DNA of 64,000 nt, taken from positions 32,001 through 96,000 of the forward strand of contig CAWDVE010000019.1 in the NCBI GenBank assembly GCA_963805625.1, written 5' to 3'. The position numbers and the translations under genes were made by a program. The stretch's first letter is position 1, and every line of letters begins with the position of its first letter. Below the pieces are notes generated by a model. The model ran no database searches, was not told where the DNA came from, and worked only from the letters and a program-made list of their open reading frames with translations. This DNA is from an uncultured Candidatus Rokubacteria bacterium. Lineage in GTDB: Bacteria > Methylomirabilota > Methylomirabilia > Rokubacteriales > DASRDR01. This document shows positions 1 to 64,000 of the stretch, in pieces.

Positions 1-324
1 GTCCCGCCAGAAGCGGTAGATCTTCTCGGCCGGCTCGTCCATCGAGACCGCCCGCTCGACCTTGACGCCGAGATTGCCGCGACGACCTTGCTCGTCGGTG
101 GCGCGGTCGATGCTGAGCAGATGATAGACGGCGCAGAATCCCCGGAGACCGCGGTACAGGAGCGTGGCGCCTGTCGCCGCCAGGCCCAAGCCGGTGCGGG
201 ATCGACGCAGGAGCCCGAACACCACCAGCCCGGATCCCAGGGCAATCGAGGCGATCCGCTCGCCGTGTCCCACGTTCACCGATTGCGTCGCGGCCGGCTG
301 CTCAGCTTGCGAGAGAGTCTGCAT
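1..324 (-). CDS. SRPBCC/cyclase family protein with N-terminal DUF2892 (YgaP-like) membrane segment; runs off the window edge
   Basis: Not in the ORF track. Manual translation from ATG at 324 (RBS AAGGAG at 331-336): MQTLSQ..NVGHGERIASIALGSGL..GFCAVYHLL..GVKVERAVSMDEPAEKIYRFWRD. Confidence 0.8.
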   Translation of the reverse strand, partial: MQTLSQAEQPAATQSVNVGHGERIASIALGSGLVVFGLLRRSRTGLGLAATGATLLYRGLRGFCAVYHLLSIDRATDEQGRRGNLGVKVERAVSMDEPAEKIYRFWRD

Positions 325-839
325 GTCGGGCTCCTTGGGATGCCGGGCTAATCCGGCGAGGTGTTGCGAATGAAACGGTCGTACGCTCCGGCGGCGTAGC
401 CAGACCGCCCGCCTCACCTGGGAGCGGATGCGGTGGCTCATTCGGCGCTGGCTGCTCCCCGCGCGCTTTACTCATCCCTATTCCCCTGAGGTGACTTAGA
501 CGACAAGCGCCTTGCACTGGCGTGCGAATGTCGGGGGCAGGATCTCCACGGGTACCAGCGAGCGGGATTACCTGCACTGGACTCTTGCCTCAGGTGACAA
601 TGTTAGCGACCGCCTCCCACACGCCCTACCGACCTTCGGGGACCGCCGCCCGCGCCAGACCGGGGTAGCGATCCGAAAGATGGCTATGCTCCGAGCAAGA
701 AGGGTGCCTTGCGCTCATCTGCGGGACTGTTCGGCGTTGGGCGCTACCCCGGCTGCTCGCGATACAACCGCACCGCCCGCCTCAGTCCCTGCGGCGGCCA
801 TCTTGGCGCGGCGACGCCACAATGTCTGCTTCAGCGTCG

Positions 840-1547
840 CTACGGCGTCGGTTGGATGGTCAACTCGCCCGTCGAACGCAGCGTGATGGCGTAGATGCGG
901 TCCTTCCTGAGCCGTGTCGAGACGGCCTCGCCGTGGAGGGCTCGGACCCCGCGCTCGCGGGCCGCCTCCGGATCGTTGGCCAACTCCCAGAAGCGTGCCC
1001 AGAGCTCGCGCTCGAACGCCGTCGGCGCGCGCTCGGCGGCGTAGCTCTGCGGCATCTGTCCCTCTCGATCCAGCACGTCTCCGTCCGCGGGCCGGCGACG
1101 GTCGGTAAAGATCCGCCGGAAGAGCAGCAGTGCCTTGCCCTTGAGCGCGTCGCCAGCGGTCACGAATGTGTCCTCGAACTTGATGACGAGCGCGTCGACA
1201 TAGACCTCGTCGCCGTCAAGCAAGAGCTCCCGGGGCTCGCCGACGGGGTTGCCCTGGGCGTCGAGCTCGGTGAACCGGACGCGTGTCCGGACGTGCCCCT
1301 CAGGGCCCGGCGCTTGATCCAGCACGACGAGACGGGCGCGTCGCTCCGTGTGTCGGAGAAGCCGGACGGCGGCCTCGAGGGCCTGGTTCCGCTCCGTGAG
1401 TTGGCGGATCTGGGCGTCACGCTCGGCCAGCTGCCGCTGCAGCGCCCGTCCCGGGGCCAGGACCATTCGGTCCGCCAGATAGACGCTTCCCGTGGCCGCG
1501 GCGACGAGCAACAGCATCCAGAGGTGCCACGGCCGGGGTCCGCTCAT
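840..1547 (-). CDS. conserved hypothetical membrane-anchored protein
   Basis: 235 aa; N-terminal TM, short coiled coil, globular domain (GDEVYVDALVIKF); typical codon usage. Confidence 0.75.
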   Translation of the reverse strand: MSGPRPWHLWMLLLVAAATGSVYLADRMVLAPGRALQRQLAERDAQIRQLTERNQALEAAVRLLRHTERRARLVVLDQAPGPEGHVRTRVRFTELDAQGNPVGEPRELLLDGDEVYVDALVIKFEDTFVTAGDALKGKALLLFRRIFTDRRRPADGDVLDREGQMPQSYAAERAPTAFERELWARFWELANDPEAARERGVRALHGEAVSTRLRKDRIYAITLRSTGELTIQPTP

Positions 1548-1904
1548 TGCGATGGTGCGTCCGTCGACCCGGTCATGGCGGACCCGGCGATGGACCTCAC
1601 TTGTCTGGCCATCATGATGGGATGGTACCCCAGGCGAGCGTCATCTCTCACCGTCGGAGTTGCCGGAGGTGGGCCCATCCCAGCTCGCACGACGCCAAGA
1701 GAGCCCCGAGGTCTTGGTGAAGTCGGCCCATCGCGGCGTCGAGTGTCCAGCCGGCGTACGGGCTCATGGCGGCGCGGGTCACCCACCCGACGACTGGGTC
1801 CGCTCCCCGACGTCAGCCAGGAGAGCTGTCCGGCGGCCAGCCGCAACGTGCTGGGCATACGGCGGCGCGCGAGGGGAGGTCGTTCTTCTAGCAGATCAGC
1901 GGGT

Positions 1905-2819
1905 TCAGGGCGCAAGCGGATTCAATACGTGCCACCACAGGGGTAGCGTGAGAAACGACAGCGGGATTCCGATGCCCACCATCAGCGTGACGAGCGCCGG
2001 GTCGAGGTCATGGTCGACGGCGACGATCGCCGCGCCGATCTGGGGCGCCATCGCTGCCTCGAAAATCGTGATCTGGATGGTCTCTCCGCGCGCGCCGAAG
2101 AGGCCGGCGAAGAGCAGCGCCACCACCGCCGGTCCGGCCACGAGCTTGAACCCGAGCCCCATTCCTAGCTCGCGCAGCTTTCCGCCAACGGCGCTCCATT
2201 GAATTTGGTAGCCGACGGAGACGAGCGCCAGAGGCACGAGCGTCGCCCCCAGCCGTCGCAACAGCGCGTCGAACCAGGCCGGGTATGCGACCGGAATCAG
2301 GAGGAGTGCAACGACGAGCGCGACGAAGGGCGCGAAGGTCAGCAATCTTCGGATCACCGACCGCGCGCTGATTCCCGCTCCGTGTCCAAACAGCGCCGCC
2401 ACCAGGAGCCCGACGGTCGACAGCACCAGATAGGTACCCATCTGGTCGATCAGGATGCCCAGGCCGAGTCCCTGTGGGCCGTAATACGTCTCGATCATCG
2501 GGAGCCCGATGAACGAAGTGTTGGCGAGTGACCCCGTCAGGATGAGGGCTCCGACGGTTTCTCTGGGCAGTGCGAACACGCGCCCGAGCCCCCGGAACAC
2601 GAGGAATCCGACGCCGAACATGACCCACGCCATAGCGATCGGGAACAGAAGCCCAGCGTCGACTCGAAGGGCATGAACGTAGAGTAGGGTCAACGCCGGG
2701 AGCGAGATGTGAATCACGAATCCGTTCAGGGCGGCGTGCGCATTCGCGGGAAGGCGACCGCTTCGCCGCAGCAGCATGCCGATGAGAAAGCATGCGACCA
2801 ACAGGATGAAGTTGTTCAC
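1905..2819 (-). CDS. AEC family (auxin efflux carrier/malate permease-like) transporter
   Basis: 304 aa, about 10 TM; motifs LNGFVIHISLPAL and NTSFIGLP. Confidence 0.9.
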   Translation of the reverse strand: MNNFILLVACFLIGMLLRRSGRLPANAHAALNGFVIHISLPALTLLYVHALRVDAGLLFPIAMAWVMFGVGFLVFRGLGRVFALPRETVGALILTGSLANTSFIGLPMIETYYGPQGLGLGILIDQMGTYLVLSTVGLLVAALFGHGAGISARSVIRRLLTFAPFVALVVALLLIPVAYPAWFDALLRRLGATLVPLALVSVGYQIQWSAVGGKLRELGMGLGFKLVAGPAVVALLFAGLFGARGETIQITIFEAAMAPQIGAAIVAVDHDLDPALVTLMVGIGIPLSFLTLPLWWHVLNPLAP

Positions 2820-2972
2820 GTCCGCCGTCCTCCTCGTCGCCGACGCAGACGTACCACCGGCGACGCCTTGCCGCGTTTCACCTGCCGGCGTATCTTAAGA
2901 ACCTCGGCGACTTGGGTCCACACGACTGCTCTTGGGCAACCCGACCCGTGGAGACGAGATAGGGACAGGACG

Positions 2973-3461
2973 ATGGTGAAGTCCACGACCGATAGCGTGG
3001 CAGCATTCGTCCGGCCGGCGAGGGGCGACAAGAGCGGAGAAGTATTAGTCATCTCTGGCTGGCGTCCGGCGGACTGGGAGACGTTGTTCTCCTATGCCCA
3101 GCGGGTGCATGTCCGGCGCGGACACGTCCTCATCAGGAAGCAGGCGTCCGAACGGGCGCTCTTCTTCCTCGCGTCCGGCCTCCTCGAAGTCACGGCTGTC
3201 CTGAGCAGCCATAGTCTCGAGGCGATCGCGCAAGTTCACCCCGGCTCGGTGGTGGGAGAGCTCGCGTTTCTGGACGGCATGCCCCGATCAGCGAAGGTCT
3301 GGGCTGTGACCGACAGTGACCTCTACCGACTCGACTTCGTTGACTACCAGCGCTTCGCCGCCGACCACCCGCGACAGACGTGCGACCTGCTCTTCGCGAT
3401 CGGTCGCGTGGTGGCGCTACGTCTCCGACACACCCGGACACGTCTGTCGCAGAGTTCGTGA
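2973..3461 (+). CDS. stand-alone cyclic nucleotide-binding domain protein
   Basis: GELAFLDGMPRSAKV phosphate-binding cassette; start moved to ATG 2973. Confidence 0.85.
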   Translation: MVKSTTDSVAAFVRPARGDKSGEVLVISGWRPADWETLFSYAQRVHVRRGHVLIRKQASERALFFLASGLLEVTAVLSSHSLEAIAQVHPGSVVGELAFLDGMPRSAKVWAVTDSDLYRLDFVDYQRFAADHPRQTCDLLFAIGRVVALRLRHTRTRLSQSS

Positions 3462-3668
3462 GGCGCGTGTAACAGGGTCTGTCCTGGGTGGTTGGAGCGG
3501 TGCCGCCACGGGGATAGTCGACTATAGAGCCCTTCTGTGCCATTTCCCCATGCCAACAGCAGGCTACTAGGGCACCAGACGGCGGGGGAATGCGCCCCGC
3601 CGTTGGCCGAGGCCGCGTGGGCGGTGGTGGAGCCGGCGTAGACGTGCTGGCACACTTAAGCGGCTCGT

Positions 3669-4358
3669 CTACTGTACGCGGAACGTCGTCGTCTGCGACG
3701 CTCGGCGGTCGCCCATCGCGACCGTCGTCGTGACCTCGTACGGCCCCCGGGCCGCGGTCGCGGGAAGGGTGATGGGTAGTGAGGTCGTGTAGGTGCCGTT
3801 CGTCCGCGCCACGTTGGTCGTCGGGTTGGCTACCAGCTCGCCGAGATAGCGCACCTCGCGCGTCTCCCGGACCTCGAGCCACTGGTCGGGCGGCGTCAGC
3901 ACCGTGTACGTAGCGCCGAGGTTCACCGTGCCGCCGGGAGGAACGACGGCCGGGACCATCTGGACTCGATCCATCCGGACCCCCGGTCCATCGTCCGGCC
4001 GGTACACCGGTGACGGCTGGCTCGGGGCCGGTGAGGTGCTCGGCGCGGGGGCGCTCGCGACCTGCGTTGCCGCGTCGTCGCGGCGCTCGATGTAGTTCCC
4101 GATCGCGCCGCCAGCCAGCCCTCCCAAGAGGCCGCCGATGACCGCCCCCTTCGTGCCCCCCGCCAAGCCTCCCACGACTGCTCCCCCGACCGCACCGGCA
4201 CCGGCGCCCACAACGGTTCCGGGATGTTGCTGGACGGTCTCGCTGGCCACCTCTCCCGGGTTCTTCCCCGTCTGGGTCGTCTGGCAGCCCGCAAGGCCGC
4301 CCGCGAGGATTGCGACCGAGACGATCGCTCGCGTCGTGCCCATGCGCATCGCGCTCAT
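3669..4358 (-). CDS. glycine-zipper lipoprotein with C-terminal beta-rich domain
   Basis: Lipobox LAGC; GAGAGAVGGAVVGG..GGLLGGLAGGAIG zipper; start uncertain (4358 or 4406). Confidence 0.8.
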   Translation of the reverse strand: MSAMRMGTTRAIVSVAILAGGLAGCQTTQTGKNPGEVASETVQQHPGTVVGAGAGAVGGAVVGGLAGGTKGAVIGGLLGGLAGGAIGNYIERRDDAATQVASAPAPSTSPAPSQPSPVYRPDDGPGVRMDRVQMVPAVVPPGGTVNLGATYTVLTPPDQWLEVRETREVRYLGELVANPTTNVARTNGTYTTSLPITLPATAARGPYEVTTTVAMGDRRASQTTTFRVQ

Positions 4359-4512
4359 GCCTGCCTCCCGCTTCCCCGCCGCGTGGCCGCGCCATCCTGC
4401 CGCCATGCCGTCACGATGACGGGCCCGCAGCGTGACTGTCGCCGTAAGGTTTCGCCGCCGAAGACCCGAGCGTCCTCACCATCAGGTCTCGAGCATTCCC
4501 GGAGATCGGTGA

Positions 4513-4528
4513 GGCAAGTGCCGTGCCA
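4513..4528 (-). promoter_or_regulatory. sigma-54 -24/-12 promoter
   Basis: TGGCACGGCACTTGCC on the minus strand, upstream of the glycine-zipper lipoprotein. Confidence 0.7.
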
Positions 4529-4649
4529 GGCCCCTCGCGCGACCGAGAGGAGAGGACGCGCCTCGACGAACGGTTTGGCTTGACCTCACTCGACCCGGAG
4601 TTCAACCTTGCGCATAAGGCCACCTCGCGGTGGTAAGGAAGGAGCGGGC

Positions 4650-5369
4650 ATGCGTCGAGTCTCCGCCGCCCTGTGTCTGGCGCTCGTCGCCCTTGGAGGC
4701 TGCGTCAGCTCGTCCCCGCGGGCAGGCTCGCGCCGGTCGCTTCCCCTCGCGCATGATGGGCAGATCGTGGTCGTGACGTCCGGGGAAAGCAGGTTCAGCG
4801 TCATGCATGAGGGCAACGCGCAGCTCGATCCCACTCTGGACGACGTTCTCAGGTGGGTCCCGTATGGTGCGCTCTGGCGAGCGGTCGCCCAGCTGGCCGT
4901 GTCAGGCGTGAACGAGCTGAGCGAGGCGGAGCGTCGAGCGGCCACGGCGCCACACGTGCGAGGGCTCGCCCCGCGGACCGTCGTGGCCGAGGCCTTCGCG
5001 CGCGCGCTCGTGGGGAGCGGGGGAATTCGAGAGGTTCGCACGCTGGACACGGAGCCCCTCGGCGCCGACCGCCGTGGCGCCGTCGCGATCGTGCGCCTCG
5101 CGGTCCCGCGCTGGGGTCTCCTGCGAGTGCTGGAGGGCAAGCCGGACCTCGTGGCCGCCTTTGCCGACGTCAGCGCCCAGGCGGTGGTGCCTGAGACGGG
5201 CGCCGTCCTGTGGGAGCACGAAGAGGACGTTACGCATCCGGATCGACTTCCGCTCGACGCCTTCACCCGCGACCGCCAGTTCACGCGGCAGGGTATCGTC
5301 GACGTACTCGAGCGCGCCGGCCGACGTCTGGCCGCCGAGTACCTGTACGCCAAGATGCCGGGCCGATGA
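4650..5369 (+). CDS. putative lipoprotein
   Basis: Lipobox LGGC, RBS AAGGAG, ATGA overlap with the next gene. Confidence 0.75.
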   Translation: MRRVSAALCLALVALGGCVSSSPRAGSRRSLPLAHDGQIVVVTSGESRFSVMHEGNAQLDPTLDDVLRWVPYGALWRAVAQLAVSGVNELSEAERRAATAPHVRGLAPRTVVAEAFARALVGSGGIREVRTLDTEPLGADRRGAVAIVRLAVPRWGLLRVLEGKPDLVAAFADVSAQAVVPETGAVLWEHEEDVTHPDRLPLDAFTRDRQFTRQGIVDVLERAGRRLAAEYLYAKMPGR

Positions 5370-5953
5370 GCGGCGGCTGGCCGCTGCGATTCCTGGTCGT
5401 CCTTGCCGTCCTGGCCGCGGTCGGCGGATGCGGTTCCGCGCTCGACGTGCGATACCCCGAGACTGCCGCGAATCCCGCGCTCCTGTCGTCAATCCCGCCG
5501 CGACGGATCGTGATCGGACCGGTGACCGACCGGCGCGCGGACCGAACGCGCATCGGCGTCAGGCCGGCGTCCCAGGACGCGATCGTGACGCGGCGGCCGG
5601 TGGAGGAGATCGTGCGAGAGGCGCTCGCCGTCGAACTCGTAAAGAATGGGCACGCGGTAGACGGTAGCCCCGGCGACCTCGTGGTCGCCGCCGACGTGGA
5701 GGACTTCTGGCTCGACGCGGCGCGGCGGCGGGCGGCGACGCAATACGTCGGGCGCGTGGTCATTGCGCTCGCCGTGGCCGACGCGCATTCCGGCGGCCGG
5801 CTGTTGACGCGTCGCTACATCGGGATCAAGCGGCGAGAGGCCGACGCGGACGCCGAGGGCGCCTGGCGCGAGGTCATGGACGCCGCGCTCGCCCGAGCGA
5901 TCCGCGACATGGCGACCGATCCCGACCTGGTTGCCGCGCTCGCTCGCCGCTGA
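5366..5953 (+). CDS. YajG-like lipoprotein
   Basis: Lipobox VGGC; V-x-D-x-R..IG motif; translationally coupled to the upstream gene. Confidence 0.65.
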   Translation: MSGGWPLRFLVVLAVLAAVGGCGSALDVRYPETAANPALLSSIPPRRIVIGPVTDRRADRTRIGVRPASQDAIVTRRPVEEIVREALAVELVKNGHAVDGSPGDLVVAADVEDFWLDAARRRAATQYVGRVVIALAVADAHSGGRLLTRRYIGIKRREADADAEGAWREVMDAALARAIRDMATDPDLVAALARR

Positions 5954-6065
5954 GCCGACCGGCTCCGCCGGGACCATCGACTCGCGCGAATCCGATGAGC
6001 TGGCGGCGCCGGCAGCGGAGGATAGTCGACAGCCCTTCGCGGTCGTTTCCTCAGGAGGCTGGCGG

Positions 6066-6490
6066 ATGAAGGCAGCCTTGGCGCGCCGGCGGGACCGGCG
6101 CATGACCGGGCGCGCGCAACTCGCCATCGACGCCGACCGGCCGGTGCGTCACACGGTCGAGGTCCGGCACGCGAGTTTCGTGAATGACGAATTCCGGTGC
6201 CTCGCGACGCGGCACAGCGTCGCGGTCGTGGTCGCGGACACTGCGGGCAAGTGGCCGATGATCCTCGACGCCGCCTCGGACTTCGTCTACACGCGGCTTC
6301 ACGGCGACGTCCGGATCTACACGAGCGGCTACTCGGAACGGGCCCTCCTGGGCTGGGCGCGACGCATCCGACGCTGGGCTCGGGACGGGCGCGACGTCTA
6401 CGTGTACTTCGGCAACGACATCGAGGTGAGGGCGCCGTTTGACGCGCTCGGCCTGATGCGCCTGCCTGGTCTCGAGTGGCCTCCGCGCGC
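6066..6490 (+). pseudogene. DUF72 family protein, C-terminal half only
   Basis: EVRHASF, VVADTAGKWP, FVYTRLHG, VYVYFGND..APFDA; N-terminal half absent and no native stop. Confidence 0.75.
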
Positions 6491-6660
6491 TGGCGGCGGG
6501 GAAGAGTCCGACCTGCCGCGACATGCGGCGGGCGCGCCCGTCCCGCGCGTGCCGGACGGGCATGGCCCCCGGGTTACCGGCGGGCGCGTGTGGGAGGTTC
6601 TGCGAAGAGCGGGAGTCACCGGCCCGGCGGGCCGACGGCTGACGCGCCGCACGACCGCGG

Positions 6661-8388
6661 TCACGCGCCGGCCGGCCGGACGACTCGCCGGAACTCGTGG
6701 ACGGGCAGGGTGTTCAGCACGTCCCGCGCCGTCAGGAGGCCCCGCCGCGCCATGTCGATCCCGTAGCGGAGATGCCGGAGCTCGGCGGTCGAGTGCGCGT
6801 CCGTCGATACGACGAAGCGCAGGCCGCGCCGGAGCGCCTCGTGCTGCCAGCGTGGCTCCATGTCGAGACGGTGCGGGTTCCCGTTCACCTCGATCGCGAC
6901 CCGGGACTCGGCGGCGGCCTCCAGTACGTCCTCCATCCGGCAGGGGATGGGCGGGCGGCGCAGGACGTAGCGGCCAAGCGCGTGGCCCCAGATTTTGAAG
7001 CACGGATGACGCATCGCCCGGACGAGCCGGCGGGTCATCTGCGCCTCGTCCATCCGGTGGCGGTTGTGAATGCTCGCGATGACGACGTCCAGCTGCTCCA
7101 GGACCGCGTCGGGATAGTCCAGCCGGCCGTCGGCGAGGATGTCGCACTCCGTGCCTCGGAGGATCGTCAGGCCCTCGATGTGCTCCTGCACCTTCGCGAT
7201 CTCGTCCCACTGCCGTCGCAGGCGCTCCACGGTGAGGCCGCCGGCGTACGAGGCAGTCGGCGAGTGGTCGGTGAGGGTCATGTAGCGCATGCCCATCGCC
7301 CGGGCCGCCCGGGCCATGGTCTCGATCGTCTCGGCGCCGTCAGAGTACAGGGAGTGGCAGTGCACCATGCCCTGGATGTCGGATGCCTGGATGAGCCCGC
7401 TGGCCCGGCATCGCGCTGCTGCCGTCTCGAGGTCGACCCAGTCCTCCCGCACTTCCGGCGGAAGGTACGGAAGGTCCAGGTGCCGGTAGAGGTCCGCCTC
7501 GCTCTTGATCGGCGGCCGGCGGCCGTCTGTAGCCCGGGCGAGGCCGGCGCGGTCCAGCACGAAGCCGAGTTCGCGCGCGTGCTCGCCGAGCCGCGCCAGG
7601 TGGCCCTCCGAGCCGGTGAGCGCGTGGAGAAGCGCCGGGAACGCGGGCGGCGCCACGGCCTCCGCCTCGACCAGGAGGCCGCTCGCGACGCGGAACGTCA
7701 CGCGCTCGTCGGTCCGCACGAGGGGGGAGAAGGCGGCCGGGTACGCCGCGGCGTGGTCGAGGGCCCGCGCCGGCTGGTCGGAGCTCACGATGACGACCAG
7801 GCGGTCGACCGTCTCCGCGCGCCGGCGCAAGGCCCCCGCGAGCTCCGCGTGGAACACGTCCGCCCCGACCTGGACATGGGCCAAGAGCGCGTCCCCTTCC
7901 GCCGTCGCGCGATGGAGGAGCATCTGCTCCCCGTGCGCCGCGCGCTCGCGGAGCGCGGCTAGGAGCTTCGCCTCCGTCTTCGCGCCGAAGCCCGGGACGT
8001 TCCGCACGCGACCGGCCTCGAGAGCCCCTTCGAGATCCTCGACGGACGCGATCCCGAGCGCATGGTGGAGCGCCGCGATCCGTGGGACGCTCAGGCCCGG
8101 AACCTGGCTCAGCTCCAGTACGCCGGGCGGCAGCGCGGCGCGGAGCCGATCGAGCTGCTCGTTCCGCCCCGTCAGGTGGAGCTCGCGGATCGTCCCGGCC
8201 AGCGCCGCGCCGACGCCGGGGAGCTCGGTCAGTCGACCTTGGGACACGAGTAGCCTGAGGTCCGCTCCCAGCGCCTCCAGCGCCCGCGCGCCGCGCTCGT
8301 ACGCGCGCGCCTTGAACGGATTCCCGCCCTGGAGCTCCAGCAAGCGGCCGATCTCGCGCAGGGCTCGCGCGATCGCCAGGCGGTCCAT
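6661..8388 (-). CDS. polX: PolX-PHP (family X DNA polymerase/3'-5' exonuclease) with altered polymerase active site
   Basis: NPFKARAY, HhH motifs, [15 protein letters not shown]; PHP motifs HCH, TDHS, GTECDI, SIH, STDAH. Confidence 0.92.
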
Positions 8389-8449
8389 GCTTCGAGAGTA
8401 ACCCTTGTGCCGCTTCGGAGCATCGTCGCGGAGCGGGGAATCGGGGGCC

Positions 8450-8465
8450 TGGCACTGGCATTGCT
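8450..8465 (+). promoter_or_regulatory. sigma-54 -24/-12 promoter
   Basis: TGGCACTGGCATTGCT. Confidence 0.6.
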
Positions 8466-8679
8466 TGACTTAGGAAGGAGACAGGCCTACGGCTTCCACA
8501 AGCGCGCGTGGGTGAGTGAGCGTGGCCGGGGCCGAGAGGCGAGACTGCGGCCGCGTCGGCGATGCGACTGCGGGAAGAGGCGCCGTCGCCGGCGGCGGCA
8601 AGCGACAGGGTCCGCCGTCTGTCACGCTGACGTGACCATGGGAGGAGATGTGAGCGGGGAATTCCACGCGCGCGTCGCG

Positions 8680-9540
<861 letters not shown>

Positions 9541-9549
9541 GCTAGGGCG

Positions 9550-11205
9550 TCAGAACGACGTGCGATTGAGCGTGTTGTCCGGAGCGCCGATGCGGTACCA
9601 GCGATGGCCGTACGGACCGAGAGTCAGCTCGTGGGTGCCGTTCTCGGACCGGCTGTGGGTCTCGTCGAAGACGTCCACCAGGAGCCCGCTGTTGTCCGAC
9701 TTGGGATCGAGGGCCACGGTCTGTCGGCGGCTCGAGAAGTTGTGCAGGGTCAGCATGGAGACGCCGCGGAAGTCGTAGCGGATCGCCAGCACCTCGGGGA
9801 CGTTGACCCGCAACACCGAAAAATCGCCCCATCCGAGCTCGGGACACTCCTTGCGCATGCGGATGCGCCGCTCGGTCCAGTTCAGCAGGGACTCCGGCTC
9901 GCGACGCTGCTGCGACACGTTGACCTTCTCGTACCCGTACGTGGCGTCGTCGATGACGGGACGCACGGTGCGCTCGGCGCGCGAGAAACCGGCGTGCGGC
10001 TCGTTCGTCCACTGCATGGGGGTCCGGGCGCACTCGCGCTCGTCCATCGTGAGGTCGTCGCCCATGCCGATCTCGTCGCCGTACTGCATCATCGGCGTGC
10101 CCGGCAGCGAGAAGAGCAAGCTGAACGCGAGCTCGAGCCGGCGGCGGTCGTTCTTGAGCATCGGCGCGAGCCGGCGCCGGATGCCGCGGTCATAGAGCTG
10201 CATGGACTTGTCCGGCGCGAACGCCGCGAAGACCGTGGCGCGCTGCTCCGGTGACAACCGGCCGAGGTCGAGCTCGTCGTGCGAGCGGAGGAAGTGGACC
10301 CACTGGGCCGCGGGCGGCTTCTTCGCCGTCTGCTGGAGCGCCCACGTGAGCGGCCCGATGTCTTCGCTCGCCAGCGCGTAGAACAGGCGCTGGTTGACGG
10401 GGAAGTTCAGCATGAGCTGGAGTCGGTCTCCCTCGTTGCCGAAGTACGCGATGCTCTCGTCCGGCGGGACGTTCGCCTCGGCCAGCAGCACGGCATCACG
10501 GCACCGCCACTGGAGGAACTGCCTGAGCTCGTGGAGAAGGTTGAAATCGCGCTCCTCCGGGACGTCGGCGCCCTTTCTCGAGATGATGAACGGCACCGCG
10601 TCCATGCGGAACCCCGAGATCCCGAGCTCGAGCCAGTAGCCCATGATCTTGGTCATCTCGTGCCGCACGGACGGATGGTAGGTGTTCAGGTCCGGCTGAT
10701 GATCGTAGAACCGGTGGAAGTACCACATGCCCGCGGTGCTGTCGAATGTCCACGTGGTCTTCTGGGTGCCCGGAAACACCATGCCCTTGTCGTAGTCTTT
10801 CGGCCGATCGTCGGCCCAGACGTACCAGTCGCGGAACCGCGACTGTGGGTCGCTGCGCGCCGACTGGAACCAAGGATGCACATCCGAGGTGTGGTTGACG
10901 ACCAGATCGACGATCACCCGCAGCCCGAGCGCCTTTGCATGGTTCATGAACTCCACGAAGTCCCCGGGGGAGCCGTGCTTCGGGTGCACGCCGTAGAAGT
11001 CGCTGATGTCGTAGCCGTTGTCGCGGTTCGGTGAGGGGTAGAACGGCTGGAGCCAGAGGCAGGTGACGCCCAGCCCGGCCAGGTACTCGAGGCGGCGGTG
11101 GAGCCCCTCGAAGTCTCCCGTCCCATCGCCGTTCGCGTCCATGTACTTCTCGACGTCCAGGCAATAGACGATCGCGTTCTTGTACCAGAGGTCGTGGACC
11201 GCCAC
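9550..11205 (-). CDS. treS: GH13 alpha-amylase family protein, trehalose synthase (TreS)-like
   Basis: WYKNAIVY, DNGYDISDFY, DLVVNHTS, GFRMDAVP, LLAEAN, RSHDELDL. Confidence 0.85.
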   Translation of the reverse strand: MAVHDLWYKNAIVYCLDVEKYMDANGDGTGDFEGLHRRLEYLAGLGVTCLWLQPFYPSPNRDNGYDISDFYGVHPKHGSPGDFVEFMNHAKALGLRVIVDLVVNHTSDVHPWFQSARSDPQSRFRDWYVWADDRPKDYDKGMVFPGTQKTTWTFDSTAGMWYFHRFYDHQPDLNTYHPSVRHEMTKIMGYWLELGISGFRMDAVPFIISRKGADVPEERDFNLLHELRQFLQWRCRDAVLLAEANVPPDESIAYFGNEGDRLQLMLNFPVNQRLFYALASEDIGPLTWALQQTAKKPPAAQWVHFLRSHDELDLGRLSPEQRATVFAAFAPDKSMQLYDRGIRRRLAPMLKNDRRRLELAFSLLFSLPGTPMMQYGDEIGMGDDLTMDERECARTPMQWTNEPHAGFSRAERTVRPVIDDATYGYEKVNVSQQRREPESLLNWTERRIRMRKECPELGWGDFSVLRVNVPEVLAIRYDFRGVSMLTLHNFSSRRQTVALDPKSDNSGLLVDVFDETHSRSENGTHELTLGPYGHRWYRIGAPDNTLNRTSF

Positions 11206-11329
11206 GCTACAGTCCCTCGGCGCGGACAGTGTCGCGCGGCCGGACGTCGCCGTACGTGAAACCGGGCCCGGATGGGCTCACGGCGTGCCGGGGCGCCAGG
11301 CGCGAGCGAGCATCCATGTCCTGGCGTGG

Positions 11330-11345
11330 TGCAAGGCGTGTGCCG
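11330..11345 (-). promoter_or_regulatory. sigma-54 -24/-12 promoter
   Basis: CGGCACACGCCTTGCA on the minus strand, upstream of the treS-like gene. Confidence 0.65.
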
Positions 11346-11526
11346 CGCGTCGGGTGGCCGCTGGTCCGTCGCCGCCGTTGGCCGGCCACCGGACGGCATG
11401 TCGCATTCGCGCCAGCCTGACGCTGTTGGCGATGGGTACCAAGGAAGGGCGGGACGTGCTCGAGCTATCCTCGAGGCTGGCGAGGCAGGGCATCGTTGTC
11501 CAGAACCATGTGGATGCGGAGGGCAC

Positions 11527-12525
11527 ATGAGACTCGAGGGCCGCGTCGTCGTCGAGGAGTTCGAGTGCGAGGCGCTGAAAAGCAACCCCCTCGGGGATCC
11601 CCATCGGAGGTCCGTCCCCGTCTATCTTCCCCCTGGGTACGATCGCGGCGACCGCCGGTATCCGGTGATCTACTGGCTGCACGGCTGGGGCGGCACCGGC
11701 CTGCGGGAGACCAACTACACTCCGTGGGTCCCATCGTTGCCCGAGCTCATCGATCGGGTGATCCAAGCCGGTGCCCCTCCGGCCATCCTAGTGATGGCCG
11801 ACGTCTTCACGGCGTACGGCCACAGCCAGTGCATCAACTCGTCGGCGACGGGTCGGTACGAGGATGCGGTCAAGGAGCTCGTCTCCTACGTGGATACACA
11901 CCATCGCACGCTGCCCTCACGCGACCACCGCGGCCTGGACGGGAAGTCCAGCGGCGGCTACGGCTCCCTGGTCCTGGCCATGCGCAACCCGGAGCTCTTC
12001 GGCGCCGTCGCCTCGCACAGCGGCGACATGTACTTCGAGGCCGCCTACCGGCCGGACTTCTGGCGGGCGGTGGATACGATCCGCAAGCACGGGGGGCTCG
12101 ACGGCTATCTCAGGGCCTGGCGCGAGGCGCCCAAGAAGACGGACGAGCTGGTGCGGCCGATGGTGACGGTCGTGTGCATGGCGATGGCCTACTCGCCGAA
12201 CCCCGACCGCGCCCATGGGTTCGACCTTCCGTTCGATCCGGAGACCGGGGAGATCGACGAGGCGGTGTGGGCGCGATGGCTGGAGTGGGACCCGGTCTTC
12301 ATGGCGGAGCGCTACGCGGGGAGTCTGCGCACGCTGCGGCTCATCTATATCGAGTGCGGCAGCCGGGACCAGTACAACCTTCACCATGGCGCGCGCATCC
12401 TTCGCCGCCGGCTGGAGCGTCTGGGTATCCGCCACGAGTACCAGGAATTCGATGACGACCACACGGCCGTGAACTACCGCTACGTCGAGTCGCTGCGGCG
12501 TCTCTGCGCCGTGCTCCAGGCGTGA
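11527..12525 (+). CDS. putative esterase (Fes-like alpha/beta hydrolase)
   Basis: NPLGDPHRR, VYLPPGY, GKSSGG nucleophile elbow, DDDH. Confidence 0.88.
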   Translation: MRLEGRVVVEEFECEALKSNPLGDPHRRSVPVYLPPGYDRGDRRYPVIYWLHGWGGTGLRETNYTPWVPSLPELIDRVIQAGAPPAILVMADVFTAYGHSQCINSSATGRYEDAVKELVSYVDTHHRTLPSRDHRGLDGKSSGGYGSLVLAMRNPELFGAVASHSGDMYFEAAYRPDFWRAVDTIRKHGGLDGYLRAWREAPKKTDELVRPMVTVVCMAMAYSPNPDRAHGFDLPFDPETGEIDEAVWARWLEWDPVFMAERYAGSLRTLRLIYIECGSRDQYNLHHGARILRRRLERLGIRHEYQEFDDDHTAVNYRYVESLRRLCAVLQA

Positions 12526-12849
12526 CCGACCGGGCGCCGGTTCACGCTCCGGGACGGGAACCGCATCCGCGAGCAGCTGCTCGGGCTCTCCGACCGGGAC
12601 CACGTCTCCACGTACTGCATCCTCGACGCGACCGTGCCGCGCCAGTGGTACGTGGCCACCGTCCAGCTGAAGCGGGTGACCGACGGCGACCGCACCTTCT
12701 GGCACTGGCAGTCCGCCTTCGACGCGCCGCGGGGCCGCGAGCGCGAGCTGGCCGACATGGTCGGCCTAGGTTCGGGCGGCGCCCCCAAGTATCGCGAGAA
12801 GTGCGACGAGGTCGCCGCCTGCGGCTACCCGGGCTTCACTTTTCGGTAA
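12526..12849 (+). pseudogene. chimeric remnant: SRPBCC/polyketide cyclase fragment plus Baeyer-Villiger monooxygenase C-terminal tail
   Basis: RFTLRDGNRIREQLLGLSDRD..YVATVQLKRVTDGDRTFWHWQSAF then GGAPKYREKCDEVAACGYPGF; no start codon. Confidence 0.7.
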
Positions 12850-12891
12850 GCCCGTAGCGAGGACGGGTAGCGCGAGCGGCGACCGTCGCGG

Positions 12892-14127
12892 TCAGCGCGT
12901 CGCTTTCGGCACGCTCTTCGCCACCAGCTCGCCGACCTGCTGGCCCACCGCGGAACCCACCTCAGTCGAGTAGCGGTAATGGACCCCGTCGTAGATGCGC
13001 GCGCTCGCCACCTCCTTCGTGAAGTCGGCGACGCTGGTCCAGGTGCGGACGGCGCCTCCGGCGGTCGGGCTGGCGGAGGTGAGCGTCGGCGTCGGCCCGG
13101 AGCCGATCTCGGCCGCGAGCACCGCGCCGAGGGACGCCGACACGATGCAGTGAGCGCACGGATACTCGGGATGCATCGGCGTGTCGATGAACGGCGTCCA
13201 GCCCGGGTCCCGGTCGGTCGCGTCGTTGCCGTCGATGTCGCCGTTGCGGATGGCGGTGACCGGGCGCCAGAGATTGTAGGTGTACTTGGCGTCGAAGACG
13301 GCGATCAGCGCGTCGTCCATGGCCATCGCGGCCAGCGCGAGCAGGCGCGCGTTGTCGGTGACGTCGCGGCCGGGCATGGCCGCGACCGAGCGCGCGATCG
13401 GCCAGTACACGGCCGGGGCCGTCGCCTCCCAGAACTTCGCGATCGCGGTCTGCTCCGGCGTGCGCTGGGTGCTGTTCCGCCCTCCGACCGCCTTGATCTC
13501 GTTGTAGTCCCGCGCCCAGGTCGCGCTGGTCAGCGCGGGCGGCGGGCCCGGACGGAACTGGTCGCCGCGGGTCATGACCCACGGGCGGCGCTTGCCCCAG
13601 TGAGGCACCGCCGGTCCCATCGTCGGCACGTAGACCCCGGCTGCGGTGGAGGGGCGGTAGACGTCGGGTGCGATCACCCCGTCGTCGGCGCACATCGCCA
13701 CGATGGCAGTCGCGGACTGCTCGCCGACCGCGATGCCCGCGATCTTCGCGGGGCCGTCAGGGACCGAGCCGAGCAGGGCCTGGTAGTCGGCATCGATGAC
13801 CGCCTGCTGGGCGGGCATGAGCTTCGAGAGCGCGGTGCGCGTCGCCGCGGCGACCGCCGCTTCCACCGACGCCCCCGGCGCCGGGGTGAGCTTGGCGCGC
13901 TGCGGAGGATAGCGGGCGGTGATCGTGTTGACCGCCTCGAAGACCGAGACCTGCACGATGGCCATCATCCTCACCGTGATGGGCGGTGCCGGGATGCGCG
14001 ACACCATGTCGGCGGCCTTCGCATTCGCATCGGTGACGATGTCCGCCTGGGCGACCGGGGCGCCGGCGAGGATCACCACGGCCAGAACACCGATCGCTGC
14101 GCTGATGAGTCCGCGTATGGTCTTCAT
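12892..14127 (-). CDS. secreted vanadium-dependent haloperoxidase-like (PAP2 superfamily) protein
   Basis: Signal peptide; KYTYNLWRP, HPEYPCAH, ARIYDGVHY; start ATG 14127 with RBS AGGAG. Confidence 0.85.
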   Translation of the reverse strand: MKTIRGLISAAIGVLAVVILAGAPVAQADIVTDANAKAADMVSRIPAPPITVRMMAIVQVSVFEAVNTITARYPPQRAKLTPAPGASVEAAVAAATRTALSKLMPAQQAVIDADYQALLGSVPDGPAKIAGIAVGEQSATAIVAMCADDGVIAPDVYRPSTAAGVYVPTMGPAVPHWGKRRPWVMTRGDQFRPGPPPALTSATWARDYNEIKAVGGRNSTQRTPEQTAIAKFWEATAPAVYWPIARSVAAMPGRDVTDNARLLALAAMAMDDALIAVFDAKYTYNLWRPVTAIRNGDIDGNDATDRDPGWTPFIDTPMHPEYPCAHCIVSASLGAVLAAEIGSGPTPTLTSASPTAGGAVRTWTSVADFTKEVASARIYDGVHYRYSTEVGSAVGQQVGELVAKSVPKATR

Positions 14128-14730
14128 GTCGCCTGCTCCTTTCGAGCGTCTCCGGTGGAGTTCGACTCGTTCACGTCCAGACCGAGGGCCACGCGCCCCG
14201 CATAGGTGAGCTGGGCGCTGCCGCGGAGCGGGTGGTAGCGGGCGCCCTGGACGTCGCGGAAGAGCCGCTCGAGGCCCAGGTCCCGGTAGAAGCCGGCGCC
14301 CGAGGCGAGCTCTATCGCCGCCTCGACGGTCCGGATCGCCGCTCGGCCGGCCACCGCCCGGCCGATCATCACCTCGTTGGTCGTCTCGATCCCCGGGCGG
14401 GCGCCCGCCGCCGCGTCGATCATCTGGCGCAGCCCCATCCTCGCGGTGGCCAGCTCGTTCTCCATGCGGCCGGCCAGCTCCTGGGTGGCCGCGTCGTGGC
14501 GTCGTCCCGCCGCCGGGCGGAGCGCGAGGGCTCGGGCAGCTTCGGCGACGCCGACGTAGACGGCATAGATCAGGGGCAGGGCGTGCATCACGACGACGTG
14601 CCACGCGGGACCCCAGCGCCCCGCGGGGCGGCGCAGCCCGATCGCGGCGTCCGGCACGAAAACGCCGTCCAGCACGATGTCGTGCGAGCCGGCACCGCGC
14701 ATGCCGAGCGTTCGCCAGGTGTCCTCGAGG
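14124..14730 (-). pseudogene. acyl-CoA dehydrogenase family, C-terminal fragment
   Basis: DTWRTLGMRGAGSHDIVL..SGAGFY..LERLFRDV; 5' part missing. Confidence 0.8.
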
Positions 14731-14992
14731 TGCAGGCCGACGCCGACCAGGCGAAGGGCAAGATCGAGGAAGCGAAGGCATCGCTCAAAGAGCTGGGGCT
14801 GAACGACTCGGTCGAATCTTCCGGCTAGCGTTGTAGATTGTAGGGCTTCCCTAACCGCGGCATTGGTATCAGCAAGAGTACCACTCCGAGGAGTCTGTAG
14901 GGCGGGGTGGGAGCCGGCGGGATCCGAGGGTCTACTCGGGAATCCCGCCGGGAACTACGCGGACTTACGGACGACGCTCACACGGCGGCTGA

Positions 14993-15030
14993 GCCTTCTA
15001 AGCCGTGGGTCAATTCCCTCCAGGCGCGCA
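14993..15030 (+). mobile_element. degenerate 3' half of tRNA-Arg(TCT), probable att remnant
   Basis: GCCTTCTAAGCCGTGGGTC (anticodon arm and variable loop) followed by AATTCCCTCCAGGCGCGCA (T-stem 3' side and acceptor); 5' half and T-arm 5' side missing. Confidence 0.55.
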
Positions 15031-15493
15031 TCCCATGGTGCCGTGGGACATCAGACACGGAATCCGCGGGTTGCGGCTCCCTCGCCTGTCCCGTTCGTAT
15101 TAGCCCGGTCCCGTCGAGACGCCACGCGCGAGCGTCGCGAACGGATCGGTGGTTGGTAACCGCCGGAGCCGCATCTATCACCGACCTGACTGTCCGAGCT
15201 ACCGCGACGTGGCCCCTCAGAATCGTGTCCCGTTCGGGAGCGCGGCTGAAGCCGAGAGCGCGGGCTATCGGCTCGCGCGGAATTGCCCGTAGGGATCGGC
15301 CCCCGTATCACCTTCTAGCACCCGACATACCCTGGGGCCGTGCGCATCAACGGCATACGCCCTGAGCATGCATCGGCTGTAGAATCTTGGTGGCAGGCAC
15401 ACGCCTGGAGCACGGTGATCCATGACACAGAGCGTCGCGCCGACTCTCGAGCGCTTCGTCGTGTAGTTTAAGAGACCTACCCGGAGAATAGAA

Positions 15494-15904
15494 ATGGCGA
15501 CACGTGTGGACCAGCTCAAGGCGATCCCGCTCTTCTCAGGCCTCGCTTACGCTGACTTGCAATTCCTCGCTGGCCAGATGGACGAGGTCAACGTCCCGGC
15601 CGGTACCGTGCTGATCACCGAACGGGAGGGGAACAATGTCTTCTTCGTGATCCTGGAGGGCGTGGTCGACGTATCGGTGGGGGGCAAGTACCGGCGTACT
15701 CTGGGCCCGCATGACTTTTTTGGTGAGATCAGCATGATGGAGCTCGACCCAGCGACCGCAACCGTAGCGAGCCGAACGCCGGTCCGGGCATTCGTGATGA
15801 GTCCCGCTCAATTCAGCGCGGTGAAGGCGCACGAGACCGTAATGCTCGAGCTCAAAGCCGCGAGGAGTCAACGGCTGCACGCCGATCGAAAGGTCAAGGA
15901 GTAG
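15494..15904 (+). CDS. stand-alone cyclic nucleotide-binding domain protein
   Basis: LKAIPLFSGL, FFVILEG, FFGEISMM..ATATV; RBS GGAG. Confidence 0.88.
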   Translation: MATRVDQLKAIPLFSGLAYADLQFLAGQMDEVNVPAGTVLITEREGNNVFFVILEGVVDVSVGGKYRRTLGPHDFFGEISMMELDPATATVASRTPVRAFVMSPAQFSAVKAHETVMLELKAARSQRLHADRKVKE

Positions 15905-16135
15905 CCGGAATGAGGATACGGAGATGCGGATCTTCCGCATCGGCCTCAAGAAGGAAACGGTTCGCGGTGAGGACGCCGACTTCCGATCGGTACGAGAACG
16001 GTCGTCTGGGCGCTCGCACTACGAGACTGCCTCTCGTGTTCTTGCGAACGTTCCTGGAACCAAGCGATCTAGGATCTACGCTCATTGACGACCCACACGG
16101 CGGAGCGTGAAGGTTCTTGACGGAGAAGCTACCCA

Positions 16136-16378
16136 ATGGCGACATTTGTCCTCGTTCATCCGGCTTTATTCGGTGGCTGGTGCTGGAAGAAGGTAACGCC
16201 GTTGATTCGCGCGCGTGGACACGACGTCTATACCCTTACGCTGACCGGACTGGGCGAGCGCGCCCACCTCGCGCGTCCCGACGTCGGCCTGGGAAACCCA
16301 CATCGAAGACGTTGTCCGCGTGCTGGAGTATGAAGAACTGAGCGGCGTCGTCCTTGTCGGCAACAGCTCGGCAGCCGG
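16136..16378 (+). pseudogene. alpha/beta hydrolase (methylesterase-like), N-terminal fragment, frameshifted
   Basis: MATFVLVH..GGWCW..LTGLGERAHL, shift at about 16292, then THIEDVVRVLEYEELSGVVLVGNS, then truncated. Confidence 0.8.
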
Positions 16379-16380
16379 GC

Positions 16381-16494
16381 GCGAGCGTCCGCTCCTGGTC
16401 GCGGATCTTCGGAGCGGCGCCCTGGTCGATTTCTGTCGCATTCTGAACCGCATCAGGGAAGGAGAGCCGCTGGAGTAGCAGCCCGTCCCTGGAC
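16381..16494 (-). pseudogene. diverged internal fragment of a ku gene
   Basis: RDGLLLQRLSFPDAVQNATEIDQGAAPKIRDQERTLA aligns to Ku at 54038-54150. Confidence 0.85.
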
Positions 16495-16524
16495 CGCCAT
16501 GCCCGTGCTTCTTACCGGGCGGGT

Positions 16525-16752
16525 TCAGCCGCGGATGACCGCCATGCCGGACGTGGCGTCGTCCGGTGCCGTTTCCCGGACCGATCGCACAAGCCCTGCG
16601 ACCCCAACTATCGATTCGACGCAGGCGACGCAGTACGTGGCGGACTCGAAGATGAACGTGCAGGAAGGGCAGCAGGGGCTACTGCACTCGAGACACGTGA
16701 CGTGGTAGGACCCGTGCCTGACGGAGCTGCTGCAGGAACACCGGTGTCTCAT
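16525..16752 (-). CDS. small Cys-rich (B-box-like zinc finger) protein
   Basis: 75 aa, 9 Cys (CSC..CLEC..CCPSC..YCVAC); RBS GGAGGAG; sigma-54 motif upstream. Confidence 0.7.
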   Translation of the reverse strand: MRHRCSCSSSVRHGSYHVTCLECSSPCCPSCTFIFESATYCVACVESIVGVAGLVRSVRETAPDDATSGMAVIRG

Positions 16753-16882
16753 GTTCTCCTCCGTTGCGGACGCTTAGGGTCAGCGACGAGGCGAACGGCC
16801 CGGCCACGCCTCGCAACCTTCGATCCGCACTGGCGGCGACCTGCCGGCATCTGGCGCTGGGGCAGGGGCCGATTCAGAAGGA

Positions 16883-16898
16883 GGCAAGCCCTGTGCCA
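16883..16898 (-). promoter_or_regulatory. sigma-54 -24/-12 promoter
   Basis: TGGCACAGGGCTTGCC on the minus strand. Confidence 0.7.
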
Positions 16899-17160
16899 TG
16901 GGCCATCCCGGGCCGGCAGGACTGTGACTGCCAGGTCGGGGAGCCTTCTCGAGGCGGCCCAGTGGCTGGGGCAGCCAGCCAGCCTCGCTCGGTGTAACAA
17001 CTACCGTGCAGGGATTGACCGGCTCCCCCCCCCCGGCGTCAGGCCATCGGCGCTGTGCTAGACGGCGAGCGCCCGGTGTTGAGGAGAGGTGGGATCGTGC
17101 CCAGGGGAGAGATTCGGACGCTTGGGTTGTAGCGGTGGAGGCGGAGCCGAGCGAGTCGCG

Positions 17161-17349
17161 TCAGATGGAGAGGACGCGCCGCGCGTGCTCGTCGTAGAAC
17201 GCCACCGCACGCTTGAGCTGGTGCGGCCGGATGTTCGTGTAGATCTGGGTCGCGTCGATCCGCACGTGGCCGAGGAGCGCGCGCACCCCCTCGAGGTCGT
17301 GCCGCTGCTCGAGCACCTCGACCGCGACCCCGTGCCGTCGCGCATGGAG
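17161..17349 (-). pseudogene. tyrosine recombinase/integrase, C-terminal fragment
   Basis: HARRHG (HxxR) ..LLGH..TQIY catalytic boxes; N-terminus absent. Confidence 0.8.
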
Positions 17350-17476
17350 CTTCACCTCCGGGTAGCCAATCAGCTTCGTAGATCTTGTGGCCCGCGCCCG
17401 CCTGGCGAGCCTTCGCCGCGTGGGCTATCCTGAGGGGCGTGGTGCACCCGCACCGGGTGAACCGAAGGGGCCACTC

Positions 17477-18427
17477 ATGCGAAGAGTGACGCTCTACAGC
17501 AGCGCGCGCCGGCCGATCCCAGCCGGCCCGTCGGCCCCGGGCGGCCGCGCGGCCGACGGTGCCACGCTGTCCAGCGCTTCACTTCCCGCGGCGCCGCCGC
17601 CCTCCCCGGTTGCCCGGACGCCCGGCGCGCCCTGGCGCCGGCTCTCCCGGCGGCCCGGGCTCCTCCTGGCGGCCGGAAGCGGCCTGCTCGTCCTGATCGC
17701 GGTGACCGTCACGGGGGTCCGGACACCCCTCCCTCGACGCATCACCCAGCAGGACATCGACCAGGCGGTGCTGCACACGCTGGCGACCAAGTCCCTGCCG
17801 TCTCGCGCGGCGAAGGCGTATGCGGTCATCCGGCCCTCCGTCGTCGAGGTGCGAGGGTGGAAGGACGACGAGCGCGCGAAGAAGGGCACCGGGAACGACG
17901 TCGGCACCGGGGTCGTCATCGTGGACAAGGGCATCATCCTGACCAACCTCCACGTGGTGTCGGACGCCCAGCGGGTGGAGGTCGTCTTTGCCGACGGGCT
18001 CACGTCCGAGGCCACGGTCATCTCGGTCAAGCCGGAGCACGATCTCGCCGTGCTCCAGGCGAAGACGATCCCCGACGATCTCGTCCCGGCGACGCTCAGG
18101 TCCACCCAGGGCCTCGCCCCGGGCGACGAGGTGGTCGCCGTGGGCTTTCCCTTCGGCATCGGACCGTCCGCGTCTTCGGGCGTGATCTCCGGGCTTCGCC
18201 GCGAGTTCCACTCGCGGCGCGGCCAACGTCTCCTGACGAATCTCATCCAGTTCGACGCCGCCGCCAATCCGGGGAACTCCGGCGGCCCGCTGGTGACGAT
18301 GGACGGCGAGGTGATCGGCATCGTGACAGGCATCCTGAACCCCACCGACCAGCGGGTGTTCGTCGGCGTCGGGTTCGCGGTGCCCATCGAGAACGCCGCG
18401 TCGGCCGTCGGGCTCTCCCCCTTCTAG
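17477..18427 (+). CDS. membrane-anchored trypsin-like (S1C) serine protease without PDZ
   Basis: TM helix; TNLHVV, DLAVL, NPGNSGGP. Confidence 0.9.
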   Translation: MRRVTLYSSARRPIPAGPSAPGGRAADGATLSSASLPAAPPPSPVARTPGAPWRRLSRRPGLLLAAGSGLLVLIAVTVTGVRTPLPRRITQQDIDQAVLHTLATKSLPSRAAKAYAVIRPSVVEVRGWKDDERAKKGTGNDVGTGVVIVDKGIILTNLHVVSDAQRVEVVFADGLTSEATVISVKPEHDLAVLQAKTIPDDLVPATLRSTQGLAPGDEVVAVGFPFGIGPSASSGVISGLRREFHSRRGQRLLTNLIQFDAAANPGNSGGPLVTMDGEVIGIVTGILNPTDQRVFVGVGFAVPIENAASAVGLSPF

Positions 18428-18609
18428 GCCAGAGTGCCGTCCCAACGGATCGGGCGAGGGTTGTCGCCGCGGGTGGCGCCGGGCGGCGCCTTCCGGGGCG
18501 AGGCGAGGATACTCCGAGCGGGGGCCCGGAAGGCACGCCCGGCGACAGGGCCCGCGGTGACTCGCCACGACCAGTCGGATCGGCACTAGCGGGCGCGGGA
18601 GGAGGACCG

Positions 18610-19626
18610 GTGGAGATCCTGGAGCGGGACCGCAGCGAGATCGCGTCGCTCATGGAGCGGATCCTCTACGAGGTGAAGCGGATCGTCGTCGGCCAGGATC
18701 ACTTTCTCGAGCGCGTGCTGGTGGCCGTCCTGGCCGAGGGGCACCTGCTCGTGGAGGGCGTGCCGGGCCTGGCCAAGACGCTGACGGTCAAGACGCTCGC
18801 CCAGACCGTCCGCGGCACGTTCCGGAGGATCCAGTTCACGCCGGACCTCGTGCCAGCGGATCTCGTGGGCACGCGGGTCTACAACCAGCGGACCGGCGAG
18901 TTCAGCACATCGCTCGGTCCCGTCTTCACGAACCTCCTCCTCGCCGACGAGATCAACCGGGCCCCGGCGAAGGTGCAGAGTGCGCTGCTCGAGGTGATGC
19001 AGGAGCGCCAGGTCACGATCGCCGGGGAGACCCACCGGGTCGGCGAGCCGTTCGTGGTGATGGCCACCCAGAATCCGATCGAGACCGAAGGGACCTATCC
19101 ACTTCCCGAGGCTCAGGTCGACCGGTTCATGATGAAGGTCCTGGTCGGGTACCCGAGCGAGGAAGAGGAGTTCGTGATCGTCGAGCGGGTGACGGGTCCC
19201 ACGACGACGGTCGCTCCCGTCGCCACCACCGAGCAGCTCGCCCGGATCCAGCGTGAATGCCGGACCGGGTACGTCGATCCGTCGGTCATCCAGTACGCGG
19301 TCCGGCTCGCCGCCGTGACACGGAACCTCGCGCGGTACGGCCTCGGCGACCTCGCGCGGTACGTGTCGTACGGCGCCAGCCCCCGGGCCTCCATTCACCT
19401 GATCGAGGGTGCCCGCGCGCTCGGGTTCCTCCGGGGTCGCGCCTACGTCCTGCCCGAAGACGTCACCGACCTCGCGCCCGACGTGCTGCGCCACCGGCTC
19501 GTCCTGTCCTACGAGGCCCTCGCCGACGGGATGACCGCCGATCAGCTGGTCCGGCGGATCCTGCACCACGTGCCGGCTCCCGAGAAGCCGCTGGCGACCC
19601 ATGTCAGAGTCGGCGCGCCATCCTGA
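18610..19626 (+). CDS. moxR: MoxR family AAA+ ATPase
   Basis: GVPGLAKT, RIQFTPDL, LADEINRA, ATQNPIE; GTG start with GGAGG. Confidence 0.93.
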   Translation: MEILERDRSEIASLMERILYEVKRIVVGQDHFLERVLVAVLAEGHLLVEGVPGLAKTLTVKTLAQTVRGTFRRIQFTPDLVPADLVGTRVYNQRTGEFSTSLGPVFTNLLLADEINRAPAKVQSALLEVMQERQVTIAGETHRVGEPFVVMATQNPIETEGTYPLPEAQVDRFMMKVLVGYPSEEEEFVIVERVTGPTTTVAPVATTEQLARIQRECRTGYVDPSVIQYAVRLAAVTRNLARYGLGDLARYVSYGASPRASIHLIEGARALGFLRGRAYVLPEDVTDLAPDVLRHRLVLSYEALADGMTADQLVRRILHHVPAPEKPLATHVRVGAPS

Positions 19627-20557
19627 AGAGCTGCTGCGCCGGCTCGAGTGGACGGTGATCAGGCGCCTGGATGGGCTCTTGCAGGGCGACTACCGGACCC
19701 TGTTTCGCGGCGCCGGGCTCGACCTGGCGGACCTGCGCGAGTACCAGTATCACGACGACGTCCGGCACATCGACTGGAACGTGACGGCGCGCCTCGGGAC
19801 GCCCTACGTGCGGGAGTACCACGAGGACCGCGAGATCACCGCGTGGTTCCTGCTCGACGTGACGGCATCGATGGACTTCGGCTCGCGGGGCGCACCCAAG
19901 CGGTCCTCGTCGGCCGAGCTCGTCGGCGTGCTAGCCCGCCTGCTGACGCGCCACGGCAACCGCGTGGGGGCCCTGCTCTATGACGGCCGTCCGCAAGGGG
20001 GGATTGCCGTCATCCCCGCGCGGAGCAGTCGGCGCCATGTGCTCCACCTTCTGCACCGGCTGCTCACCCGCCCGGCCGCAACACGCCCGGCCGTCACGAG
20101 GCTGGTGGACCTGCTCAGCCTGGCTGCCCAGCTCGTCCGGCGCCGGGCCCTCGTCTTCGTCGTCTCCGACTTCATCAGCGCGCCAGGCTGGACGGCGCCC
20201 CTCGGCCACCTCGCGCAGCGCCACGACGTGGTGGCCGTGCGGCTCCTCGACCCCCTGGAGGTCGAGCTCCCGGATCTGGGGCTCCTCGTGGTGCAGGACG
20301 CCGAGACCGGGGAGCAGCTGCTCGTGGACACCCACGACCGAGCGTTCCGCCAACGCTTCGCGGCCGCCGCCGCGCGGCGGGACGCGGCCCTTCGCGCGGC
20401 CTTCGGCGAGGCCGGCGTGGACGCTCTCGAGCTGTCGACCGACGATGACCTGGTCCAGGCCATCCTGAGATTCGCGGACCTCCGCAAGCGGCGCGGCCAG
20501 CTGGCAGCGGCGGGCGGACTGCCGGACCACCTGGAGCCCGCGGGGCGACGCGCATGA
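19601..20557 (+). CDS. DUF58 domain protein
   Basis: LREYQYHDDVRHIDWNVTAR, DVTASM, VSDF. Confidence 0.92.
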   Translation: MSESARHPEELLRRLEWTVIRRLDGLLQGDYRTLFRGAGLDLADLREYQYHDDVRHIDWNVTARLGTPYVREYHEDREITAWFLLDVTASMDFGSRGAPKRSSSAELVGVLARLLTRHGNRVGALLYDGRPQGGIAVIPARSSRRHVLHLLHRLLTRPAATRPAVTRLVDLLSLAAQLVRRRALVFVVSDFISAPGWTAPLGHLAQRHDVVAVRLLDPLEVELPDLGLLVVQDAETGEQLLVDTHDRAFRQRFAAAAARRDAALRAAFGEAGVDALELSTDDDLVQAILRFADLRKRRGQLAAAGGLPDHLEPAGRRA

Positions 20558-21600
20558 GCTTCATCTGGCCCGACATGCTCTGGCTCTTGCTGACGGTGCC
20601 CGCGCTCGTCGTCGGGTACGTTCTGCTGGTGCGTCGGAGGAAGCGGGCGGCGCTCCGCTACGCGAGCCTCCACCTCGTGCGGGAGGCCCTCGGTCCGGGT
20701 CAGGCCTGGCGGCGCCACCTGCCGCCGCTCCTGTTCCTGCTGGCCCTTGTCTCGATGCTCCTCGCGGTGGCGCGGCCGAGCGCCGTCGTCACCCTGCCCT
20801 CCCACCACGACACGGTCATCCTCGCGATGGACGTCTCCGGCAGCATGCGGACCACCGACGTCCTCCCGAACCGGCTGGTCGCCGCCCAGGCCGCGGCGCG
20901 GGCCTTCGTCGCCGAGCAGCCACGCCGCACCCGGATCGGGGTGGTCGCGTTCGCGGGGACGGCGGCGGTCGTGCAGGCGCCGACCAGCAACCGGGAGGAG
21001 ATCCTCGCCGCGATCGATCGCTTCCAGGTCCAGCGGGCGACCGCCATCGGCAGCGCGATCCTGGTCTCGCTGAAGATCATCTTCCCGGACATCGAGTTCG
21101 ACCTCCGTTCGTCGGACCCGCGGCCCGACGCCGGGCAGCGCGGCGCTCCGCTCGCCTCTGGTGGCGAGCCCAGCCGCCCGCCGTTTCAGCCGGTGCCGCC
21201 CGGATCCCACGAATCCTCCGTCATCATCCTCCTGACAGACGGCCGGACCACCACGGGCCCCGATCCCCTCGAGTCGGCCCGCATGGCTGCCGCGCGCGGC
21301 GTGCGCGTCTTCACGGTCGGGGTGGGCACCAAGGAGGGCGGGACGCTCTCGTATGGGGGCTGGTCGATGCGCGTGAGCCTCGACGAGGACGCGCTCAAGG
21401 CGATCGCCGCCACGACGCACGGCGAGTACTACCACGCGGGCACGGCCGCCGACCTGATGAAGGTCTACCAGCGCCTGAACGCCCGGGTCGTGATGGAGCG
21501 GAAGGACACTGAGATCACGGCGGTGTTCTCGGCGGCGGCGCTGGTCTTCGCGGTCGCCTCGGGGCTCCTGTCCGTCCTCTGGTACCACCGGATCCTGTAG
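20554..21600 (+). CDS. VWA domain membrane protein (BatA-like)
   Basis: DVSGSM MIDAS, TAIG, LLTDG, N- and C-terminal TMs. Confidence 0.92.
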   Translation: MSFIWPDMLWLLLTVPALVVGYVLLVRRRKRAALRYASLHLVREALGPGQAWRRHLPPLLFLLALVSMLLAVARPSAVVTLPSHHDTVILAMDVSGSMRTTDVLPNRLVAAQAAARAFVAEQPRRTRIGVVAFAGTAAVVQAPTSNREEILAAIDRFQVQRATAIGSAILVSLKIIFPDIEFDLRSSDPRPDAGQRGAPLASGGEPSRPPFQPVPPGSHESSVIILLTDGRTTTGPDPLESARMAAARGVRVFTVGVGTKEGGTLSYGGWSMRVSLDEDALKAIAATTHGEYYHAGTAADLMKVYQRLNARVVMERKDTEITAVFSAAALVFAVASGLLSVLWYHRIL

Positions 21601-21624
21601 GCGGGCCGGGCTCAAAGTCGTCGG

Positions 21625-21775
21625 GCCGTTTGAAGCCGTACCAGCCCGCGGCGAACCGCACGGCGCGGCGGTAGGCGACTTCCATATAGCCACCGATGAT
21701 GATCGGCATGTGCGGCTTCTGGATTGGCTTGGGGTCCAGGCAGGCGGTCTCGAACTTCACCCACTTGCCTTGAAG
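21625..21775 (-). pseudogene. luciferase-like (LLM/F420) oxidoreductase internal fragment
   Basis: QGKWVKF..PKPIQKPHMPIIIGG..AYRRAVRFAAGWYG. Confidence 0.75.
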
Positions 21776-22136
21776 TCGACCACCGGCTCGGTCCACGTGG
21801 CGTTGAGCGGCCTTGATCGTTGACGGGCCCCGAATGGCAACCACATGGCAATCTCCCGGACTCGACCCGGAAGAGAAACACAGCAGGGCCACTTCCGGCC
21901 AAGTCTTGCCCACCGCAGATGTCCGCGGAGTCGTGTGGAGGAAGACAGGATGCCCTCGATCCTCGTACTGGGCCTCGGTCAGAAGACCGTTCAGCGTCTG
22001 AAGGAGCGGCCCCGCCTTAGGGGGCGCACGCTTTCGGGACTCCTGGTCGGGCTTGCCCGCGGACGAGCTGGATGGCGCCGGCCAGCGTCGCGATCCAGAG
22101 CAGGGGCGCCACCGGCCACCACGCCGTGCTGGAGGC

Positions 22137-23067
22137 TCACCGCGACCGTACCCGTGGCCCGATCTGCGGGACCGGGCGCGCCTGGGCGGCCGCCGCGAAG
22201 ATCTCCATGAACGCGCGGGCGGCGGCGCTCAGCCGGCGTCGCGCGTGGTGGATCAGGTGGAAGTGCCGCACGATCCGGAGGCCGCGGACCCGGAGCGGCC
22301 GCAACCGGCCCGTCGCCCGCTCCCCCTGGATGGCGTAGACGGACACGAACGCCACGCCGAGCCCGGCCAGCACGCCCTGCTTGATCGCCTCGGTGTGCGG
22401 CAGCACCATGCCCGGGCGGTAGGCCACCCCGGCGCCGGCGAGCGCCCGCTCGGTCACCTGGCGGGTCGCCGAGCCAGGCTCCCGCAGCAGAAGCGGTTGG
22501 CCCGCCAGCTCGGCCGGACGGATGTCACGGCGGCGGGCCCACGCATGCGTCGGGCCGACGACGAGCACGAGCTCATCCTCCACGCGGGCCGCCAGGCTCG
22601 CCTCGGCCGGACTCGTCTCGCCGTCGCCGACCACCCCGAGGTCGAGCCCGCCCGCCCGCACCAGCGCCTCGATCTGCGCGGAGTTCCCGAGCTGCAGGGC
22701 CACCTCGATCGCGGGGTAGCGCTGCCGGAAGGCGCCGAGCACCCCGGGCACGACGTAGATCCCCGGGGTCGTGCTCGCCCCGATGGCCAGCGTACCCCGC
22801 TGCAGCCCCTGAAGATCGGCGATGGCGTGCCGGGCGTCCGTGAGCGTGGCGAACAGACGGGTCGCATGGTCCTCGAGGATTCGGCCGGCCTCCGTCAGGT
22901 GGACGACCCGGCCGAGGCGGTCGAAGAGGCGGGCGCCCAGCGCGCCCTCGAGCTCCCGGACGTGCTGGGAGAGGGGCTGGCTGGCTCAGATGGAGCGTCT
23001 CGGCGGCGTGCCGGAAGCTCCGGGCCCGGGCGACGGCCAGGAAGGCTTCGAATTGCCGCAGCGTCAT
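22137..23067 (-). CDS. LysR family regulator (CysL-like) with a one-base frameshift at about 22973-22976 (real or sequencing error)
   Basis: MTLRQFEAF..SFRHAAETLHLSQPA; removing one base of the G4 run gives LSQHVRELE..GTLAIGASTTPGIY..REPGSATR; 931 nt = 3n+1. Confidence 0.88.
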
Positions 23068-23210
23068 GGTTCGGGTTTCCCTTATCGAACCGATCTGAAT
23101 ATCCGATTGGACCTTATCGCACTGCCTCGCCGACAGTGCAAGGGCGGGGCGCTCCCGGGTGGGCGTCCCTTCGAGCCCCGGCGCCGCGGCCATCAGCGAG
23201 GAGGTCCACG

Positions 23211-23942
23211 ATGATCTTCCAGCAGTTCCTGTATCCCCAGACCGGGTGCGCCGCCTACGTCTTCGGGTGAGTGAGCCATGGGTCGTCTACGGTCGTAGAC
23301 CCACACGCCGACGACCTCGAGCGCTACCTGGAGTTCGCCGCCCTCAAGGGCACCAAGATCACGCACGTCCTCGACACGCACATCCAGGCGGACCATCGGT
23401 CGGGAGGCCGTGAACTCGCGGCCCGCACGGGCGCCGCCTACTGTCTCCACGAGGCTGCGGACGTGGCGTTCCCGTTCACGCCGCTCGCCGATGGCCAGGA
23501 GCTCGTCTGCGGGAACGTCGTGATCCGCGTGCTCCACACGCCCGGCCATACGCCCGAGAGCCTCTGTCTCGTCGTCACCGACAAGACGCGCGGGCCGGAG
23601 CCGTGGTTCGTGCTAACGGGCGACACGCTCTTCGTCGGCGCCGTCGGGCGGCCGGACCTCTCCGGCGCGGCCGAGGCGAGCGCCCGGGCGCTCCATCGGA
23701 GCCTCCGGCGGCTCCTCACCCTGCCAGACCACACCGAGATCTACCCGACCCACTTCTCGGGCGCCGCGTGCGGGAAGGGGATGAGCGGCAAGCCCATGTC
23801 CACGCTGGCCTTCGAGAAGCGGTTCAACCCGTTCCTGGGGATGGCGGGCGAGGACGAGTTCGTCGCGGCCCTGACGCGAGACCTTCCCCCGATGCCCGCG
23901 GACATGGCGGCCACGCTCCGCGCCAACCAGGGCCGCGCGTGA
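23211..23942 (+). CDS. MBL-fold metallo-hydrolase (persulfide dioxygenase-like), probable selenoprotein with UGA at codon 20
   Basis: RBS GAGGAGG; MIFQQFLYPQTGCAAYVFG-TGA(23268-23270)-VSHGSSTVVDP..THIQADH..TPGHT..TGDTLF..GRPDL..SGAACGK. Confidence 0.82.
23271..23306 (+). promoter_or_regulatory. putative bacterial SECIS hairpin
   Basis: Stem GTCTAC(23285-90)/GTAGAC(23295-300), loop GGTC starting 21 nt after the UGA; lower pairs TGG/CCA and GTG/CAC. Confidence 0.65.
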
Positions 23943-24024
23943 CCGGCAGGCCGCCCCGGCGCGGCCGGCCGACCGGCGCGCCGGGGCGGGGCTGCGCCGG
24001 GCCAGGCTCCGCGAGGCGCCCCGG

Positions 24025-25284
24025 GTGAGTTCCGCGGCCGGAGCGGGCGCCATCCGGCTGGGGCTGGGGGCGAACCTCGGCCAGTTCTCGCTCCTCGTCT
24101 TGATCAATGCCTTCGTCGGGGCGATGGTCGGCCTGGAGCGCACCGTGGTCCCGCTCATCGGCGAGCGGGAGTTCGGCCTCACGTCGAAGACCGCGATCGT
24201 CTCGTTCATCGTGAGCTTCGGCGTGACCAAGGCGCTGCTGAACCTGGTGGCGGCCCGCCTGGCGGAGCGGTTCGGGCGGAAGCCGATCCTAGTGGCGGGG
24301 TGGCTGCTCGGCCTTCCGGTGCCCTTCATGATCATGTGGGCGCCGTCCTGGGGCTGGATCGACGCCGCCAACGTCCTGCTCGGCGCGAACCAGGCCTTCG
24401 CGTGGTCCATGACGGTGATCATGAAGGTCGACTTGGTCGGACCGCAGCGGCGGGGGCTCGCCCTCGGCCTCAACGAGTTCGCCGGGTACCTGTCCGTGGC
24501 CCTGTCGGCGTGGGCCACCGGGGAGATCGCCAGCCGCTACTCGCTCCGGCCCGAGCCCTTCTACTACGGCGGGATTGTCGCCGTCCTGGGACTCGGATTG
24601 TCGGCGCTGTTCGTTCGGGAGACGCGCGATCACGTCGCGCTCGAGATCGCGCAGAACGCGCCTCGGCACGGCCCGGTCGGGCCTGCGCTCTCCTTCAAGC
24701 GCGCGTTCGCCGTCACGACCTGGCGCGACCGGAACCTCGCCGCCGCGTGCCAGGCGGGGCTCGTCAACAACCTGAACGACGGGATGTCCTGGGGGATCTA
24801 CCCGCTCTTCTTCGGGAGCTACGGCCTCGGCGTCGCGGCGATCGGCGTCATCAAGGCCGTATACCCGGGAGTCTGGGGCGCGCTGCAGGTCATCACGGGA
24901 CCGCTCAGCGACCGGATCGGCCGCAAGGGGCTGATCGCCGGGGGGATGCTCGTCCAGGCCGGAGGCATCTGGCTCACGGTCCTGATGCCAGCCTATCCGT
25001 CGTGGATCGCGGGCGCCGTCCTCCAGGGGCTCGGGACGGCGATGGTCTACCCGACCCTGCTCGCGGTCATCGGGGACGTCGCGCACCCCTCGTGGCGCGC
25101 GACCAGCTACGGCGTCTACCGATTGTGGCGGGACCTCGGCTATGCGGTGGGTGCGCTTCTTGCGGGACTCATCGCCGACTGGCTGGGCATGGCCGCGGCG
25201 ATCCACGTCGTGGCCATGCTCACCCTACTGTCGGGCCTCGTCGTCCTCGTCCGCATGCGGGAGACCCTGGGCGGTCTTCGGTGA
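24025..25284 (+). CDS. MFS transporter
   Basis: About 12 TM; NAFVGAMVGLERTVVP, LAERFGRK, LSDRIGRK. Confidence 0.92.
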   Translation: MSSAAGAGAIRLGLGANLGQFSLLVLINAFVGAMVGLERTVVPLIGEREFGLTSKTAIVSFIVSFGVTKALLNLVAARLAERFGRKPILVAGWLLGLPVPFMIMWAPSWGWIDAANVLLGANQAFAWSMTVIMKVDLVGPQRRGLALGLNEFAGYLSVALSAWATGEIASRYSLRPEPFYYGGIVAVLGLGLSALFVRETRDHVALEIAQNAPRHGPVGPALSFKRAFAVTTWRDRNLAAACQAGLVNNLNDGMSWGIYPLFFGSYGLGVAAIGVIKAVYPGVWGALQVITGPLSDRIGRKGLIAGGMLVQAGGIWLTVLMPAYPSWIAGAVLQGLGTAMVYPTLLAVIGDVAHPSWRATSYGVYRLWRDLGYAVGALLAGLIADWLGMAAAIHVVAMLTLLSGLVVLVRMRETLGGLR

Positions 25285-25374
25285 TGCCGCCCCCTCCGTG
25301 ATGCGGCGGGCCGACGGGTCCATGGACAACGGATCGCGCGTCGATCGCCGACCTGGTCCGGAGCCAGCAGACAC

Positions 25375-25620
25375 ATGACAGATGGCGCCGAGAAGATGAT
25401 CGCCCGCGCCCCACTCCACTACTCGGGGTCGGCCGACGGCTACGCGGAGTACTGGAGTCCGGTCATTCGCCCCCTCGCCCGACGGTTGCTCGATGCGCTG
25501 CCGTGGGATCGAGCAGGCCGGATCCTCGACGTCGGCACGGGGACGGGCGCGCTCATCCCCGACATCCTCGGCCTCGCGCCAACGGCCCGCGTCGTCGGGA
25601 TCGACCCGTTGCGGAACCGG
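25375..25620 (+). pseudogene. class I SAM methyltransferase, N-terminal fragment
   Basis: ILDVGTGTG..VVGID, then truncated. Confidence 0.7.
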
Positions 25621-25637
25621 TGTCAAGGTCCGCGGTG

Positions 25638-26441
25638 ATGCTCATGCTCGCCTCCTATCTCGCCGAGAACACGCGGCCTACGTATGAGCGCCTCGCGACA
25701 TGGCTCACCGCGCGCCTCGGCGAGCCCGCGTCCCTGCTCGGCGGCGTGGCTTGGGAGGAGCGTGTGGCGATGCTGGACGACGGGCGGGTGCACGTCGCAT
25801 TTATCTGCGGCTGGTCGTACATCCAACGCCACGACCGGCCGGCGCGGCCGGTCGACCTCTTGTGCGCGCCAGTCATGGCCCCGCCCCGGTATGAGGACCG
25901 GCCGATCTACTTCACGGACGTGGTCGTCCGCTACGACAGCCCCCTGTGGTCTTTCGCGGATCTCCGGGGTCAGCGCTACGCGTACAACGACCGCAGCTCG
26001 CACTCCGGCTACAACGTCCCCAGAGATTACCTGCTCCGGGTCGGTGAGACCCGCGGCTACTTCGGTCGCGCGGTCGCCTCGGGGTCTCACCAGACCTCGA
26101 TCCGGATGGTCGAAGCGGGCGAGGTCGACGCCTCGGGGATCGACAGCACGATGCTGGACGTCGAGCGCCAGCGGCGTCCCGACGTGAGCACGACGCTGCG
26201 CACCGTGGCCGTCCTCGGGCCATCGCCGATTCGGCCGATCATCGTGACCCGTGCACTCCCCGAGAATCAGAGAGAGCGGCTCCGCGCCGCACTCCTCACG
26301 ATGCACGAGGATGCCGAGGGTCGCGCGATCCTGGGCGACGGACTGATCGCCCGCTTCGTCCGCGTGCAGGACGCCGACTACGACCCGATCCGCGCGATGG
26401 TCGCCCGGGCGGTCGAGGTCGGCTTCATGGAGCTACGGTGA
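25638..26441 (+). CDS. PhnD/SsuA-type substrate-binding protein (no signal peptide)
   Basis: VAFICGWSY, YFTDVVVR, YNDRSSHSGY, SGSHQTS, ASGIDS. Confidence 0.82.
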   Translation: MLMLASYLAENTRPTYERLATWLTARLGEPASLLGGVAWEERVAMLDDGRVHVAFICGWSYIQRHDRPARPVDLLCAPVMAPPRYEDRPIYFTDVVVRYDSPLWSFADLRGQRYAYNDRSSHSGYNVPRDYLLRVGETRGYFGRAVASGSHQTSIRMVEAGEVDASGIDSTMLDVERQRRPDVSTTLRTVAVLGPSPIRPIIVTRALPENQRERLRAALLTMHEDAEGRAILGDGLIARFVRVQDADYDPIRAMVARAVEVGFMELR

Positions 26442-26676
26442 CCCGCGCGGGCCGGACGCCGGCTCATCGGGTCGCGTCCCAGCACCTGAAGGAGATGAAT
26501 CACTCGCTTGAGCCCATGGCACCGCACCTGTCAAGATGTTGGCCGCGTTCATGGGCGAAGAGGAGAGGCTGACGACACTGAACGCGAAGTATATGAACCG
26601 CCATCGGCGGCGTGCCATCGCCTCGTGTCGACGCCCATTGACGCTTCTCGCGCGCCCGGCGTAGAGTCTCGCTACC

Positions 26677-27718
26677 GTGACACTGGGGGGCTCAGCCGTG
26701 ACAAGGCGTGGCCGCGGGCCCGGCAGTCGTCGTCCCTTCTGGTGGTGCGGCGTCGCACTGGTCGCGTTGCTCACCGGCCCGGCGCCGCCCGGTCGAAGCG
26801 CCGTCGCGGCCGAGCGCACTGGATCCGTCAAGATCGGGGCACTGACGCAATCTTGGGGTGCGACACCCGAGATGGTCGGCCTCCGTGACGGGCTGGTGGC
26901 GCTGGGATATCGAGAGGGCGAGCAGTTCGTCATCGGCGTCCGGTTCACGCAAGGGGACATCGCCGCGCTTCCGGCGGCGGCCCACGACCTGGTCCAGTCC
27001 GGGGTGGACCTCATTTTCGCCATCGATGTGACCGCGGCGAGGGCGGCGCAGCTGGCAACCAACCGGATTCCGATCGTCGTCGGCCTCCTTCGTGGGCGAT
27101 CCGGTCGAACTGGGGCTCGTCCAGAGCTACGCTCGGCCCGGCGGCAATATCACCGGTGTCCTCCATGAGGACACCGACTTGAGCGCGAAGCGCCTGGAAA
27201 TCTTCAAGGAGATGCTGTCGGGCCTGAAGCGCGTCCTGTTCCCCTATGATCCAAACGATACGGACGCGGCGGCGGCCGCACGCCTGTACCGCGCCGCCGC
27301 CCGGCAGCTCGGCCTCGTTCTCGTCGAGAAGCCCGTGCGGACCGAGGAGGAGGCGCGGACGACCCTCGCAAAGCTCCGGAAGGGCGAGGTGGATGGGATC
27401 ATCGCCCCGTCGAACCTGTCGCTGAACATTCCCGGCGTCGTCCTGGACGCCACGTCGCAGCGCGCCATCCCGACCATGTTCACCGGAGCGTTCTACGTCG
27501 AGCGCGGCGGGCTGGTCAGCTACGGTCCAGATTTCTACGAATCGGGCCGCCAGGCGGCCCGCCTGATGGACAAGATCGTCAAAGGCGAGAATCCGGGGCG
27601 GATCCCGGTCGAGGCGAACCCGAAGATGGAGCTGGCGATCAACATGAAGGTCGCGAGGGCCCTGAAGCTCACGATCTCGCCAGCGGTCTCGCAGCGCGCC
27701 AACCGGCTCATCGAGTGA
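26677..27718 (+). CDS. ABC transporter substrate-binding protein (ABC_sub_bind type), one-base frameshift at about 27082
   Basis: LGYREGEQF..IPIV / GDPVELGLVQSYARPGGNITG..GGLVSYG..ELAINMK; 1042 nt = 3n+1. Confidence 0.85.
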
Positions 27719-27823
27719 TGGCGACGTGGGGAGGCGGACGTCAAGAAGCGACGAGGCGGCGATGCGCGAGACGCTGGGTGCCGTGCGCTGATGCGACCCA
27801 CCGGGATTGAAGCGTGGTAAGGT

Positions 27824-28837
27824 TTGATCGCGGCGTCCGCTAGAGCGCTGCGCCCTCGCTGGCAGTGCGGGCTGGCCCTCCTTTGGCTGTTCGCGGGCAC
27901 CGCCTTCGACGGCCGGAGCGTGGACGCGGCCGAGCGCACGGGACCTGTCAAGATCGGGGCCCTGACGCATTCCTGGGGTGTGACACCCCAGATGGTTGGC
28001 CTCCGGGACGGCCTCCTCGCGCTGGGCTACCGAGAGGGCGAGCAGTTTGTCATCGGCGTCAGGTTCACGCAAGGGGACGCGAGCCTCCTTCCCGAGGCGG
28101 CCCAGGGCCTGATCCAGGACGGGGCAGACATTCTTTTCCCCACGGACGCGAACTCGGCGAGGGCGGCCCAGAAGGCCACGACCCGGGTCCCCATCGTCTT
28201 TGCCGCAGTCGTGGGCGACCCCGTCGAGTTGGGGCTCGTGCGGAGCTTTGCCCGGCCAGGGGGCAACGTCACCGGGGTGACCGACGGCGACCTCGAGCTG
28301 AACCCAAAGCGCCTGGAGATCTTCAAGGACCTGATTCCGGGCTTGAAGCGCGTGCTGCTTTGCTACGATCCAAGCGATCCGCACGCGGCAGCGGCCGCGC
28401 GTGCGTACCGCGACGGGGCCCGTCAACTCGGCGTGGTGCTCGTGGAGAAGCCGGTACGGACCGAGGCGGAGGCGCGAGCGACCCTCGCCAGGCTCCGGAA
28501 GGCCGAGGTCGACGGGATCCTCACCCCGCCGACGACCTCGCTGAACATCCCTGGCGTCGTGCTGGAAGCCACGGCGGAGCGCAGGCTCCCGGCGATGTTC
28601 AACGCCGCGTTCATGGTCGAGCGCGGCGGCCTCGTGAGCTACGGCCCGGACTGGTACGAAACGGGCCGCCAGGCCGCGCGCCTGGTCGACAAGATCGTGA
28701 AAGGTGAGGATCCCGGACAGATCCCGGTGGAGGTGAACCCGAAGGTCGAGCTCGCGATCAACATGAAGACGGCCAAGGCGTTGAGACTCTTGATTCCACC
28801 CAGTGTCCTGCAGCGTGCCAACCGGCTCATCGAATAA
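27824..28837 (+). CDS. ABC transporter substrate-binding protein, tandem paralog of the preceding gene
   Basis: Same motifs, with long near-identical DNA stretches. Confidence 0.9.
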   Translation: MIAASARALRPRWQCGLALLWLFAGTAFDGRSVDAAERTGPVKIGALTHSWGVTPQMVGLRDGLLALGYREGEQFVIGVRFTQGDASLLPEAAQGLIQDGADILFPTDANSARAAQKATTRVPIVFAAVVGDPVELGLVRSFARPGGNVTGVTDGDLELNPKRLEIFKDLIPGLKRVLLCYDPSDPHAAAAARAYRDGARQLGVVLVEKPVRTEAEARATLARLRKAEVDGILTPPTTSLNIPGVVLEATAERRLPAMFNAAFMVERGGLVSYGPDWYETGRQAARLVDKIVKGEDPGQIPVEVNPKVELAINMKTAKALRLLIPPSVLQRANRLIE

Positions 28838-28861
28838 CGGCCCGGTGGAGAGGAGGATGTG

Positions 28862-29422
28862 ATGAACGCTAGGACGCGAGCGAGAACATCGGTGCTTATC
28901 GGCGCACTGCTGGTCGCTGCACTCGGTGGAGGGGGCGCCGGCGTGGCGACCGCGCTGGAGATCGGCAAGCCGGCGCCCGACTTCACGCTCCCGAGCACGA
29001 CCGGCGAGAAGATCAGCCTGAGTCAGTACCGGGGCAAGCTGGTCCTCCTCGAGTTCTATGGCGCTGCGTTCGTTCCCACCTGAGCGGATAACCTGTCGGC
29101 CAGGAAGGCCGACTACAGCAAGTTCAACGAGCTGGGTGTCCAGATCCTCGGCATCAGCTCCGACAACCCCTTCGCCCAGAAGACCTTCGCCGATTCCCTG
29201 AAGCTGGCGTTCCCGCTCCTCAGCGACTGGCCCGACCTGAAGGTCATCCGGAGCTACGGGATCCTGGGCGCGAGCAACATGATGGCCAGTCGGTCGTTCT
29301 TCCTGGTGGATCAGCAGGGGATCGTCCGGCAACAGTGGCTGCTCGGCGCCGCTGGGGGCACCACCGTCATGCCCAGCGAGCCGATCCTCAAGGCGGTGCA
29401 GGAGCTCAAGGGCAAGCCGTAA
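28862..29422 (+). CDS. secreted peroxiredoxin (AhpC/TSA, AhpE/BCP-like), probable selenoprotein
   Basis: RBS AGGAGG; signal peptide; GKPAPDFTL..LEFYGAAFVPT-TGA(29081-29083)-ADNL..VQILGISSD..FPLLSD..RSFFLVDQQGIVR, ending at TAA 29420-29422. Confidence 0.88.
29092..29118 (+). promoter_or_regulatory. putative bacterial SECIS hairpin
   Basis: GTCGGCC(29095-101)-AGGAA-GGCCGAC(29107-113), loop 19 nt after the UGA. Confidence 0.7.
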
Positions 29423-29424
29423 GG

Positions 29425-29988
29425 GTGGACGTGCGCCCGGGGCCTCGCGGGGTTCTGGCGGGCCTCCTCGCCTCTCTGACCCTGGTGGCGCCGCCGGCGG
29501 TCGGCCAGTCCGCCGGCGCGCTCCAGCGGCTCGGTCTCGCGGGGTATCCTCCTGACACGCGGCCTCCAGGATTCAGTGGCGCGACGGTGGACGGCTTCCC
29601 GCTGTCGCTGGAGAGCTTGCGGAGCCGTGTCGTCCTGCTGAATTTCTGGGCCAGCTGGTGCCTCGAGTGCCGTGCTGAGCTGCCGGTCCTCGAGCAGCTT
29701 CACCGCGATTACACTCCGCGGGGTCTCACGGTCGTCGCGGTGAACTTCCGGGACGAGCCTGGGACTGTTCGGCAGTACGCTCGCGAGCTCGGTCTCACGA
29801 TGCCGCTCGTCCTGGACTCTGCCGGCGCCATCAGGCAATCGTACGGGGTGATCGGGTTTCCGACCAGCTTCCTGGTCGCGCGGGACGGACGGGCCGTGGC
29901 CCGAGCGATCGGCCCGCGGGAGTGGGCCGGCCCCGAGGCCCGTGCGCTCATCCAGTCGCTGCTGATGGAGCCGACCGGACGCCGCTGA
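29425..29988 (+). CDS. TlpA family disulfide reductase
   Basis: Signal/TM segment; LLNFWASWCLECRAELP; GFPTSF; GTG start 2 nt after the Prx stop. Confidence 0.9.
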   Translation: MDVRPGPRGVLAGLLASLTLVAPPAVGQSAGALQRLGLAGYPPDTRPPGFSGATVDGFPLSLESLRSRVVLLNFWASWCLECRAELPVLEQLHRDYTPRGLTVVAVNFRDEPGTVRQYARELGLTMPLVLDSAGAIRQSYGVIGFPTSFLVARDGRAVARAIGPREWAGPEARALIQSLLMEPTGRR

Positions 29989-30607
29989 AACCGGCGGATC
30001 CGACAGCGATTTGGTGGCGTGGTGAACGGAGGGGCCGGCAGGAGTTGCTCCGTGCCCTCCGGCCTCGCTGGCGCGAACCGCCGGGTCGTGGGCCGGACGC
30101 CCTCCGAGGCGAAGGAGCCACCCCGTGAGTGTCCCCGTGCAGACCCGGAACCCCTCGTCGCTGGCCCCTTGAGTGTGGGCGTGCCCTCCTGGCTCCTGGT
30201 CACGGAACAGGCAGCCTAACGCGACGGACGGGGGTCTCCCGAATCTCCCCCTTGGTCCCCGGCCTGGATCACGGCTCGCATCCCACTATCCAGACGCGCA
30301 TCACCGCCACGGCCATCACTCTGTCCGGCAAGTGTCCTGGAACGCGATGGGTCGCCCTCTGGTTGAGAGCCGTCCAGCCCCTTCGGACACAGCGGCCCAT
30401 ACGCATCGGTTCCCGACCCACGCCGTTCCGCGCCTAGCGTAGAGGTACCGCCGCGGCGACCGTTCGGGATATTCGAAGGGGGCAGGCCACGACTCGATGA
30501 ACTCGTCGCGTCACGACCCGGCTCGCGGTATGGTGAGGTCTAGGGACTACTGGCGGTCCTGAGCTCGAGGCCGCGCCAAGGAACCCCGATGAACCAGGGG
30601 ACTACTG

Positions 30608-31222
30608 ATGCGCCATAGGGGCAACGAGGGTTATACCGAGGAAGCGGACGCGCTCACGAGACAGTACGAGAGCGTTCGTTTCGCCGACGTGCACGGCCCG
30701 GTCTTGCATCTGCTCCCGACCGTGCCCAGCTCTGTGCTCGACATCGGGGCCGGGACCGGACGCGATGCCGCGGCCCTGGTCGGGATGGGGCATCGAGTGG
30801 TGGCGGTGGAACCCACCGCGGCCCTCCGCGATCGGGCGGCCCTCTTACATCCGTCCTCCCACATTGAATGGATCGACGATTCCCTTCCGCACCTCGCACG
30901 CCTCATGAGACGCGGGGACCGGTTCGACGTCGTGATGCTCACCGCCGTCTGGATCCATCTCGACCCGCAGCAACGTCGGGAGGCGATGCCGAGAGTCGCC
31001 AGTCTCCTCCGCCCAGGCGGTGTCCTGCTGCTGACGCTTCGTCATGGCCCTGCCCCGCCCGGCCGACGCCGCCTCTTTGAGACGTCGGCGGATGAAACGA
31101 TCGCCCTGGCCGGCGTCCACGGCTTGCACGTCGCCCTGAAGGTCGAACACCAACCAGATTTCTACGGCCGCCGGGAGATAACGTGGACTTCCCTCGCCTT
31201 TCTCAGCGAGAGGTCAACCTGA
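30608..31222 (+). CDS. class I SAM-dependent methyltransferase
   Basis: VLDIGAGTGRDAA, AVEP, DSLP, LTAVWIHL, LRHGP. Confidence 0.9.
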   Translation: MRHRGNEGYTEEADALTRQYESVRFADVHGPVLHLLPTVPSSVLDIGAGTGRDAAALVGMGHRVVAVEPTAALRDRAALLHPSSHIEWIDDSLPHLARLMRRGDRFDVVMLTAVWIHLDPQQRREAMPRVASLLRPGGVLLLTLRHGPAPPGRRRLFETSADETIALAGVHGLHVALKVEHQPDFYGRREITWTSLAFLSERST

Positions 31223-31257
31223 CGGGCCGGTCCCAGGCTTCGGGTAGCCTTCGATCC

Positions 31258-31860
31258 ATGGACGAATGTTGCGCGGTCAGAGACGTTCCGCGCGAGCAAC
31301 GGCGCGTGCTCTACGCGGTCCTGTGGATCAACGCCGCCATGTTTCTGGCTGAATCACTCGGCGGGCTCATGGCCCACTCGACGGCATTGGTCGCTGATTC
31401 CGTCGACATGCTCGGCGACGCCATCGTATACGGATTCAGCCTCTACGTGATCCATCGGGGCACCACCTGGAAAGCGCGAGCCGCATTGCTCAAAGGCATC
31501 ATCATGGCGGCCTTCGGGATCGGTGTGCTCATCCAGGTGGCCGTGAAGATCGTTCAAGGCCTCACCCCGACCGTCGAAGTCATGGGCGCGATCGGCGCCC
31601 TGGCATTTGCCGCGAATCTCTTTTGCCTGGTGCTCCTACGGCGACGCCGTGACGACGATATCAACATGCGGTCGGCGTGGGTCTGCTCACGCAACGACGT
31701 GATCGGCAACGCGGCGGTCCTCGCGGCCGCTGCCTTGGTGGCCGTGACGAGGTCGGCATGGCCGGACATCCTCATCGGGCTGCTCATCGCTGGGGTCTTC
31801 GGCCGCTCGGCAGTCCAGATTATCCGCGAGGCGTCGCGCGCGGTTGTTCTGTCAGCCTGA
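31258..31860 (+). CDS. cation efflux (CDF-like) transporter, TM domain only
   Basis: MDECC.., STALVADSVDMLGDA, NMRSAWVCSRNDVIGN. Confidence 0.88.
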   Translation: MDECCAVRDVPREQRRVLYAVLWINAAMFLAESLGGLMAHSTALVADSVDMLGDAIVYGFSLYVIHRGTTWKARAALLKGIIMAAFGIGVLIQVAVKIVQGLTPTVEVMGAIGALAFAANLFCLVLLRRRRDDDINMRSAWVCSRNDVIGNAAVLAAAALVAVTRSAWPDILIGLLIAGVFGRSAVQIIREASRAVVLSA

Positions 31861-31928
31861 TACCCATCCCCTCGGCTTGGCGTGCAGGCCTAGCCATCGC
31901 GCCCCATCGGACACGAAAGGGGCCCGGT

Positions 31929-32768
31929 GTGACCACCAAGCGCCGCCGAAGGCCGAAAATCGGCCCTGTGCACGTCACCTACGCCCAGACGTCGCGTGTA
32001 ACGCGCGCGCGGTCCCAGGCTGGGGCGGGCACGCGGTCCGTCCGCGAGGTGCTCGCTCGGGTGCCGTATTTCCAATCCCTGCCCCCCGCGGAGGTCCGAG
32101 CACTGGGGTGTCGTGGCGCCACGCGGACCGTGGCCCAGGGTGACCGTGTGTTCACCGAGGGCGAGCCCTGTCACGGGCTCTTCGTCATCATTGAGGGCAC
32201 GGTCGACGTGCGGCAAACGTCGGAGGCGGGCCGCGAGCAGAGCCTCCACACCGAGGGGTCGGCCGCCACCTTGGGGGAAGTGCCGCTCTTCGATGGGGGT
32301 GGCTATCTCGCCTCGGCGGTCGCGGCGGCGCCGACGCAGCTCCTCGTTCTCCCGCGCGCCGCCATCCTCGCGCTGTGTCAGCGGCGGCCGGCCGTGGCGC
32401 TCGCATTCCTCAAAACGCTGGCCCAGCGGGTGCGGCGCGTCGCCACGCTCGCCGCGGATCTCGCGTTCCGGGAGGTCACGGAACGGGTTGCCCGCCACCT
32501 GGAAGCCGCGGCCAAAGCCGCGGGCCGACCCCTGGCGGCGGGGACCACGTTCGAGCTCGCGCTCACGCAGGAGCAGCTCGCCACGCGACTTGGGACCGTC
32601 CGAGAGCTCGTCGCCCGGACGCTCGCGCAACTCCGGCGGAGCGGCGTCATCGCGCAGCGTGGCCGCCGCGTCACGATCCTGGACCCGGCCCAGTTGGCCA
32701 CCTGCGCCCGGGGTCGGCGCGATGGCGAAGGGCAGGCTGACCGCTCTCGCCCGGGCTGTGGACCGTAA
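31929..32768 (+). CDS. Crp/Fnr family transcriptional regulator
   Basis: VFTEGEP, GEVPLFDGGGY, LTQEQLATRLGTVRELVAR HTH; start uncertain. Confidence 0.88.
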   Translation: MTTKRRRRPKIGPVHVTYAQTSRVTRARSQAGAGTRSVREVLARVPYFQSLPPAEVRALGCRGATRTVAQGDRVFTEGEPCHGLFVIIEGTVDVRQTSEAGREQSLHTEGSAATLGEVPLFDGGGYLASAVAAAPTQLLVLPRAAILALCQRRPAVALAFLKTLAQRVRRVATLAADLAFREVTERVARHLEAAAKAAGRPLAAGTTFELALTQEQLATRLGTVRELVARTLAQLRRSGVIAQRGRRVTILDPAQLATCARGRRDGEGQADRSRPGCGP

Positions 32769-32806
32769 CCTGGGTCATAGCGCCACCCTCTCCGCGCCTC
32801 CATACT
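32764..32806 (+). promoter_or_regulatory. putative class II Crp/Fnr-dependent promoter
   Basis: CGTAA-N6-TCATA (32764-79) centred at -41.5 relative to a CATACT -10 box (32801-06). Confidence 0.45.
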
Positions 32807-32996
32807 GGGGACAACATACCGATGCGAGAGGAGAAGCTATGAAGGGTGCCAACCCCCGAGCTGATGGCGATAGCGTCTCAATGGTTGTGGGGCGAGATCG
32901 CGAACCGCTTCCCACCAGGAGGTCGGCATGCACTACTGTGGGCGGGACGTCTCGCGGAAGTCAACGCCCGTCTGCATCGAGTCATAGGAGACCGCG

Positions 32997-33686
32997 ATGA
33001 AGCGCCCGCGCGTGGTGCCGATGGGAGTGGTCGTCGTCCTGACCGGGGCCCTCGTGAGCGGCGGTGCCTTGGCGCAGTCCCCGACCCCGCCCGCTGGGAA
33101 CGCGCAGCAAGCCCCGGTGGGGCCGGGGATGATGCCTCATGGGGCGATGCCGCACGGCCAGATGCCCCATGGCCCGATCCACGGTCCCATGATGCCAGGC
33201 GGGGCACCGGCGGCCGCTGGTGTGCCGACCTTGCCGGGCCAGGACGCCTTCGGCGCCATCGCCGAGGTCGTGCAGCTCTTGGACGCGGACCCGCAGACCG
33301 ACTGGAGCCGGGTGGACCTCGAGCGGCTCCGCCAGCACCTGATCGACATGAACGAAGTTGTGCTCCGGGCCGAGGTGAAGACGAGTCCCATGCCGGGCGG
33401 CCTGGTGATGGATGTGACCGGCGTCGGCCGGACGGAGTCGGCGATCCGGGCCATGCTCATCCCGCATGCCACGGAGCTGGATCAGATGCCGGGGCTCGCC
33501 GCGAAGACCGAGGTCATCCCGGGCGGTGTGCGACTCACCGTGATGGCGCGGGACGCCGGAGACGCGAAGGCCGTCGCCCGCGTGCGTGGGCTGGGGTTCA
33601 TCGGCTTGCTGACGCTTGGCGCGCACCACCAGCCCCACCACCTCGCCATGGCCCGTGGCCAGGCGATGCCTGGGCACGGCCGCTAA
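32997..33686 (+). CDS. secreted His/Met-rich protein, possibly metal-binding
   Basis: Signal peptide; MPHG repeats; QDAFGAIAE..LRQHLIDM..HHQPHHLAMA. Confidence 0.8.
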   Translation: MKRPRVVPMGVVVVLTGALVSGGALAQSPTPPAGNAQQAPVGPGMMPHGAMPHGQMPHGPIHGPMMPGGAPAAAGVPTLPGQDAFGAIAEVVQLLDADPQTDWSRVDLERLRQHLIDMNEVVLRAEVKTSPMPGGLVMDVTGVGRTESAIRAMLIPHATELDQMPGLAAKTEVIPGGVRLTVMARDAGDAKAVARVRGLGFIGLLTLGAHHQPHHLAMARGQAMPGHGR

Positions 33687-33816
33687 ATGGCGCCCTGACG
33701 GCACCCACGTCGGTCTCGGTCACGGGGTAATCCCCGGGGGTCGGGTTTCCGGCGCGGCAACGCGCCCAGACACCGCTAGAGAAGAGGATGATCCCTCCTT
33801 CCGCCGACCCGGCATC

Positions 33817-34311
33817 CTATCGCGCGACCAGGGCGGGTGACAGCAGCGCGGCGATGACGCGACCCTTCTCGACGTCCTGGGGCGTGAACCAGTTGGCATC
33901 GTGCGAGACGTTCATCACCCCCACCCGTCGACCGGCAAAGGCGATCGGCACGTTCATGATCGAGCCGATGCCCAGGCTTTCGATCAGCTCATGGTCGGCG
34001 AAGGCCTGTCGGAGCTCCTCGGGCGTGCGCGCGACGAACACCCGGCCTTCCGTCAGCACCACCTGGCTCCAGGGGGTGTCCCGCTTCTGCTTGCGACCGC
34101 CGACCGGGTAGGCCTCGGTGTTGGTGCTGTAGAGGCGCTCGACCTCGCGGGCCGCCTCGTGCACGCGCATGACGGTGAACAGCTTGTGACCGATGGTTCG
34201 CTTGATGAGCGCGTCGGCCGCGGCGAACAGCGCGTACGGGTCCGCGACCTCCGCGGCGATCGCGGCGAGACGCGCTAGGTCATGGACGGTCAGCGGCTCC
34301 CGGGCGCTCAC
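33817..34311 (-). CDS. stand-alone GAF domain protein
   Basis: GHKLFTV, YPVGGRK, FADHELIESLG, NVP. Confidence 0.85.
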   Translation of the reverse strand: MSAREPLTVHDLARLAAIAAEVADPYALFAAADALIKRTIGHKLFTVMRVHEAAREVERLYSTNTEAYPVGGRKQKRDTPWSQVVLTEGRVFVARTPEELRQAFADHELIESLGIGSIMNVPIAFAGRRVGVMNVSHDANWFTPQDVEKGRVIAALLSPALVAR

Positions 34312-34320
34312 GTGGGACGC

Positions 34321-35235
34321 TCAGATCTGCTGCCCGAGCCCGCGAAGCCGCGGATCGAGCACGTCCCGCAGGCGATCGCCCATCAGGTTGAATGCCAGCA
34401 CCAGCAGGGTGATGGCCACCCCCGGGATGGTGGGCATCCACCAGGCTCGCCACACCATGTCCTGGGAGTGGCCCAGCATCTGACCCAGGCTGGGAGTCGG
34501 CGGCTGGATCCCCAGGCCGAGAAAGCTCAGCGCGGCCTCCAGGACGATCACCACAGGCAGCTGGAGCGTCGCCAGCACGAGGACGGTGGGCATCACGTTG
34601 CGGAGGACGTGCCGGCCGAGGATCCGCGCGTCGGACGCACCCACCGCCCGGGCTGCCACCACGAAGTCGCGATCGCGCAGCGCCAGCACCTCGGCCCGCA
34701 TCACCCGGGCGTAGGTCGGCCAGCCCGCGATCACCAGCACCGTCACGATCTGCAGGAGGCCGGAGCCCAGCACGGCCACGACGGCGATCATGAGGAGCAG
34801 CGTGGGGATGGCGAGCTGGGCGTCGACCAGACGCATTAGCGCCAGGTCGAGCCAGCCGCCGCGGTACCCCGTGACCATCCCGGCGGCCAGGCCGAGCAGC
34901 AGGGAGACCGGAACGACCATCAGCGCGACTAGCAGGGAGATGCGAAGGCCAACCAGCAGTCGACTGAGGATGTCGCGCCCTAGCTGGTCGGTGCCTAGCA
35001 GGTGGACGTTGCCGCGGACGGCTGTCAGGGACGGGGGGCGGGCGGTGGCGCTCAGGTCCTGCAGCGACGTGTCGTAGGGCGCGACCCAGGACGCGCCGAA
35101 GGCGGCCGCGGTGACGACCGTCAGCAGGACGACGCCCAGCGCCCCCGATGGGCTTCGCAGGACCCGCCGGGCGCCGTGCGGCGACCCGCTACGCTCGGTG
35201 CGCGGCCGCGCGAAGACGAGGGTCGACCCAGCCAT
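34321..35235 (-). CDS. peptide/nickel ABC transporter permease (DppC-like)
   Basis: HLLGTDQLGRD, AARAVGAS, EAALSFLGLG. Confidence 0.92.
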   Translation of the reverse strand: MAGSTLVFARPRTERSGSPHGARRVLRSPSGALGVVLLTVVTAAAFGASWVAPYDTSLQDLSATARPPSLTAVRGNVHLLGTDQLGRDILSRLLVGLRISLLVALMVVPVSLLLGLAAGMVTGYRGGWLDLALMRLVDAQLAIPTLLLMIAVVAVLGSGLLQIVTVLVIAGWPTYARVMRAEVLALRDRDFVVAARAVGASDARILGRHVLRNVMPTVLVLATLQLPVVIVLEAALSFLGLGIQPPTPSLGQMLGHSQDMVWRAWWMPTIPGVAITLLVLAFNLMGDRLRDVLDPRLRGLGQQI

Positions 35236-36124
35236 AGAGGAGATCGATCATGAGGTTCACCGCCAGGAAGACGGCCGCGCCCATGATGGCCGCCCCCTGC
35301 ACCACCGGGAAGTCGCGACCCAGCACCGCCTGGACCGCGAGACGCCCCATGCCCGGCCACGCGAAGATGGTCTCCACCACGACCGCGCCCCCGAGCATCC
35401 GGCCGAAGTCCAGCCCGAGCACCGTCAGCACTGGCAGCGCCGAGTTCCGCAGCACGTGCTTCAGGAGCACCGCGCGACCCGACAGCCCCTTGGCCCGTGC
35501 CGTACGGACGAAGTCCTGGGCCAGCACCTCCAGGAGGCTGGTCCGGGTGAGGCGGCTGGTCTGGGCCGCGTAGAACCCGCCCAGGACGAAGGCCGGCATC
35601 ACGAGGTGCTGGAGAGTCCCGTACCCGGAGACCGGCAGCCAGCCCAGCTGGACCCCGAAGATGATGATGAGCAGCAGGCCGAGCCAGAAGCTTGGCACGC
35701 TGGTGCCCAGGAGGGCCGCCGTCATGGCGGCGGTGTCCACGGCGGATCCGTGCCGGGCGGCGGCGATCAGTCCCAGGGGCACCCCCAGCAGCACGGCCAC
35801 GGCGAGCCCGGCCAGCGCGAGCTCGAAGGTGGCCCGCAGGCGCTCGACGATCAGCTCCCCGACCGGCAGGCCCTGCCGGTAGGAATAGCCCAGATCGCCC
35901 CGGGCCACCCGCGCCACGAACCGCGCGTACTGGATGGAGAGGGGCTGGTCCAGCCCGTAGGCCTGGCGGATCCGGTCGATGTCCTGCTGCGTCGCGTCCT
36001 GAGACACCAGCAGCATCGCCGGGTCGCCGCTCACGTGCATCAGGACGAACACGATCGTGATCACGCCGAGCATGGCGACGCCCGACAGCGCCAGCCGGCG
36101 AATCACGTACTCGGTCACGGCCAT
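35189..36124 (-). CDS. peptide/nickel ABC transporter permease (DppB-like)
   Basis: GDLGYS, PSFWLG, TARAKGL, ETIFAWPGMG. Confidence 0.92.
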   Translation of the reverse strand: MAVTEYVIRRLALSGVAMLGVITIVFVLMHVSGDPAMLLVSQDATQQDIDRIRQAYGLDQPLSIQYARFVARVARGDLGYSYRQGLPVGELIVERLRATFELALAGLAVAVLLGVPLGLIAAARHGSAVDTAAMTAALLGTSVPSFWLGLLLIIIFGVQLGWLPVSGYGTLQHLVMPAFVLGGFYAAQTSRLTRTSLLEVLAQDFVRTARAKGLSGRAVLLKHVLRNSALPVLTVLGLDFGRMLGGAVVVETIFAWPGMGRLAVQAVLGRDFPVVQGAAIMGAAVFLAVNLMIDLLYGWVDPRLRAAAHRA

Positions 36125-36241
36125 CCCCCCTCGCGCGCGGCCCGCCGGGGGAGCCGAGGCTGCCCGTCATCGCGCCGTCGGCGCTCGGTGGGCCGGGCCG
36201 GCCGCCCGGGCGGGGGCCGGCCTACCCTGCGAGGCCTCGCG

Positions 36242-37780
36242 TCAGCGCCGGCGCCAGCCGGCATCGAACATGGGCAGGAGGAGGTCGGGCCGGGGCGTCC
36301 ACTCCAGGTCGGGATGCATCCCGTACACGTTGGGCGCCGTGAACAGGGAGATCGCCGGGGCCTCGTCCTTGTAGAGCGCCTGGATTCGCCGGGAGAGGTC
36401 GCGCATCTGGGTCTCGTCCCCGGCGACGTTCGCCGCCTCGATCAGCTGATCGAACTCGCGGTTGCCCGGCCGCCACAGCGACCACTCCCCCTTGGAGTAG
36501 AAGGCGCGGAACGGGATGATGGTGCTCAGGCCGAAGAAATCGGTGAAGCGCGTGAACCACCCGTCCTCAGCCAGCTGCCGGCTCTGCACCGCCTTGAGCT
36601 GCACGCCGTACTCGGTGACGTTCGCGCGGGCGCGCACCCCCACCCGGTTGAGCTGATCGGCCACGGCGAGGGCGATGTCGCGGTCACCGGGATAGGCCCC
36701 GCTGGTGGTCGTGATCGTGAACTCGAAGCCGTTGGGATAGCCGGCCTCGCGCAGCAGCGCGCGGGCACGCTCGGGATCGTAGGCGAACGGCGCGATGGAC
36801 GCGTCGCACCCGAGCATCACCTCGGTACAGACGGTCGCCACCGGCTGACCCACGCCGTGCATGATGCTGGCCAGGATGGCCTTGCGGTCGATCGCGTGGT
36901 TGAGCGCTTGCCGCACGCGGGGGTCTGCCAGCGGGCGGTCCTTCGCGATGTTGACCAGGTTGGCGATGACGAAGTACACGCTCAGGCTGCGGCCTTCCAC
37001 CAGCTTCGCCTGCGACGAGTCCTGGATCGGCTTGAACAGCTCGGGCGGCACCAGGTTGATCAGGTGGACGGAGCCGGCCAGCAGCTCGGCCAGCCGGGAC
37101 GACTCGGAGGGGATGGCACGGAAGATGACGCGGCTGATCCTGGGCTTGCCGCCCCAGTAGTCAGGGTTGGCCTCGAGCTCCACGCGGTCGTCCCTCACCC
37201 AGCGCACGAACCGGTAGGGCCCAGTTCCCACCGGGTGCCGGATGAGGGCCTCGTCGCCGCCCTGGGCCAGGAGACCCGGCGGGACGATCATCCCGTAGTA
37301 CCCCAGGAACCGCGGCAGCAGCGGCCAGGGCCGCTCGGTCGCGAACCGGACCGTCGCGTCGTCCACGACGGTCACCGACTTGATCAGCCTCAGCGCGCCG
37401 GCCCCGGGCCACTTCGTCTTGGGGTCCAGCATCCGCTCGAACGAGAACTTCACGGCCTGCGCGTTGAAGGGCTCGCCGTTGTGGAACTTCACGCCCTGGC
37501 GCAGCTTGAACTCCCAGGTCGTGGCGTCGACGGCACGCCAGGAAAGCGCCAGGCCGGGCTTCAGGGCCAGGCTGGCGTCCCGGCCGATGAGCGTGTCGTA
37601 CATGTTGGCCAGGACGTTGATCGCGTGGGTGTGGGTGGTCCGGTGCGGATCACCCGTCTGCATGTCCACGCCCTGCGCCACCACCAGAGCATCGGGTGCT
37701 TGCGCCTGCGCGACGGTGCCCGCGCCGGACGCGACGACGAGAAGCGCGGCGACGCCGAGTGCAGCCAAGGTACGCATCAT
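36242..37780 (-). CDS. family 5 ABC substrate-binding protein
   Basis: Signal peptide; LRQGVKFHNG, GTGPY, DPRVRQALN; start ATG 37780 with GGAGGA. Confidence 0.92.
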   Translation of the reverse strand: MMRTLAALGVAALLVVASGAGTVAQAQAPDALVVAQGVDMQTGDPHRTTHTHAINVLANMYDTLIGRDASLALKPGLALSWRAVDATTWEFKLRQGVKFHNGEPFNAQAVKFSFERMLDPKTKWPGAGALRLIKSVTVVDDATVRFATERPWPLLPRFLGYYGMIVPPGLLAQGGDEALIRHPVGTGPYRFVRWVRDDRVELEANPDYWGGKPRISRVIFRAIPSESSRLAELLAGSVHLINLVPPELFKPIQDSSQAKLVEGRSLSVYFVIANLVNIAKDRPLADPRVRQALNHAIDRKAILASIMHGVGQPVATVCTEVMLGCDASIAPFAYDPERARALLREAGYPNGFEFTITTTSGAYPGDRDIALAVADQLNRVGVRARANVTEYGVQLKAVQSRQLAEDGWFTRFTDFFGLSTIIPFRAFYSKGEWSLWRPGNREFDQLIEAANVAGDETQMRDLSRRIQALYKDEAPAISLFTAPNVYGMHPDLEWTPRPDLLLPMFDAGWRRR

Positions 37781-38589
37781 CTCGGTCCTCCTCCGTGTCG
37801 CGGTCTGCGGAGTCGACGGGTGAGGGCGCGGAAGGGACGGCCTGTTCCTCGCCTCCCGGCCGTGCCGGCGTCGTCCAAGGCAGACGGCCCCCGCCCGCCA
37901 CGCCGGCCAACGCACCTCAGTGCGCCCGACAGGGGTAAGTTCCCTCATGGGCCCCTCGGTCCGAGGGAGCTGGCGACGAACCACCTCTGACCAGCTTCGT
38001 CCCGATGGTGCGCGGCTGGCGCGGGGCATGTCAAGGGCGCATCGACGGGATGATGGCGGGGCCGTGACGGAGGCGGGCCGCGGCCACGGCGTCGCGTGAG
38101 TGCGACGCGATGAGTCCCGTCCGGCCGATTCCTCCGATCTCGAAGTACTACCGTTCGGCGCTTCCTGCTCAACGGTGCGCTGCAGATCGCGAATCGAAAG
38201 TCGTGTCACTGAGGTTCGGGACCCACCCCAGGCGACATGACCTTGGGGTGCATGCGCTTACGACGGAGCGGGTGATGGCACGAACGCGAGGCGATGATTC
38301 GCACGGCATGACGGCCTCTCGATGGCGTGGAGCCCTCGCGCCAAGCTCTGGGGCATGCGAACGCACTAGGCGGCGCGTCTCCTGGGTCGCGCCCGCCGCC
38401 GAGTGGGCATCTGTCCGCACGATCAGCGAGGAGCCCCGCCGGCGGCGGGCGCGGGGCGCGCGCTGTGCCTCCTGTCAATAGGCCGATCGCATCAGCTCCC
38501 GCGAGCCGCCCGGCAGCGCTTGACTTGGGCATCGCGGTGACGCTTCATGGGCACCGGAGGCGTGGATGCTCGGCCGAGCGTCGGTCCAG

Positions 38590-38945
38590 CTGATCGAAGG
38601 GTGCCCATGCTCGAGGTCGTCCAGGCCGCCGGGCGGGGGAGCCGCGACCCCGCGGGCGTTCAGCTCGTGGCGATGCGCCGCGTGCCCGAGCCCTGCGCTG
38701 CGCGCTCGAAGATCTCGCGGATGACGGCGGCTTCCGCCTCGTTGATCCGCCGTTCCACATGGAGCGGCTTCGGTCGACCCGTGACAGGATCGGGAGGGCT
38801 CACCTCGATGTTGTCGTACCCGTAGACGGCACCGCCCGCGACATAGCCGGCGCGAGCCTTTCGCACCGGGGCGTCGTGGGTTCGCTGTCGAGCCTTCTCG
38901 CGCTCCATCTCGTCGGCAAAGGCGGTCACGGAGAGAAGGAGCCAA
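38590..38945 (-). pseudogene. large serine recombinase fragment (frameshifted)
   Basis: FADEMEREKARQRT..GGAVYGY..INEAEAAVIREIF..RRIA / LNARG. Confidence 0.8.
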
Positions 38946-39130
38946 TGCGCACGGGATTTTCAGTTCTTCGACCGGGAGGGTCTACGTTCTGCGCCCACAC
39001 CCCAATGGATGAAGCCAGTAGCGCGAGCCCGCTGACCTCCTTCGAGTCGTACACCATCTCCCAGATCAAACGCGCCAGGGCCACCAGGGCCGCGGCCTGG
39101 ACGGTGGCGAAAAACACAAGAATGCTCGCA

Positions 39131-39152
39131 CTGTGCCCATCGTCTGTGCCCA
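39131..39152 (+). repeat. tandem direct repeat CTGTGCCCA x2, possible integrase arm-type sites
   Basis: Copies at 39131-39 and 39144-52, about 110 bp from the tRNA fragment. Confidence 0.4.
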
Positions 39153-39261
39153 CGGCGACTCACGAGCCCTCGCCAGCGCCTATCGTGGGCAAACGACGTG
39201 ATGGAAGGGGCTCCGGGCAATTGACGTGATCAGACGCGGGGTTGGCTCGACGGGCATGGAT

Positions 39262-39318
39262 GATTCAGGGTCTAGTGCCCGCAAGGGGGTGGGGGTTCGA
39301 GTCCCCCCTTCGGCACCA
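39262..39318 (+). mobile_element. 3' half of tRNA-Leu(CAG), att site remnant
   Basis: GATTCAGGGTCTAG-TGCCCGCAAGGGG-GTGGGGGTTCGAGTCCCCCCTTCGGCACCA; the matching 5' acceptor (GCCGAAG) and D arm are absent. Confidence 0.85.
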
Positions 39319-39419
39319 CCGAATTCTCGCACAGTCCTCCGCCCCCGGCCATGTCGCTCGCATCACCGGCGCCTGGCCGGGACCCTTCTGACCGAGACCC
39401 CACGCCCTGACAGGCTGGC

Positions 39420-41438
39420 ATGAGAGCCCTCGCGCCCTTTGAGGCGGTTGGGCGCGCGATGAACCGTGTCTGGCGCTCCCCGCACGCCTCCACTCGGCTC
39501 GGTATCGCGCTGATTGTCATCGCGATGGCGGCGGCCGGGATCGGCCGACCGGTGCTTTTCAACCTGGCCGCCGAGGATCCCAGCCGGTCGGTCCGCCGGT
39601 TTGTCACGGGCACGTCGGAGGTCGAGGTCACGTCCCAGATGCCCTGGTCCCGCGTGCCCGCCGTGCTGCCGGGGCCGGCCGACGCGTGGGCCGGTGGATC
39701 GGCCCACGCAATCGTCGTGCGCCTCTCGCTCCGAGCCCCTCGAGCGCTCCTCCTCTATGTCCGGACGAGTCGAGCGCGGCCGCACGAAATCCCGGCCGCC
39801 CCGGCACCAACCGGGGACTCGCTCGCCCATCTGCGGCTTCTGGTGAACGGGATGAGCGTCGCGACCTTCGAGGCGCCCGGCATGGGCAGCTCTCCCGCTG
39901 CCAAGGCGTCGCGGACGCCTCGCCGAATCACGCTAGCCATCCCGGCCACCGCGCTCGGCAGTCTCGCGCCAGCGAAGATCGCCCTGGTCAACGACGGCGG
40001 GCCCGGCGTGGCGCTCCAGCAAGCTCGTCTCGTCGAAGCGTCTCCCTCGTTCTCCTTGAGTCACGTCATGCGCCGCAGCCGGTTCCCGGCCGTGAGCGCC
40101 GCGCTCCTGGCCATGGGCCTCGGTCTCCTGCTTCGGGGGCGGCTCCAGGGCACGGACGACGGGCCCGGGAGGCATCGGTGGCGCCGGGCCCTCGGCCCCG
40201 GGCTCGGTGTCCTGCTCCTGGCTCTGGCCGTCGCCGCCTCCTCGGTCACGCGCAGCGTTCCCCGGGGGGCCTGGCTGCTTCTGATCCTGATCCTGCTGCC
40301 GATGGGCCGGCGACGCGCCCGGCCGGTCGCTGCCCGCCGCGCGCCGGCCACCGGGCTGGCCCGGGTGGTCGGCAACGCCCTGCTCGTGATCTCCGCGCTC
40401 GCCGTCTCCCTCGTCGCGGGGGAGTTCGCGTTGCGGGTGGCGTTCGGCGACGAGTCCTGGGCGCAGCGCGTGCTGCAATTCTCGCCCCCGAACCCCCCGA
40501 AGCGTAGTCATTTCAATTCACTTGGCTTCGACGAGCGGGAGTTCCCGCTCGAGAAGTCACCCGGGGTCTACCGGATCGCGATCCTGGGCGACTCCCTGTC
40601 GGTGAGCGCTCCACGAGCCCAGCGCTTCGGGAGCGTGATCGCTGAGCGCCTGAACGCGCGCGCCCCGCGGCCTGTCGCCTACGAGGTCCTGAGTTTCGGC
40701 AAGGGTGGCGCGGACACGAACGAAGAGACCGAGATCCTTCAGCGCGCGGTCTGGCGCACCCAACCGGACTTCGTGCTCCTCGAATGGTACGTGAACGACC
40801 TCGAGAACGGGAACCACACCGAGCGCCCGCCGATCTACTTCTTGCTGTCCGGCGAGACGGCGGCCACGCGGTGGCTCCGGCGCGTCACCGACCGGACGCT
40901 GCTCCACTCGATGCTCCAGCAGCAATTCGAGGTCGCGCAGGAGCGTCTCGGGTTCGTCGAGACCTACCCCGCGTACATGCATCGACTGTTCGGCGATCCC
41001 GCGAGTCCGCACTGGGAGGAGGCCGCCTTCGAGCTCCGGAACTTCATCCGCGAGTGCCGGGCGCATCAGACCCCGGTCGCCATCGCTCTGTTCCCGCACT
41101 TGAGCGCCGGCTTGCCGGCCGGCACGTACGAGTTCACCGAGCTCCACGACCAGGTCCTGGAGCTCTGCCGCATGGAGTCGGTCCCGTGCGTGGACCTGCG
41201 GTCGACGTTTGCGGCGTACCCCGACTACACGAGCCTATGGGTCCACCGGTTCGATCCCCATCCAAACGCGCGGGCGCACCGGCTCGCGGCGGAGCGGCTC
41301 ATGGAGGTCTTTGGACCGCTTTGGCTCGACGCGGGGCGCGCCCACGCCGGCGGCCCGCCCGATGAGGACGCCGCTCGTCCGCGCGTCAGCCGAGGCGCCG
41401 CACGGGATTCCGCAGCGTCCCGATCCCGTCGATCGTGA
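39420..41438 (+). CDS. membrane protein with C-terminal SGNH/GDSL hydrolase domain
   Basis: Several TMs; NSLGF, ILGDS, YVND, DPHPN. Confidence 0.8.
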   Translation: MRALAPFEAVGRAMNRVWRSPHASTRLGIALIVIAMAAAGIGRPVLFNLAAEDPSRSVRRFVTGTSEVEVTSQMPWSRVPAVLPGPADAWAGGSAHAIVVRLSLRAPRALLLYVRTSRARPHEIPAAPAPTGDSLAHLRLLVNGMSVATFEAPGMGSSPAAKASRTPRRITLAIPATALGSLAPAKIALVNDGGPGVALQQARLVEASPSFSLSHVMRRSRFPAVSAALLAMGLGLLLRGRLQGTDDGPGRHRWRRALGPGLGVLLLALAVAASSVTRSVPRGAWLLLILILLPMGRRRARPVAARRAPATGLARVVGNALLVISALAVSLVAGEFALRVAFGDESWAQRVLQFSPPNPPKRSHFNSLGFDEREFPLEKSPGVYRIAILGDSLSVSAPRAQRFGSVIAERLNARAPRPVAYEVLSFGKGGADTNEETEILQRAVWRTQPDFVLLEWYVNDLENGNHTERPPIYFLLSGETAATRWLRRVTDRTLLHSMLQQQFEVAQERLGFVETYPAYMHRLFGDPASPHWEEAAFELRNFIRECRAHQTPVAIALFPHLSAGLPAGTYEFTELHDQVLELCRMESVPCVDLRSTFAAYPDYTSLWVHRFDPHPNARAHRLAAERLMEVFGPLWLDAGRAHAGGPPDEDAARPRVSRGAARDSAASRSRRS

Positions 41439-41460
41439 TGCTCACGACGTACCCCGGCGC
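41386..41460 (-). pseudogene. fumarylacetoacetate hydrolase family, C-terminal tail
   Basis: PGYVVSITIDGIGTLRNPV. Confidence 0.55.
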
Positions 41461-41576
41461 CACTGCGCTGGCATAGGGCATGAGCTGGAAGTCCTTGGCA
41501 GCCGCGGCACGACAACCATGACTTCGCTCAGCCCTTGTCGTACTCGTAGCACCAGCCCGTAAAACCCAGATCGTTC

Positions 41577-42302
41577 TTATTTGTACTTGTCGTGATAACG
41601 GACCCAATATTGTCCCCGGTTGCCCTCGTCGCGCCCTTTGGGAACCAGATCGAGAAGGTGATAGGTGCCGTTCAGGATATCGATGCCCCGCGCGTAGGTG
41701 GAGTAGGTATGATAGACGTCGCCGCGCCGGTCCTTATAGAACACGCTCGCTCCTTCGCGGTCCGTGAAGCCGGCGCTGGTTTTCTCATAGTTGAAGAACG
41801 CCGTCCCCTTCCGGTTTTCCTCCGGCGTGAACGACGCATAGAAGTCATAGTTGAAATCGCTGCCGCCCGAGGAGAGCCACTTGAACTTCCAGCCCATGCG
41901 TGTCTGGAACTTCTTGATCTTGGCGAAGGGGGCTCGGGAAATGGCCACCAAGGTCGTGTCACGATGATTCAGATGAACCTGCGCGCCGTCGTAGTGGTCG
42001 GCCCAGAACGAGCAGTGCGGGCAGCCGGCACTCCATTCCGGGGGGAACATGAAGTGGTACACGATCAGCTGGCTGCGTGTTCCGAAGAGCGCGGACAGCG
42101 TTTCTTTTCCGTTCGGCCCGTCGAAGACGTAGGCTTTGTCCACTTTCACCCAGGGGAGACTGCGCCGATCCCGGTTCAAGCGATCGCCCAGGCGGGTGTA
42201 CCGTTTCTCCCTGGCCAGGAGGGCCCTGCGGGCCGCGAGCCACTGCCGCTCCGAAACGACCTTGTGGTTGTGCACTTTTCCGTCGGCGTGGATCGTGGGC
42301 AT
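41577..42302 (-). CDS. DUF899 thioredoxin-like protein
   Basis: LIVYHFMF, GCPHCS, SDFNYDF, HTYSTYARG, PKGRDE. Confidence 0.92.
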   Translation of the reverse strand: MPTIHADGKVHNHKVVSERQWLAARRALLAREKRYTRLGDRLNRDRRSLPWVKVDKAYVFDGPNGKETLSALFGTRSQLIVYHFMFPPEWSAGCPHCSFWADHYDGAQVHLNHRDTTLVAISRAPFAKIKKFQTRMGWKFKWLSSGGSDFNYDFYASFTPEENRKGTAFFNYEKTSAGFTDREGASVFYKDRRGDVYHTYSTYARGIDILNGTYHLLDLVPKGRDEGNRGQYWVRYHDKYK

Positions 42303-42314
42303 GGCGAACTCCCT

Positions 42315-42863
42315 TTAGGCCGGCCGCTCGATGGCGCGGCTCAGGTCCAGTCTGAGTTTCTGTTCCCAAGAGGGGAACGTGATTGTGCCGCTGTCGCCTT
42401 CGGGCCCCTCGCGCTGTTGCTCCTCGGTGAACCGGACGTTGAAGTCGCTGCCGAGCGAGGACGCCCAGGGAAACGTCCACCCCATCCGCCGCTTGTACGC
42501 CTGCAGCTTCGCGAGCGGCGCCCGCGACACCGCCGAAAGCGTGACGTCGTGGTTGGCCAGGTGGACGACGAAACCGGCGAACCCGTCCGCGATCGCCGAG
42601 CAGGACGGACACCCCGCCGTGTAGTCGGGCCCGAACATGAAGTGGTAGACGAGGAGCTGCGAGCGCCCTCGGAAGAGGTCTGCCAGCGAGGCGCTCCCCT
42701 TGTCGGTCTCGAATCGATATGCCTTGTCGATCCGCACCCACGGCAGCGCCTGCCGCCGCCGCGCCAGCTCGTCACTGCGCCGCGTGAGCTCCTTCTCCGC
42801 CTCGAGCAGCTCGCGCCGCGCTGCGAGCCACTCTTTCCGTGTCCCGGTCAGGTGCTTCGTCAT
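42315..42863 (-). pseudogene. second DUF899 copy, internally deleted with a foreign C-terminus
   Basis: GCPSCS..SDFN directly followed by VRFTEEQQREG, then an unrelated tail; HTYS/GR motifs lost. Confidence 0.7.
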
Positions 42864-43597
42864 CGCTCTTCTCTCCTTCGGGTGTCCTTCGTCGTTCGTG
42901 TCGACGGGGCCCGAGTAGACGCCGAAGACCGAGGTGCCCTGCGCCCCGAGGAGGGCTTGCGCACGGCGCGCACCGTGCCGCTGGTGCCCCCGCCGCAGTA
43001 GAAGACGCCGGCGCCGTCGGCCTCGAGGCCGGTCACGGCGACGCCGGCGGGCATCTCGAGTCGCTCGAGGACCTCGCCCGTCTCCGGATCGATGCGGCGG
43101 AGATCGCTCTGCTCGCCCTCCAGGGTGCCGTGCCAGAGCTCGCCGTTCACCCAGGAGACGCCGGTGACGAAGCGATCCGATTCGATCGTGCGCAGGATGG
43201 CGCCGGTCGCGGCGTCGATCTGGTGGATCTTGCGGGCGCGGTACTCGCCGACCCAGAGCGTCCCCTCGGCCCAGGTCAGGCCCGAGTCGCGGCCGTGGGC
43301 CGGCGCCGGGATGGTGGCCACGACCTGCCCCGAGCGCGGATCGACCTTCTGGATCCGGTCGGCGGCGAGCTGCCAGAGGTATTCGCCGTCGAAGGCGGTG
43401 CCGGCGTCGGCGGCGACGGCGAGCTCGCGGACCAGCGCGCCGCCGCCGGGATCGAGGGCGACGAGGCTCTCGCCGCGGGCGAACCAGACGTGGGCTCCGT
43501 CGACGGTCACGCCGTGGACGTGGTCGATGCCGGGATAGGGGCCGTACTCGCGGAGGATCTCCGCCTGCCGGACCTTGGTCGTGCGCGTCCTCGCCAT
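42860..43597 (-). CDS. glutamine cyclotransferase-like beta-propeller protein
   Basis: VHGVT, AGTAFDG, DSGLTWAEG, SDRFVTGV, FYCGGG. Confidence 0.8.
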   Translation of the reverse strand: MARTRTTKVRQAEILREYGPYPGIDHVHGVTVDGAHVWFARGESLVALDPGGGALVRELAVAADAGTAFDGEYLWQLAADRIQKVDPRSGQVVATIPAPAHGRDSGLTWAEGTLWVGEYRARKIHQIDAATGAILRTIESDRFVTGVSWVNGELWHGTLEGEQSDLRRIDPETGEVLERLEMPAGVAVTGLEADGAGVFYCGGGTSGTVRAVRKPSSGRRAPRSSASTRAPSTRTTKDTRRREER

Positions 43598-43606
43598 GAC
43601 CCGAGA

Positions 43607-44833
43607 CTACCCAACTGGCAGCGCGCCCGGGAGTAACAAGGTTGTCGCGAATCCGCCGAGCGGCGGCGCGAGCCAGCGGCGGGAGCGACCGCGGCCGACG
43701 GCGCGCACCGCCGCCGCGTCTTCGAGCGGGCGCAGCGCGCGCTGGACGGTGCGCTGGCTCGAGCCGAGCGCACACGCGAGCGCCGAGGTCGACCACGCCT
43801 CGCCGCCCTCGAGCAGGGCGAGGATGGCACCGGCAGGACCGTCGATCGGCGGCGCCAGCACGACGACGGCAGGGGCGCCGATGGGGACGAGCGCGAAGCC
43901 GCGCCGGGTCGCCTCGATGCGGGCAAGCGGGCGCAGGGCGGCGCGCAGGCGGCCGAGCTCGACGCGGAGCCGGGCGCGGTACGACTCGTCGGCGGCGCGC
44001 GTCTCGAAGGCGCGCTCGACGAGGCGATCGCGCGGCACGTCGGCCGGCCAGGCCTCGGCGAGCGCGCCGACGAGGGCGAACAGGACCGGGCGTCCGGCGA
44101 GCGGGACGGAGCGCGCCGGGCCGCGCACGGCGCGCCGGCAGGCGTCGACGACGAGGTCGCCGGACGCGAACAGGGCCTCGACCTCGTCGAGGCGGATCGG
44201 CCGGACCACGCCGCCGCGGATGAGGCGGGCCGACGGCGCCGATAGGGCGCGCCGGGCCCGGCCGATCTCGGCGACCAGGGCCGGGATGCCGGCGGCGAGG
44301 GCGGCGGCGTGGGCGCGGCTGAGCGCGGCGGCGGCGTCCGCGACGCGGACGCGGCGGAGCGCGAGCTCGGCGCGGGTGAGCTCGGCGCGGGCCGCGAGCG
44401 GCGGCGGCGCGCCGGCGGCGTCGACGTCGACCGCGGCGAGCGTCTGCTCGGCGGCCTCGAGCTCGCCGACGAGGAGCTGGCGGCGCGCCCCGACGAGGCG
44501 GGCGTGGAGCGCGTTGGCTCGATCACCGAGCGCGTCGAGCGCCTGGGCGGCGGCGTCGAGCGCGCGCACCGGACCGCTCAGATCGCGCGCCGCGAGCGCG
44601 ACCTCGGCCTCGGCGATCTGGCAGCGCGCCTGGGCGAGGCGCTCGCGGGTGCCGAAGCCGCGGGCGGCGCGCCGGAGGAGCTTGCGCGCCCGGTCGTAGT
44701 CGCCGAGCTGGGCCATGGCGATGCCGCGCAGGGCGAGGGCCGGCGGGTCGTCGCGCAGCGCGACGCGCTTCAGTGCGGCGAGCGGATCACCCGCCGCCAG
44801 CGCGCGCGCGGCCGAGGCGACGAGGGAGTCCAT
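43607..44833 (-). CDS. helix-turn-helix domain transcriptional regulator
   Basis: GDPLAALKRVALRDDPPALALRG; C-terminal WSTSALA..SQRTVQRAL HTH; typical neighbour of DUF899 and the propeller gene. Confidence 0.82.
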   Translation of the reverse strand: MDSLVASAARALAAGDPLAALKRVALRDDPPALALRGIAMAQLGDYDRARKLLRRAARGFGTRERLAQARCQIAEAEVALAARDLSGPVRALDAAAQALDALGDRANALHARLVGARRQLLVGELEAAEQTLAAVDVDAAGAPPPLAARAELTRAELALRRVRVADAAAALSRAHAAALAAGIPALVAEIGRARRALSAPSARLIRGGVVRPIRLDEVEALFASGDLVVDACRRAVRGPARSVPLAGRPVLFALVGALAEAWPADVPRDRLVERAFETRAADESYRARLRVELGRLRAALRPLARIEATRRGFALVPIGAPAVVVLAPPIDGPAGAILALLEGGEAWSTSALACALGSSQRTVQRALRPLEDAAAVRAVGRGRSRRWLAPPLGGFATTLLLPGALPVG

Positions 44834-45095
44834 GTCGCCGAGGATACATGCCGATCCAGTGCGGCGCGCACCTCGATACGGATAAGGACACGCGTCGAGG
44901 CCCGAATTCAGGCCAAGCCCGCGCTGCGCCTGCGTGCGCCGCGGTCGGCGGGGCGGGCGCCAGCGTTGCGATGGCGAGCAGACACAACGTCTCGTTAGGA
45001 GAATCCATGTCCGAGGCTAGTCAACATAAAGTCCCTTCTTGGCCGTTTCCCCGTCCCCAAGGGGGGCCGCGCAAGCGCCGCCCGCGCGGACGCGC

Positions 45096-45527
45096 CTACC
45101 GCTGGCGCGCCTCGATCGTCCTGCGCAGCTCCTCTTCCTGCTTGCGCAGCTCGGGCGTGAACTCCTTGCCGAAGTCCTCGGCCTCGAACACCGGGCGGAC
45201 CTCGATGATGCTCTCCTCGCCGGGCATCGGGTCGGGGCACCGCTTCAGCCACTCCATCGCCTCCTCCAGCGACTTCACCTGCCAGAGCCAGAAGCCGGCG
45301 ATCAGCTCCTTCGTCTCCGCGAAGGGACCGTCGATCACGATCTTCTTCCCGCCGGTGAACTTCACGCGCTTGCCCCTCGAGCTGGGGTGGAGCCCCTCGC
45401 CCGCGAGCATCACGCCGGCCTTCACCAGCTCCTCGTTGTACTTCCCCATCGCGGTCAGGAGCTTCTCGTCCGGAAGGACGCCCGCCTCGGAGTTCTTCGT
45501 CGCCTTCACGATCACCATCACGCGCAT
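45096..45527 (-). CDS. YciI/DGPF family protein
   Basis: GEGLHPSS, DGPFAETKELIAGFW. Confidence 0.93.
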   Translation of the reverse strand: MRVMVIVKATKNSEAGVLPDEKLLTAMGKYNEELVKAGVMLAGEGLHPSSRGKRVKFTGGKKIVIDGPFAETKELIAGFWLWQVKSLEEAMEWLKRCPDPMPGEESIIEVRPVFEAEDFGKEFTPELRKQEEELRRTIEARQR

Positions 45528-45576
45528 CGTCGTCTCTCCTTCGGTGTGGCCGGTTCAACCCGGCCTACACTATCAA

Positions 45577-45603
45577 GTCGAATGAGCGACCGCGAGATCG
45601 ACA
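45577..45603 (-). promoter_or_regulatory. ECF sigma (ECF42-type) promoter
   Basis: TGTCGA-N17-CGAC upstream of a DGPF gene, matching the recalled ECF42/DGPF consensus. Confidence 0.55.
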
Positions 45604-45750
45604 TGGGCAGCGCATTCCCCGGCACGCTTCTAGCGCTCCGCGTGTCAGGCGGCGCATTTTTCTTTGAATTTCCTCGCGGATACGGAGAGTAGTCGACGTG
45701 AAGGCCCTTCTCGGTGCTCGCGCCCGCTACTCGTGCCGGCCAAATCAACG

Positions 45751-46074
45751 CTAGGGGCGGACCTCGACGTGGGTGACGAGGTTGCGTCCTCCGTCCACGT
45801 TGTAGCGCAGCATCACGGGGACGCCAGCCTGTAGGAGGTCCCAGCTCGGGACCACGGGGGGAGGGACGACATACTCCTGCCCGTTGTCGAGCCTGATGGT
45901 GCGTCCCTGCTGGTCCACGCGGCTGATCCGCCCCTCGACGACATCTCCCTGCACGACGCCCCGCATGGTGAGGCTCGGGGGGGCGGCCGAGGGCTGGGCG
46001 CTCGCGAGGCTGCCGGTGCCCGCTGCCAACAGCCCGCCCAGTATGACGAACGTCTCACGCACGCCAGATTTCAT
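45751..46074 (-). CDS. small secreted DUF1344-like beta-barrel protein
   Basis: Signal peptide; EGRISRVD..TIRLDNGQEY..LQAGVPV; RBS GGAGG. Confidence 0.7.
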   Translation of the reverse strand: MKSGVRETFVILGGLLAAGTGSLASAQPSAAPPSLTMRGVVQGDVVEGRISRVDQQGRTIRLDNGQEYVVPPPVVPSWDLLQAGVPVMLRYNVDGGRNLVTHVEVRP

Positions 46075-46101
46075 GTCGAAGCCCTCCGAGCTTCCGTTCT
46101 G

Positions 46102-46117
46102 AGCAAGCCCTGTGCCG
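46102..46117 (-). promoter_or_regulatory. sigma-54 -24/-12 promoter
   Basis: CGGCACAGGGCTTGCT, about 30 bp upstream of the ATG. Confidence 0.7.
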
Positions 46118-46153
46118 TTCGGAGACCGCAGCAGAACCCGATAGAGGCGACGA

Positions 46154-48817
46154 CTATCGGACGGGCGCGACCTCCGGCCGGACCTGCGCGGCAGCGCTCG
46201 AGAGCGCCTGCCGTAGCATCGACTTCGCGCGATCGATGGGAATGGCGAACCCGCCCCGCAACCTCTCGTCCATGACGTGGACGTCGGTGGTGGCGATGCC
46301 GACGACCTGGCCGCGCAGGTCGACCAGGGGACTCCCGACGGACTCCGCCGAGATCGGCGCGTCGATGGCCAGGTTGCCGCCCGTCGCGGAGCCAGTGGCG
46401 CGGATAGTGGCACGGGTAGTCGCCGGCAGCTGGGTTGCCGACCGCCAACCGACGATGATCGCAGGATCGCCAACTCGCAGCCCGCCCGACTGACCGAGCG
46501 GGAGCGCCGCCGGCAGGCCAGTCCCCTCGATCCTCAACACCGCCACACCGGCAAGCTGATCCCGCCATACCTGCTTCACGGGGAGGGTCCGGCCATCGGC
46601 GAGCGCAACCATCAGTATGCTCCCCTCGCGGATCAGGTGATCATGCGTGAGCACATAGCCTCGCCCATCGACCAGGAATCCGAGCCCCGCTTCCGGCGCG
46701 GGCCGTCCGGCCGTAGCCGCCTTTCGGCCATCCGGCGGCGCGAGCAGGATGCGGACGACCGCGGGGCCGACGCTGTCGATCCCCTGCAACGACGCCGTGG
46801 GCGACGGCCCAGGTCGTCTCGAGTCCGTGCCCACGCCCGACCGGCCAATGGCGGCGTCGCCCGGCCGCACTGAGGCGAGGGCAGCCCGCGGTCCACCGGG
46901 GGACCCCGGCGGAGGCGCGCCGCGGATTCCGAGGCTGCTGGGAGACTCCTGCAGCGAGGACTCGGGGACGGACGCGGACGGACGGGTTGCGACGACCGCC
47001 CCCTGTGCTGGTGGGGTTAGACGGGGGGCCGCGGATCCTGGCTCGTCGCTCGGCGTGCCTAGTGTGCTAGACGGGGCTGAGGGCGCGGGGGCCGCGGGCC
47101 CTTGCTTGTCGCTCGGCGTGCCGGATGCGCCGGACATGGGGGGCGCGGCGGGTCCTGCTTTGGCGCTGAACGTCCCGGATGGGGCGGCGGATGGGGGCGC
47201 GACCGCGGGCCCGTCGCTCGATGAAGGCATGCTCAACGGGCCGCGCGCGACGATGGGGGGCGATGCCGCGACGGCTGCCTTGTCGTTCGGAGCCGCGGGC
47301 GCGGGGTCGGCGGCCGAGCCATCGGGGACTCGCGGCTTCGGGGGTGGCACGGGCGGCGGGGGCAGCGCGACGATCACCGATCCCGGCGCAGGCCACGGTC
47401 TAGAGGGCAGAGGTGGCGGGGGATCGCCGGGGCTCGGAATGGGACGCGCCACGGGCGCCGCTCCAGGAGAAGGCGTCGATTCTGCGGTCTTCTCGCCTGG
47501 CGCCACGGGTGGCCTCTCGCTCGGGCGAGTGACGCCGCTCGACGCGCCTGACAACCCGGAGGCGGCTAACGGAGCGGCTCCGCCGGTGCCTCCGGCCGGG
47601 GCCTCCCGCAACGGTATCGGCGCGGATGGCTGTGTCTCCGGTCTTCGCGGTGTGGCGGTGCTCTCCCGATTGGCTGCGGCGGGCGGCGGGACGGTGCCGC
47701 TCGCGGGGCCGGACGGGCGCGACGGCGGAGGCGGCACCGGCTCCAGCCGCGCGATCTGGGACTCGGCAGTGCGCGGCGCCGGAGCGATCCGCGGAGCGTC
47801 GCGCTCGGGCCCGCGGCTCGGAGATGCGGGCGCCGTCTCCCGTTGGCCGCGTGGCGCCGGGGAGACCCGCTCCGCTCCATGCGATGGGCTCACGGGGCCC
47901 GCGGGAGGCACGGACTCAGGGGAAGCTGCCTGGGGGTCGTTCCCGGAAGGAACCTCATTGACCGCAGACGCCGTGTCAGTAGCCGGCGAGCGCTCGTCCG
48001 CGCCGGTACCCGGCGGGAGCTCAGCCAAGTCGGCGGCTGGCCCACGCTCGGTTGATGGCGTGGCCCGCGTCGGGTCCCCGGCGCGACTCTCGGTAGACGG
48101 GCGCGGGCTCACCGATGACCAGTCGCGGGGTGCGCCGGGTAGCGCCCCCGGGGCCCGTTGCGCCAAGCGATCCAGAGATCCCGTGGACTGGAGGAGTGAC
48201 CACGCGATCGGCAGCAGAACTATGCCCGCGACGGCGGCCGCGAGTGCAGAGCGTGCGAGCTGTGTGCGGCCGCGTCGCCCCTCGCATACGGGACACCGGA
48301 TGAACTCGGAAACCGTCGGCGCCACGCATGGCTTATCGTGACGCCAGCGGCTGCGACAGGCCGGGCACGCGTGTAGATGGCTCCCCCGGCTCGCCACCAC
48401 CGCCGATGGGTCGTCGGAGAGGGGCATGCACCACGGGCAACCAGCAATCGGCGCCAGGACACACCGACCCTTGTGGCTCCAAGTGGCGTCGCAGAAGCCG
48501 CAGCGGTGATCGTGGGGCCCGCGGAGAAGTAGCTCGTCCCGACCGGAGCACAGCGGGCACGCCGCCGCGTCGAGGGTGCCAGCATCTCCTCCCGCGGCGC
48601 TACCGAGTCGTTCATAGACGGCATCGACCGGCAACTTGCACCCTGGCGCCGTGGGGCCGGCGTGAAACCACCGGTGATGATTCTGGCAGCGATGCCGATG
48701 CCCTTCCTCGAGCCTCGCCGACTCCGCGCCCACGGTCTCTGGGTCGAGCCGGGCGCCCGCTGCCGCACGACGCGGTCCCGCGGGGGGGCTTGAACGCTCA
48801 CGGAGGCGAGGAGCCAT
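46154..48817 (-). CDS. membrane protein: 3x Cys/His repeat, TM, Pro-rich linker, degenerate trypsin-like domain
   Basis: HxHxCxxCxxxWxHxxxC..CPxC repeats; GLGFLV..LTHDH..ISAESVGSPLV. Confidence 0.75.
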   Translation of the reverse strand: MAPRLRERSSPPAGPRRAAAGARLDPETVGAESARLEEGHRHRCQNHHRWFHAGPTAPGCKLPVDAVYERLGSAAGGDAGTLDAAACPLCSGRDELLLRGPHDHRCGFCDATWSHKGRCVLAPIAGCPWCMPLSDDPSAVVASRGSHLHACPACRSRWRHDKPCVAPTVSEFIRCPVCEGRRGRTQLARSALAAAVAGIVLLPIAWSLLQSTGSLDRLAQRAPGALPGAPRDWSSVSPRPSTESRAGDPTRATPSTERGPAADLAELPPGTGADERSPATDTASAVNEVPSGNDPQAASPESVPPAGPVSPSHGAERVSPAPRGQRETAPASPSRGPERDAPRIAPAPRTAESQIARLEPVPPPPSRPSGPASGTVPPPAAANRESTATPRRPETQPSAPIPLREAPAGGTGGAAPLAASGLSGASSGVTRPSERPPVAPGEKTAESTPSPGAAPVARPIPSPGDPPPPLPSRPWPAPGSVIVALPPPPVPPPKPRVPDGSAADPAPAAPNDKAAVAASPPIVARGPLSMPSSSDGPAVAPPSAAPSGTFSAKAGPAAPPMSGASGTPSDKQGPAAPAPSAPSSTLGTPSDEPGSAAPRLTPPAQGAVVATRPSASVPESSLQESPSSLGIRGAPPPGSPGGPRAALASVRPGDAAIGRSGVGTDSRRPGPSPTASLQGIDSVGPAVVRILLAPPDGRKAATAGRPAPEAGLGFLVDGRGYVLTHDHLIREGSILMVALADGRTLPVKQVWRDQLAGVAVLRIEGTGLPAALPLGQSGGLRVGDPAIIVGWRSATQLPATTRATIRATGSATGGNLAIDAPISAESVGSPLVDLRGQVVGIATTDVHVMDERLRGGFAIPIDRAKSMLRQALSSAAAQVRPEVAPVR

Positions 48818-49050
48818 GGGTGATGGAGGCGTTCAATTGCTGTGCCGATGGCCGAGGTCGGATTCAGGGGCCGTTCGGCGGGGAGGCATCGGCCGTGAGA
48901 GCAGGCGCCACGCCTAGGGACGTCATGATGTCGTTGGAACGACAACTCGTCACCGCGGCCGCCGTTAGCAAAGCGTCCGACCACGGGCGTGCGCCGGTCC
49001 TTCCCCGACCCGGCGCCATGGCAGCCCGATCGAGCGCGTAGCCGCGGCAG

Positions 49051-49066
49051 TGGTACCCGGGTTGCA
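49051..49066 (+). promoter_or_regulatory. sigma-54 -24/-12 promoter
   Basis: TGGTACCCGGGTTGCA. Confidence 0.6.
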
Positions 49067-49167
49067 AAGATGGTCCCGTATTGTCGGACACGACCCAAAT
49101 GCGTCACGTGGCTCGACCCCGCCCCAGTGCTGATCGGATCACCGCGTGCGCGCTTCGGAGGCCCGGC

Positions 49168-51192
49168 ATGAAGGCGCACTGGCGATCGACTCTGGCCCTC
49201 GGCGTCATTGCATGTGTCGTGCTCGACTCCGTGTGGATCACCGGGTCCGTTCTTCATCTTGATCGCCTCGCGTCCTTTGCGAAAGACGGAAAGGGAGGCG
49301 GAGGCGGCGACAAAGGCGGAGGCGGCGACAAGGGCGGAGGCGGCGGCAAAGGCGGAGGCGGCGACAAGGGCGGAGGCGGCGGCAAAGGCGGAGGCGGCGA
49401 CAAGGGCGGAGGCGGCGGCAAAGGCGGAGGCGGCGACAAAGGCGGAGGCGCGGACACCGCCGGCGCGGCCGGTAGTGGCACAAGTGGCGGCGGCACCAGC
49501 GGGTCGGGCACGGGCGGGGCGGCAGGTACCGGCGGCGGGGGCGCGGGGACGGGCGGCGCGAGTGGCGTCGGCGGCGCAGGCAGTGGTGGCGCGGCCAGCA
49601 CGGGCGGCGTCGGTACCGGTGGCGCCGGCGTCGGCGGATCTGGGACGGAGAGCTCCGGAGCTGCGGGCTCCGCGACCGGTGGGGCGGGCGCGGGCGGTGT
49701 CGGAGCGAGCACCGGTAGTTCGGGGGCCGAGACCTCCGGAGGGGGCACCAAAGGCGGCGGGGTCGGAGTAGGCGTCGGCGATCCCGGGAAGATTGGCGCC
49801 AAGGGCAGCGCCGCGACGGGCACGGGGGCAGGAGCCACGGGTGACGGCGGCGTCAGCACTGGCCGTGGCGCGAGTGGAGTCAGCGCGGGCGGGGGACTCG
49901 GCCAAGGCGGTCACGGCACGAGCGGGGGCAACGGGTCGAGCGCGACGAGCCCGGGCGCGACAAGCCTCGGGTTGAGTAGTGAGCGGAGCCCGGCGGCGGC
50001 GCCCGCAACGGGAACGGCCGGGCCGCAAGGATCGACGTCGAGCGGGGACCTTACACGGGGCGCAGCCGCGGTAATCGACATGGATCGGCCGGAGCCCTCG
50101 CAGACCGGTGGCGTCACGGACGCCCCGGCCATGGGGCGCGAGAGTGCCGAGGCGGCGGAAGTCGCGGCACGAGCAGCGCGCGAGGCGGCGGAGACTGCAC
50201 GCGCAGCGGCCGCACAGCTCGGCGAGGTTGCGACACGCGCACGCGGGCCGGTCGCCATCGCGGTGGCGGACGCTGCCCAAGGCGCTGTGCGGATGGCGGC
50301 GGAGGCCGCCCAGGTCGCGGCTGACGCGGCGCTTGAAGCGCAGAGTACGGGCGCGAGCCGGCCGACGGAGGCAGCCAGGGCCGCAGACCGCGCGCGCCAG
50401 GCGGCGGCGCGCGCGCAAGAGGCCGCGGACGAGGCAGCCGACGATCTGCGTCAGATTGCGGCGGCTCCGCCGCCGGAGCCGGCACCGGAGTCCGGGCCGA
50501 TGCGGCAGAAGTGGGACGCGCGAGCGGCGTTCGCGCGGGGCAAGGAGCTGTACGAGGCACGGGATCTCGCTAACGCGCGTCCGCATCTCGAAGAGGCGGT
50601 GCGCCTGGACCCGGAGCACGACGCGGCGCGGGCGTTGCTGGGGTGGCTGGAGTACTTCAGCGGATCGCCGGAGGCAGCCATCGTGACGTTCAAGACGGCG
50701 CTCCGCCGCCAGCCGACGTGGGAGGGGCTGTACAACGGGCTGGGATGGAGCCGGCTGCAGCTGCACCGGCCGTCTCTGGCTTACGATGGGTTCCGAGCCG
50801 CCCTGGATGCCAACCCCCAGTACACGGACGCGCTGGCCGGTCTCGGGCTCGCGCTCTATGAATTGGGGCAGTACGCGATGGCGGTGCCAACCCTGGACCA
50901 GGCCGTGGGAACCCTCGAGGGCGCGCTGGGGCGCGGGGCGCCCGAGCTCGTGGACCTGCGCGAAGCCATCGCGTGGAGTCTGTACCGGAGCGGACGGTAC
51001 GGAGAAGCCGCGGTCGAGTTCGAGCGGGTGGTGCAGGCGCGGCCGGAGCGGCCGGGGCTGCAGGCGGCATTGGGGTGGGCGTACCTGAACGGGGGCCGCC
51101 GGGGCGACGCTCGGGTGGCGTTCCAGCGGGCGCTCGAGCTGGCGCCGGACTCGCGGGACGCTGCGCGCGGTCTCGCGCTCGCTTCCCAGTGA
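49168..51192 (+). CDS. exported glycine-rich protein with Ala-rich helical segment and C-terminal TPR repeats
   Basis: Signal/TM segment; about 220 aa Gly/Ser/Thr-rich region; TPR motifs (ALLGWLEY, YNGLGWS, LAGLGLALY, LGWAYL). Confidence 0.85.
   Translation: MKAHWRSTLALGVIACVVLDSVWITGSVLHLDRLASFAKDGKGGGGGDKGGGGDKGGGGGKGGGGDKGGGGGKGGGGDKGGGGGKGGGGDKGGGADTAGAAGSGTSGGGTSGSGTGGAAGTGGGGAGTGGASGVGGAGSGGAASTGGVGTGGAGVGGSGTESSGAAGSATGGAGAGGVGASTGSSGAETSGGGTKGGGVGVGVGDPGKIGAKGSAATGTGAGATGDGGVSTGRGASGVSAGGGLGQGGHGTSGGNGSSATSPGATSLGLSSERSPAAAPATGTAGPQGSTSSGDLTRGAAAVIDMDRPEPSQTGGVTDAPAMGRESAEAAEVAARAAREAAETARAAAAQLGEVATRARGPVAIAVADAAQGAVRMAAEAAQVAADAALEAQSTGASRPTEAARAADRARQAAARAQEAADEAADDLRQIAAAPPPEPAPESGPMRQKWDARAAFARGKELYEARDLANARPHLEEAVRLDPEHDAARALLGWLEYFSGSPEAAIVTFKTALRRQPTWEGLYNGLGWSRLQLHRPSLAYDGFRAALDANPQYTDALAGLGLALYELGQYAMAVPTLDQAVGTLEGALGRGAPELVDLREAIAWSLYRSGRYGEAAVEFERVVQARPERPGLQAALGWAYLNGGRRGDARVAFQRALELAPDSRDAARGLALASQ
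49291..49449 (+). repeat. 18-bp coding tandem repeat encoding K-GGGG-(D/G), about 8 units
   Basis: AAAGGCGGAGGCGGCGAC alternating with AAGGGCGGAGGCGGCGGC. Confidence 0.9.
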
Positions 51193-51732
51193 CGCGGCCG
51201 GGCGTCTGACGAAGCGCGCCCGCCCCCGGGACTCGCCCACGAGCGTCTCCGTCCGGTTCGCGTAGCCGGCGCGGCCCCGATCAGCGCCACGCCGGCCGCG
51301 GCGCGCGGGCGGGGTCTGCGGTCACGGACCACACGCGTTCGGGATCGGGGCCGCGCCGATCCGGGTCCGGCCGCTGATAGACGACGGCGCCGGTGCGGCC
51401 GACGTGGATCCGGCAACGTCTACCATCGCCTCTTCGAGCCGTCGCAACACAGGGGCACGTGGACGGCCATGCTCAGCCTCGATCCAACATTGTTCAAGCG
51501 CATCCTCGATCACGCGGCGTGTCGGCGGGTGACCATCTGCCTCGCGCGCCCGAGCTTTGACCCTGTCCTAACACCGTACGGTCGCCGGGATTGACGGCGG
51601 GTCACGAGGCGGTGACGGACCGGGATGGCGGCGGCTGGGCCGTCAGCCCGAGCGCGCCGAGCAGGCGCCTCACGGCGTGGGGCTCGGTCACTGCACCCAC
51701 GATCAATCAATCCTCGGAACGCGCCTAGACGG

Positions 51733-52272
51733 TTAGCCACTCTTTTCCTCGACCAGCTCGGCTTCCACGTCGAGGCTGATGAACACGTCGTCGCCCACGA
51801 CGACGCCGGCGTCCTGCAGGTCAGCGTTCCAGCTCACGCCGAACTCTTGGCGATTGACCCGGGTCGTCGCCGTGAATCCGATGCGGGTGTCGTCGAAGGG
51901 CGACCGACACTGTCCGAGGTACCGGACGTCCAGCGTCACGGGCCTGGTCACTCCCCGGATCTTGAGGTCGCCCGTGACCCGGTACTCGTTGCGCGCGACG
52001 GGCTCCACCTTCGTGCTGCGGAAGCCGATCGCCGAGTGGCGTTCCACGTGAAGGAAATCCTCCGACCGGAGGTGGTCATCTCGCTCGGGCTCCCCCGACC
52101 ACAGCGTGGAGGCCGCAATACTAACCTCGACCTGGGCGTCCTCCGGGTGGCTCGGATCGAACTCGAGGGTGCCGCCGATGTTCTTGAAGTGGCCGCGTAC
52201 GAACGTGATCATCATGTGTCGCACGCGGAACTCCGCGGCCGTGTGAGCCTCGTTCAGGATCCACCGAGCCAT
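51733..52272 (-). CDS. YceI family protein
   Basis: FRVRHMMITFVRGHF, RDDHLRSEDF, GDLKIRGVT, RQEFGVSWN. Confidence 0.92.
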   Translation of the reverse strand: MARWILNEAHTAAEFRVRHMMITFVRGHFKNIGGTLEFDPSHPEDAQVEVSIAASTLWSGEPERDDHLRSEDFLHVERHSAIGFRSTKVEPVARNEYRVTGDLKIRGVTRPVTLDVRYLGQCRSPFDDTRIGFTATTRVNRQEFGVSWNADLQDAGVVVGDDVFISLDVEAELVEEKSG

Positions 52273-52381
52273 GTCACCCCTCCAGCCCCAGGCCGCGCCT
52301 CGCCTGCACCATGGACAGAGCGGACGATCAGGCTGTCCAGATCTTGCGGCACTGCTGCCCGCGATGCAGCCGGTGCGCCAG

Positions 52382-52810
52382 TCACCGGATGAGGCCGAGG
52401 AGACGCCAGTAGGGGAGGCTGATGAAGAACCCCACCACGACGAGGCCAGCGTACACCCAGGCGAACGGGGCTGCGCCCCGGTGCGTGAAGACCTTGCCCT
52501 CCGTGCCGTAGTAGAGCGTCAGATAGTCCGTATTCTGGTACGGCAGGAAGAATACGCTCCCCGCCTTCAGCGCCACGATCGCCGCGATCCAAGGGCTCAC
52601 TCCCGCGGCCTCAGCAACCCCCGCCAGCGACACCGTGAGAAGCGGCACGGCCGTCTGCCACGGCATGACGGTGCGGATCGCCAGGGTGACGACGATGGCG
52701 ACTCCCAGGACGACCGACGCGCTCCCCATTGTCCCGAACGCCCACGTCGTCGCCTGCCCTAGCCAGGCATCGGCCCGTACGGTGACGGCCAGGTCAGCCA
52801 GAACACCGAA
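52382..52810 (-). pseudogene. SLC13/DASS-like transporter, C-terminal fragment
   Basis: Hydrophobic; FFLPYQN..ISLPYWRLLGLI; no N-terminus. Confidence 0.65.
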
Positions 52811-52912
52811 GGAGTCGCCTCCAGACCTTCCGAGCCCCGCGGCCGAGCCTGGCCGGTATCGACGGCGTCGAGCCTGCTCGCGGGGATGTACGAGAGTTTC
52901 ATCAGCTAAACC

Positions 52913-53150
52913 CTACAGCAACACGCTGCGCTGGAGCCATAGCGCGTCGGCGACGGTGCGGTGCCCACGGCGGGCGAGCTCCGGCAGCAGGCCAAACATC
53001 AGCGCTCCAGCTACCAGGGCATCGCCCCCCGCCGTGTGCCGGCCCATGACCGGCACCCCGAGTCTCATCGCGAGCGACTCGAGGGTCACCTCGACCAGAC
53101 GGGAGACCCGAAGATGGACGGTCAGGCTGCGGATACGTCGAGGCAGCGCG
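52913..53150 (-). pseudogene. DEDDh 3'-5' exonuclease (DnaQ-like), C-terminal fragment
   Basis: TLESLAMRLGVPVMGRHTAGGDAL (ExoIII HxAxxD). Confidence 0.65.
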
Positions 53151-53258
53151 TTCTGTCCCGCTGCGGCAACGAGTCAGCTAGGCGGGACACCGAACACTAA
53201 TCGCGCACCGAAAGAGGCTGGATCGAGCTGGAACGACACAGGTGTCGTCGAGTGTGCC

Positions 53259-53700
53259 TCAGGCCAGCGTCAGGGAGGTCAAGGTGGCCCGCCCCACGCG
53301 ACCGCCCCTGTGCGGCTTGATCTCCAACCGCAGATGCGTCACGGCTTCCGCTGAGATCGACCAGAGCTCACGTTCGTAACTCGTTCCGGGTGGGCAAGTT
53401 GAACTCCTGCCGCACCAGCTCTCGATAGGTCCGCCCTCCGTTCGAGGAGACGGATACGGATAACTCTTGTGTTCGGCTCACCGCGAGCTCCTCCTCCACG
53501 CCGATCTTGCGGATCGTCTGCGGAGTGTCGAAGAGGAGGACCACCGTCTGCTCCGCCGGTCCATCGGCGATCCAGCGACTGCCTCCGGGTCCTCGGTTGT
53601 GATCGAAGGCACGAGGTCACCTGCACCGTGGCGACGTCCGCAATGGAGATTTCACCCTCGAAGGATGCGGGTTCGCGAGAATGCTTTGAAGGGACCTGCT
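53259..53700 (-). pseudogene. galactose-binding/discoidin-like domain protein, frameshifted
   Basis: ATVQVTS / AFDHNRGPGGSRWIA..EQTVVLLFDTPQ..SRTQE..YRELVRQEFN / THLRLEIKP..RATLTSL. Confidence 0.6.
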
Positions 53701-53766
53701 TCCTGCAGGGAAGACTGGCGTGTATGGACAGGGTGGTGAGGAACGAGTCCTTCCCGGATCGCTGAG

Positions 53767-54609
53767 CTAGGACGCGCGGCGACGCTGCTTGCGCTCGACC
53801 GCTGGCGTCTTCTTCTCGGTTTTCTCGCGTCCCGCCTTCGCCAGCCCCTTCCGTCCGAGGCTCGCCTTGAGGGTCGCGACCAGGTCCGTCGTCGGCGGCC
53901 GAGCCTCAACCTCGAGGCGTTGGATCTCCTGGCCCGCGATCTTCTGTTCGATCGCCTTCAGGAGCCGCTTCCGGTACTCGTCCTCGTAGTTCTCGGGCTG
54001 GAACTCGGTCCCGGAGAGCTCGCTGATCAGTCGCTCGGCGAGCGTCCGCTCTTGATCGCGGATCTTCGGGGCGGCGCCCTGGTCGATCTCGGCCGCGTTC
54101 TGGACTTCGTCGGCGAAGTAGAGCCGCTGGAGAAGGAGTCCGTCCTGGTGTACGCGGATCGCGATCGGTGTAGTCTTGCCGCGCCACGTGAACGTGCCAA
54201 CTGCGACTCGGTGCGTCTGCTGGAGTGCCCCGACGAGCACTCGATAGCCGCGCTCGCCATTCTTCCCGGCGCCGAGGTAGTACGTGTCTTCAAAGTAGAC
54301 GGGGTCGACCGCACCCTCCGGGACGAACGAGTCGATGACGAGCACCGATGAGGACGCTTGCTCGAGCGCTTTCAATTCTTCCGGCTCGAAGCGCACGTAC
54401 TCGTCCTTGGCGATTTCGTACCCTCTCACCGTCTCTTCGCGCGGCACGATGCCGTGTATGGGGCACTCGAGGCGCATCTGGATCCTGGATCCACACCGCT
54501 CGTGCAGAAGGTGGAATGCGACGCCTTGCGAGCTCGTAGCCGTGAAGAGCTGAACCGGGATGGTAGCCAGCCCGAGAGAGATGTCGAGATTCTTGATCGC
54601 GCGCGGCAT
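53767..54609 (-). CDS. ku: non-homologous end joining protein Ku
   Basis: ISLGLATIPVQLF, RGYE, DPVYFEDTYYL, YEDEY, DLVATLKASL, basic tail. Confidence 0.93.
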   Translation of the reverse strand: MPRAIKNLDISLGLATIPVQLFTATSSQGVAFHLLHERCGSRIQMRLECPIHGIVPREETVRGYEIAKDEYVRFEPEELKALEQASSSVLVIDSFVPEGAVDPVYFEDTYYLGAGKNGERGYRVLVGALQQTHRVAVGTFTWRGKTTPIAIRVHQDGLLLQRLYFADEVQNAAEIDQGAAPKIRDQERTLAERLISELSGTEFQPENYEDEYRKRLLKAIEQKIAGQEIQRLEVEARPPTTDLVATLKASLGRKGLAKAGREKTEKKTPAVERKQRRRAS

Positions 54610-54818
54610 GGTGTTGTGTAACCAAGGTCTCGCGTGGATGTAGCGTCCATTATAGCTCGATCAGGAGGTCGTCGGTCACGGCGCCAACTCCGCCGTTGGC
54701 CTTAGCGGTAGGTGCTCTTCACCTGTTGACGTCATTCCGGCGCCGGCGTAGCATCGGCCATCCGGCTGCGCAAAGCTCATCGGGGGGCGATTCAGCAAGG
54801 CAGAAAAGAGGTGTATTG

Positions 54819-54983
54819 ATGCCCCGCTACGAATTCCTCTGCGAGAAATGCCGGAAACCGTTCGAGCTGACCATGACCATCGCGGAGCACGAGAAGGGAA
54901 AGGTCCGGTGCCCGACGTGTAAGAGCACGAGAGTCGTGCCGCAGCTCGCGTCCTTCACGACACAGACGTCGAAGAAGAGCTGA
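54819..54983 (+). CDS. FmdB family zinc-ribbon protein
   Basis: MPRYEFLCEKC..CPTCKS. Confidence 0.88.
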   Translation: MPRYEFLCEKCRKPFELTMTIAEHEKGKVRCPTCKSTRVVPQLASFTTQTSKKS

Positions 54984-55047
54984 CGGTCGCGGAGGTGACG
55001 CCGAGTTCCGACGGCTCGAGGGACGCGAGGGGGGCTCGAGGAGGCCG

Positions 55048-55503
55048 ATGATGATCAAGGTGCAGAACGTCGGGCACGTGGTCCTTAAGGTCCGGGATCT
55101 TGAGCGGGCGGCGCGATTCTATCGAGATGTGCTGGGGCTCAGGGAGGTGGCACGCGGCACGTTCGGCGGTCGGATGGCGTTTTTTTCAGCGACGGGCGAG
55201 AACCACCACGACATCGCGCTATTTGAGGTTGGCCCCGATGCCGCGCCAGACGAAGGCAATCGGGTGGGGCTGTACCACGTCGCACTCCGGATTGGCAACA
55301 CTCTGGAGGAGCTGCGAGCCGCGAAGGCACACCTCGCGGCGAGTGGGGTCGGGGCCCTGCGCTTGAGGGATCATGCGGTCAGCCAATCCATCTACCTTGA
55401 CGACCCCGATGGTAATGGCCTTGAGCTCTATGTCGACGGGGATCCGGCGATCTGGCGCAACGACCCTGCCGCCGTGGCGACCTCTATGCCGTTCGAACTC
55501 TGA
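55048..55503 (+). CDS. VOC/glyoxalase family protein
   Basis: GHVVLKV, HHDIAL, GLYHVA, SIYLDDPDGNGLELY. Confidence 0.9.
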   Translation: MMIKVQNVGHVVLKVRDLERAARFYRDVLGLREVARGTFGGRMAFFSATGENHHDIALFEVGPDAAPDEGNRVGLYHVALRIGNTLEELRAAKAHLAASGVGALRLRDHAVSQSIYLDDPDGNGLELYVDGDPAIWRNDPAAVATSMPFEL

Positions 55504-55602
55504 GACGCTTTGACTTCACGGCAATACGCGATACGGCCGGGAGGGTCGGACCCAAGAGCCGAAGCCGACTATCCCTAGAAGCGGGCGATCCAGGGAAGGA
55601 AG

Positions 55603-56353
55603 ATGGGTGTTGATCAGATGAGGAGGACGGAGGCGAGCGGGGATCGATCGACACAGGGTCTCATCGAACGGTTCGCTACGTTCCTGCAGGCGTACGATCG
55701 GTACTGCCCGTTTAGCCGGTATGGCCAGCTTGAGTACCACGTCGAGACGATTCGGCTACGGCGCGAGCTGGGAACGGTAGAGGCCGCACTGAAGAATGAT
55801 TCTTTCCTGAGGAGCCTTTACCGCACACTCCAGGCGTGGGGCGTCGGATCTCGGGCGTCGGTACTTCGGCCCTTGCCGGAGCTTGTGGAGGCCCTTCAGG
55901 GGAGGGCTGGCGAGATCCAGGAGCTCGAAGGGCCACTTCTCGACCAAGACGACCTAGATACTCACGGGATCGCCCGCAAGCTCGCGCAGTTGGTTCAGTC
56001 CCTGGATATCGGAGCAACAAGGCGCGGTTGGTGCCGGGCTCCAAGGCGCTTCACCGCCTGCTCCCTGAACTCGTAGTGCCGATTGACCGGACGTACACGC
56101 AGAGGTTCTTCGAATGGCCTACTCCTCGTGTCCAGTACGCGCCCGAGGAGTGGTTCATCGAGGCGTTCCACGCGCGTTCGCCACGATCGCTCGGGCGACA
56201 CAGCCTGGCCAGTATGTCGGTGACGGTTGGTACACGTCCCGAACGAAGGTCATCGACAGCGCGGTAGTGGGGCTGTGGTGTTGGGTCAAGACCAACCTGA
56301 AGCCGAGCGCAACTGGAGGCGGACCAGGCACCGACGCAGGGTCTCTGGAGTGA
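55603..56353 (+). pseudogene. about 250-aa hypothetical protein split by two frameshifts
   Basis: Coherent protein across three frames: ..LYRTLQAWG.. / LVPGSKALHRLLPELVVPIDRTY.. / ..TSRTKVIDSAVVG. Confidence 0.6.
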
Positions 56354-56410
56354 CTGGAGTTCCTAGATCAGACCGATCCATGTAGCTGTCGAGCAGGTAG
56401 ATAGAGCGGG

Positions 56411-57670
56411 ATGACTGATGAGATGCAGCCGAACATGGAGTCAACTACTACTGCTGCGCGGCCGACGAGGAGCGGACTATCGACCTCGCGGCTGGCGCGG
56501 ATGCACGACGTCCTACGGCGCCACGTCGACAATGGCCGGCTGCCTGGCCTCGTCGCGCTCGTCAGCCGGCGGGGCGCGGAGCACGTGGATGCGATCGGCA
56601 CGCTGGCGTTTGACCGCACGGCGCCGATGCGGCGCGACACGATGTTCCGCTTGGCCTCGGTGACAAAGCCGATCACCGCGGTAGCCGCGATGATCCTTGT
56701 CGAGGAGTGCAAGCTCAGGCTGGACGAGCCCGTCGATGAATGGCTGCCGGAACTCGCAAACCGTCGGGTCCTGCGCACGATCGACAGCGAGCTCGACGAC
56801 ACGGTACCCGCGAAGCGCGCCATCACCCTGCGCGATCTTCTGACGTTTCGATCGGGGTACGGCGAAGTGGCGTTCCTGTCGCCGATGTGCCCGCTCCAAC
56901 GAGCGCTGATCGAGGCCCAGTTGCCGCTGAGCGCGTGGATGTTCCCCGGGACTTCCGACGAATTCATGAGGTGCCTCGGCGACCTCCCGCTCGCGAATCA
57001 ACCCGGAGAGCGGTGGCTCTACCACATGAGCGCCGACATCTTGGGCGTTCTGATTGCCCGCGCTTCCAGCATGTCGCTGTCGGCGTTCCTGCGCGAACGC
57101 ATCTTGGAGCCTCTCGGCATGAAAGACACCGGCTTCACCTTGCCCGAGGCACAGACCGACCGGCTTGCCACCTGCTACCAGACGGATGTTCCGAGCGGCG
57201 AGGTCTCCGTCCTCCCGGACGCTCGCGCCGATTTCCTCACGCGCCCGCCTTCGTTCGAGGCGGGTGCGGGTGCCCGGGGGCTCGTGTCCACGGCTGACGA
57301 TCTGCTCGCGTTCGGCCGGATGATGCTGAACTCGGGTGCGTACCGCAACGAACGCATCTTGTCGCGACCGTCGGTGGAGCTCATGACCACGGATCACCTG
57401 ACGCCCGAGCAGAAGGCAGCCTCGCCGTTCTTCGAGAATTTCTGGGACTCGCGCGGCTGGGGCTTCGGCCTCTCGATCGTGACCCGACGTGCGGAAGTTG
57501 CCGGCCCCGGACGCTTCGGCTGGGACGGTGCGTTCAGCGTGTCGTGGTACGTGGATCGACGCGAGGACATGGTCGGCGTCCTCATGGCACAGGTGCGTCC
57601 GGGCGCGTTGCGTCTGCCGGCCCTCGTGGTCGACTTCTGGACGGCGGCCTACCAGGCGATAGACGACTGA
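56411..57670 (+). CDS. serine hydrolase, beta-lactamase class C/esterase family
   Basis: FRLASVTK (SxxK), LLTF.SG, PGERWLY, LGMKDT, FGWDG. Confidence 0.92.
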   Translation: MTDEMQPNMESTTTAARPTRSGLSTSRLARMHDVLRRHVDNGRLPGLVALVSRRGAEHVDAIGTLAFDRTAPMRRDTMFRLASVTKPITAVAAMILVEECKLRLDEPVDEWLPELANRRVLRTIDSELDDTVPAKRAITLRDLLTFRSGYGEVAFLSPMCPLQRALIEAQLPLSAWMFPGTSDEFMRCLGDLPLANQPGERWLYHMSADILGVLIARASSMSLSAFLRERILEPLGMKDTGFTLPEAQTDRLATCYQTDVPSGEVSVLPDARADFLTRPPSFEAGAGARGLVSTADDLLAFGRMMLNSGAYRNERILSRPSVELMTTDHLTPEQKAASPFFENFWDSRGWGFGLSIVTRRAEVAGPGRFGWDGAFSVSWYVDRREDMVGVLMAQVRPGALRLPALVVDFWTAAYQAIDD

Positions 57671-57877
57671 CCCGAAGCCTGGGGCACGCGAGTGCACGAC
57701 GACGACGTCGGGCCCCCACGCCTCGCGAGGGTTGAACTGCGAAGGGCGGCGGCTATCCCTGAAACTTACTGATCCAGGGACCTCATTCTACGCTTGAATG
57801 GCGCCACGTCGTAGGGCTTCGGCGACCTGGATGATGCCTCCCCATAGTGACGACGTGCAAGCCCTACTCCACTCGGC

Positions 57878-57955
57878 CGGTTGTGCGCCCTCGCGGCCGA
57901 GCTGGTCCGACTGCGGGTAGACGTCATCGTGGCGGGCGCCCCACCCGCCCCTGAG
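57878..57955 (+). pseudogene. ABC_sub_bind substrate-binding protein fragment
   Basis: RLCALAAELVRLRVDVIVAG. Confidence 0.55.
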
Positions 57956-58421
57956 TGCTCACTAGCCGTTTGGCGGAAGATCCATGACCGACGACCACCT
58001 GGAGCTAGCGATCTCCGAGACATTCATCACACACTATGAAGGTGTACGCACCAAGGTGTTCCCGTGTCTTGGATGGTGCTTCGCGCCCATCTTTCAGGCG
58101 CCAGACGGCGCGTGGACCTGACGCAAGTACCATGGCTGCACCCTGAGTACCTCAAGATCGCCCTGGACTGACACAATGCCAGGGCGTACCAGTGAGTTGC
58201 CATCCCTCGAACGCGGACGTCCGGGCTACTGATGTACTCGACGGTCCTTAAGGTCAAGGACCAGCCCGTTGCCGTCGGCCGCGTAGGCTAGAAGCAGCCC
58301 CGCGATGGCCTGCGGGAACCCTCCCCCCGTGGCGTGGGTCGATGCGGCCCGCCAGGAGAGCACCACCGTGTCGTGGGAAACGCCGGCTCGGGAGGTCTAT
58401 GGCGTCGCTCCGCTGGCCGGG

Positions 58422-59060
58422 TCAGGGCACCGGTGGAATCGGCGGTGCCGGCTCGTCCGGTAGAGGCTCGGCAGGCCGGCCGTCGAGCCCGAGCCGATCG
58501 GCGATCGGGAGATTCGCGCGGATGACGAGGGCGATCAGGTCGGGCAGCGCGACGCCCCACTCCTCGCTGCCCCGGTAGACATACGCCCGGTCCACGGTCC
58601 GCGCGAAGGACTTCTCCTTCAGGCGTTTGACGACGCTCTCGACCGGGAGGTCCACAAGCCGCTTCGACGGCCGGACGAGGGCGCAGGCGCTCACGAAACC
58701 GGTCAGCTCGTCGGCCGCGAGGATCGCCCGCATCATCGGCGTTGTCCGCTCGATCCCAGTGTAAAAGGCGTGGCCTCCGACGGCCCGGACGACAGCCTCC
58801 GGCCAGCCGCGCGCTTTCAGAATCTCCATGCCCCGCCAGACGTGACCGTCCTCGGTCGGGAAGCGCTCATAGTCGAAGTCGTGGAGCAGACCGACCAGCC
58901 CCCACGTCTCCACCTCGTCGGCGTCGCCGACCCCGGCAGTCCGTGCCAGCTCGCGCATGGTCGCTTCCACGGCGAGCGCGTGGCGGCGGAGGGACTGGTT
59001 CTCGGTGTACTCGGTCAGGAGACGCCAGGCGTCCTCACGCGATGGCCGAGCGGGAGGCAT
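58422..59060 (-). CDS. HD (HDIG) domain protein
   Basis: HALAVE, GLLHDFDYE, ADELTG, KEKSFAR. Confidence 0.9.
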   Translation of the reverse strand: MPPARPSREDAWRLLTEYTENQSLRRHALAVEATMRELARTAGVGDADEVETWGLVGLLHDFDYERFPTEDGHVWRGMEILKARGWPEAVVRAVGGHAFYTGIERTTPMMRAILAADELTGFVSACALVRPSKRLVDLPVESVVKRLKEKSFARTVDRAYVYRGSEEWGVALPDLIALVIRANLPIADRLGLDGRPAEPLPDEPAPPIPPVP

Positions 59061-59434
59061 GCGCGGACTCTACGCTCCGCGGCGCGCGGGCGTCAAGGCG
59101 ACCGCGGCTCACTGGCGACCGCGGATCGCTCAGTGGCCTGCCCATGGCGTTCCGCAGTATCGGCCGACGAGACCATCACCGAGTGGCCATCTACTGGGTG
59201 AGCTTCCATCCACCGCTGATCGCTCCCGACACCGCAATAAGGCACGCACTCTTTGCCACTCGACGGTGTCGTGGCAGCCACGGGTGGCAACCGCCTCGTA
59301 CGTCCGCACTGCAGCAGAGCTCGTCGCTGCCCTTCGAGGGCGGTGTCGGGCGGCGATCGGCGCTGTCGGCGGAAGGACGTCTGGGCTCGTGCGCGGCGGC
59401 CCTCCCGCGGCCGCCGTGCGTGCGCCGGATCGCG

Positions 59435-60448
59435 TCAGCGCCCGTGGACCCGGCTCGCCTTGGCCAGGATGTCCTGCGGGATCGTCAGTCCCGCCGCGGC
59501 CGCGGAGGCCACGTTGACCTGGAGCTCGAACACGCGCGGCCGGATGGGGGCCAGCTTGGCCGGATCCGCCCCGAGCAGGATCGGCGCCGCCAGCTGGGCG
59601 GCCCAGAGCATGCCCTGCGCGTACTGGCCGGCTGCCAGGGACGCCACCGCGCCGCGGGCCGGGGCCTGGGGGTCCATGGAGAAGATCGGCAGCTTACCAT
59701 CCTGCGCCGTCTTGACCACGGCCTCAAACGCCGAGGCGACGGTGTTGTCCTGACCCAGGACGAAGGCGTCGACCTTGCCGAGCAGCGACTCGGCCGTCGT
59801 CTTGACATCCGCGCTCCCCGCCACCGTCGCCTCCACCCACTTGATCCCGCGGCGCTCCGCCTCGGCCTTGGCCTGGCGATTGATGGTCACCGAGTTCGAC
59901 TCGGAGGCGTTGTAGATGGCGCCGGCGGTCTTGAGTCCCGGCTGGATCCGAAGGAACAGGTCGAACAGCTCGGCGATCGGGAGCGGGTTGTAGAGGCCCG
60001 TCACGTTGGTCCCCGACGGCCGCTCGACGCTCTCCAGGATGCCGGCCGAGACCGGGTCCGTCACGCAGCCGAAGGCGACGGGGATCTTCCCGCCCTTGGC
60101 GACCCGCACCGTGGCCTGGGCATTCGGCGTGGTGCAGGGCGCGAGGAGGTCGACCGCGTCGGCCACGAACTTCTCCGCGATGTTGCGCGCGTTGCCGACG
60201 TCTCCCTGCGCGCTCTGATAGAGGAAGACCAGGTTCTTCCCGTCCTCGAACCCGGCTTGCTTGAGGCCGTCCACGAAGCCCCGGCGGGTCTCGTTGAGCG
60301 CGGGGTGGTCCACGATCTGGGAGAAGCCGACCTTGTAGACCCGGCCGGGCTGCGGGCCCGTCACCTGGCCGAAGGCGGGGGGGACCGCGAGCGCGAGCGC
60401 CGCCGACAGCGTCCACAGGAGCGTGACTGTCCTCGTCCACGATCGCAT
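59435..60448 (-). CDS. ABC transporter substrate-binding protein (Trp/Tyr-type)
   Basis: Signal peptide; QIVDHPAL, AQGD, TTPNAQ, VTDP, YNASESNS. Confidence 0.9.
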   Translation of the reverse strand: MRSWTRTVTLLWTLSAALALAVPPAFGQVTGPQPGRVYKVGFSQIVDHPALNETRRGFVDGLKQAGFEDGKNLVFLYQSAQGDVGNARNIAEKFVADAVDLLAPCTTPNAQATVRVAKGGKIPVAFGCVTDPVSAGILESVERPSGTNVTGLYNPLPIAELFDLFLRIQPGLKTAGAIYNASESNSVTINRQAKAEAERRGIKWVEATVAGSADVKTTAESLLGKVDAFVLGQDNTVASAFEAVVKTAQDGKLPIFSMDPQAPARGAVASLAAGQYAQGMLWAAQLAAPILLGADPAKLAPIRPRVFELQVNVASAAAAGLTIPQDILAKASRVHGR

Positions 60449-60461
60449 CCGATTCTCCTTC

Positions 60462-61259
60462 TCAGCGTGTGAGCAGCATCCGGTCGACCGACAGCTCTGC
60501 GCCACTAGCTTCGTAGAACTTCGCCACCAGCGTCGCCGCGGTCAGACGTGTCTTGTCGTCGCCCGCGACGTCCAGGATCACCCTGCCCTCGTGCATCATC
60601 ACCAGCCGGCTCCCCCACCGCATCGCCTCGTGCATGTTGTGGGTCACCATCAGCGTCGTGAGGCGACCCTCGGCAACCAGCCGCGCCGTCAGCTGCATGA
60701 CCGCCTCCGCCGTCCTGGGGTCGAGGCTCGCGAGGTGCTCGTCGAGCAGGAGCACCTTGGGCTGCCCCAGGGTCGCCATCAGGAGCGCGAGAGCCTGGCG
60801 CTGGCCGCCCGACAGGGTTCCGACCCGTGCGCCGAGACGTCCCTCGAGACCGAGGCCCACGTCGGCGAGTCGGCGGCGAAACACCGTCCGGCGCGTTTCG
60901 GTGACCGCGCGGCGGAGACCCCGCGACCGACCGCGGCATGCGGCCATGGCCAGGTTCTCCTCGATGGTCATCCCGGCACACGTGCTCTCCTGCGGATCCT
61001 GCGCGATGCGCCCGACCGCCTGCGCCCGGGCATGGGCCGCCTCGCGCGTCACGTCGCGGCCGTCGAGCTCCACGCGACCGGCGTCGGGGGTGACGAGGCC
61101 GACCACCGTCTTGAGGAGCGTCGACTTCCCGGCCCCGTTGGAGCCGATGAGCGTTACGAACTCTCCCGCGCGCACGTCCACGCTGATACCGGCCAGCGCG
61201 GTCACCTCGTTCGCCGTGCCCTGCCCGTAGGTCTTCGTCACGCCGACCAGCCGCAGCAC
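60462..61259 (-). CDS. ABC transporter ATP-binding protein
   Basis: GSNGAGKS, LSGGQRQ, LLLDEH, VTH. Confidence 0.93.
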   Translation of the reverse strand: MLRLVGVTKTYGQGTANEVTALAGISVDVRAGEFVTLIGSNGAGKSTLLKTVVGLVTPDAGRVELDGRDVTREAAHARAQAVGRIAQDPQESTCAGMTIEENLAMAACRGRSRGLRRAVTETRRTVFRRRLADVGLGLEGRLGARVGTLSGGQRQALALLMATLGQPKVLLLDEHLASLDPRTAEAVMQLTARLVAEGRLTTLMVTHNMHEAMRWGSRLVMMHEGRVILDVAGDDKTRLTAATLVAKFYEASGAELSVDRMLLTR

Positions 61260-61272
61260 GGCCGCCCCTCTC

Positions 61273-62196
61273 CTACCGGCTGGCCACCGTGAAGCGGAGC
61301 CGCGGCAGCATCAGGGCGAGGAGCAGGAGGGCCGCGGTCACCAGCCGGAGGTCGGTCGGCTGGAGTCCGATCCGGAGGGCCAGCGCCACCAGGAAGCGGT
61401 AGATCACCACACCCACGATCGCGGCTACGATCCACCAGCCGACGGTGCGGTCGCCGAAGATCGCCTCGCCGATGAGGACGGCCGCCGCGCCCGTCACCAG
61501 CACCCCGATCCCCATGCCGATGTCGGCGAACCCGTGGTTCTGGGCGACCAGCGCGCCCGAGAGCGCGATCACCGCGTTCGAGATGGCGAGCCCCAGGACC
61601 TTCGTCCGGTCGGTGTCCACCCCGAGCCCTCGGATCATCGCCTCGTTCTCGCCCGTCGCTCGGACCGCGAGCCCGAGGTCCGTCCGGAAGAAGGCGCCGA
61701 GCGCGCAGGCGACGGCGACGAGGACGACGACCAGCACGAGAATGGTCGCGAGCGGGCCGGCCCGAAGCGGGAGGCCGAGCGCAGCCAGAGCGGCGACGGC
61801 GTCGTCGAACACGGAGCCGGTCGCGAGGAGCGGCGTGTTCGAGCGGCCCATGACGCGCAGATTCACCGAGTAGATCGCGGTCATCACGATGATGCCCGCG
61901 ATGATGTTGTTGATCCGGAGCTTCGTGTGGACGAGCCCGGTGATCGCGCCCGCGGCCGCCCCGGCCAGCGTGGCGACGCCAGTCGCGACGAAGGGGTTGA
62001 CACGCCCGACGAGCAGCGCCGCCACGACCGCCCCGCCGAGCGGATAGCTTCCCTCGGCCGTGAGATCGGGAAACCGGAAGAACCGGAACGAGATGAGCAC
62101 CCCGAGGCCGAGGAAGGCGAAGAGACACCCTTGCTCGAGCATGTTGACCACGAGCGAGGAAACCTGGGGCGAGCTCAGCCAGCCGATGATCGCCAA
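61273..62196 (-). CDS. ABC transporter permease
   Basis: FPDLTAEGSYPLG, RATGEN, FADIGMG; start uncertain. Confidence 0.9.
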   Translation of the reverse strand: MAIIGWLSSPQVSSLVVNMLEQGCLFAFLGLGVLISFRFFRFPDLTAEGSYPLGGAVVAALLVGRVNPFVATGVATLAGAAAGAITGLVHTKLRINNIIAGIIVMTAIYSVNLRVMGRSNTPLLATGSVFDDAVAALAALGLPLRAGPLATILVLVVVLVAVACALGAFFRTDLGLAVRATGENEAMIRGLGVDTDRTKVLGLAISNAVIALSGALVAQNHGFADIGMGIGVLVTGAAAVLIGEAIFGDRTVGWWIVAAIVGVVIYRFLVALALRIGLQPTDLRLVTAALLLLALMLPRLRFTVASR

Positions 62197-62380
62197 CTCC
62201 TCCCGGGTCTCACTGCCGGCGGGTAACGTCGGAGGCGCGCTGCTCGAGCAGCGGGGAATGCCGGCGCGCATGCGGCGGCAGTATACTGGCGGCGTTCCGA
62301 CGAAGGCAACCGGCTTCCGGGGTCCACCGGCGCGCCCCCGGAGGGGCCAACCCGACCCGTCCGCATCGTCGAGGAGGCTC

Positions 62381-63706
62381 ATGCAGGCCGATCTCCGCGC
62401 GTTCCTCGACGTCCTCGACCGGCACGGCCGGCTCGTCCGGCTGCCACGAACGGTCCATCCCCACACCGAGCTCGGCGCGCTCGTGATCGAGGCCGAGCGG
62501 CGTGGCCAGGCCGTCCTGTTCGAGTCGGTGCAGGGCTCGGCGATGCGGGTGGCCGCCAACCTCGCGGGCGACCGGACGATGCTGGCCCTCGCCCTCGGCG
62601 TCGAGCCGGGCGAGGCCGTCCCGGCGTTCCTCGAGCGGAGCCGCCGCCGGATCCCGCCGGCCCTCATGGGAGAGGCGCCGGTCCAGGACGTCGTCCTGAC
62701 CGGCCAGGAGGTGGATGTCCGGCGCCTCCCGCTCGTGGTGCTCTCCGAGCACGACGCGGCGCCCTACTCGACCGCCGGGCTCGTCATCGCGAAGGATCCC
62801 GATACGGGGATCCGCAACGTGTCGTTCAACCGCATGATGCTGCGGAACCGTGACGAGTTCGGGATCCGCATGATGGCGCCCCAGCACCTCGGACAGATCT
62901 ACGACCGCACCACGGCGCGGGGCCGGGCCTTGCCGGTCGCGGTGGCCATCGGAAATCATCCGATCGAGCTCGTCGCCGGGGCCACGACCATCGCCTACGG
63001 CGACGACGAGCTCGCCCTCGCCGGCGCGCTCCGCGGGGAGCCGCTCGAGATCGCCCGGGGCGTGACCGTCGACGTGGAGGTGCCGGCCCGCGCCGAGATC
63101 GTCCTCGAGGGGGAGATCCTGCGGGGCGTGCTCGAGCCGGAGGGCCCGTTCGGCGACTTCATGCAGTTCTACATCCCGGTCACGCCGAACCACGTGATGC
63201 GGGTGACCGCCGTTACCCACCGGCGCGATCCGATCTTCCAGACCATGCACGCCGGCCAGGCCGAGGACACGACACTCCTGGCCATCTCGCGCGAGGCTCA
63301 GCTCTACGAGGCGATCGCCGCAGCCGGCGTCGACGTCCGGGAGGTGAGCCTCACGCCGACCATCCTCGGAGGCGCCATCGCGATCCGGAAGCGCTTTGAG
63401 GGCGAGCCGAAGCAGGTGATGGCCGCCGCGTTCGGCCGCTACCGTTGGCTCAAGGTCTGCGTGGTCGTCGACGACGACGTGAACGTGTTCGACACGGGCG
63501 ACGTCGCCTGGGCGGTCGCGACCCGGGCGCGACTCGCCTCGGGCCTCCTCCACGTGCCCGACGCGCCCGGCCTCCCCCGTGACCCTCACGGGATGCACGC
63601 CGGCAAGCTCGGGATCGACGCCACGATCCCGCTCGGCACGTGGGCCGAGCACGCAAGGAAGCGCGCGCCCGGGCTCGGGCGCGTCCGCCTCGACGATTTC
63701 CGGTAG
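62381..63706 (+). CDS. UbiD family (prFMN-dependent) decarboxylase
   Basis: DLRAFLDVL, RNVSFNR, AEIVLEG, EGPFGD, VVVDDDV, KLGIDAT; RBS GAGGAGG. Confidence 0.92.
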   Translation: MQADLRAFLDVLDRHGRLVRLPRTVHPHTELGALVIEAERRGQAVLFESVQGSAMRVAANLAGDRTMLALALGVEPGEAVPAFLERSRRRIPPALMGEAPVQDVVLTGQEVDVRRLPLVVLSEHDAAPYSTAGLVIAKDPDTGIRNVSFNRMMLRNRDEFGIRMMAPQHLGQIYDRTTARGRALPVAVAIGNHPIELVAGATTIAYGDDELALAGALRGEPLEIARGVTVDVEVPARAEIVLEGEILRGVLEPEGPFGDFMQFYIPVTPNHVMRVTAVTHRRDPIFQTMHAGQAEDTTLLAISREAQLYEAIAAAGVDVREVSLTPTILGGAIAIRKRFEGEPKQVMAAAFGRYRWLKVCVVVDDDVNVFDTGDVAWAVATRARLASGLLHVPDAPGLPRDPHGMHAGKLGIDATIPLGTWAEHARKRAPGLGRVRLDDFR

Positions 63707-64000
63707 GGGTGGCCTACGGGTGACGCGGGTCGGCTAGGTCGACGCCCGCATGCGCTCGATCGAGCAGGGGCCGGCCGTGCGTGCCGCCCTCGCGCTCCAG
63801 CGCAGGGTGCCGGTGCAACGCGCGCCCGCGTCTCGGTGTTGCCCGCGGCGGCCCCCGCTGTTTGCCCGCCGACCCGAAGGGCCGTCCGGACCCGCCCGCC
63901 GCGTCATCCTCGTGCCAGGCCCGCGGCGCTATGGTGGGCACCGGCCGGCCGGGGAGGCGCCCAGGGCGGGGAGCCGAAGGCGCGCGATGACCAAGAAGAG

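Follow-up and report, generated by a model that had tools for sequence, protein, structure and literature searches.

The 2026 structural preprint on Staphylococcus aureus CstB (PMC12934615) describes a persulfide dioxygenase in which the persulfide of Cys201 is oxidised to an S-sulfonate that is then resolved by the rhodanese residue Cys408, 26.8 Å away. It also describes another cysteine, Cys20, which is found persulfidated or sulfonated in crystals and by mass spectrometry, with "significance unknown", and which lies about 29 Å from the iron of the opposite protomer. Since the C408A variant is inactive despite the presence of Cys20, and given this distance, Cys20 does not replace the rhodanese in CstB. 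The same preprint calls Phe148 and Leu205 invariant in CstB-like proteins, and states that ETHE1-type and glutathione-persulfide enzymes bind glutathione persulfide and release sulfite.

Here we describe a gene from an uncultured Candidatus Rokubacteria bacterium that is predicted to encode a stand-alone CstB-type persulfide dioxygenase domain of the MBL fold, with selenocysteine (Sec20) in the place of CstB Cys20. The gene lies in a stretch of 64,000 nucleotides, the whole of which we refer to as the window.

Results

The gene occupies positions 23211..23942 of the plus strand and has 243 codons. Downstream of a ribosome-binding site, AGGAGGT (23199..23205, +; GGAGG-like sites also lie 5' of the start codon at most of the 30 listed loci), it opens with ATG at 23211, has an in-frame TGA as codon 20 (23268..23270, +), and stays open to a second TGA at 23940-23942. 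The read-through protein contains the motifs THIQADH (residues 56-62), PGHT (111-114), TGD (136-138) and SGAACG (183-188). A first-pass annotation of this DNA had proposed a hidden selenoprotein of 243 residues on the basis of this ribosome-binding site, start codon, in-frame TGA and intact MBL frame, all of which we verified in the sequence, coordinates and motifs included. A plain ORF finder splits the gene and gives a 223-residue ORF starting at GTG 23271. Contigs of X2 and of the RNA run X19 span the TGA region, with no bearing on codon identity or expression; the X1 contig ends at 23263. Scans for a promoter and a terminator found neither.

Pfam matches PF00753 alone in the protein, and NCBIfam gives six matches, none of which reaches its cut-off and none of which is a selenoprotein model. 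Among solved structures, the best matches are 3TP9 (E 1.6e-48, 40% identity) and S. aureus CstB, 3R2U (E 2.1e-41), and an AlphaFold model built from 84 sequences, with Sec modelled as Cys (pLDDT 93.7), aligns with these two structures at TM 0.92-0.93 and with ETHE1-type enzymes at 0.84-0.86. The predicted iron ligands His57, His113 and Asp138 align with CstB His56, His119 and Asp145, and Sec20 with CstB Cys20; further matches are Cys187-Gly188 with Cys201-Gly202, Gly184 with Gly198, Arg147 with Arg154, Lys189 with Lys203, and Phe141 with Phe148. Counting residues along the CstB alignment reproduces the numbering in PMC12934615. Gly184, Cys187, Gly188 and Arg147 are invariant in the 84 sequences. 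Three positions depart from CstB, namely Gln59 for His58, Cys13 for Gln13 and Met191 for Leu205, and therefore the chemistry may differ. With 243 residues and PF00753 only, the protein has no fused rhodanese domain and no equivalent of Cys408. The initial description of a persulfide dioxygenase-like enzyme stands and can be sharpened to the CstB type: judged from its sequence, the protein is predicted to work like the dioxygenase domain of CstB, without being a CstB itself.

Two other assignments were rejected. An ETHE1-type dioxygenase lacks the Cys loop over the iron that is present in the window protein. Glyoxalase II, the database label of shortened products, is excluded by a TIGR03413 score of 78.2 bits against a cut-off of 200.8 and by the second His of HxHxDH being Gln59. 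As a marker of the Sec form, Gln59 is not strict, being present in some Cys forms, with His59 in some Sec forms. One subfamily (L063-L075, L176, L195 and related Cys loci) lacks Cys13 and has His instead of the Asp iron ligand and Ala instead of His181; its members, in which position 20 is Sec or Cys, may possibly form an iron site of three His. The genome also holds a second CstB-like gene (G000:C10:1686886-1687926; L137), a fusion of 371 residues that contains a single rhodanese domain and in which position 20 is Ser.

A search of the class found a match in 104 of 151 genomes, and in all 30 of its best loci, the window's own included, codon 20 is TGA with the frame intact on both sides. The homologue pool comprised 185 distinct genes of at least 200 residues, left from 199 loci with a usable match after removal of 14 duplicates or short frames. 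Read from the DNA, the 121 single-domain genes divide at position 20 into 63 with TGA, 54 with Cys, 3 with Ser and 1 with a gap; the 64 longer fusions have Cys (32), Ser (14), Ala (7), Val (1) or a gap (10) there, and never TGA. Trp is found there in none of the 185. Codon 20 is thus TGA in 62 distinct genes besides the window's (47-100% identity), including separately assembled relatives at 81-92% identity, and the TGA is not peculiar to this assembly. Down to 47% identity, the stop in these 63 genes is always TGA, never TAA or TAG, with both flanking frames intact. Among the best 120 protein-database matches, the 43 that are full length all have Cys at position 20; the other 77 are without the N-terminal 20 residues, and the named ones are labelled glyoxalase-like. 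Unpublished genomes contribute one of the 63 Sec20 genes, which is also one of the 32 genes of a large Sec clade (L022, from G031), and one of the 64 fusions (L092, from G203); four more (G131, G067, G090 and G040) enter the 104/151 tally only, and no conclusion rests on any of them.

These counts bear out the pairing of Cys with UGA that the first-pass annotation had proposed as a check, and nowhere does Trp take the place of Cys. Because UGA is kept at codon 20 where relatives have Cys, the gene most likely makes a 243-residue selenoprotein. We regard the insertion of Sec at this UGA as almost certain, and the gene as a predicted selenoprotein.

The predicted SECIS hairpin, GTCTAC-GGTC-GTAGAC (23285..23300, +), has a 6-bp stem, a GGUC loop and a 20-nt spacer, so that its loop starts at the 21st base after the UGA, as originally noted; it is extendable by pairing of 23279-23284 with 23298-23303. 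The bacterial SECIS model in Fig. 2 of PMC13188914 has a G in the first two loop positions, a distance of 16-37 nt from the UGA and a stem of 4-16 bp, values with which the window hairpin agrees. The unusual A/T-ending codons to which attention had been drawn are indeed rare in the long ORFs of the genome (TCT 3.6% of Ser, GTA 2.6% of Val, CCA 6.5% of Pro), but the CCA lies just outside the 6-bp stem. The folding energy of the hairpin is not unusual (z-scores -0.89, 0.17 and 0.46), and its probability is about 0.7 when 35-45 nt are folded (-9 to -12.6 kcal/mol) and at most 0.01 when 50-60 nt are folded, where a competing helix is preferred.

The window hairpin is supported through conservation, not stability. 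A consensus-type hairpin, defined as a stem of at least 4 bp at -3 kcal/mol or below, follows 48 of 63 Sec codons versus 16 of 54 Cys codons; the median loop probability is 0.93 versus 0.14, the sequences being related, so that the test statistic overstates the difference. Three Sec clades have three different hairpins over the same AVVDP-type peptide, with loops of GGUC and CGUGU (both at 20 nt) and of UGGAU (at 25 nt). Within the Sec clade of 32 genes, whose mean identity is 72%, four codons in a row, the rare GAT and CCA among them, are identical in 32 of 32 genes, whereas elsewhere in the gene none of 42 invariant 4- to 6-fold degenerate sites is codon-fixed. The 14-gene clade of the window has two fixed codons in the hairpin region versus 0 of 43 elsewhere, and three Cys groups (17, 18 and 14 genes) have no fixed codon in the hairpin-region span. 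One compensatory pair is seen in the window's clade, U-A in 5 genes and C-G in 9, and is probably a single event. In the Terriglobia Sec clade the stems are weak.

The genome encodes tRNA-Sec (selC), selA and selD, the last of which also has a strong hairpin and an in-frame TGA of its own. Its selB is split by one base missing from a homopolymer (G000:C21:224970-224997; L011, position 1485). We attribute this frameshift to an assembly error because two short-read contigs (runs X1 and X2), otherwise identical, have the missing base; selB is whole in four of five relatives. All four genes of the selenocysteine machinery, whose absence would have spoken against a selenoprotein, are therefore in the genome. 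Among 61 distinct genomes with an in-frame TGA (67 handles minus 3 duplicates and 3 Cys forms; the TGA position is unchecked in 8 of them), 57 have selA; each of the four selA-less genomes has a TGA-containing selD, and one has tRNA-Sec. Since selA is common in the lineages concerned (20 of 22 other genomes of one order) and Cys forms occur also in selA-positive genomes, this co-occurrence is necessary but not discriminating. In the cultured Edaphobacter aggregans DSM 19364 (L063), a Cys form nested in a Sec clade retains the hairpin-region sequence, and searches of that genome found neither selA nor selD nor tRNA-Sec; a Cys form in a Sec clade without Sec machinery likely fits a Sec-to-Cys reversion.

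Trees were built with positions 20 and 187 masked. They exclude one database protein, P0050, in which an N-terminal half similar to Cys forms is joined to a C-terminal half almost identical to the clade of the window; it is probably a chimeric contig or a recombinant. FastTree (197 rows) gives seven Cys/Sec changes, and IQ-TREE (44 chosen rows) gives six, three of them forced by well-supported branches. A single Sec20 clade is rejected by the AU test (p 9.5e-46; 44 of 197 rows), a result that fits several gains, or one early gain with losses, alike. The window gene falls together with Sec forms of Acidobacteriota and with Cys forms (59-72% identity) and not with the other Rokubacterial Sec clade (55-61%), a position likely to reflect gene transfer.

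Directly downstream lies a gene for an MFS transporter (PF07690; 24025..25284, +), a candidate exporter of the sulfur product. This neighbour is conserved: among single-domain loci with a flank of at least 500 nt, it comes directly after the enzyme gene in 45 of 61 with Sec and in 26 of 43 with Cys. Upstream, a divergent LysR-type regulator (22137..23067, -) is frameshifted in the assembly within a G run at 22973-22976; the extra base is absent from X2 contigs, the X1 contig ends too near, and the gene is intact in relatives, so that the frameshift may be an assembly error or a break particular to the strain. A divergent LysR precedes 26 of 60 Sec versus 2 of 42 Cys loci, and an ArsR-rhodanese fusion stands upstream of 13 of 60 Sec versus 26 of 42 Cys loci. 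Of these two arrangements, the window shows the one with LysR, and a tblastn search of the genome with an ArsR-rhodanese query found no match at E 1e-15. Against the NCBIfam selenium metabolism-associated model (cut-off 250), the LysR of one relative scores 252.4 bits and that of another 220.1. A conserved motif in the gap between LysR and the enzyme (23080..23118, no strand assigned) is a candidate regulator-binding region, and a similar motif was recognised by eye in 11 of 12 related loci. On the 3' side of the MFS gene, at 25375-26441, a short ORF that appears by eye to be methyltransferase-like runs into a PhnD-like ABC substrate-binding protein, a unit that is not a recurrent neighbour among the loci compared.

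The genome contains 24 rhodanese-domain matches. Four rhodanese-domain genes (G000:C10:514655-514927, C19:147428-147697, C24:81216-81503 and C19:112647-112793) carry an in-frame TGA at the active-site loop or close to it, each with a hairpin after it, and one of them stands after a hydrophobic membrane-type domain. They are probably members of the catalogued rhodanese selenoprotein forms, and possibly partners of the enzyme. The selenoprotein-type SQR model has no match in the genome at E 1e-15.

A second Sec site is predicted in dioxygenase-rhodanese fusions of Acidobacteriota. In one such protein (P0122, 462 residues), a TGA stands at the loop Cys, the equivalent of CstB Cys201. These loop-Sec fusions (L093-L095 and L104-L114; for example L095:841-2226, minus strand) combine the in-frame TGA with a conserved hairpin and have Cys homologues: of 120 protein matches of P0122, 114 have Cys at the loop position, 5 are C-terminal fragments and the remaining one has a gap. 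They occur in 11 of 26 genomes of one Acidobacteriota order, 10 of which have selA, and in 11 of 11 the hairpin has 6-7 bp and an AGGU loop, with the rare codons AGT and GTT fixed. At position 20, the loop-Sec genes have Ser, Ala or Val. CstB-type dioxygenases thus appear to have two Sec sites, neither of them described in the literature covered.

Discussion

Our preferred reading, to which we assign a probability of roughly 0.6, is that this selenoprotein is a stand-alone CstB-type persulfide dioxygenase with Sec20 as a second, surface sulfur-carrying site. Judging from the conservation of the hairpin, SelB would almost without doubt read it 20 nt past the UGA and insert Sec. By homology with CstB, it is probable that one Fe(II) would be held by His57, His113 and Asp138, that the Cys187-Gly188 loop would take sulfane sulfur from any small persulfide, and that the Cys187 persulfide would be oxidised by O2 to an S-sulfonate, as at CstB Cys201. 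Sec20 may then pick up sulfane sulfur, standing in for the rhodanese Cys408 of CstB, a relay to which we give an even chance. It is possible, albeit doubtful, that Sec20 would itself be the nucleophile that resolves the sulfonate to thiosulfate, across the dimer or by relay with a separate rhodanese. The neighbourhood suggests that the MFS protein likely exports the product and that the divergent LysR likely controls the pair.

Sec is a more reactive nucleophile than Cys. It usually marks a reactive residue, and Sec20 therefore points to a function for CstB Cys20. We propose Sec20 as a stand-in for the rhodanese because position 20 is near-invariant in single-domain forms and often lost in fusions: Cys or Sec is found there in 117 of 118 single-domain genes with a loop Cys versus 32 of 64 fusions, a contrast among related sequences and not an independent test. 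Among full-length relatives of one fusion, 23 of 115 have Cys or Sec at the position. All 63 Sec20 genes are single-domain and none of the 64 fusions has Sec20, which occurs only in rhodanese-less forms. Against this proposal stand the inactivity of CstB C408A, in which Cys20 is retained, and the availability of rhodaneses that could act in trans. A redox pair between Cys13 and Sec20 was rejected. The first-pass annotation had placed the two close together, which holds along the sequence only; in the model, residues 13-20 form one strand with the pair at its opposite ends, and a redox pair is therefore unlikely. Cys13 corresponds to Gln13 at the iron site of CstB, and it is missing from 14 of the 63 Sec genes.

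Sec could also be inserted and yet serve at position 20 as a regulatory or protective surface site, such as a redox sensor or an oxidant sink, with turnover via a separate rhodanese. We judge this unlikely, if deserving of serious attention. The distance of position 20 from the iron in CstB and the requirement of CstB for Cys408, both from PMC12934615, speak for it, as do the frequent ArsR-rhodanese neighbours and the rhodanese-domain matches of the genome, including the four genes with an in-frame TGA. However, the near-invariance of position 20 in single-domain forms and its loss in many fusions would fit a catalytic nucleophile better, and so, by the usual role of Sec, would the six to seven Cys/Sec changes.

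It is improbable that the substrate of a Sec-containing enzyme is a selenium species (selenopersulfides) or some other compound, and not a thiol persulfide. "Selenium metabolism-associated" is the best NCBIfam model of the divergent LysR, but its score is marginal; and although Gln59 and Cys13 are unlike CstB, the CstB catalytic residues are all kept, and the same enzyme and MFS unit is found with a plain Cys and ArsR-rhodanese regulators.

More remote still is a UGA that acts as a true stop, whether in a pseudogene or followed by a restart at GTG 23271 that would give a 223-residue product. GTG directly follows the TGA in the window and its three closest relatives, 223-residue products are present in databases, and the hairpin of the window copy is marginal. 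Against this, the next codon is not a start in most Sec genes (none of the 32 in the large clade, counting the four commonest codons listed), residues 1-20 make up two strands of the modelled fold at pLDDT 95-96, and the exclusive use of TGA between intact frames in 63 genes is hard to reconcile with termination, which leaves a true stop very improbable. A UGA read as Trp, or a TGA created by assembly error, has a negligible probability, for although homopolymer errors do exist in the assembly (selB), RF2 is encoded in the genome, the gene itself terminates at TGA where its homologues terminate, Trp is absent from position 20 in the homologues, and the TGA is common to separately assembled relatives. 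Stop and restart, Trp and assembly error were all rejected.

Selenocysteine insertion into a stand-alone CstB-type domain would bring into the bacterial selenoproteome, in Methylomirabilota and Acidobacteriota, an iron enzyme of the MBL fold that probably uses O2; a likely sulfur-detoxifying enzyme family would join the known selenium-containing proteins. The Sec20 family also bears on how rhodanese-less CstB-type enzymes finish turnover. It is tempting to go further, and we put forward tentatively that CstB-type dioxygenases recruited Sec at two sites, with Sec20 having arisen or reverted six to seven times and replacing the rhodanese domain as the thiosulfate-releasing nucleophile, and the loop Sec being catalytic in the Acidobacteriota fusions. 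If so, the latter would be a selenium-dependent non-heme iron dioxygenase: with Sec as the catalytic loop residue, its O2-activating iron centre would act on a selanylsulfide. The loop-Sec clade, in which Sec takes the place of the residue oxidised with O2 in CstB, would offer a natural comparison of sulfur and selenium.

The suggestion that the family may be new agrees with the catalogues covered. No MBL-fold or dioxygenase family is found among the 119 entries in Table 1 of the 2026 catalogue PMC13188914, and the text and four supplements of deep-Sep (PMC12013277) contain no MBL, lactamase, persulfide or glyoxalase entry. A full-text literature search, with Haft and Tolstoy 2025, Deng et al. 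2026 and the BSepDB family table (PMC13326102) outside its scope, found no description of an MBL-fold bacterial selenoprotein. According to PMC13188914, the predictions of Deng et al. comprise 63 selenoprotein genes in a single Methylomirabilota MAG, together with unvalidated new candidates; it is somewhat unlikely that the present family is already in their candidate list. Several new predicted selenoprotein families per paper limit the surprise of the family alone.

Among known enzymes, the parallels are closest with S. aureus CstB and with the MBL-rhodanese of Alicyclobacillus acidocaldarius. CstB (PDB 3R2U, 28MT-28MY), as described in PMC12934615, shares the fold (TM 0.93), the His2Asp triad, the Cys-Gly loop and the position-20 site. 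The window protein differs in having 243 residues versus 444, no RHD or rhodanese domain, and predicted Sec for Cys20; its gene neighbours are MFS and LysR. The Alicyclobacillus protein (PDB 3TP9) is the closest in both sequence and structure and has Cys at both positions, but it is a 474-residue fusion without Sec. The ETHE1 and glutathione-persulfide dioxygenases (4CHL, 4YSB, 8ZBD, 5VE3) share the MBL fold, and several are single-domain like the window protein; 8ZBD has Cys at the aligned position 20, and 4YSB and 8ZBD are without the 8-residue Cys-bearing loop present in the window protein.

Among selenoproteins, the predicted sulfur-relay families in Table 1 of PMC13188914 (rhodanese forms 1-5, DsrE-like, type III SQR and YeeE/YedE) likewise have Sec for a sulfur-carrying Cys and a hairpin just 3' of the UGA, but their folds differ. 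SelTryp of Kinetoplastida, which we liken to the window protein from its description in PMC1557815, is also a selenoprotein with a predicted MBL fold, with rhodanese domains in addition; in contrast to the gene described here, it is eukaryotic and multidomain, and its Sec stands in a C-terminal CxxU tail and not in the MBL domain.
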